This document shows, piece after piece, positions 1-32,038 of a stretch of DNA of 32,038 nucleotides (position 1 is its first letter; the number at the start of each line of letters is the position of its first letter). The stretch comes from a virus (Duplodnaviria > Heunggongvirae > Uroviricota > Caudoviricetes), in IMG/VR virus record IMGVR_UViG_2778261509_000010, positions 1-32,038 of that record; one strand, 5' to 3'. The translations under genes and the position numbers were made by a program. Below the pieces are notes generated by a model. That model saw only the letters and a list, made by a program, of their open reading frames with translations. It was not told the DNA's origin and did no database searches.

Positions 1-318
1 ATGAAAAAGATAGCTGCTATATCATTAATTAGTATTTTTATTGTGTCTGGTTGTGCTGTGCATAATGATGAGACAAGTATCGGTAAATTTGGTCTTGCAT
101 ATAAAAGTAATATTCAGCGTAAACTCGATAACCAATACTACACCGAAGCCGAAGCTTCTTTAGCCAGGGGCAGAATATCTGGTGCAGAAAATATAGTAAA
201 AAATGATGCAGCCCATTTCTGTGTTACTCAGGGCAAAAAAATGCAGATAGTTGACCTGAAGACAGAAGGTGCAGGATTACATGGCGTCGCTCGTCTGACA
301 TTCAAATGTGGAGAGTGA
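1..318 (+). CDS. Small secreted lipoprotein (flanking gene, 105 aa)
   Basis: N-terminal signal peptide with lipobox-like IVSGC; AT-rich codon usage unlike the prophage backbone; lies outside the att repeat. Possibly the host yegR-like gene, unverified. Confidence 0.5.
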   Translation: MKKIAAISLISIFIVSGCAVHNDETSIGKFGLAYKSNIQRKLDNQYYTEAEASLARGRISGAENIVKNDAAHFCVTQGKKMQIVDLKTEGAGLHGVARLTFKCGE

Positions 319-476
319 GAATATTTTTTGGTAAGCGTCAAACATGCGCGTTCTGGTTGTGCTTAGCCGGAACCTGTGCGAGCACGATGCCGTTACGTGA
401 AAGGCATCGTGCTATGAAGGGAGATTCTATCGATGTGGTCAATGGAAGACGGTGACCAGGGATAGGGCTTATGCAT

Positions 477-503
477 AAAAAATAAGCCCGTGTAAGGGAG
501 ATT
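477..503. repeat. attL: att core, left copy (27 bp, AAAAAATAAGCCCGTGTAAGGGAGATT)
   Basis: Exact 27-bp direct repeat of 30506-30532; sits just outside the integrase gene. Matches the P2 att core as I recall it. Confidence 0.8.
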
Positions 504-582
504 TAGGGTGTCACCAGTAGGGGCTTTCAACGGTACAATGCGGGTTTGAGCGGCATAAATTACTACTGAAAGCCCTTAAACG

Positions 583-1596
583 TTACTCTACTGTGGACAC
601 TGTGTGGACACTCTCGGCCTCAGTACCACCTCTTAGCGGATTAAGAGAAATGGCGTCCTGAAGGTACTCTGGCGCAAAATGAGCGTAAACCATAGTTTGT
701 TCAATCCGCGTGTGACCTAGTATCCGTTGTAGCGTGATAATACTTCCTCCATTAATCATGAAATGAGTGGCAAAGCTGTGCCTTAGTGCATGTGTGGCTT
801 GCCCCATTGGCAAATCCGGTTTTATTGCTTTCATTGTTCGTCTGAAGCGAGGGTAATCAGCATCAGGGAATAAAAAACCTCGTTTGTTATCCGCGATCAT
901 TTTGGCAACAGCCTCTGAGATCGGGACGGTGCGTGGTTTGTTTGTTTTCGTTTTAACAAACGTGACGCGGTTATGGATGATATTTTCTGCTTTCAAACGA
1001 GCTGCTTCTCCCCAACGTGCTCCAGTACTCAGGCAAAGAATCGCAATCTTTTTATTGTCGCCGTCAAGAGCAGCAAGCAGTAAGGCAATTTCTTCCTGCG
1101 TGAGATAGCCTGTGTCTGGTTTTTCCTCCTTAAGCCTTTTTGTCCCTCTGATAGGGTGCTCACCAAAGAATAACTCCGCTTCAATCAGGGCTGTAAACAT
1201 GCCGCTAATACATGTTAAATCACGATTGATACTCGAAGGTTTAATACCCTGACTTCTTCGGGTGGCGCAGTACTGGCTGATAAGCGATTTCGTAATTTGA
1301 AATGCGCATGGGTCATTCGTTATTTTTGTGAAGATTTCAATTTTTCCAAGATTAGATTTCCCATGCTCTTCGTGTTTACCCTTTAAATCCCACCAGATCT
1401 GTGTCAGCTCCGACAGACGTCGCTTGTCTGTTGGTTTTGATAGCCATTCTTTATTGTGGTGGTTGTACAACGTGTATTTCTCGAAAGCGACAGCTTCGCT
1501 TTTCTTATCAAACTTCCTACGGATGCGTTTTCCATTACGTCCAGTAGGGCGGATGTCCACTTCATATCGACCATCATCGAGTTTTTTGATTGCCAT
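583..1596 (-). CDS. int: Tyrosine integrase (337 aa)
   Basis: ATG at 1596 with GGAGGG Shine-Dalgarno upstream; C-terminal HALRHSFATHF...LGH...TMVYAH catalytic motifs of tyrosine recombinases; adjacent to att core. Confidence 0.95.
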   Translation of the reverse strand: MAIKKLDDGRYEVDIRPTGRNGKRIRRKFDKKSEAVAFEKYTLYNHHNKEWLSKPTDKRRLSELTQIWWDLKGKHEEHGKSNLGKIEIFTKITNDPCAFQITKSLISQYCATRRSQGIKPSSINRDLTCISGMFTALIEAELFFGEHPIRGTKRLKEEKPDTGYLTQEEIALLLAALDGDNKKIAILCLSTGARWGEAARLKAENIIHNRVTFVKTKTNKPRTVPISEAVAKMIADNKRGFLFPDADYPRFRRTMKAIKPDLPMGQATHALRHSFATHFMINGGSIITLQRILGHTRIEQTMVYAHFAPEYLQDAISLNPLRGGTEAESVHTVSTVE

Positions 1597-1711
1597 CAGA
1601 AAACCCTCCGAGTGGTGTGTTTTTTGGCGACTACTAATCGCTTTTTTCGTGGTGGCTGAAATTTAGCCACCAATAGTAGGCACTTGTGATGAATATATTC
1701 ACGATGAATTC

Positions 1712-2011
1712 TTAACCAGTCTTTTGACCGGAGTGGGGCGACGTTGTTTCGTTTTGCCCAAAGTGTGCGAGAGCGGGCGCAATTTGCCCGGACTCAGGAG
1801 CGATCTGATTGGTCATGAACCATAAAGTGTATTTGGTGAATTGTGGGGTCTGCAGGATGTTCATCATGACATCTGTTGGAGGTGTTGAACGACCACTTTC
1901 ATAGTAACTCAGCGTGCCATACGGAACCCCTGTTAAATCAGCAAGTTGTTGTCTGCTCAAATACTCTGATTTTCGCATTAAGACTATCTTCTCGCTTATC
2001 GTGTTTGACAT
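1712..2011 (-). CDS. C: Immunity repressor C (99 aa)
   Basis: 99-aa HTH protein (QQLADLTGVPYGTLSYYESG) transcribed divergently from cox, upstream of int on the same strand. Confidence 0.9.
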   Translation of the reverse strand: MSNTISEKIVLMRKSEYLSRQQLADLTGVPYGTLSYYESGRSTPPTDVMMNILQTPQFTKYTLWFMTNQIAPESGQIAPALAHFGQNETTSPHSGQKTG

Positions 2012-2100
2012 GGTGTTTAGATCTCAATAGTATTTAGTTTAGATGTAGATTGTTCAGTGCTTGGATGTGTGCACTAAAAGGCATTATAAGGCATTAAACG
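2005..2100. promoter_or_regulatory. Pe/Pc lysis-lysogeny switch region with putative C operator direct repeats
   Basis: TTGACA (2005-2010), 17-nt spacer, TAGTAT (2028-2033) reading towards cox; GTTTAGAT direct repeats at 2015-2022 and 2037-2044 flank the -10; perfect TATAAT on the minus strand (complement of 2083-2088) as a candidate Pc -10. Confidence 0.5.
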
Positions 2101-2125
2101 CAATTCATGAGGGCTGGAGGACGAC

Positions 2126-2401
2126 ATGAGCAAGCAAGTAACACTCATGACTGATGCGATTCCTTATCAGGAGTTCGCAAAACTAATAGGAAAATCGACA
2201 GGAGCGGTTCGTCGGATGATCGATAAAGGAAAGCTGCCTGTAATTGATATGACCGATCCACAATCAGCTTCAGGTCGTGCAGGTGAATATTGGGTATACC
2301 TTCCGGCATGGAATAACGGACTAAAACTGGCTTATGAAAGCCGCCCTAAAGAGATTCGTGACGGCTGGTTGATGTGGTTAGGTCTCGGTGAACCACGTTA
2401 A
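2126..2401 (+). CDS. cox: Cox excisionase / transcriptional regulator (91 aa)
   Basis: First gene of the rightward early operon, GGAGG Shine-Dalgarno 6 nt upstream, size and position as for P2 Cox. Confidence 0.9.
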   Translation: MSKQVTLMTDAIPYQEFAKLIGKSTGAVRRMIDKGKLPVIDMTDPQSASGRAGEYWVYLPAWNNGLKLAYESRPKEIRDGWLMWLGLGEPR

Positions 2402-2411
2402 GGAGAACCGT

Positions 2412-2582
2412 ATGAATGAACCTCGTTGTATTGCTCAGTTACTGCGTAACGAAAGCCCCAGGGCGATTGACTTCACCATCACCCACGGTAAGGGGCGTAA
2501 GGGAATCATTATCCGCACCAAAAAACAGAGTCCGTTAAAAAAGGCTCTGACCTTTCTGAAAAGCCGGAGGGTATGGAAATGA
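2412..2582 (+). CDS. Small early protein (P2 orf78-like position)
   Basis: ATG at 2412 preceded by AGGAGA; position between cox and B. Confidence 0.5.
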   Translation: MNEPRCIAQLLRNESPRAIDFTITHGKGRKGIIIRTKKQSPLKKALTFLKSRRVWK

Positions 2583-3079
2583 CAGTGATGACGCTCAATC
2601 TCGTTGAAAAACAGCCAGCAACTATGCGCCGGATAATTGGTAAGCATCTGGCCGTCCCTCGCTGGCAGGAGACATGCGATTATTATAATCAGATGATGGA
2701 ACGCGAACGGCTAACGGTTTGCTTTCATGCGCAGTTAAAACAGCGTCACGCAACGATGCGTTTTGAAGAAATGAACGACGTCGAACGTGAACGACTGGTT
2801 TGTGCAATTGATGAATTGCGTGGGGCATTCTCAAAACGCCGTCAGGTTGGCGCAAGTGAGTATGCATATATTAGTTTTTTAACAGTCAGTCAGCGCCGTA
2901 CTTTATTTATGCACGCACGACTGACAGAAAAAGAATTTAACCAGCCATACTGGCGAATTAATGAGGAATCATGTTACTGGCGTGATGCTTTATTCCGTGC
3001 ATTACGTGAATTATTCAGTCTGTTTGAGTATGCACCGACAATTCTGACATCGGTAAAACCAGAGCAATATCTGCATTAA
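2579..3079 (+). CDS. B: Replication protein B (helicase-loader-like, 166 aa)
   Basis: Position between cox and A; ATG at 2579 is better spaced from GGAGG (2566-2570) than the ATG at 2573. Confidence 0.8.
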   Translation: MTVMTLNLVEKQPATMRRIIGKHLAVPRWQETCDYYNQMMERERLTVCFHAQLKQRHATMRFEEMNDVERERLVCAIDELRGAFSKRRQVGASEYAYISFLTVSQRRTLFMHARLTEKEFNQPYWRINEESCYWRDALFRALRELFSLFEYAPTILTSVKPEQYLH

Positions 3080-3142
3080 GTAATTAACCAGAGTTTTTAA
3101 CGCACTTAATTGTGCGGGGCTTCTTTTTGCCTGGAGAAAGTC

Positions 3143-3367
3143 ATGCATACAGTTTCTGAAAATCAGTGCGGTAAATACGCATTACTGCTGCAACAGGCCA
3201 GAACCGAAGCACAGGCCGATGCAGCGACGCGCTTTTCTTCTCATCTTGACGCCATGATTCACCACATCACAAAGGCGGAGTTATCCAGCGTGGAGATAGT
3301 CGAGCTGCTCAGTCAGGAGTCGGAAAAATTTCACAATATCGGATTGTCTCGCGGGGAGGTGCTTTGA
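3143..3367 (+). CDS. Small early hypothetical protein (orf80-like position)
   Basis: ATG at 3143 with GGAGA Shine-Dalgarno; the ORF-track start at 3110 is a TTG. Confidence 0.5.
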
Positions 3368-3669
3368 TGTCCTGTTCTCGTTCGGTTGTATTACTGAATA
3401 ACGCCTTAAAAATCGCCGTTATGAAAAATGGCGATTTATCTCTTATTCAACTTGGTCTTGATAAAGAAAAACGCGAAATAACTGAGTCTGTTATCGCGAT
3501 TTATCAGAATGAATTAAATCTCCTGTCTGATGTGGTCAATTTACTTGTTAAACGCGCTGTATTTCACAAGCAAATCTCCTCCGTGGATGAACTGACGAAA
3601 TTAACGACAGAAATTGCCAGCTATTGCGCTGATGAATTTAAAAAACTTAACGACAAAAGGAGCTGGTAA
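3367..3669 (+). CDS. Small early hypothetical protein (orf81-like position)
   Basis: ATG at 3367 after a GGGGAGGTG Shine-Dalgarno; translationally coupled neighbours. Confidence 0.5.
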   Translation: MSCSRSVVLLNNALKIAVMKNGDLSLIQLGLDKEKREITESVIAIYQNELNLLSDVVNLLVKRAVFHKQISSVDELTKLTTEIASYCADEFKKLNDKRSW

Positions 3670-3893
3670 TGCCGGACAACGTAGATTTTATTCAGGAACA
3701 ACAGGCTGAATTACTGGAGCGTCAGATTAACGCGGCAAGGGTAAAACATTGCGGTGCTTCTGCGCTGGTTTGCGAAGAGTGTTACGCGCCAATATCTGCT
3801 GCCCGTCGTGCGGCTTATCCGTCAGCCACGCGTTGTGTTTCCTGTCAGTCAGTCTTTGAAGCAAAAAACAAACATTACCGGAGAACGGCATGA
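3669..3893 (+). CDS. TraR/DksA-family C4 zinc-finger protein (74 aa)
   Basis: Cys pairs CEEC...CVSC with the typical spacing of the DksA/TraR zinc finger; start overlaps the upstream stop (TAATG). Confidence 0.7.
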   Translation: MPDNVDFIQEQQAELLERQINAARVKHCGASALVCEECYAPISAARRAAYPSATRCVSCQSVFEAKNKHYRRTA

Positions 3894-4165
3894 GTATTCG
3901 TATTGAAATTGGCGAACGTTATGTCGTTACCAGTGACAGCTTTCAGTTTATTCTCCACGAGAAAAAGAGAGCGGAAAGCGGTAAAAACGCCGGTCAGGAA
4001 TGGCTGGCAGTGGTTGGTTATTACCCGAAATTAAGCCAGCTCGTTTCCGGCCTGATGCATCACGATATTCTGACCGGAAGCGCAAAGTCTTTTGCTGATT
4101 TAAACGCGCAGGTTGAGCAACTCAGCAGGCGTTGTTCAGAGGCTTTTGGCTCATATGGCCGTTAA
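3890..4165 (+). CDS. Small early hypothetical protein (orf83-like position)
   Basis: ATG at 3890 with GGAGA Shine-Dalgarno; overlaps the start of A. Confidence 0.5.
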   Translation: MSIRIEIGERYVVTSDSFQFILHEKKRAESGKNAGQEWLAVVGYYPKLSQLVSGLMHHDILTGSAKSFADLNAQVEQLSRRCSEAFGSYGR

Positions 4166-6455
4166 AGCCTCCGGGCGTTTTGTCCCTCCGTCAGCATTTG
4201 TTGCAGGCACCGGTAAGGCGTTTACCGGTGCTTATGCATGGAACGCGCCACGCGAGGCTGTCGGGCGCGAAAGACCCCTTACACGTGACGAGATGCGTCA
4301 GGTGCAAGGTGTTTTATCCACGATTAACCGCCTGCCTTACTTTTTGCGCTCGCTGTTTACTTCACGCTATGACTACATCCGGCGCAATAAAAGCCCGGTG
4401 CACGGGTTTTATTTCCTCACATCCACTTTTCAGCGTCGTTTATGGCCGCGCATTGAGCGTGTGAATCAGCGCCATGAAATGAACACCGACGCGTCGTTGC
4501 TGTTTCTGGCAGAGCGTGACCACTATGCGCGCCTGCCGGGAATGAATGACAAGGAGCTGAAAAAGTTTGCCGCCCGTATTTCATCGCAGCTTTTCATGAT
4601 GTATGAGGAACTCAGCGATGCCTGGGTGGATGCGCATGGCGAAAAAGAATCGCTGTTTACGGATGAGGCGCAGGCTCACCTCTATGGTCATGTTGCTGGC
4701 GCTGCACGTGCTTTCAATATTTCCCCTCTCTACTGGAAAAAATACCGTAAAGGACAGATGACCACGAGGCAGGCATATTCTGCCATTGCCCGTCTGTTTA
4801 ACGATGAGTGGTGGACTCATCAGCTTAAAGGCCAGCGTATGCGCTGGCATGAGGCGTTACTGATTGCTGTCGGGGAGGTGAATAAAGACCGTTCTCCTTA
4901 TGCCAGTAAACATGCCATTCGTGATGTGCGTGCACGCCGCCAGGCAAATCTGGAATTTCTTAAATCGTGTGACCTTGAAAACAGGGAAACCGGCGAGCGC
5001 ATCGACCTTATCAGTAAGGTGATGGGCAGTATTTCTAATCCTGAAATTCGCCGGATGGAGCTGATGAACACCATTGCCGGTATTGAGCGTTACGCCGCCG
5101 CAGAGGGTGATGTGGGGATGTTTATCACGCTGACCACGCCGTCAAAGTATCACCCGACACGTCAGGTCGGAAAAGGCGAAAGTAAAACCGTCCAGCTTAA
5201 TCACGGCTGGAATGATGAGGCATTTAATCCAAAGGATGCGCAGCGTTATCTCTGCCGTATCTGGAGCCTGATGCGCACGGCATTCAAGGATAATGATTTA
5301 CAGGTCTACGGTTTGCGTGTCGTCGAGCCACACCACGACGGAACGCCGCACTGGCATATGATGCTTTTTTGTAATCCACGCCAGCGTAACCAGATTATCG
5401 AAATCATGCGTCGCTATGCGCTCAAAGAGGATGGCGACGAAAGAGGAGCCGCGCGAAACCGTTTTCAGGCGAAACACCTTAACCGGGGCGGTGCTGCGGG
5501 GTATATCGCGAAATACATCTCAAAAAATATCGACGGATATGCACTGGATGGTCAGCTCGATAATGATACCGGCAGACCGCTGAAAGACACTGCCGCGGCT
5601 GTTACCGCATGGGCGTCAACGTGGCGCATCCCGCAATTTAAAACGGTTGGTCTGCCGACAATGGGGGCTTACCGTGAACTACGCAAATTGCCTCGCGGCG
5701 TCAGCATTGCTGATGAGTTTGACGAGCGCGTCGAGGCTGCACGCGCCGCCGCAGACAGTGGTGATTTTGCGTTGTATATCAGCGCGCAGGGTGGGGCAAA
5801 TGTCCCGCGCGATTGTCAGACTGTCAGGGTCGCCCGTAGCCCGTCGGATGACGTTAACGAGTATGAGGAAGAAGTCGAGAGAGTGGTCGGCATTTACGCG
5901 CCGCATCTCGGCGCGCGTCATATTCATATCACCAGAACGACGGACTGGCGCATTGTGCCGAAAGTTCCGGTCGTTGAGCCTTTGACTTTAAAAAGCGGCA
6001 TCGCCGCGCCTCGGAGTCCTGTCAATAACTGTGGAAAGCTCACCGATGGTGATACTTCGTTACCGGCTCCCACACCTTCTGAACACGCCGCAGCAGTGCT
6101 TAATCTGGTTGATGACGGTGTTATCGAATGGAGTGACCCGGAGGTTGTGAGGGCGCTCAGAGGTGCATTAAAATGCGGACTGAGAACACCAAATCGTCAG
6201 CAAAGAAACGGAAGTCCGTTAAAACCGCATGAAATAGCGCCATCAGCCAGGCTGACCAGGTCGGAACGATTGCAAATTACCCGTATTCGCGTTGATCTTG
6301 CTCAGAACGGTATCAGACCTCAGCGATGGGAGCTTGAGTCGCTGGCGCGTGGGGCAACCGTAAATTATGACGGGAAAAAATTCACGTATCCGGTCGCTGA
6401 TGAGTGGCCGGGATATTCAACTATAACAGAGTGGAATCAATTTGATGACGGGTAA
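4155..6455 (+). CDS. A: Rolling-circle replication initiator A (HUH endonuclease)
   Basis: HUH-like motif PHWHMMLF and paired tyrosines in AGYIAKYISKNIDGY; ATG at 4155 preferred (the ORF-track start at 4113 is a TTG). Confidence 0.9.
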   Translation: MAVKASGRFVPPSAFVAGTGKAFTGAYAWNAPREAVGRERPLTRDEMRQVQGVLSTINRLPYFLRSLFTSRYDYIRRNKSPVHGFYFLTSTFQRRLWPRIERVNQRHEMNTDASLLFLAERDHYARLPGMNDKELKKFAARISSQLFMMYEELSDAWVDAHGEKESLFTDEAQAHLYGHVAGAARAFNISPLYWKKYRKGQMTTRQAYSAIARLFNDEWWTHQLKGQRMRWHEALLIAVGEVNKDRSPYASKHAIRDVRARRQANLEFLKSCDLENRETGERIDLISKVMGSISNPEIRRMELMNTIAGIERYAAAEGDVGMFITLTTPSKYHPTRQVGKGESKTVQLNHGWNDEAFNPKDAQRYLCRIWSLMRTAFKDNDLQVYGLRVVEPHHDGTPHWHMMLFCNPRQRNQIIEIMRRYALKEDGDERGAARNRFQAKHLNRGGAAGYIAKYISKNIDGYALDGQLDNDTGRPLKDTAAAVTAWASTWRIPQFKTVGLPTMGAYRELRKLPRGVSIADEFDERVEAARAAADSGDFALYISAQGGANVPRDCQTVRVARSPSDDVNEYEEEVERVVGIYAPHLGARHIHITRTTDWRIVPKVPVVEPLTLKSGIAAPRSPVNNCGKLTDGDTSLPAPTPSEHAAAVLNLVDDGVIEWSDPEVVRALRGALKCGLRTPNRQQRNGSPLKPHEIAPSARLTRSERLQITRIRVDLAQNGIRPQRWELESLARGATVNYDGKKFTYPVADEWPGYSTITEWNQFDDG

Positions 6456-6597
6456 TCGAATGGAATGATCCGGCGGTCGTGAGGGCGCTCAGAGGTGCAT
6501 TAAAACACGGTCTGAGAATACCAAATCGTCAGCAAAGAAACGGAAGTCCGTTAAAACCGCTTGCATTTGTGCCATCGCGAGGCTGATCAAATCAGGT
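6455..6597. repeat. Decayed direct duplicate of the A gene 3' region (copy of about 6123-6260)
   Basis: Long near-identical runs (GTGAGGGCGCTCAGAGGTGCATTAAAA; CCAAATCGTCAGCAAAGAAACGGAAGTCCGTTAAAACCGC) repeated immediately after the A stop codon. Confidence 0.75.
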
Positions 6598-6684
6598 TTG
6601 TGATAAATTACTAGTATTTATATAGACCTCGCTCAGTATGGCATCACACAGAAGTAATGTAAGCGTGGGGGGCGTGGTGTACCA

Positions 6685-6713
6685 TTGATATACGACGGTC
6701 GAAAATTTACATA
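6685..6713 (+). promoter_or_regulatory. Candidate sigma70 promoter for the cargo membrane gene
   Basis: TTGATA, 17-nt spacer, TACATA upstream of the 6729-7361 ORF; by eye only. Confidence 0.3.
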
Positions 6714-6872
6714 GCCGATTTCCTGTGATTGGTTTTCGTTATGCACTCTTTTCTGAAGAGATTAACTACTGATAGACTCAGGTTGGATGTCAGAATCGCT
6801 ATAGATTTCTTGCTATATATGTATTTTTCAATGAAAATGATCTCTGATTTAAACTGTAGTAAGGTGATTGGT

Positions 6873-7361
6873 ATGGATGGTTTATGGGAAAAAATATCGT
6901 CATATAATATATTTAATAATCTTTTTCCAGGTGCTCTTTTTATTTATCTTCTTGAGAGAATGACGAAGATCGTTTTATCTGGCGATGATTTAATAAAAAA
7001 TGTTGTCCTCTATTATTTTGTTGGCTTAGTCATTGGCCGGATTGGTTCTATCGTATTGGAACCTTTTTTAAAACTATCGCGTTTGATTAAGTTTGCTCCT
7101 TATAAAGATTATGTGTCAGCATGTGGTGTGGATGGAAAAATTGAAACTTTGCAAGAGATTGCGAATATGTATAGGACGATATTTTCAATGTCAATTATTC
7201 TTTTGGCGACATTGTGCGTTGTAGGACGGTTTACTGGCGAGACATATGGCTTATCTAAAATAACGTTGGCGGTTTTTGCTATTTTGTTTGTTGTCTCATA
7301 TATTAAACAAATAAGATACATAATATATAGAGTAAATGCTGTTAATAATAAGCTGCCGTAA
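6873..7361 (+). CDS. Multi-pass inner-membrane protein, cargo gene (about 4 TM segments)
   Basis: ATG at 6873 with AAGGTG Shine-Dalgarno 6 nt upstream; ORF is open from a TTG at 6729 (ATG at 6741 also possible). Hydrophobic segments FPGALFIYLL, VVLYYFVGLVIGRIGSIVL, IFSMSIILLATLCVVG, ITLAVFAILFVVSYI; strongly AT-rich. Confidence 0.6.
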   Translation: MDGLWEKISSYNIFNNLFPGALFIYLLERMTKIVLSGDDLIKNVVLYYFVGLVIGRIGSIVLEPFLKLSRLIKFAPYKDYVSACGVDGKIETLQEIANMYRTIFSMSIILLATLCVVGRFTGETYGLSKITLAVFAILFVVSYIKQIRYIIYRVNAVNNKLP

Positions 7362-7371
7362 GGCAGCTTTT
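7351..7371. terminator. Bidirectional intrinsic terminator between convergent cargo genes
   Basis: Hairpin AGCTGCC-GTAA-GGCAGCT overlapping the plus-gene stop, followed by TTTT on plus and an AT-rich tract on minus. Confidence 0.5.
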
Positions 7372-7374
7372 GAA

Positions 7375-8466
7375 TTATTCTTCGGTTCTATAGTTACTAA
7401 TGTATGATCGTGGAGTGGCTGTTTTCCATCCTGCCCTTTCAGGAGCATTATAAAAATGGTACTTACCAAGCCCCTCGGTGGCGATAACTTTCGCTCCTCG
7501 TCGAGTAAAGGCATTAATTACAGCTTGATGGGGATGTTTATCTGAACCTGGGGCACATGATACAAATGCGGTTATCTCCCTTTTTTCGCCTTCATTTACA
7601 ATGTTACCAACAAGTTTATCGAGAACATCAGGGCCTACATTTCTCCGGCTACCATGATGAGGTACTTGAATGAATCTTAATGATTCTTTATTAATGTATT
7701 GGGAGGCTTGATCTAAGGCTGTTATACCAGCATCGCCAGTGAACACTAACGTTCTTCCATCAATCTCAAGTTTCAAAATGACACTTGAGTTATTTTGTGC
7801 CGAGGTGGTATCGTCATTATCAATACCTTCATCAGTAAACCATTCAGCAACGTAATCAATAAATTTCTTCGTTTTTTCAACTACAGACTCAAAGACTGCT
7901 TTTAGTACTTCAAATCCAGCTGTATCCTCAGCTTTTTTGGGCATTCTTGCGAAATCAGGTATTAGAGTCTCATAGTAAGATTGGGTTGGCCCGATAACAA
8001 CCAGAGTAGCATTATCCCAGGTCATTCCTTGAAAAGGCTCTTTTATTTCAATTCCTTTTTTTTCCGCTAATTTGACAGCGTCATAAGCTTTTTGTAAGTT
8101 TTCTTTCATTCGATTTGCAATACTGGCATCAGTTATCCTGCCATCTGCAAACTCACTTGCGAGACCTTGATTATGTTCCCAAGGCTTATGAATCCAAAAC
8201 TCTTTTACTTCTGCATTTTCTAGAACAGATGTAAGTCCACCGACGTGGTCACCATCGGGGTGTGTGGAGATAAGCAAGTCAATAGTTTTTGTGCGGTAGT
8301 ATTTTTCAATATGCTCAATGACTTGTTCTCCGGTGCTGGCATATCCTGCATCAATAACGACAACTTTTTGTTCATCTCTTGAACCATGTAGGTTTCCCCA
8401 TCTGATGCAGATCGCATCGCCGCTTTTTTTTTCGCCAACAGCTAGAAAATCAATTTCGTAACCCAT
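7375..8466 (-). CDS. ComEC-like metallo-beta-lactamase-fold hydrolase (putative nuclease), cargo gene (363 aa)
   Basis: MBL motifs STHPDGDHVGG (residues ~67-77), VPHHGS and KHPH, resembling the ComEC C-terminal / Lactamase_B_2 pattern; ATG at 8466 with AAGGA Shine-Dalgarno; AT-rich. Confidence 0.8.
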   Translation of the reverse strand: MGYEIDFLAVGEKKSGDAICIRWGNLHGSRDEQKVVVIDAGYASTGEQVIEHIEKYYRTKTIDLLISTHPDGDHVGGLTSVLENAEVKEFWIHKPWEHNQGLASEFADGRITDASIANRMKENLQKAYDAVKLAEKKGIEIKEPFQGMTWDNATLVVIGPTQSYYETLIPDFARMPKKAEDTAGFEVLKAVFESVVEKTKKFIDYVAEWFTDEGIDNDDTTSAQNNSSVILKLEIDGRTLVFTGDAGITALDQASQYINKESLRFIQVPHHGSRRNVGPDVLDKLVGNIVNEGEKREITAFVSCAPGSDKHPHQAVINAFTRRGAKVIATEGLGKYHFYNAPERAGWKTATPRSYISNYRTEE

Positions 8467-8628
8467 TCCATATCCTTATTAAACTGTGAATTAACATGAA
8501 TCCAAGATGTTAAATCATATGGATAATAACGCAACTTTTCCGCAGTAAATACTGTGAGCGGATTTAATCTCGTCAGAACTAAAAGCAAGTAGTGTGACGA
8601 GGGACAATGAGTCTCTTTGGGGCGTTGG

Positions 8629-9168
8629 CTATGACACTGACGCAACCAGATTAACGCCGTGAGTCAGCAGATTTGTAATCACACCGGCAATGACCCCAGG
8701 AGTCCCATCTTTCACCGCACTGATCACTTTATCCCCCATCGTTTCATTTCCACCAAGCACCTCGGGTTTTTTGTTAAGAACTGTGAGCGCTTTTTCAGTA
8801 AGTCGAACATCGTAAAAATACGACTGATGGTCTGTGTTGTACTGAATGTACCCGTTTTCACAGAGAAAATTGAATGTACCTTCAACCACACTACGCAACT
8901 GATTTAACACTTTCATTTCTGGTGAGTTAAGTTGGTCAAAGTAGTCATCAGGTAGCGCGGCGTTAAATTTGTCGTAGTTAATCACCTGTGGTACGGGAAA
9001 ATTTTCCCATAGTACTGCAAAGATTTCCGCCGTTTGTTGGTTAAATAAATCGAGATTTTTCGACATGCAAAATTCCATTTCTTTTGATAATGAGTGGGTT
9101 AAACGCTGGACGAGGCAGATTACCACTCTGGCACAAAACAATGATCTTAGTTCACGCGAAGTTGACAT
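8629..9168 (-). CDS. Hypothetical cargo protein with Gly-rich hydrophobic C-terminus (start uncertain, 145-179 aa)
   Basis: ORF open from ATG at 9168; alternative ATG at 9066 (MSKNLDLF...). C-terminal GTPGVIAGVITNLLTHGVNLVASVS looks like a membrane-interacting tail. No family recognised. Confidence 0.55.
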   Translation of the reverse strand: MSTSRELRSLFCARVVICLVQRLTHSLSKEMEFCMSKNLDLFNQQTAEIFAVLWENFPVPQVINYDKFNAALPDDYFDQLNSPEMKVLNQLRSVVEGTFNFLCENGYIQYNTDHQSYFYDVRLTEKALTVLNKKPEVLGGNETMGDKVISAVKDGTPGVIAGVITNLLTHGVNLVASVS

Positions 9169-9259
9169 ATATACCGATAAGCTGGTTGCGCAGGCAACTA
9201 GCGTAGAACTCGCTCAGGTCATCAAGATGCTATTGAATTATATTCGAATGCACAAATAA
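9065..9259 (+). CDS. Possible small protein (64 aa), divergent from and overlapping the minus-strand cargo ORF
   Basis: ATG-initiated ORF; a plus-strand intrinsic terminator lies downstream at 9399-9425; no obvious Shine-Dalgarno. Conflicts with the 5' extension of the 8629-9168 ORF. Confidence 0.25.
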   Translation: MQNSISFDNEWVKRWTRQITTLAQNNDLSSREVDIYTDKLVAQATSVELAQVIKMLLNYIRMHK

Positions 9260-9398
9260 AATGATCTGTATCAATCTGTTAGGTGTCGTTTGTAAAAATG
9301 TGTGGACACGATTGTTCTGCTAATTGTTGTCAACATGTGCGTCAACAGTGAGATTGGTGCATTGCGCGGCCAGTGACAACTTTAAAAATTGGCCAAAA

Positions 9399-9425
9399 CC
9401 GGCACTATGAATGCCGTTTTTTTTG
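9399..9425 (+). terminator. Intrinsic terminator (plus strand)
   Basis: Stem CGGCA / TGCCG with 7-nt loop followed by T8 (9417-9424). Confidence 0.5.
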
Positions 9426-9582
9426 TGTTTTTTTCTGCGATACTCCTATTTTTAGCAGTGCATGCAATATGTGCGTGGTTTTGCATGTGCCTAAGTTGCA
9501 TGTTCTGGCTGTGCACCGTCAGGACGGACGCCCCTCAAAAGTGGTAATGCACCTGCATTAAAACCGACCTATGAAGCGGGCG

Positions 9583-9601
9583 GGCGAGGCGGGGAAAGCA
9601 C
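9583..9601. other. cos: cos-like cohesive-end sequence (GGCGAGGCGGGGAAAGCAC)
   Basis: 19-mer identical to the P2 cohesive-end sequence as I recall it; correct position between the cargo region and Q. Confidence 0.6.
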
Positions 9602-9743
9602 TGCGCGCTGGCGGTGGTGCTGATTTTATTTTTTCAGCGTCTCAGCGCGTCGTGACGGCGCTTAGTCTACCCGTTGTGGTGTTGGTGTGTCTGCGGGGTG
9701 TTTTGTGCGGTGGTGAGCGTGTGAGGGCGTGATGACGGGATGT

Positions 9744-9766
9744 AAAAAAGCCGCCCGCAGGCGGCG
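9744..9766 (-). terminator. Intrinsic terminator after Q (minus strand)
   Basis: GCCGCC-TGCG-GGCGGC hairpin followed by a T-run on the minus strand, immediately downstream of the Q stop. Confidence 0.6.
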
Positions 9767-9770
9767 ATGT

Positions 9771-10805
9771 TCAGCCGTTGTCAGTGTCCAGTGAGTAGTT
9801 TTTAAAGCGGATGACATCCTGACCGAGCCAGCCGTTTATTTCCCGAATCCTGTCCTGTAACGGGATAAGCTCATTGCGGACAAAGACCTTTGCCACTTTC
9901 TCAATATCTCCCAGCGACCCGACATTCTCCGGCTTGCCGCCCATCAACTGAAAGGGGATGCGGTGCGCGTCCAGCAGGTCAGCGGCGCTGGCTTTTTTGA
10001 TATTAAAAAAATCGTCTTTCGTCGCCACTTCACTGAGCGGGATAATTTTAATGCCGTCGGCTTTTCCCTGCGGGGCGTAGAGAAACAGATTTTTAAAGTT
10101 GTTGCGGCCTTTCGACTTAACCATGTTTTCGCGAAGCATTTCGATATCGTTGCGATCCTGCACGGCATCGGTGACGTACATGATGTATCCGGCATGTGCG
10201 CCGTTTTCGTAATACTTGCGGCGGAACAGCGTGGCCGATTCATTCAGCCAGGCAGAGTTAAGGGCGCTGAGATATTCCGGCAGGCCGTACAGCTCCTGAT
10301 TAATATCCGGCTCCAGCAGGTGAAACACGGAACCGGGCGCGAAGGCTGTCGGCTCGTTGAAGGACGGCACCCACCAGTAAACATCCTCTTCCACACCACG
10401 GCGGGTATATTTTGCCGGTGAGGTTTCCAGTCTGATGACTTTACCGGTAGTGCTGTAACGCTTTTCCAGAAACGCATTACCGAACACCAGAAAATCCAGC
10501 ACAAAGCGGCTGAAATCCTGCTGGGAAAGCCACGGATGCGGGATAAATGTCGAGGCCAGAATATTACGTTTGACGTAAATCGGTGAGCTGTGATGCACGG
10601 CAGCACGCAGGCTTTTTGCCAGACCGGTAAAGCTGACCGGTGGCTCATACCATCTGCCGTTACTGATGCACTCGACGTAATCCAGAATGTCACGGCGGTC
10701 GAGTACCGGCACCGGCTCACCAAAGGTGAATGCCTCCATTTTCGGGGCGCTGGCGGTCATTGTTTTTGCCGCAGGTTGCGGTGTTTTCCCTTTTTTCTTG
10801 CTCAT
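9771..10805 (-). CDS. Q: Portal protein (344 aa)
   Basis: Position and size; start overlaps the P stop (ATGA). Confidence 0.9.
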   Translation of the reverse strand: MSKKKGKTPQPAAKTMTASAPKMEAFTFGEPVPVLDRRDILDYVECISNGRWYEPPVSFTGLAKSLRAAVHHSSPIYVKRNILASTFIPHPWLSQQDFSRFVLDFLVFGNAFLEKRYSTTGKVIRLETSPAKYTRRGVEEDVYWWVPSFNEPTAFAPGSVFHLLEPDINQELYGLPEYLSALNSAWLNESATLFRRKYYENGAHAGYIMYVTDAVQDRNDIEMLRENMVKSKGRNNFKNLFLYAPQGKADGIKIIPLSEVATKDDFFNIKKASAADLLDAHRIPFQLMGGKPENVGSLGDIEKVAKVFVRNELIPLQDRIREINGWLGQDVIRFKNYSLDTDNG

Positions 10806-12577
10806 CAGTAAAACTCCAGAATGGTGGATGTCAGCGGGGTGCTGATACCGGCGGTGAGTGGCTCATTTAACAGGGCGTGCATGGTCGCCCAGGCGAGGTC
10901 GGCGTGGCTGGCTTCCTCGCTGCGGCTGGCCTCATAGGTGGCACTGCGTCCGCTGCTGGTCATGGTCTTGCGGATAGCCATAAACGAGCTGGTGATGTCG
11001 GTGGCGCTGACGTCATATTCCAGACAGCCACGGCGGATAACGTCTTTTGCCTTGAGCACCATTGCGGTTTTCATTTCCGGCGTGTAGCGGATATCGCGCG
11101 CGGCGGGATAGAACGAGCGCACGAGCTGGAACACGCCGACACCGAGGCCGGTGGCATCAATACCGATGTATTCGACGTTATATTTTTCGGTGAGTTTGCG
11201 GATGGATTCAGCCTGAGTGGCAAAGTCCATGCCTTTCCACTGGTGACGCTCAAGTATTCTGAATTTGCCACCGGCCACCACCGGCGGTGCCAGCACCACG
11301 CATCCGGCGCTGTCGCCACGGTGTGACGGGTCGTAACCAATCCATACCGGGCGGGAACCGAACGGATTTGCGGCAAAGGGTGCATAGTCTTCCCATTCTT
11401 CCAGCGTGTCGACCATGCAGCGTTGCAGCTCCTCGAACGGGAACACCGACGCCTTGTCGTCAACAAATTCACACATGAACAGGTTTTTAAAATCGTCGGC
11501 GCTGTTTTCGCGTTTGAGCTGCTCAATGTCGAACAGCGTGCAGCCACCTTTCAGGGCGTCCTCAATGGTGACAATCTGCCGCCACTGGCCGTCCGCACAG
11601 AGAAGACCACCGGCAAGGGCGTTATGACTGACGTCGATTTCCACGCGTTCGGCGGCGCTGGCGCGTCCCCGGTTGAACAGTTCACCTGACCAGAACGGGT
11701 AGGCGTCGTGCGCCAGCGTGGACGGGGTGGAGAAATAGGTCGAGCGCAGGTGACTCTGTGAGGCCATACCTGATGCTACCTTACGCAGTACCTGAAAATT
11801 CGGAATCCAGAAAATCTCGTCGACGTACAGGTCGCCGTTATGGCTCTGTGCGGTGTTGGAGTTGGTGCCGAGAAAAATCAGTTTTGCACCGTTATTGCCC
11901 AGGACAATCGGGTCACCGGTCAGGTCAACGTCAACCAGCCGGGCAAAGGCAATGATGTATTCGCGGAACACATACGCCTGCGTTTTACTGGCCGACAGAA
12001 AAATCTGGTTATGGCCGGTTTTCAGGGCGCGCAGCAGCGCCTCGCGGGAAAAATAAAACGTCGCGCCAATCTGGCGGGATTTCAGGATATCGCGGATGCG
12101 GTGCTCAAGCCCGGCGCGATACCAGTGCAACTGATAGTCGAAAGACTGCTCAAAGAAAATCTGCTCCAGCTTTTCGATGGCCTCGTCACTGAAAAAATTC
12201 TTTTTCGGTTTGCGACGCCCGCCTTTGTTGCGGTTAGCGACGTTCGGATTAAGGTCTGCTTCGTTGCCGGTCTGGCTGTAGCGGTTTACCCGTGCCAGTC
12301 GTTCAATCTGGCGTCCGAGCAGGTCAATTTCCTTGAAGTCACCGCCGGTTTTCTGCGGTTTGATGATGAGCTGAGTCAGCCGCGCTTCCAGACTCATTTC
12401 GACACGGCTGATGGGGGCAACGCTGTCCCAGCCGTCGCGCTGTTTCCAGCTCTGCACCGTCGGGCGTTTCATCTGCAACATGGCGGCAATCTGCGGCACG
12501 GAAAACCCCTGCCAGTACAGCAGCGCCGCCTGACGACGCGGGTCGTGTAAAAGAGTGGTGTCTGTGGTGATGGTCAT
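10805..12577 (-). CDS. P: Terminase large (ATPase) subunit (590 aa)
   Basis: ATG at 12577 (MTITTDTTLL...) with GAGGT Shine-Dalgarno; the ORF-track start at 12607 adds 10 codons. Confidence 0.9.
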   Translation of the reverse strand: MTITTDTTLLHDPRRQAALLYWQGFSVPQIAAMLQMKRPTVQSWKQRDGWDSVAPISRVEMSLEARLTQLIIKPQKTGGDFKEIDLLGRQIERLARVNRYSQTGNEADLNPNVANRNKGGRRKPKKNFFSDEAIEKLEQIFFEQSFDYQLHWYRAGLEHRIRDILKSRQIGATFYFSREALLRALKTGHNQIFLSASKTQAYVFREYIIAFARLVDVDLTGDPIVLGNNGAKLIFLGTNSNTAQSHNGDLYVDEIFWIPNFQVLRKVASGMASQSHLRSTYFSTPSTLAHDAYPFWSGELFNRGRASAAERVEIDVSHNALAGGLLCADGQWRQIVTIEDALKGGCTLFDIEQLKRENSADDFKNLFMCEFVDDKASVFPFEELQRCMVDTLEEWEDYAPFAANPFGSRPVWIGYDPSHRGDSAGCVVLAPPVVAGGKFRILERHQWKGMDFATQAESIRKLTEKYNVEYIGIDATGLGVGVFQLVRSFYPAARDIRYTPEMKTAMVLKAKDVIRRGCLEYDVSATDITSSFMAIRKTMTSSGRSATYEASRSEEASHADLAWATMHALLNEPLTAGISTPLTSTILEFY

Positions 12578-12750
12578 GAATACCTCGCCGTGATGAATAC
12601 ACGGCAAGGCTACTGAGTCGCGCCCCGCGATTCGCTAAGGTGCTGTTGTGTCAGTGATAAGCCATCCGGGACTGATGGCGGAGGATGCGCATCGTCGGGA
12701 AACTGATGCCGACATGTGACTCCTCTAATCACTATTCAGGACTCCTGACA
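12578..12750. promoter_or_regulatory. Divergent late promoter region (P leftward, O rightward)
   Basis: Non-coding region between divergent late operons; no consensus element could be pinned down by eye. Confidence 0.4.
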
Positions 12751-13605
12751 ATGGCAAAAAAAGTCTCAAAATTCTTTCGTATCGGCGTTGAGGGTGACAC
12801 CTGTGACGGGCGTGTCATCAGTGCGCAGGATATTCAGGAAATGGCCGAAACCTTTGACCCGCGAGTCTATGGTTGCCGCATTAACCTGGAACATCTGCGC
12901 GGCATCCTGCCTGACGGTATTTTTAAGCGTTATGGCGATGTGGCCGAACTGAAGGCCGAAAAGATTGACGATGATTCGGCGCTGAAAGGCAAATGGGCGC
13001 TGTTTGCGAAAATCACCCCGACCGATGACCTTATCGCGATGAACAAGGCCGCGCAGAAGGTCTACACCTCAATGGAAATTCAGCCGAACTTTGCCAACAC
13101 CGGCAAATGTTATCTGGTGGGTCTGGCCGTCACCGATGACCCGGCAAGCCTCGGCACGGAATACCTGGAATTCTGCCGCACGGCAAAACACAACCCCCTG
13201 AACCGCTTCAAATTAAGCCCTGAAAACCTGATTTCAGTGGCAACGCCTGTTGAGCTGGAATTTGAAGACCTGCCTGAAACCGTGTTCACCGCCCTGACCG
13301 AAAAGGTGAAATCCATTTTTGGCCGCAAACAGGCCAGCGATGACGCCCGTCTGAATGACGTGCATGAAGCGGTGACCGCTGTTGCTGAACATGTGCAGGA
13401 AAAGCTGAGCGCCACTGAGCAGCGACTCGCTGAGATGGAAACCGCCTTTTCCGCACTTAAGCAGGAGGTGACTGACAGGGCGGATGAAACCAGTCAGGCA
13501 TTCACCCGCCTGAAAAACAGTCTCGACAGCGCCGAAAGTCTGACCCAGCAGCGCCGCAGCAAGGCCACCGGCGGTGGCGGTGACGCCCTGATGACGAACT
13601 GCTGA
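12751..13605 (+). CDS. O: Capsid scaffolding protein (284 aa)
   Basis: ATG at 12751 (MAKKVSKFFRIGVEGD...); coiled-coil-rich C-terminal half. Confidence 0.9.
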   Translation: MAKKVSKFFRIGVEGDTCDGRVISAQDIQEMAETFDPRVYGCRINLEHLRGILPDGIFKRYGDVAELKAEKIDDDSALKGKWALFAKITPTDDLIAMNKAAQKVYTSMEIQPNFANTGKCYLVGLAVTDDPASLGTEYLEFCRTAKHNPLNRFKLSPENLISVATPVELEFEDLPETVFTALTEKVKSIFGRKQASDDARLNDVHEAVTAVAEHVQEKLSATEQRLAEMETAFSALKQEVTDRADETSQAFTRLKNSLDSAESLTQQRRSKATGGGGDALMTNC

Positions 13606-13663
13606 CCGGCGTCAGTCAGTCCGGGAAAACCTTCACGATTAACCCTTAATTTCAGGAAAAACT

Positions 13664-14737
13664 ATGCGCCAGGAAACCCGCTTTAAATTTAATGCCTACC
13701 TGTCCCGTGTTGCCGAGCTGAACGGCATCGACGCCGGTGATGTGTCGAAAAAATTCACCGTTGAACCGTCGGTCACCCAGACCCTGATGAACACCATGCA
13801 GGAGTCCTCTGACTTTCTGACCCGCATCAACATTGTGCCGGTCAGCGAAATGAAAGGGGAAAAAATTGGTATCGGTGTCACCGGCTCCATCGCCAGCACC
13901 ACCGACACCGCCGGTGGCACCGAGCGTCAGCCGAAGGACTTCTCGAAGCTGGCGTCCAGTAAGTACGAATGCGACCAGATTAACTTCGATTTTTATATTC
14001 GCTACAAAACGCTTGACCTGTGGGCGCGTTATCAGGATTTCCAGCTCCGTGTCCGTAACGCCATTATCAAACGCCAGTCCCTTGATTTAATCATGGCCGG
14101 TTTTAACGGCGTGAAGCGTGCCGAAACCTCTGACCGCAGCAGCAATCCGATGCTGCAGGATGTGGCGGTCGGCTGGCTGCAGAAATACCGCAATGAAGCC
14201 CCGGCGCGCGTGATGAGCAAGGTCACTGACGAGGAAGGGCACACCACATCTGAGGTCATCCGCGTGGGTAAGGGCGGTGATTATGCCAGCCTTGACGCAC
14301 TGGTGATGGATGCGACCAACAACCTGATTGAGCCGTGGTATCAGGAAGACCCTGACCTTGTGGTGATTGTGGGGCGTCAGCTACTGGCGGACAAGTATTT
14401 CCCCATCGTCAACAAGGAGCAGGACAACAGCGAAATGCTGGCCGCTGACGTCATCATCAGCCAGAAACGCATCGGTAACCTGCCGGCGGTACGCGTCCCG
14501 TACTTCCCGGCGGATGCGATGCTCATCACGAAGCTGGAAAACCTGTCCATCTACTACATGGATGACAGCCATCGCCGCGTGATTGTGGAAAACCCGAAAC
14601 TCGACCGCGTGGAGAACTACGAGTCAATGAACATTGATTACGTGGTGGAAGACTACGCCGCCGGTTGTCTGGTGGAAAAAATTAAGGTCGGTGATTTCTC
14701 CACACCGGCTAAAGCGACCGCAGAGCCTGGAGCGTAA
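13664..14737 (+). CDS. N: Major capsid protein (357 aa)
   Basis: Position after scaffold gene; size. Confidence 0.9.
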   Translation: MRQETRFKFNAYLSRVAELNGIDAGDVSKKFTVEPSVTQTLMNTMQESSDFLTRINIVPVSEMKGEKIGIGVTGSIASTTDTAGGTERQPKDFSKLASSKYECDQINFDFYIRYKTLDLWARYQDFQLRVRNAIIKRQSLDLIMAGFNGVKRAETSDRSSNPMLQDVAVGWLQKYRNEAPARVMSKVTDEEGHTTSEVIRVGKGGDYASLDALVMDATNNLIEPWYQEDPDLVVIVGRQLLADKYFPIVNKEQDNSEMLAADVIISQKRIGNLPAVRVPYFPADAMLITKLENLSIYYMDDSHRRVIVENPKLDRVENYESMNIDYVVEDYAAGCLVEKIKVGDFSTPAKATAEPGA

Positions 14738-14740
14738 CCG

Positions 14741-15484
14741 ATGACGAGTCCCGCACAGCGCCACATGATGCGGGTCTCGGCAGCGATGACCGCGCAGCGG
14801 GAAGCCGCCCCGCTGCGACATGCAACTGTCTATGAGCAGATGCTGGTTAAGCTCGCCGCAGACCAGCGCACACTGAAAGCGATTTATTCAAAAGAGCTGA
14901 AGGCCGCGAAAAAACGCGAACTGCTGCCGTTCTGGTTGCCGTGGGTGAACGGCGTGCTGGAGCAGGGCAAAGGTGCACAGGATGACATTCTGATGACGGT
15001 CATGCTGTGGCGTCTGGATACCGGCGATATTGCCGGTGCGCTGGAGATTGCCCGTTATGCCCTGAAGTACGGTCTGACCATGCCGGGTAAACACCGCCGC
15101 ACCCCGCCGTACATGTTCACCGAGGAGGTGGCGCTCGCGGCCATGCGTGCTCACGCTGCCGGTGAGTCTGTGGATACCCGCCTGCTGACGGAGACCCTTG
15201 AACTGACCGCCACGGCTGACATGCCTGATGAAGTGCGCGCAAAGCTGCACAAAATCACCGGTCTGTTTCTGCGTGACGCTGGTGATGCCGCCGGTGCGCT
15301 GGCTCACCTGCAACGTGCGACACAGCTCGACTGTCAGGCAGGCGTCAAAAAAGAGATTGAACGACTGGAGCGGGAACTGAAACCGAAGCCGGAGCCGCAG
15401 CCAAAAGCGGCCACCCGCGCCCCGCGTAAGACCCGGAGTGCGATACCGGCAAAACGTGGACGCCCGAAAAAGAAAGCCAGTTAA
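14741..15484 (+). CDS. M: Terminase small (endonuclease) subunit (247 aa)
   Basis: Position and size; basic C-terminal tail (RAPRKTRSAIPAKRGRPKKKAS). Confidence 0.85.
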   Translation: MTSPAQRHMMRVSAAMTAQREAAPLRHATVYEQMLVKLAADQRTLKAIYSKELKAAKKRELLPFWLPWVNGVLEQGKGAQDDILMTVMLWRLDTGDIAGALEIARYALKYGLTMPGKHRRTPPYMFTEEVALAAMRAHAAGESVDTRLLTETLELTATADMPDEVRAKLHKITGLFLRDAGDAAGALAHLQRATQLDCQAGVKKEIERLERELKPKPEPQPKAATRAPRKTRSAIPAKRGRPKKKAS

Positions 15485-15583
15485 CAACCGAATGCGCCCC
15501 GCGCCAGGGCGGCACGCCGGTCAGTGAGGGTGAATCACCTGACACTGCACCGGCGTCCACCGCCCGACTTTTCTGAGGTAGTC

Positions 15584-16093
15584 ATGATGACGCTGATTAT
15601 TCCGCGAAAGGAGGCTCCCGTGTCCGGTGAGGGTACGGTGGTCATCCCGCAACCGGCAGGCGACGAGCCGGTGATTAAAAACACGTTCTTTTTTCCCGAT
15701 ATCGACCCGAAGCGCGTCCGGGAACGTATGCGTCTTGAGCAGACCGTCGCCCCCGCCCGTCTGCGTGAGGCCATCAAGTCAGGCATGGCGGAGACGAATG
15801 CGGAGCTGTACGAGTACCGCGAACAGAAAATTGCTGCCGGTTTTACGCGTCTGGCGGACGTCCCGGCGGACGACATCGACGGTGAAAGCATCAAAGTTTT
15901 TTACTACGAGCGCGCCGTGTGTGCGATGGCGACCGCATCGCTTTATGAGCGTTATCGCGGCGTGGATGCCAGTGCGAAAGGCGACAAGAAGGCCGACAGC
16001 ATTGACAGCACCATTGATGAGCTGTGGCGGGATATGCGCTGGGCGGTGGCACGTATCCAGGACAAGCCGCGCTGCATCGTGAGTCAAATCTGA
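15584..16093 (+). CDS. L: Head completion / stabilisation protein (169 aa)
   Basis: ATG at 15584 (MMTLIIPRKEAP...); upstream part of the ORF-track call is unlikely to be translated. Confidence 0.8.
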   Translation: MMTLIIPRKEAPVSGEGTVVIPQPAGDEPVIKNTFFFPDIDPKRVRERMRLEQTVAPARLREAIKSGMAETNAELYEYREQKIAAGFTRLADVPADDIDGESIKVFYYERAVCAMATASLYERYRGVDASAKGDKKADSIDSTIDELWRDMRWAVARIQDKPRCIVSQI

Positions 16094-16296
16094 TGAAGAC
16101 CTTTGCGCTACAGGGCGACACGCTCGACGCCATTTGTGTCCGGTATTACGGGCGCACTGAGGGCGTGGTTGAGACCGTGCTCGCCGCAAATCCGGGACTG
16201 GCTGAACTGGGTGTGGTGCTGCCACACGGCACCGCCGTCGAACTGCCCGATGTTCAGACCGCGCCCGTGGCTGAAACTGTCAATCTGTGGGAGTAA
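16093..16296 (+). CDS. X: Tail protein X (67 aa)
   Basis: ATG at 16093 (MKTFALQGDTLDAICVRYYGRT...) overlapping the L stop. Confidence 0.8.
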   Translation: MKTFALQGDTLDAICVRYYGRTEGVVETVLAANPGLAELGVVLPHGTAVELPDVQTAPVAETVNLWE

Positions 16297-16299
16297 CGC

Positions 16300-16581
16300 A
16301 TGACAGCAGAAGAAAAAAGCGTCCTGTCGCTTTTCATGATTGGGGTGCTGATTGTTGTCGGCAAGGTGCTTGCCGGTGGTGAACCCATCACCCCGCGTCT
16401 GTTTATCGGGCGCATGTTGCTCGGTGGTTTTGTCTCGATGGTTGCCGGTGTTGTTCTGGTGCAGTTTCCTGACCTGTCACTGCCTGCGGTGTGCGGTATT
16501 GGCTCCATGCTGGGTATCGCCGGTTATCAGGTGATTGAGATTGCCATTCAGCGCCGTTTTAAGGGCAGGGGGAAACAGTAA
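16300..16581 (+). CDS. Y: Holin (93 aa)
   Basis: Small protein with hydrophobic segments, immediately upstream of the endolysin. Confidence 0.85.
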   Translation: MTAEEKSVLSLFMIGVLIVVGKVLAGGEPITPRLFIGRMLLGGFVSMVAGVVLVQFPDLSLPAVCGIGSMLGIAGYQVIEIAIQRRFKGRGKQ

Positions 16582-17078
16582 TGCCGGTAATTAACACGCA
16601 TCAGAATATCGCGGCCTTTCTCGACATGCTGGCCGTGTCCGAAGGGACGGCGAATCATCCGCTGACGAAAAACCGGGGCTATGACGTGATAGTCACCGGA
16701 CTGGACGGGAAGCCGGAAATTTTCACTGACTACAGTGACCACCCGTTCGCGCATGGCCGACCGGCGAAGGTGTTTAACCGTCGCGGTGAAAAATCCACGG
16801 CCTCCGGTCGCTATCAGCAGCTTTACCTGTTCTGGCCGCACTACCGCAAACAGCTTGCCCTGCCGGATTTCAGTCCGTTGTCGCAGGACAGACTCGCCAT
16901 TCAGTTGATCCGCGAACGCGGTGCACTGGATGACATCCGGGCGGGACGCATTGAGCGCGCCATTTCACGCTGTCGCAATATCTGGGCGTCCCTGCCGGGT
17001 GCCGGTTACGGTCAGCGTGAGCATTCACTGGAAAAACTGGTCACCGTCTGGCGTACCGCCGGCGGTGTACCAGCTTAA
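16581..17078 (+). CDS. K: Endolysin (165 aa)
   Basis: Position in lysis cassette between holin and lysA; size. Confidence 0.85.
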   Translation: MPVINTHQNIAAFLDMLAVSEGTANHPLTKNRGYDVIVTGLDGKPEIFTDYSDHPFAHGRPAKVFNRRGEKSTASGRYQQLYLFWPHYRKQLALPDFSPLSQDRLAIQLIRERGALDDIRAGRIERAISRCRNIWASLPGAGYGQREHSLEKLVTVWRTAGGVPA

Positions 17079-17092
17079 ACGGAGTAAACACC

Positions 17093-17518
17093 ATGAAGAA
17101 ATTATCCCTTTCACTGATGCTGAATGTGTCGCTGGCGCTGATGCTGGCACTGTCCCTGATTTACCCGCAGAGCGTGGCCGTCAATTTTGTCGCCGCCTGG
17201 GCGATTCTGGCGACGGTTATCTGTGTGGTTGCCGGTGGTGTCGGCGTGTATGCCACTGAGTATGTGCTGGAACGCTACGGGCGGGAGCTGCCGCCGGAAT
17301 CGCTGGCCGTGAAGATTGTCACGTCGCTGTTTTTGCAGCCGGTGCCGTGGCGCAGACGGGCGGCGGCTCTGGTAGTGATGGTGGCGACGTTTATCTCGCT
17401 GGTCGCTGCCGGGTGGATTTTTACCGCGCTGATTTATCTTGTGGCGTCGCTGTTTTTCCGGCTGATACGTAAAGCCTGTCGTCAGCGTCTTGAGGGGCGG
17501 GAACTATGTCAAAGCTGA
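17093..17518 (+). CDS. lysA: LysA, membrane lysis-timing protein (141 aa)
   Basis: Four hydrophobic segments; follows the endolysin with a GGAG Shine-Dalgarno. Confidence 0.8.
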   Translation: MKKLSLSLMLNVSLALMLALSLIYPQSVAVNFVAAWAILATVICVVAGGVGVYATEYVLERYGRELPPESLAVKIVTSLFLQPVPWRRRAAALVVMVATFISLVAAGWIFTALIYLVASLFFRLIRKACRQRLEGRELCQS

Positions 17519-17931
17519 TGATTGTGCTGGTCGTGTTGTTATCGCTGGCGGTGACCGGTCTGTTTCTGGTGAAACACAAAAATGCCAGCCTGCGCGCCTC
17601 GCTGGACAGGGCGAATAACGTCGCCAGTGAACAGCAGACGACCATCACCATGCTGAAAAATCAGCTTCATGTTGCCCTCACCAGGGCAGACAAAAACGAG
17701 CTGGCGCAGGTGGCACTGCGTCAGGAACTGGAGAACGCGGCGAAGCGTGAAGCACAGCGCGAGAAAACCATCACGAGGTTACTGAATGAAAACGAAGATT
17801 TTCGCCGCTGGTACGGCGCTGGCCTGCCTGATGCTGTGCGCCGGTTGCACCAGCGCCCGGCCTGCACCGACGCCAGTGATTGTTGCCAACGCCTGCCCGA
17901 AAGTGAGCCTTTGCCCGATGCCGGGCAGTGA
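17506..17931 (+). CDS. lysB: LysB, Rz-like i-spanin (141 aa)
   Basis: N-terminal TM segment followed by a charged coiled-coil region. Confidence 0.8.
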   Translation: MSKLMIVLVVLLSLAVTGLFLVKHKNASLRASLDRANNVASEQQTTITMLKNQLHVALTRADKNELAQVALRQELENAAKREAQREKTITRLLNENEDFRRWYGAGLPDAVRRLHQRPACTDASDCCQRLPESEPLPDAGQ

Positions 17932-18055
17932 CCCTGAGACGAACGGCGATTTAAGTGCCGATATCCGACAGCTTGAGAACGCGCTGGCACGCTGTGCCAG
18001 CCAGGTAAAAATGATAAAACACTGTCAGGACGAAAACGATGCTCAAACCCGATAG
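17786..18055 (+). CDS. lysC: LysC, Rz1-like o-spanin lipoprotein (89 aa)
   Basis: Starts in an alternative frame inside lysB and extends past its stop; lipoprotein signal MKTKIFAAGTALACLMLCAGC, Pro-rich mature part. Confidence 0.75.
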   Translation: MKTKIFAAGTALACLMLCAGCTSARPAPTPVIVANACPKVSLCPMPGSDPETNGDLSADIRQLENALARCASQVKMIKHCQDENDAQTR

Positions 18056-18506
18056 CCTGCGCAGGGCGCTGACTGATGCCGTCACGGTGCTGAAAACCAG
18101 TCCCGAGATGCTGCGGATATTCGTTGATAACGGGAGTATTGCCTCCACGCTGGCGACGTCGTTGTCATTCGAAAAGCGTTACACGCTCAATGTGATTGTG
18201 ACCGACTTTACCGGTGATTTTGACCTGCTCATCGTGCCGGTGCTGGCGTGGCTGCGGGAAAATCAGCCCGACATCATGACCACCGACGCAGGCCAGAAAA
18301 AGGGCTTCACGTTTTATGCAGACATCAACAATGACAGCAGCTTTGATATCAGCATTAGCCTGATGCTGACCGAGCGCACGCTGGTCAGTGAGGTGGACGG
18401 CGCACTGCATGTGAAGAATATCCCGGAACCCCCGCCGCCGGAGCCGGTCACCCGCCCGATGGAGCTTTATATCAATGGTGAACTGGTGAGTAAGTGGGAT
18501 GAATGA
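18039..18506 (+). CDS. R: Tail completion protein R (155 aa)
   Basis: Position and size. Confidence 0.8.
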   Translation: MLKPDSLRRALTDAVTVLKTSPEMLRIFVDNGSIASTLATSLSFEKRYTLNVIVTDFTGDFDLLIVPVLAWLRENQPDIMTTDAGQKKGFTFYADINNDSSFDISISLMLTERTLVSEVDGALHVKNIPEPPPPEPVTRPMELYINGELVSKWDE

Positions 18507-18951
18507 GTTTAAGCGTTTTGAAGACCGGCTGACCGGACTGATTGAGTCGCTGTCACCGTCAGGGCGTCGGCGACTGAGTGCCGAACTGGCAAAACGTCTG
18601 CGACAGAGTCAGCAGCGTCGGGTGATGGCACAGAAAGCCCCGGACGGCACACCCTACGCGCCACGCCAGCAGCAGAGCGCCAGAAAAAAGACCGGTCGCG
18701 TTAAGCGAAAAATGTTTGCGAAACTTATCACCAGTCGTTTTTTGCATATCCGCGCCAGCCCGGAGCAGGCATCAATGGAATTTTACGGCGGGAAGTCACC
18801 GAAAATCGCCAGCGTGCATCAGTTCGGTCTGTCGGAAGAAAACAGGAAAGACGGTAAGAAAATTGATTATCCGGCGCGTCCTCTGCTCGGCTTTACCGGT
18901 GAGGATGTGCAGATGATTGAAGAGATTATTCTGGCTCACCTCGACCGTTAG
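18499..18951 (+). CDS. S: Tail completion protein S (150 aa)
   Basis: Position and size; overlaps the R stop. Confidence 0.8.
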   Translation: MNEFKRFEDRLTGLIESLSPSGRRRLSAELAKRLRQSQQRRVMAQKAPDGTPYAPRQQQSARKKTGRVKRKMFAKLITSRFLHIRASPEQASMEFYGGKSPKIASVHQFGLSEENRKDGKKIDYPARPLLGFTGEDVQMIEEIILAHLDR

Positions 18952-19017
18952 TTGTGCCATTCCTGACACCTCATCGTCACATTGCCGCCGGTATGACCCG
19001 GCGGCATCCTTCCCGTT

Positions 19018-19653
19018 ATGAACACTCTCGCAAATATTCAGGAACTCGCGCGCGCACTGCGCAACATGATTCGCACCGGCCTTGTCGTCGAAACCGACCT
19101 TAACGCCGGTCGCTGCCGTGTGCAGACCGGCGGCATGTGCACCGACTGGCTTCAGTGGCTGACCCATCGTGCCGGACGTTCACGCACATGGTGGGCACCT
19201 TCCGTGGGGGAACAGGTGCTGATTCTGGCCGTGGGCGGTGAACTCGACACGGCGTTCGTTCTGCCGGGGATTTATTCCGGCGATAACCCCGCGCCGTCTG
19301 CGTCGGCGGATGCCCTGCATATCCGTTTCCCTGACGGGGCGGTGATTGAGTATGAACCCGAAACCAGTGCACTCACGGTAAGCGGAATTAAAACGGCCAG
19401 CGTGACGGCTTCTGATTCTGTTACTGCCACGGTGCCGGTGGTCACGGTGAAAGCATCAACCCGCGTCACCCTGGACACACCGGAGGTGGTCTGCACCAAC
19501 AGGCTGATTACCGGCACGCTGGAAGTGCAGAAGGGCGGGACGATGCACGGCAACATTGAACACACCGGCGGTGAACTCTCATCAAACGGTAAGGTACTGC
19601 ATACCCATAAACACCCCGGCGACAGCGGCGGCACAACCGGGAGTCCTCTATGA
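19018..19653 (+). CDS. V: Baseplate central spike (211 aa)
   Basis: Position and size; first gene of the V-W-J-I-H-G block after a non-coding gap. Confidence 0.85.
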   Translation: MNTLANIQELARALRNMIRTGLVVETDLNAGRCRVQTGGMCTDWLQWLTHRAGRSRTWWAPSVGEQVLILAVGGELDTAFVLPGIYSGDNPAPSASADALHIRFPDGAVIEYEPETSALTVSGIKTASVTASDSVTATVPVVTVKASTRVTLDTPEVVCTNRLITGTLEVQKGGTMHGNIEHTGGELSSNGKVLHTHKHPGDSGGTTGSPL

Positions 19654-19997
19654 CAGCGCGTTATCTCGGAATGAATCGCAGTGATGGCCTGACTGTCACT
19701 GACCTTGAGCATATCAGCCAGAGTATCGGCGATATCCTGCGCACACCAGTCGGCTCACGGGTGATGCGTCGTGATTACGGCTCGTTGCTGGCGTCAATGA
19801 TTGACCAGCCGCAGACCCCGGCGCTTGAGTTGCAGATTAAGGTCGCCTGTTACATGGCGGTGCTGAAATGGGAACCCCGCGTCACCCTGTCATCCGTCAC
19901 CACTGAGCGCAGTTTTGACGGGCGAATGACGGTCACGTTAACCGGCCAGCACAACGACACCGGCCAGCCACTTTCGTTAACCATCCCTGTGAGTTGA
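19650..19997 (+). CDS. W: Baseplate wedge protein W (gp25-like, 115 aa)
   Basis: Position and size; start overlaps the V stop. Confidence 0.85.
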   Translation: MTARYLGMNRSDGLTVTDLEHISQSIGDILRTPVGSRVMRRDYGSLLASMIDQPQTPALELQIKVACYMAVLKWEPRVTLSSVTTERSFDGRMTVTLTGQHNDTGQPLSLTIPVS

Positions 19998-20001
19998 AAC
20001 C

Positions 20002-20910
20002 ATGCCGATTATCGACCTGAACCAGCTACCCGCACCGGATGTGGTCGAGGAGCTGGACTTTGAAACCATTCTCGCTGAACGCAAGGCGACACTGATTTCC
20101 CTTTACCCGAAAGACCAGCAGGAGGTGGTCGCCCGTACCCTGACGCTGGAGTCTGAGCCTCTCGTCAAACTGCTGGAGGAAAATGCTTATCGTGAGCTTA
20201 TCTGGCGTCAGCGTGTGAATGAGGCCGCACGGGCGGTGATGCTGGCCTGTGCCGCCGGTAATGACCTTGATGTGATTGGTGCCAATTACAACACCACGCG
20301 CCTGATTATCACCCCGGAAGATGATTCGACCATTCCGCCGACACCGGCAGTGATGGAATCTGACACCGATTATCGTCTGCGTATTCAGCAGGCGTTTGAA
20401 GGTTTAAGCGTCGCCGGGTCGGTGGGTGCCTATCAGTATCATGGCCGCAGTGCCGACGGGCGTGTCGCGGATATCTCTGTCACCAGTCCGTCTCCGGCCT
20501 GTGTCACCATCTCTGTGCTGTCACGTGAAAATAACGGTGTGGCATCCGAAGACCTGCTGGCCGTGGTGCGTAACGCCCTTAATGGCGAGGACGTCAGGCC
20601 GGTGGCCGACCGCGTGACCGTGCAGTCTGCCGACATCGTTGAATACCAGATAAACGCCACGCTGTATCTTTACCCTGGTCCCGAAAGCGAACCCATTCGC
20701 GCTGCCGCCGTGAAAAAACTGGAAGCGTATATCACGGCACAGCACCGGCTGGGGCGCGACATCCGTCTGTCTGCCATTTATGCCGCTTTGCATGTGGAAG
20801 GCGTGCAGCGTGTCGAACTGGCTGCACCACTGGCCGACATCGTGCTCAACAGTACGCAGGCGTCTTTCTGTACTGAATACCGCGTCGCGACCGGAGGCTC
20901 GGATGAATGA
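20002..20910 (+). CDS. J: Baseplate wedge protein J (302 aa)
   Basis: Position and size. Confidence 0.85.
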   Translation: MPIIDLNQLPAPDVVEELDFETILAERKATLISLYPKDQQEVVARTLTLESEPLVKLLEENAYRELIWRQRVNEAARAVMLACAAGNDLDVIGANYNTTRLIITPEDDSTIPPTPAVMESDTDYRLRIQQAFEGLSVAGSVGAYQYHGRSADGRVADISVTSPSPACVTISVLSRENNGVASEDLLAVVRNALNGEDVRPVADRVTVQSADIVEYQINATLYLYPGPESEPIRAAAVKKLEAYITAQHRLGRDIRLSAIYAALHVEGVQRVELAAPLADIVLNSTQASFCTEYRVATGGSDE

Positions 20911-21514
20911 TTCGCGACTGCTGCCGACCGGCTCATCACCGCTTGAAGTCGCTGCCGCAAAAGCCTGTGCGGAAATTGAAAAAACGCCGGTCAGTATTCG
21001 TGAGCTGTGGAACCCGGACACCTGTCCGGCAAATCTGCTGCCGTGGCTGGCGTGGTCATTTTCGGTTGACCGCTGGGATGATAAGTGGCCGGAAGCGACA
21101 AAACGCGCTGTTATCCGCGATGCGTATTTCATTCACTGCCATAAGGGCACTATAGGCGCAATCCGGCGTGTGGTGGAGCCGCTCGGCTATCTGATTGAGG
21201 TGAGGGAGTGGTGGCAACTCAACGAGGAGCCGGGGACGTTCCGCATCGTTGTTGGTGTGCTTGAGCAGGGTATTACCGAGGAAATGTATCAGGAGCTGGA
21301 GCGCCTCGTTGCTGATGCAAAACCGGCAAGCCGCCATCTGACGGGACTGGCTATCAGCTTAAGTACAACCGGCAACATTTTTGCCGGTGCGGGATGCTAT
21401 CACGGTGACGCCCTGACGGTTTATCCCTACACCCCGGAGGCCATTATTGTCAGAGGGGATTATTTCCCGGCCTCGGCCATTCATTTAATTGATAACCTGA
21501 GAGTAAACGCATGA
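20903..21514 (+). CDS. I: Baseplate wedge protein I (203 aa)
   Basis: ATG at 20903 (MNDSRLLPTGSSPLEVAAAK...) overlapping the J stop. Confidence 0.8.
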   Translation: MNDSRLLPTGSSPLEVAAAKACAEIEKTPVSIRELWNPDTCPANLLPWLAWSFSVDRWDDKWPEATKRAVIRDAYFIHCHKGTIGAIRRVVEPLGYLIEVREWWQLNEEPGTFRIVVGVLEQGITEEMYQELERLVADAKPASRHLTGLAISLSTTGNIFAGAGCYHGDALTVYPYTPEAIIVRGDYFPASAIHLIDNLRVNA

Positions 21515-23241
21515 CAGTGAAATACTACGCCATTCTGACTAATCAGGGCGCGGCACGGCTGGCTAACGCGACGATGCTCGGCAGTAAGCTGAATCTGACG
21601 CAAATGGCCGTTGGTGATGCGAATGGTGTCTTGCCGACACCAGACCCGGCACAGACAAAACTGATTAACCAGAAACGCATCGCGCCGCTGAATCTTCTGA
21701 GTGTTGACCCGAACAACCAGAGCCAGATTATTGCGGAGCAAATCATCCCGGAGAACGAGGGCGGATTCTGGATCCGTGAGATAGGTCTTTATGATGATGA
21801 AGGCGTACTCATTGCGGTGGCGAACTGCCCGGAAACGTACAAACCACAGTTACAGGAAGGCAGTGGTCGTACCCAGACCATCCGTATGATTCTGGTCGTC
21901 TCGAATACCGAAGCCATCACGCTGAAAATCGACCCGTCAGTGGTACTTGCGACCCGCCAGTATGTAGATCAGCAAATAGAAGTTCATGAGCAATCGCGCC
22001 GTCATCCATCTGCTTCTTTGACAGAAAAGGGATTTGTACGTCTGTATAGCGGTGTGGAAAGCAATGATGAAACAGTCGCTGCAACGCCAAAAGCAGTGAA
22101 AATAGCGATGGATAATGCCAGCGCCAGACTGGCAAAAGACCGCAATGGTTCTGATATTCCCAATCCGGCACTGTTTGTTCAGAATCTGGGATTGAAAACG
22201 ACTGTTGATAAAGCAGCATCAGCGATTCAGCCAGGAGATTATGGAATTGGTCTGGCTTATCTGAAAACCATGGGAACCAAATCGCAATTTTTTGCTTACA
22301 GTACAGCTGTCGGCTATCCAGAAGTGCCAACACATGGTGCTGGTTTCCAGGCCTGTTACAACGACAATCGGCGTGCACAAATTTATGTCGCTAATGATGG
22401 CAAGATGTACTGTCGATTCAGCATGTTATCGAAAATTGCCGATGATGAAACACCGTGGAATCAGGTGTTCACCAGTGCACATTATCCAGAAGCATCAGTG
22501 AGTGTTAAAGGAATGGTGCAACTGGGGAGCGATGTAAACAGCGTGTCAGAAAATGTTGCGGCGACATTGAAAGCGGTAAAAATTGCGATGGACAACGCCA
22601 GCGCGAGACTGGCAAAGGACCGCAATGGTGCTGATATTCCTGACCCGACTTTGTTTATTCAGAATCTGGGACTTAAACCGACAGTTGATAAGGCTGAAAG
22701 TGCTCTGCAACAGGGAGCATACGGAATCGGTAGCAAAAATAACTACGAAATGGGTGAGGTTTCACAGTTTCTTGCATATTCAGGTAATGCAGATGAAGTG
22801 CCATCGAATGGTGCAGGTTTTCAGGCTGCGTATAACAAGAACAGACGCGCGCAGATTTTCATCACCGGAGCAGGGGAAATGTATCACCGTTTCAGCGGCT
22901 CTGATACGGTTAAAGACAGTACAACACTATGGCGTCGGGGTGTTTGTGAAGATGAATTTTCATTTGGCAGCAATTATCACCGAATAACTGGCGGTGTGCT
23001 GAAGCAGTTTTTTAACAGTTATTTTTCCGGGGAAACTGGTGTGGTGAATAAAAATTATCAGGTGAATTTTCCGACACCATTTGCCCGTCAGTGCTGGTAC
23101 GTGATCCCTGTTTTCCGTTCGGCACACGGTGGGAGTGTTGAGGGGGTTGCCATTACAACTATTACTGCAACTGGTTTTACTCTGAGCATCACCGGAGATA
23201 ACGGTGGATGGAATATTGGGTTTATTGCGGAGGGGGTCTGA
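21511..23241 (+). CDS. H: Tail fibre protein (576 aa) with internal tandem duplication
   Basis: Position after I. Two ~100-aa segments are near-identical (ATPKAVKIAMDNASARLAKDRNG... and AATLKAVKIAMDNASARLAKDRNG...). Confidence 0.85.
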   Translation: MTVKYYAILTNQGAARLANATMLGSKLNLTQMAVGDANGVLPTPDPAQTKLINQKRIAPLNLLSVDPNNQSQIIAEQIIPENEGGFWIREIGLYDDEGVLIAVANCPETYKPQLQEGSGRTQTIRMILVVSNTEAITLKIDPSVVLATRQYVDQQIEVHEQSRRHPSASLTEKGFVRLYSGVESNDETVAATPKAVKIAMDNASARLAKDRNGSDIPNPALFVQNLGLKTTVDKAASAIQPGDYGIGLAYLKTMGTKSQFFAYSTAVGYPEVPTHGAGFQACYNDNRRAQIYVANDGKMYCRFSMLSKIADDETPWNQVFTSAHYPEASVSVKGMVQLGSDVNSVSENVAATLKAVKIAMDNASARLAKDRNGADIPDPTLFIQNLGLKPTVDKAESALQQGAYGIGSKNNYEMGEVSQFLAYSGNADEVPSNGAGFQAAYNKNRRAQIFITGAGEMYHRFSGSDTVKDSTTLWRRGVCEDEFSFGSNYHRITGGVLKQFFNSYFSGETGVVNKNYQVNFPTPFARQCWYVIPVFRSAHGGSVEGVAITTITATGFTLSITGDNGGWNIGFIAEGV

Positions 23242-23678
23242 TGAGTTATTTTTACAGTCCATCAAGAAATGCATTTTATAACAGTGAACTGAAATCTGAT
23301 TATTACGATGCTCTCGATGCGTGGCCGGATGACTGTATTGAGGTAAGTGATGCAGTCTATCAGGAGTTTTATCTTGGTTATCGGGAAGGGTACAAAATGG
23401 TTGCAGGCACTGATAACCAGCCATCATGGGAAGAACGTCCACCATTGACCCATGAGGAACAGGTGGAACAGGCAGAAATGATGAAACAGATGCGCATTAA
23501 TGAGGCTAACAACCTGATTAATGAAAAACAATGGCCATCAAAATTACAGCTTGGCAGGCTGAGCGAATTAGAAAAGAATAGTTTTAATGCTGTACTGGAT
23601 TACCTTGATGCACTGGATAAAGTTGATATTAGTACGGCACCTGATATTGACTGGCCGGTAAGTAGCTTCAACAAATGA
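23241..23678 (+). CDS. G: Tail fibre assembly chaperone (145 aa)
   Basis: ATG at 23241 overlapping the H stop (TGATG); position. Confidence 0.75.
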   Translation: MSYFYSPSRNAFYNSELKSDYYDALDAWPDDCIEVSDAVYQEFYLGYREGYKMVAGTDNQPSWEERPPLTHEEQVEQAEMMKQMRINEANNLINEKQWPSKLQLGRLSELEKNSFNAVLDYLDALDKVDISTAPDIDWPVSSFNK

Positions 23679-23801
23679 TTGCAGTTGTCTGAATAAATTT
23701 TCTGGTTGGTGTTGTACCAGGTGTTAGCCAACCTGGATAAATAGATTGCAATAATAGCTCAACAGAAAATGCACTCACCCATTAACCACGGAGTTAAACG
23801 G

Positions 23802-24992
23802 ATGAGTGACTATCATCACGGCGTGCAGGTGCTGGAGATTAACGACGGCACCCGCGTCATTTCCACTGTATCCACTGCCATTGTCGGCATGGTCTGCACG
23901 GCCAGCGATGCGGATGCGGAAACCTTCCCCCTCAATAAACCGGTGCTGATTACCAATGTGCAGAGCGCAATTGCAAAGGCCGGTAAAAAAGGCACGCTGG
24001 CGGCATCGTTGCAGGCCATCGCCGACCAGTCAAAACCGGTCACCGTTGTCGTGCGTGTGGAAGACGGCACCGGCGACGACGAGGAAACGAAACTCGCGCA
24101 GACCGTTTCCAATATCATCGGCACCACTGACGAAAACGGTCAGTACACCGGACTGAAAGCCCTGCTGGCGGCGGAGTCGGTAACCGGTGTTAAACCGCGT
24201 ATTCTTGGTGTGCCGGGGCTGGATACCAAAGAGGTGGCTGTTGCACTGGCATCAGTCTGTCAGAAGCTGCGCGCTTTCGGATATATCAGCGCATGGGGCT
24301 GTAAAACCATTTCCGAGGTGAAAGCCTACCGCCAGAATTTCAGCCAGCGTGAGCTGATGGTCATCTGGCCGGATTTCCTCGCATGGGATACGGTCACCAG
24401 TACCACCGCCACCGCGTATGCCACCGCCCGTGCGCTGGGTCTGCGTGCCAAAATCGACCAGGAGCAGGGCTGGCATAAAACGCTGTCCAACGTCGGGGTA
24501 AACGGTGTTACCGGCATCAGCGCATCTGTATTCTGGGATTTGCAGGAGTCCGGCACCGATGCTGACCTGCTTAACGAGTCAGGCGTCACTACGCTGATTC
24601 GCCGCGACGGTTTCCGATTCTGGGGTAACCGTACCTGCTCTGATGACCCGCTGTTCCTCTTTGAAAACTACACCCGCACCGCGCAGGTGCTGGCCGACAC
24701 GATGGCTGAGGCGCACATGTGGGCGGTGGACAAGCCCATCACTGCAACGCTGATTCGCGACATTGTTGACGGCATCAATGCCAAATTCCGTGAGCTGAAA
24801 ACAAACGGCTATATCGTGGATGCGACCTGCTGGTTCAGCGAAGAATCCAACGATGCGGAAACCCTCAAGGCCGGAAAATTGTATATCGACTACGACTATA
24901 CACCGGTGCCTCCTCTCGAAAACCTGACCCTGCGCCAGCGTATTACCGATAAATACCTGGCAAATCTGGTCACCTCGGTTAACAGCAATTAA
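23802..24992 (+). CDS. FI: Tail sheath protein (396 aa)
   Basis: ATG at 23802 with GGAG Shine-Dalgarno (MSDYHHGVQVLEIN...); size and position. Confidence 0.9.
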   Translation: MSDYHHGVQVLEINDGTRVISTVSTAIVGMVCTASDADAETFPLNKPVLITNVQSAIAKAGKKGTLAASLQAIADQSKPVTVVVRVEDGTGDDEETKLAQTVSNIIGTTDENGQYTGLKALLAAESVTGVKPRILGVPGLDTKEVAVALASVCQKLRAFGYISAWGCKTISEVKAYRQNFSQRELMVIWPDFLAWDTVTSTTATAYATARALGLRAKIDQEQGWHKTLSNVGVNGVTGISASVFWDLQESGTDADLLNESGVTTLIRRDGFRFWGNRTCSDDPLFLFENYTRTAQVLADTMAEAHMWAVDKPITATLIRDIVDGINAKFRELKTNGYIVDATCWFSEESNDAETLKAGKLYIDYDYTPVPPLENLTLRQRITDKYLANLVTSVNSN

Positions 24993-25004
24993 GGAGCCTG
25001 ACCG

Positions 25005-25523
25005 ATGGCAATGCCGCGCAAACTCAAGTTAATGAACGTCTTTCTGAACGGCTACAGCTATCAGGGCGTTGCAAAGTCCGTCACGCTGCCAAAACTGACC
25101 CGTAAGCTCGAAAACTATCGCGGTGCGGGGATGAACGGCAGCGCACCGGTAGACCTCGGCCTTGATGACGATGCGCTGTCAATGGAGTGGTCGCTCGGTG
25201 GCTTCCCGGATTCGGTTATCTGGGAGCTTTACGCCGCAACCGGTGTGGATGCCGTGCCGATTCGTTTTGCAGGCTCTTACCAGCGCGACGATACCGGCGA
25301 AACGGTGGCCGTCGAAGTGGTCATGCGTGGACGTCAGAAAGAAATCGACACCGGCGAGGGCAAACAGGGAGAAGACACCGAGTCGAAAATCTCCGTGGTC
25401 TGCACCTATTTCCGGCTGACGATGGACGGCAAGGAGCTGGTCGAAATCGACACCATCAACATGATTGAGAAGGTGAACGGCGTCGACCGGCTGGAGCAAC
25501 ACCGCCGCAATATCGGCCTGTGA
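25005..25523 (+). CDS. FII: Tail tube protein (172 aa)
   Basis: Position and size; AAGGAG Shine-Dalgarno. Confidence 0.9.
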   Translation: MAMPRKLKLMNVFLNGYSYQGVAKSVTLPKLTRKLENYRGAGMNGSAPVDLGLDDDALSMEWSLGGFPDSVIWELYAATGVDAVPIRFAGSYQRDDTGETVAVEVVMRGRQKEIDTGEGKQGEDTESKISVVCTYFRLTMDGKELVEIDTINMIEKVNGVDRLEQHRRNIGL

Positions 25524-25579
25524 TTTTCATCCGGTCAGCCAGGCTGACCGGTTAACCCTGATTCAGAAGTGAGAAAACC

Positions 25580-25855
25580 ATGAACAAAGAAAATGTCATT
25601 ACCCTGGACAATCCGGTCAAACGTGGTGAGCAGGTTATCGAACAGGTCACACTGATGAAACCCAATGCCGGGACGCTGCGCGGTGTCAGTCTGGCAGCGG
25701 TCGCGAACTCCGAAGTCGATGCACTGATTAAGGTGCTGCCGCGCATGACGGCACCGATGCTGACCGAGCAGGAGGTCGCCGCGCTGGAACTGCCTGACCT
25801 TGTGGCGCTGGCCGGTAAGGTGGTCGGTTTTTTGTCTCCGAACTCGGTGCAGTGA
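25580..25855 (+). CDS. E: Tail assembly chaperone E (91 aa)
   Basis: Small acidic protein directly upstream of the tape measure gene; contains slippery G GTT TTT TG near its 3' end. Confidence 0.8.
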   Translation: MNKENVITLDNPVKRGEQVIEQVTLMKPNAGTLRGVSLAAVANSEVDALIKVLPRMTAPMLTEQEVAALELPDLVALAGKVVGFLSPNSVQ

Positions 25856-26007
25856 CGTTTCCGAAAAATCTCTCGGTCGATGACCTGATGGCAGATGTGG
25901 CAGTGATATTTCACTGGCCGCCATCAGAACTGTATCCCATGAGCCTGACCGAACTCATCACATGGCGCGAAAAGGCGCTCCGGCGAAGCGGAAACACGAA
26001 TGAGTAA
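25580..26007 (+). CDS. E': E+E' fusion produced by -1 programmed ribosomal frameshift (shift at about 25826-25834)
   Basis: The -1 frame is open from the T6 slippery site to a TAA at 26005-26007, overlapping the T start; conserved chaperone-frameshift arrangement of tailed phages. Confidence 0.65.
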
Positions 26008-28447
26008 CAATGTAAAATTACAGGTATTGCTCAGGGCTGTTGACCAGGCATCCCGCCCGTTTAAATCCATCCGCACAGCGAGCAAATCGCTGTCGGGGGA
26101 TATCCGGGAAACACAAAAATCACTGCGCGAGCTGAACGGTCACGCATCCCGTATTGAGGGATTTCGCAAGACCAGTGCACAGCTCGCCGTGACTGGTCAT
26201 GCACTTGAAAAGGCACGGCAGGAGGCCGAAGCCCTTGCCACACAGTTTAAAAACACCGAACGTCCGACACGTGCTCAGGCGAAAGTGCTGGAATCCGCAA
26301 AGCGTGCGGCGGAGGACTTACAGGCGAAATATAACCGCCTGACGGATTCCGTTAAACGCCAGCAGCGGGAACTGGCCGTTGTGGGAATTAATACCCGCAA
26401 TCTTGCACATGATGAGCAGGGACTGAAAAACCGTATCAGTGAAACCACCGCACAGCTTAACCGTCAGCGTGACGCGCTGGCGCGTGTCAGTGCGCAACAG
26501 GCAAAACTTAACGCAGTAAAACAGCGTTATCAGGCAGGCAAGGAACTGGCCGGAAATATGGCCTCAGTGGGCGCTGCCGGTGTGGGGATTGCGGCGGCGG
26601 GAACGATGGCCGGAGTTAAGTTGCTGATGCCCGGTTATGAGTTTGCGCAGAAAAACTCAGAATTGCAGGCCGTGCTCGGAGTGGCAAAAGACTCCGCCGA
26701 AATGACCGCACTACGCAAACAGGCGCGCCAGCTCGGCGACAATACCGCCGCTTCGGCGGATGATGCGGCCGGTGCACAGATAATCATCGCGAAAGCGGGT
26801 GGGGATGTTGATGCCATTCAGGCGGCAACGCCGGTCACGCTGAATATGGCGCTGGCGAACCGCCGCACGATGGAAGAAAACGCCGCCCTGCTGATGGGGA
26901 TGAAATCCGCCTTTCAGCTTTCAAACGATAAGGTCGCTCATATCGGGGATGTTCTCTCCATGACGATGAACAAAACCGCCGCCGATTTTGACGGCATGAG
27001 CGATGCGCTGACCTATGCCGCACCTGTGGCAAAAAATGCCGGTGTCAGCATTGAAGAAACCGCCGCAATGGTCGGGGCGCTGCATGATGCAAAAATTACC
27101 GGTTCAATGGCGGGGACGGGAAGCCGTGCCGTGTTAAGCCGCCTGCAGGCACCGACGGGAAAAGCATGGGATGCACTCAAAGAGCTTGGTGTGAAAACCT
27201 CAGACAGCAAGGGAAACACCCGGCCAATATTTACCATTCTGAAAGAAATGCAGGCCAGTTTTGAGAAAAACCGGCTCGGTACTGCCCAGCAGGCTGAATA
27301 CATGAAAACTATTTTCGGGGAGGAGGCCAGCTCAGCCGCCGCCGTGCTGATGACTGCCGCCTCAACCGGAAAGCTGGACAAACTGACCGCTGCGTTTAAA
27401 GCCTCAGACGGGAAGACCGCCGAGCTGGTAAATATCATGCAGGACAACCTCGGCGGTGACTTTAAAGAGTTTCAGTCCGCTTATGAGGCGGTGGGGACTG
27501 ACCTGTTTGACCAGCAGGAAGGCGTGCTGCGTAAGCTCACGCAGACGGCCACAAAGTATGTGTTAAAACTCGACGGCTGGATCCAGAAAAACAAATCACT
27601 GGCATCAACCATCGGCCTCATTGTCGGTGGTGCACTGGCGCTGATTGGTGTCATCGGTGCCATTGGTCTTGTAGCCTGGCCGGTTATCACCGGCATCAAT
27701 GCCATTATCGCGGCAGCAGGCGCAATGGGGGCAATCTTCACGACGGTTAGCAGTGCTGTTATGACGGCCATCGGGGCGATTAGCTGGCCGGTTGTGGCCG
27801 TGGTGGCCGCCATTGTCGCCGGGGCGTTGCTTATCCGTAAATACTGGGAGCCTGTCAGCGCATTCTTTGGCGGTGTGGTTGAAGGGCTGAAAGCGGCATT
27901 TGCGCCGGTGGGGGAACTGTTCACGCCACTTAAGCCGCTGTTTGACTGGCTGGGTGAAAAGTTACAGGCCGCGTGGCAGTGGTTTAAAAACCTGATTGCC
28001 CCGGTTAAAGCCACCCAGGACACCCTGAACCGTTGCCGTGACACGGGCGTCATGTTCGGGCAGGCACTGGCTGACGCGCTGATGCTGCCGCTTAATGCGT
28101 TCAACAAACTGCGCAGCGGTATTGACTGGGTACTGGAAAAACTCGGTGTTATCAACAAAGAGTCAGACACACTTGACCAGACCGCCGCAAGGACTCATGC
28201 CGCCACGTATGGCACCGGTGGTTATATTCCGGCGACCAGCTCTTATGCAGGCTATCAGGCTTATCAGCCGGTCACGGCACCGGCTGGCCGCTCTTATGTG
28301 GACCAGAGTAAAAACGAATATCACATCAGCCTGACGGGTGGTACTGCGCCGGGGACACAGCTTGACCGCCAGTTACAGGATGCACTCGAAAAATACGAGC
28401 GGGATAAACGTGCGCGCGCCCGTGCCAGCATGATGCATGACGGTTAA
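26000..28447 (+). CDS. T: Tail tape measure protein (815 aa)
   Basis: Long coiled-coil N-terminal region, Ala/Gly-rich hydrophobic central segments; position. Confidence 0.9.
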   Translation: MSNNVKLQVLLRAVDQASRPFKSIRTASKSLSGDIRETQKSLRELNGHASRIEGFRKTSAQLAVTGHALEKARQEAEALATQFKNTERPTRAQAKVLESAKRAAEDLQAKYNRLTDSVKRQQRELAVVGINTRNLAHDEQGLKNRISETTAQLNRQRDALARVSAQQAKLNAVKQRYQAGKELAGNMASVGAAGVGIAAAGTMAGVKLLMPGYEFAQKNSELQAVLGVAKDSAEMTALRKQARQLGDNTAASADDAAGAQIIIAKAGGDVDAIQAATPVTLNMALANRRTMEENAALLMGMKSAFQLSNDKVAHIGDVLSMTMNKTAADFDGMSDALTYAAPVAKNAGVSIEETAAMVGALHDAKITGSMAGTGSRAVLSRLQAPTGKAWDALKELGVKTSDSKGNTRPIFTILKEMQASFEKNRLGTAQQAEYMKTIFGEEASSAAAVLMTAASTGKLDKLTAAFKASDGKTAELVNIMQDNLGGDFKEFQSAYEAVGTDLFDQQEGVLRKLTQTATKYVLKLDGWIQKNKSLASTIGLIVGGALALIGVIGAIGLVAWPVITGINAIIAAAGAMGAIFTTVSSAVMTAIGAISWPVVAVVAAIVAGALLIRKYWEPVSAFFGGVVEGLKAAFAPVGELFTPLKPLFDWLGEKLQAAWQWFKNLIAPVKATQDTLNRCRDTGVMFGQALADALMLPLNAFNKLRSGIDWVLEKLGVINKESDTLDQTAARTHAATYGTGGYIPATSSYAGYQAYQPVTAPAGRSYVDQSKNEYHISLTGGTAPGTQLDRQLQDALEKYERDKRARARASMMHDG

Positions 28448-28461
28448 GGAGGTGACGAAAA

Positions 28462-28941
28462 ATGATGCTCGCGTTAGGTATGTTTGTTTTTATGCGCCAG
28501 ACGCTGCCACACCAGACCATGCAGCGTGAATCAGATTATCGCTGGCCGTCAAATTCCCGTATCGGTAAACGGGATGCCTTTCAGTTTCTCGGTGTTGGCG
28601 ATGAAAACATCACGCTTGCCGGTGTGCTTTATCCTGAACTGACCGGCGGAAAGCTGACGATGACCACGCTCAGGCTGATGGCAGAGGAAGGCCGGGCGTG
28701 GCCGTTGCTGGATGGCACCGGCATGATTTACGGCATGTATGTCATCAGCAAGGTGAGTGAAACAGGGAGTATTTTCTTTGCAGACGGCACACCCCGGAAA
28801 ATTGATTTTACGCTGTCGCTCACCCGCGTTGATGAATCACTGGCCGCGCTTTATGGCGATATCGGTAAACAGGCGGAATCGCTTATCGGTAAGGCTGGCA
28901 GTATGGCGACTAAATTCACGGGTATGACGGGGGCGGGATAA
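28462..28941 (+). CDS. U: Tail protein U (tail terminator, 159 aa)
   Basis: AAGGAGG Shine-Dalgarno; position and size. Confidence 0.85.
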   Translation: MMLALGMFVFMRQTLPHQTMQRESDYRWPSNSRIGKRDAFQFLGVGDENITLAGVLYPELTGGKLTMTTLRLMAEEGRAWPLLDGTGMIYGMYVISKVSETGSIFFADGTPRKIDFTLSLTRVDESLAALYGDIGKQAESLIGKAGSMATKFTGMTGAG

Positions 28942-30104
28942 TGCTGGATGCACTGACATTTGATGCAGGCAGTACGCTGACGCCGGATTACATGCTGATG
29001 CTCGACAGCAGGGATATTACCGGCAATATCAGCGACCGTCTGATGAGCATGACCCTGACGGATAACCGGGGCTTTGAGGCTGACCAGCTTGATATTGAAC
29101 TGAACGATGCCGACGGGCAGGTCGGGCTGCCGGTTCGTGGCGCTGTCCTGACGGTGTATATCGGCTGGAAAGGTTTTGCCCTGGTATGTAAAGGGAAATT
29201 TACCGTTGATGAGGTTGAACACCGGGGCGCGCCGGATGTGGTCACCATCCGCGCCCGGAGTGCAGATTTTCGCGGGACGCTCAATTCCCGCCGTGAAGGC
29301 TCCTGGCATGATACCACGCTCGGTGCGATTGTTGAGGCGATAGCCTCCCGTAACAGGCTGGAAGCCAGTGTCGCTCCGTCACTGGCAGGAATTAAAATCC
29401 CGCACATCGACCAGTCGCAGGAGTCTGATGCGAAATTCCTGACCCGTCTTGCAGAACGCAACGGCGGTGAGGTCTCGGTAAAAATGGGAAAACTGTTGTT
29501 TCTCAAAGCGGGGCAGGGGGTGACGGCCAGTGGTAAAAAAATCCCGCAGATTACCATCACCCGCAGCGACGGCGACCGTCATCATTTTGCGATTGCTGAC
29601 CGTGGAGCTTACACCGGCGTAACGGCAAAGTGGTTACACACCAAAGACCCGAAGCCGCAAAAGCAGAAGGTAAAACTGAAACGCAAAAAGAAAGAGAAAC
29701 ACCTGCGCGCACTGGAGCACCCGAAAGCGAAACCAGTCACGCAGAAGAAAGCCCCTAAAGTACCGGAAGCGCGCGAAGGTGAATACATGGCCGGTGAGGC
29801 TGATAACGTTTTTGCCCTGACCACGGTATATGCCACGAAAGCGCAGGCCATGCGCGCCGCTCAGGCGAAGTGGGATAAACTGCAACGGGGCGTTGCGGAG
29901 TTCTCCATCAGCCTGGCTACCGGTCGGGCAGATATTTACACGGAAGCACCGGTTAAAGTGTCAGGCTTTAAGCGCGTCATAGACGAGCAGGACTGGACAA
30001 TCACTAAGGTGACACATTTTCTGAATAATAGCGGCTTCACGACGTCCTTAGAGCTTGAGGTCAGGCTTTCTGATGTGGAGTATGAAACAGAAGATGATGA
30101 GTGA
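28941..30104 (+). CDS. D: Tail protein D (387 aa)
   Basis: Start overlaps the U stop (TAATG); Lys-rich low-complexity linker KPQKQKVKLKRKKKEK. Confidence 0.85.
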   Translation: MLDALTFDAGSTLTPDYMLMLDSRDITGNISDRLMSMTLTDNRGFEADQLDIELNDADGQVGLPVRGAVLTVYIGWKGFALVCKGKFTVDEVEHRGAPDVVTIRARSADFRGTLNSRREGSWHDTTLGAIVEAIASRNRLEASVAPSLAGIKIPHIDQSQESDAKFLTRLAERNGGEVSVKMGKLLFLKAGQGVTASGKKIPQITITRSDGDRHHFAIADRGAYTGVTAKWLHTKDPKPQKQKVKLKRKKKEKHLRALEHPKAKPVTQKKAPKVPEAREGEYMAGEADNVFALTTVYATKAQAMRAAQAKWDKLQRGVAEFSISLATGRADIYTEAPVKVSGFKRVIDEQDWTITKVTHFLNNSGFTTSLELEVRLSDVEYETEDDE

Positions 30105-30185
30105 TGTGTTTTGTTTATCTGTTTGTTTTATAAGGATAAATCAACTAAAATGGCACCATCGACAAAACCGGAAGAGGTGCTCGCG

Positions 30186-30404
30186 ATGTTTCATTGTCCT
30201 TTATGCCAGCATGCCGCACATGCGCGTACAAGCCGCTATATCACTGACACGACAAAAGAGCGTTATCACCAGTGCCAGAACGTGAATTGCAGCGCCACGT
30301 TCATCACCTATGAGTCGGTACAGAGATACATCGTGAAGCCGGGAGAAGTCCACGCCGTAAGGCCGCACCCGTTACCGTCAGGGCAGCAAATTATGTGGAT
30401 GTAA
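30186..30404 (+). CDS. ogr: Ogr late-gene transcriptional activator (C4 zinc finger, 72 aa)
   Basis: ATG at 30186 (MFHCPLCQH...CQNVNC); last phage gene before att, as in P2. Confidence 0.85.
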   Translation: MFHCPLCQHAAHARTSRYITDTTKERYHQCQNVNCSATFITYESVQRYIVKPGEVHAVRPHPLPSGQQIMWM

Positions 30405-30414
30405 TTACAAACAG

Positions 30415-30441
30415 AAAGCCCCTCAGTCGAGGGGCTTTTTT
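30415..30441 (+). terminator. Intrinsic terminator after ogr
   Basis: Hairpin AGCCCCTC-AGTC-GAGGGGCT followed by T6. Confidence 0.75.
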
Positions 30442-30505
30442 GTCGATGTGGTCAATGTGTGGACGTGACCAGAAATAAATCCTTTTATTTCATTGAATTA
30501 CGCGT

Positions 30506-30532
30506 AAAAAATAAGCCCGTGTAAGGGAGATT
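30506..30532. repeat. attR: att core, right copy (27 bp)
   Basis: Exact direct repeat of 477-503, downstream of the ogr terminator. Confidence 0.8.
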
Positions 30533-30676
30533 ACACAGGCTAAGGAGGTGGTTCCTGGTACAGCTAGCATTTTATGGGTTATGTTTTTCAGCGAAACGGA
30601 TGATAACCTTAATAAATGCAGCTGTATGTGATCGGTTTCTAAGAATTTTCCATCCGGGAAAAATAATCGAAATTAA

Positions 30677-32038
30677 TCACTTACCGTGGGGGTTACGCGT
30701 GGTTTCCCCGGAGAAATTACGCATCAGCAGCGCGTAATTTAGCTCAAGATCCTGCGGCACCGGGAGCCACACAGTATAACCATCGCCTGGTGCTACCGGC
30801 ATAGCTTCGCCTTTGGCGTTTTCCATGTGCTCAAGGGTAAAGTTAATGTTGCCTTGCGGCGTCATCAGCTCAAGGCTGTCGCCAACGGAGAATTTATTTT
30901 TCACCGCTACCGCCGCGAGGTCCCCCTTGCGCTCACCGGTAAACTCACCAACAAACTGCTGGCGGTCAGAAACCGAATAACCGTATTCGTAGTTCTGATA
31001 ATCGTCGTGAGTATGACGACGCAGGAAACCTTCGGTATAGCCACGATGCGCCAGACCTTCCAGAGTTTCCAGCAGGCTGGTATCGAACGGTTTGCCCGCA
31101 GCGGCATCATCGATAGCTTTACGATAAACCTGTGCGGTGCGTGCGCAATAGTAGAAAGATTTAGTACGGCCTTCGATCTTCAGCGAATGCACGCCCATTT
31201 TGGTCAGGCGTTCTACATGGGCGATGGCGCGCAGATCTTTCGAGTTCATGATGTAAGTGCCGTGCTCATCTTCAAACGCGGTCATATACTCGCCCGGACG
31301 CTGGGCCTCTTCGATCATAAACACTTTGTCGGTTGGTGCGCCGATACCCAGCGTCGGCTCAACATTTTGCACCGGAATCGGCTCGTACTTGTGTACGATG
31401 TTGCCAACATCATCTTCTTTCCCTTCCAGGACGTTGTACTCCCAGCGGCAGGCGTTGGTGCAGGTGCCCTGGTTCGGGTCGCGCTTGTTGATATAGCCAG
31501 AGAGCAGGCAGCGACCGGAGTAGGCCATGCACAGCGCGCCGTGAACGAAGATCTCGATCTCCATATCCGGCACCTGATTGCGGATCTCTTCAATCTCTTC
31601 CAGCGACAGCTCGCGAGAGAGGATCACGCGGGTCAGGCCCATTTGCTGCCAGAATTTCACCGTCGCCCAGTTCACGGCGTTAGCCTGCACCGAAAGGTGG
31701 ATCGGCATTTCAGGGAAGTGCTCACGCACCAGCATAATCAGCCCTGGATCGGACATAATCAGCGCATCCGGCCCCATTTCCACCACCGGTTTCAGGTCAC
31801 GGATAAAGGTTTTCAGCTTGGCGTTGTGCGGTGCAATGTTGACCACGACATAAAACTTTTTCCCCAGCGCGTGGGCTTCATTGATGCCGAGCTGAAGATT
31901 TTCGTGGTTGAATTCGTTGTTGCGCACACGCAGGGAATAACGCGGCTGGCCCGCATAAACAGCATCTGCGCCATAAGCGAAAGCGTAACGCATATTTTTC
32001 AGCGTTCCCGCCGGGGAAAGGAGTTCCGGTTTAAACAT
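30677..32038 (-). CDS. yegQ: U32-family peptidase (yegQ/trhP-like, 453 aa), flanking host gene
   Basis: Full-length 453-aa ORF on the minus strand with its ATG at the last three bases of the window; sequence pattern of U32 peptidases; lies outside the att repeat. In E. coli K-12 a cryptic P2 remnant (ogrK) sits beside yegQ, consistent with this being a P2 attachment locus (from memory). Confidence 0.7.
   Translation of the reverse strand: MFKPELLSPAGTLKNMRYAFAYGADAVYAGQPRYSLRVRNNEFNHENLQLGINEAHALGKKFYVVVNIAPHNAKLKTFIRDLKPVVEMGPDALIMSDPGLIMLVREHFPEMPIHLSVQANAVNWATVKFWQQMGLTRVILSRELSLEEIEEIRNQVPDMEIEIFVHGALCMAYSGRCLLSGYINKRDPNQGTCTNACRWEYNVLEGKEDDVGNIVHKYEPIPVQNVEPTLGIGAPTDKVFMIEEAQRPGEYMTAFEDEHGTYIMNSKDLRAIAHVERLTKMGVHSLKIEGRTKSFYYCARTAQVYRKAIDDAAAGKPFDTSLLETLEGLAHRGYTEGFLRRHTHDDYQNYEYGYSVSDRQQFVGEFTGERKGDLAAVAVKNKFSVGDSLELMTPQGNINFTLEHMENAKGEAMPVAPGDGYTVWLPVPQDLELNYALLMRNFSGETTRNPHGK

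What the first reader, a model, noticed from the sequence alone, without database searches (positions are those of the whole stretch)
21511..23678. Tail-fibre gene H carries an internal tandem duplication; H and G differ in size from the P2 prototype
Two ~300-bp segments of H (about 22075-22390 and 22555-22870) encode near-identical ~100-aa repeats, indicating a recent in-frame duplication in the receptor-binding fibre. H (576 aa) and G (145 aa) are shorter than I recall for P2 (about 669 and 175 aa), while the neighbouring baseplate genes match, which fits host-range module exchange.
Basis: partly seen in the sequence, partly recalled or inferred. Interest (0 to 1): 0.55.

Follow-up and report, generated by a model that had tools for sequence, protein, structure and literature searches.

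The report
Old two-knob repeat in tail fibre
The tail-fibre gene of this E. coli P2-like prophage does contain two tandem 160-residue modules, but they are old, diverged copies of a "linker plus knob" building block typical of phage fibres, not a recent duplication, so the finding is real but ordinary.

Summary
The repeat exists. H (21511-23241, 576 aa) holds two in-frame 160-aa/480-nt units, aa ~162-321 and ~322-479, far beyond chance. They are not near-identical: 61% aa and 60% nt identity, with synonymous sites saturated, so "recent duplication" is not supported.

Each unit has two parts. The first is a Phage_fiber_2 motif plus a helical linker shared with Mu S. The second is an ~80-aa domain with no Pfam or NCBIfam model. 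It folds confidently (pLDDT 88-97), and its structural neighbours are the knob-like domains of R-pyocin, T4 gp34 and staphylococcal phage fibres. The two knobs are no closer to each other than to knobs of unrelated fibres.

The 576-aa allele is fixed and common: about 47 of 5426 complete E. coli genomes and hundreds of contigs. A rare 416-aa allele is a precise R1xR2 recombinant that lost one unit. Another allele joins unit 1 to a P2-type distal fibre.

Relative to P2, the segment 21340-23723 (3' end of I, H, G) is replaced, which is classic host-range module exchange.

Verdict: a new member of a known kind, of low interest.

The parts
21340..21514 (+). Divergent 3' end of baseplate gene I. 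gpI is 203 aa here against 176 aa in P2. This is the left border of the segment replaced relative to P2.
   Evidence: blastn against P2 NC_001895 gives 95% identity up to window 21339, then nothing. gpI is 82% identical to P2 gpI over 175 aa and carries a 27-aa C-terminal extension.
21511..23241 (+). Tail-fibre gene H, 576 aa.
   Evidence: ORF list. PGAP annotation of an E. coli locus 99.7% identical over H-G. phrog_988 'tail protein', E 5.5e-165.
21511..21960 (+). H aa 1-150: N-terminal tail-collar fibre domain, the part that attaches to the baseplate.
   Evidence: Pfam PF12571, E 8e-63, positions 1-150/150. 93-97% nt identical to several P2-like phages up to H nt 446, i.e. window ~21956. Locus-wide blastn against NC_041848 carries identity to window 21969. 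56% aa identity to P2 H.
22009..22239 (+). Unit 1, a-part (aa 167-243): Phage_fiber_2 motif plus the helical linker 'AVKIAMDNASARLAKDRNGxDIP..F.QNLGL'.
   Evidence: PF03406 matches in 2 stretches, 102 bits. Matches Mu S residues 111-184 in PDB 5yvq; 66% identical to Mu S and 73% to unit 2.
22240..22488 (+). Unit 1, b-part (aa 244-326): knob-like domain (knob 1).
   Evidence: Aligns to unit 2. Profile search recovers it at 240-326. No Pfam or NCBIfam hit.
22489..22719 (+). Unit 2, a-part (aa 327-403): second Phage_fiber_2 motif plus helical linker.
   Evidence: PF03406. Matches 8ju3 Mu S 111-190, E 3e-24. AF2 predicts helices at H aa 350-368 and 379-385.
22720..22956 (+). Unit 2, b-part (aa 404-482): knob-like domain (knob 2).
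22957..23241 (+). H aa 483-576 plus stop codon: C-terminal tip domain, the presumed receptor-binding end.
   Evidence: Weak Pfam Gp53-like_C hit, 23.2 bits against a cut-off of 24.9, E 1e-4. Weak PHROG tail-fibre hits. No PDB sequence match. No match to the tip in any phage record at E <= 1e-3.
22081..22160 (+). Best-conserved block of unit 1, paired with 22561-22640 in unit 2. It is the crossover site of the natural one-unit allele.
   Evidence: Codons 41-60 of the unit are 83% nt identical, against 46-63% in most other windows (72% in codons 61-80). The L005 H gene matches unit 1 up to ~22151 and unit 2 from ~22160+480 onward.
23241..23678 (+). Gene G, tail-fibre assembly chaperone, 145 aa. 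Its ATG shares one base with the H stop codon.
   Evidence: Pfam Caudo_TAP PF02413, 96.8 bits. phrog_188, E 3e-50. No meaningful similarity to P2 G: one 24-aa segment, E 0.002. At most 50% identity to any assembly protein in phage records.
23679..23723 (.). Right border of the replaced segment. Identity to P2 resumes at 23724, upstream of FI. There is no Z/fun gene and no invertase here.
   Evidence: blastn against P2 and against NC_041848 resumes at window 23724 with 97-98% identity. The neighbours' annotations show Z/fun in P2 and an invertase plus a second assembly-protein gene in NC_041848.

Best explanation
H encodes a mosaic tail fibre, presumably a homotrimer, of a P2-like E. coli prophage. 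The inferred order is: an N-terminal baseplate-attachment domain (aa 1-150); two tandem paralogous 160-aa modules; a small beta-rich tip (aa 483-576); and, in the next gene, the dedicated assembly chaperone G.

Each module is a Phage_fiber_2 motif and helical linker followed by an ~80-aa knob-like domain. The two modules are old copies with saturated synonymous divergence. They are as far from each other as from knobs in unrelated fibres.

They arose either by an ancient in-situ duplication or, about equally likely, by accretion of a second module. Accretion would occur through unequal recombination between different fibre genes at the conserved linker block.

That same block still mediates recombination. 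One natural allele has lost exactly one unit by an R1xR2 crossover. Another allele joins unit 1 to a P2-type distal fibre.

Inferred function: the modules set fibre length and stiffness and help trimer folding. By analogy with R-pyocin Knob2 they may also add a second glycan-binding site.

The tip and G differ completely from those of P2. The phage therefore probably uses a different receptor from the one P2 uses.

The whole segment 21340-23723 is a host-range cassette exchanged among P2-like backbones.
For: The repeat is real and in frame. It is old: 60% nt identity, pS 0.70.

Domain content: PF12571, PF03406 twice, a weak Gp53-like_C hit, and Caudo_TAP for G. The a-part equals Mu S residues 111-190.

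The knob has no Pfam or NCBIfam model. It forms a small family of 74 representatives among 1.84 billion proteins, nearly all with one copy and a few with two.

The knobs are not sister to each other.

The one-unit 416-aa allele is an exact R1/R2 chimera at the DNA level. P0195 is N-terminus, unit 1, then a P2-H-like distal part.

Cassette borders are given. The distal 426 aa are nearly invariant, while the N-terminal 150 aa are mosaic across 115 alleles. The allele is present in about 47 of 5426 complete E. coli genomes.

Against: Trimeric state, receptor and any binding role of the knobs are inferred, not shown.

The tip domain folded poorly (pLDDT 45-64), and its Pfam hit is below the cut-off.

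The origin of the second unit, in-situ duplication or module accretion, is not resolved. The a-parts are slightly closer to each other (73%) than to Mu S (66-68%), which mildly favours in-situ duplication. The knobs argue the other way.

The one-unit allele is known from a single short-read sample.
Confidence: 0.8

Rival explanations
1. One reading: a recent in-frame tandem duplication in the receptor-binding fibre, still near-identical and possibly polymorphic.
For: The period is exactly 480 nt and in frame. One 60-nt block reaches 83% nt identity.
Against: Overall nt identity is 60% and synonymous sites are saturated. The longest exact shared run is 14 nt. The knob halves are 46% identical and are not nearest neighbours. 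The two-unit form is fixed at 98-100% identity in hundreds of contigs and in about 47 complete genomes.
Confidence: 0.02
2. Ancient in-situ duplication of one linker+knob unit within an ancestral fibre gene, followed by long divergence. The conserved linker block is held by purifying selection or by occasional gene conversion.
For: The order and the 160-aa period are identical in both units. The a-parts are closer to each other (73%) than to Mu S (66-68%). The local peak of third-position identity, 0.70 in codons 41-60, is compatible with conversion. R-pyocin Knob1 and Knob2 are explained this way.
Against: The knobs are not each other's closest relatives; R2b is 50-51% identical to knobs of other fibres against 46% to R1b. 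Unit 1 occurs as a separate cassette in front of a different distal fibre.
Confidence: 0.4
3. Module accretion: the two units come from two different fibre genes and were joined by unequal, homeologous recombination at the conserved Phage_fiber_2/linker block. No duplication ever happened in this gene.
For: The knob phylogeny is non-sister. The linker block is shared with Mu S and many other fibres, and crossovers are seen to occur there. These are the one-unit chimera, the P0195 junction inside the second Phage_fiber_2 motif, and the cassette border at H codon ~153.
Against: No donor fibre carrying only an R1-type or only an R2-type unit with high identity was found. With 87 aligned columns the knob tree has little resolution.
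Confidence: 0.4
4. The repeat is not a biological feature: a chance similarity, low-complexity sequence or an assembly artefact.
For: None beyond the general caution that repeats can be mis-assembled.
Against: The alignment score is about 80 standard deviations above shuffles. The same two-unit gene is present in about 47 independently finished complete genomes. Both units keep an open frame and Pfam motifs.
Confidence: 0.01

Closest known systems
Tail fibre gpH and assembly protein gpG of phage P2 (NC_001895; Peduoviridae)
   Same: Same operon position, V-W-J-I-H-G followed by FI. Same N-terminal tail-collar fibre domain, PF12571, 56% identical over aa 26-206. Phage_fiber_2 motifs follow the N-terminal domain. 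A Caudo_TAP chaperone lies downstream.
   Different: P2 H is 669 aa and has two adjacent Phage_fiber_2 motifs with no knob of this family between them. Its distal 460 aa and its G (175 aa) show no significant similarity. P2 carries Z/fun after G; this prophage does not.
R1/R2-type pyocin fibres of Pseudomonas aeruginosa (PDB 6CL5, 6CL6; Buth et al. 2018, PMC6116203)
   Different: The pyocin knobs are adjacent, joined by one helix-plus-turn, and 20% identical. Here each knob is preceded by a 77-aa Phage_fiber_2/helical linker and the knobs are 46-48% identical. There is no detectable sequence similarity. There is no long iron-binding shaft between knob 2 and the tip; the tip follows directly.
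Tail fibre S of phage Mu (PDB 5YVQ, 8JU3)
   Same: Each a-part matches S residues 111-190 at 66-68% identity, E about 1e-24. This is the conserved block long known to be shared by Mu, P1 and P2 fibres (own knowledge: Haggard-Ljungquist et al. 1992; Sandmeier 1994).
   Different: Mu S has this block once, whereas H has it twice. The sequence match to Mu S ends at the a-part. Mu uses an invertible G segment to switch tips, and this prophage has no invertase.
Knob-like domains of T4 gp34, phage K gp144 and phi11 gp45
   Different: There is no sequence similarity, and they belong to different fibre contexts.
AP22 gp53 C-terminal domain (Pfam PF21882; bioRxiv 10.1101/518761)
   Same: A weak profile match of the H tip, aa 509-572. 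AP22 gp53 is a trimeric fibre end that binds sugar surrogates.
   Different: The score is below Pfam's cut-off (23.2 against 24.9). There is no PDB sequence hit, and the AF2 confidence for the tip is low.

Membership tests
P2-type (Peduoviridae) tail fibre gpH | N-terminal tail-collar fibre domain (Pfam PF12571) | tested here: met
   E 8.1e-63, 211 bits, full length 1-150/150.
P2-type (Peduoviridae) tail fibre gpH | Position in the late operon between baseplate gene I and a tail-fibre assembly gene, upstream of sheath gene FI | tested here: met
   ORFs and Pfam assignments for J, I, H and G. PGAP annotation of an E. coli prophage with a 99.7% identical H-G stretch. Flanks are 95-97% nt identical to P2.
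P2-type (Peduoviridae) tail fibre gpH | Homotrimeric fibre attached to the baseplate | not testable with these tools
   Only monomer prediction is available.
Recent tandem duplication | Copies nearly identical at the DNA level, with low synonymous divergence | tested here: not met
   60% nt identity, pS 0.70, dS about 2 or saturated; the longest exact shared run is 14 nt.
Recent tandem duplication | Copies are each other's closest relatives | tested here: not met
   R1b-R2b are 46% identical. R2b is 50-51% identical to knobs of other fibres. Nearest-neighbour bootstrap support is 14% and 5%.
Phage tail fibre repeat (Pfam PF03406, Phage_fiber_2) | Profile match above the gathering score | tested here: met
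   102.3 bits against a cut-off of 22, in two stretches, one at the start of each unit.
Knob-like domain of phage and pyocin fibres (Buth et al. 2018) | An ~80-residue antiparallel beta-sheet domain structurally superposable on the pyocin, gp34, gp144 or gp45 knobs | tested here: inconclusive
Knob-like domain of phage and pyocin fibres (Buth et al. 2018) | Three copies pack around the fibre axis with the sheets buried in the trimer interface | not testable with these tools
   No multimer prediction is available.
Knob-like domain of phage and pyocin fibres (Buth et al. 2018) | Sequence match to a curated knob model, such as the NCBI 'pyocin knob domain' label | tested here: not met
   No Pfam or NCBIfam hit on the b-part of H or on 55 relatives. 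One relative, P0129 from Aeromonas, carries that NCBI name. Which of its domains earned the name could not be tested, because CDD is not available.
Gp53-like C-terminal domain (Pfam PF21882) | Profile match above the gathering score | tested here: not met
   23.2 bits against a cut-off of 24.9, E 1e-4. This is a resemblance only.
Caudovirales tail-fibre assembly protein (Pfam PF02413) for G | Profile match above the gathering score, and location directly downstream of the fibre gene | tested here: met
   96.8 bits against a cut-off of 22.1, residues 10-140. The start codon overlaps the H stop codon.

The most novel reading that the evidence does not exclude
The b-part may define an unnamed sequence family of fibre knobs, with 74 representatives in 1.84 billion proteins and no Pfam or NCBIfam model. 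These knobs would be secondary glycan-binding sites. Recombination at the conserved linker block would then work as a natural copy-number switch, with one-knob, two-knob and knob-plus-foreign-tip alleles. That switch would change fibre length or valency, and so host range, within E. coli P2-like prophages.
Probability: 0.15. Interest if true: 0.45.

Novelty: new member of a known kind. Interest (0 to 1): 0.2.

Why it matters
The result corrects a tempting reading. An internal repeat in a receptor-binding protein need not be a fresh adaptive duplication. Here it is the normal modular construction of fibres: linker plus knob units joined at conserved recombination blocks.

It gives exact domain and crossover coordinates for a fibre allele that is common in E. 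coli prophages but absent from sequenced phage isolates.

It also identifies natural one-unit and hybrid alleles. These could guide the design of P2/P4-based delivery particles with swapped fibres, as in PMC9594776 and PMC9942202.

It does not open a new biological question.

Tried and rejected
- AF2 on H aa 151-576 without an alignment gave pLDDT 33 and was unusable.
- The first tblastn was out of frame.
- The NCBIfam scan of H and of knob-bearing relatives returned nothing.
- PDB sequence searches with the tip and with G returned nothing, even at E <= 10 and E <= 1.
- Foldseek against BFVD returned only generic tail-fibre proteins.
- The search for homologous proteins was saturated by 98-100% identical E. 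coli alleles and gave no diversity. The 50%-representative profile search was needed for that.
- A Biopython neighbour-joining bootstrap timed out. It was replaced by a nearest-neighbour bootstrap.
- I searched complete E. coli genomes for the one-unit junction. Every listed hit was split in two pieces spanning 810 nt, as a two-unit gene gives, and no record reached 99% identity, so no clear one-unit junction was seen.
- I considered that the 416-aa allele is a de Bruijn assembly collapse. This is unlikely, since R1 and R2 share no exact run longer than 14 nt.
- I considered an invertible fibre segment as in Mu, P1 and some P2-like phages. No invertase or second assembly-protein gene lies between G and FI.
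Full report
**Context.** The window is a P2-like (Peduovirus) prophage of Escherichia coli. It is 97-98% identical over 21 kb to a prophage in strain GD33. Its tail genes are 95-97% identical to phage P2. The finding covers gene H (21511-23241, 576 aa) and gene G (23241-23678, 145 aa; its ATG shares one base with the H stop). PGAP annotates both with these sizes in an E. coli genome whose H-G stretch is 99.7% identical.

**Is the repeat there?** Yes.
- The repeat finder reports a 248-nt direct repeat with a spacing of exactly 480 nt.
- BLASTP of the two halves gives 61% identity over 154 aa, E 8e-63.
- The local alignment score is 442, against 31 +/- 5 for shuffled sequence.

Unit 1 is aa ~162-321 and unit 2 is aa ~322-479.

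**Is it near-identical or recent?** No.
- Over 156 aligned codons the DNA identity is 60%. The proportion of synonymous differences is 0.70, so dS is about 2 overall and not computable in the knob half. pN is 0.30.
- The longest exact run shared by the two units is 14 nt.
- Codons 41-60 of the unit (AVKIAMDNASARLAKDRNG.DIP) stand out at 83% nt identity. Codons 61-80 reach 72%, and the other windows reach 46-63%.

**Anatomy of H.** The parts, in order, are as follows.
- aa 1-150: the tail-collar fibre N-terminal domain (PF12571, E 8e-63).
- a-part of each unit (77 aa): a Phage_fiber_2 motif (PF03406) plus a linker. It matches residues 111-190 of Mu fibre protein S (PDB 5yvq and 8ju3, E about 1e-24). 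It is predicted to be partly helical.
- b-part of each unit (~80 aa): the motif is YGIG..MG..SQF.AYS...EVP..GAGFQA.YN.NRRAQI....G.MY.RFS......D..T.W. No Pfam or NCBIfam model matches it in H or in 55 diverse relatives.
- aa 483-576: a tip with only a sub-threshold resemblance to the AP22 gp53 C-terminal domain (23.2 bits against a cut-off of 24.9).
- G: a Caudo_TAP assembly chaperone (96.8 bits).

**What is the b-part?** A profile of the two copies was searched against 1.84 billion representative proteins. It finds only 74 proteins at E <= 1e-3. Those checked are long fibre-like proteins of Enterobacterales, Aeromonas and Acinetobacter. Most carry one copy and a few carry two.

Among 50,697 phage records only about ten contain it, for example HK633 side tail fibre, CAjan, Hafnia phage yong1 and Proteus phage Privateer.

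- Belisarius tailspike
- phi812 receptor-binding proteins
- phage K gp144 (5m9f)
- R2 pyocin fibre (6cl6, 6cu2)
- T4 gp34 (5nxh)
- Mu S (8ju3)
- a second Acinetobacter tailspike (6eu4)

Pyocin fibre, gp144, gp34 and gp45 are the proteins that Buth et al. (PMC6116203) list as carrying knob-like domains. The Foldseek PDB top hits are also the R1/R2 pyocin fibres, though not significantly (E 0.04-0.3). I therefore read the b-part as a knob-like domain, with moderate confidence.

**How old is the repeat, and how did it arise?** In an 87-column alignment of 71 knobs, R1b and R2b are 46% identical. R2b is closer to knobs of other fibres (50-51%). The two are mutual nearest neighbours in only 14% and 5% of bootstrap resamples. 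The a-parts are 73% identical to each other and 66-68% identical to Mu S.

This excludes a recent duplication. It leaves two possibilities that I cannot separate. One is an ancient in-situ duplication. The other is accretion of a second module by unequal recombination between different fibre genes at the conserved linker.

**The units still recombine.** Three alleles bear on this.
- P0124 is 416 aa, exactly 576 minus 160. It lies in a divergent P2-like prophage, L005, which is about 73% nt identical elsewhere. Its single unit matches window unit 1 at 100% in codons 191-210. From about codon 211 to the H stop it switches to unit 2 at 93-100% per 60-nt window, mostly 97-100%. The crossover falls in a 10-nt identical stretch at about window 22152-22161. 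If the one-unit form were the ancestor, both units of the 576-aa gene would have diverged from it. In fact R2 is still near-identical to it while R1b is only ~46% identical. So this allele is a recent deletion derivative of a two-unit gene. It also shows horizontal transfer of the distal fibre, because G in L005 is only 66% identical.
- P0195 is 570 aa and from E. coli. It has the N-terminus, unit 1 and the first Phage_fiber_2 motif of unit 2. It then continues as a P2-H-like middle region with a glycine-rich tip. Unit 1 therefore behaves as a portable cassette.
- P0122 is a frameshifted copy.

**Distribution.** The two-unit allele is the norm.
- Forty-seven of 5426 complete E. coli genomes hold at least 80% of H+G at 93-99.7% identity.
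- The 120 best database hits are all 98-100% identical over the distal 426-aa query, and nearly all are 576 aa. Single clusters are seen on up to 308 contigs.
- Every listed hit to the one-unit junction is split in two pieces spanning 810 nt, as a two-unit gene gives, and no complete genome reaches 99% identity to it.
- Across 115 distinct alleles the distal 426 aa are almost invariant (53 variable sites). The N-terminal 150 aa are mosaic (67 variable sites). One distal cassette thus rides on many backbones.
- No sequenced phage isolate carries more than the N-terminal 446-459 nt at the DNA level.

**Module exchange.**
- Against P2, identity is 95% up to window 21339, inside gene I. It resumes at 23724, before FI.
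- gpI is 82% identical and has a 27-aa extension.
- H aligns to P2 H only over aa 26-206, at 56% identity. G has no significant similarity.
- Against Peduovirus magyaro (NC_041848), identity runs to 21969 (H codon 153) and resumes at the same 23724.

The nested borders lie at the end of the N-terminal domain, inside I, and after G. This is the pattern expected for host-range cassette exchange in P2-like phages. Own knowledge: Haggard-Ljungquist et al. 1992. Engineered equivalents are described in PMC9594776.

**How it most likely works.** Most of this paragraph is inference.
- Three H chains form a fibre anchored by aa 1-150.
- The two linker+knob modules form the shaft. They set fibre length and stiffness and aid trimer folding.
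- The tip, folded with the help of G, binds the receptor.
- By analogy with R-pyocin fibres, a knob may provide a second binding site. In those fibres Knob2 and the C-terminal domain are the variable, putative binding regions, about 100 A apart.
- The receptor is unknown. It is probably not that of P2, because the tip and G are unrelated.

**Comparison and novelty.** Tandem knobs in a P2-related fibre, their origin by duplication, and fibre evolution by motif reuse are already described for R-type pyocins. Mosaic exchange at conserved fibre blocks is textbook.

Three things appear undescribed in what I could search. One is this particular knob sequence family. Another is the longer unit, in which each knob has its own Phage_fiber_2/helical linker. 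The third is the natural one-unit and hybrid alleles.

I classify the finding as a new member of a known kind, with low interest (0.2).

**Dead ends** are listed under 'tried and rejected'.

Noticed in passing
window 6729-8466 (ORFs 6729-7361 + and 7375-8466 -), plus an unassigned ORF at 8629-9168 (-): These ORFs lie between the long replication-gene ORF (4113-6455) and ORF 9771-10805 (-), which lines up with the portal gene of GD33. The GD33 prophage does not align here (window about 6590-9458). Two ORFs match the PADLOC candidate defence system PDC-M48: M48A at E 1.7e-50 and M48B at E 7.4e-101. M48B is a metallo-beta-lactamase-fold protein. From my own knowledge, this position is the known P2 cargo and defence hotspot.
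   Followed up: partly
window 20903-21514 (gene I): gpI is 203 aa, against 176 aa in P2. It has a 27-aa C-terminal extension, and its last ~58 codons fall inside the replaced segment (border at 21339/21340). The gpI C-terminus therefore seems to travel with the H N-terminal allele, perhaps because the two contact each other.
   Followed up: partly
window 23679-23801 (between G and FI): There is no cargo between G and the sheath gene. P2 has Z/fun here. Peduovirus magyaro (NC_041848) has a second, inverted assembly-protein gene, a small ORF and a DNA invertase, i.e. an invertible fibre segment. Identity to both relatives resumes at exactly the same base, 23724.
   Followed up: partly
L005 4001-5682 (Logan SRR14117170): In this divergent P2-like prophage the near-identity to the window's distal H (93-100% nt per 60-nt window) stops at the H stop codon. 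G is only 66% identical in protein. The fibre tip was therefore exchanged without its chaperone, or the chaperone tolerates much more change than the tip.
   Followed up: partly
window 22583-22987 (+, other frame) and protein P0122: A 491-aa E. coli database protein is a frameshifted H. It leaves the H frame inside knob 2 and reads into this alternative-frame ORF. It is probably a pseudogene or a sequencing error.
   Followed up: no
window 21511-21960 (H aa 1-150): Among 115 otherwise 98-100% identical alleles, the N-terminal domain has 67 variable sites out of 150, against 53 out of 426 in the rest of the protein. The same distal cassette is joined to several different N-terminal alleles.
   Followed up: partly
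proteins P0125 and P0128/P0197 (relatives, not in the window): A few unrelated fibres also carry two copies of this knob. In P0125 they are directly adjacent with no linker. In a Hafnia prophage fibre they are about 80 aa apart. Tandem knobs of this family thus occur in several different arrangements.
   Followed up: no
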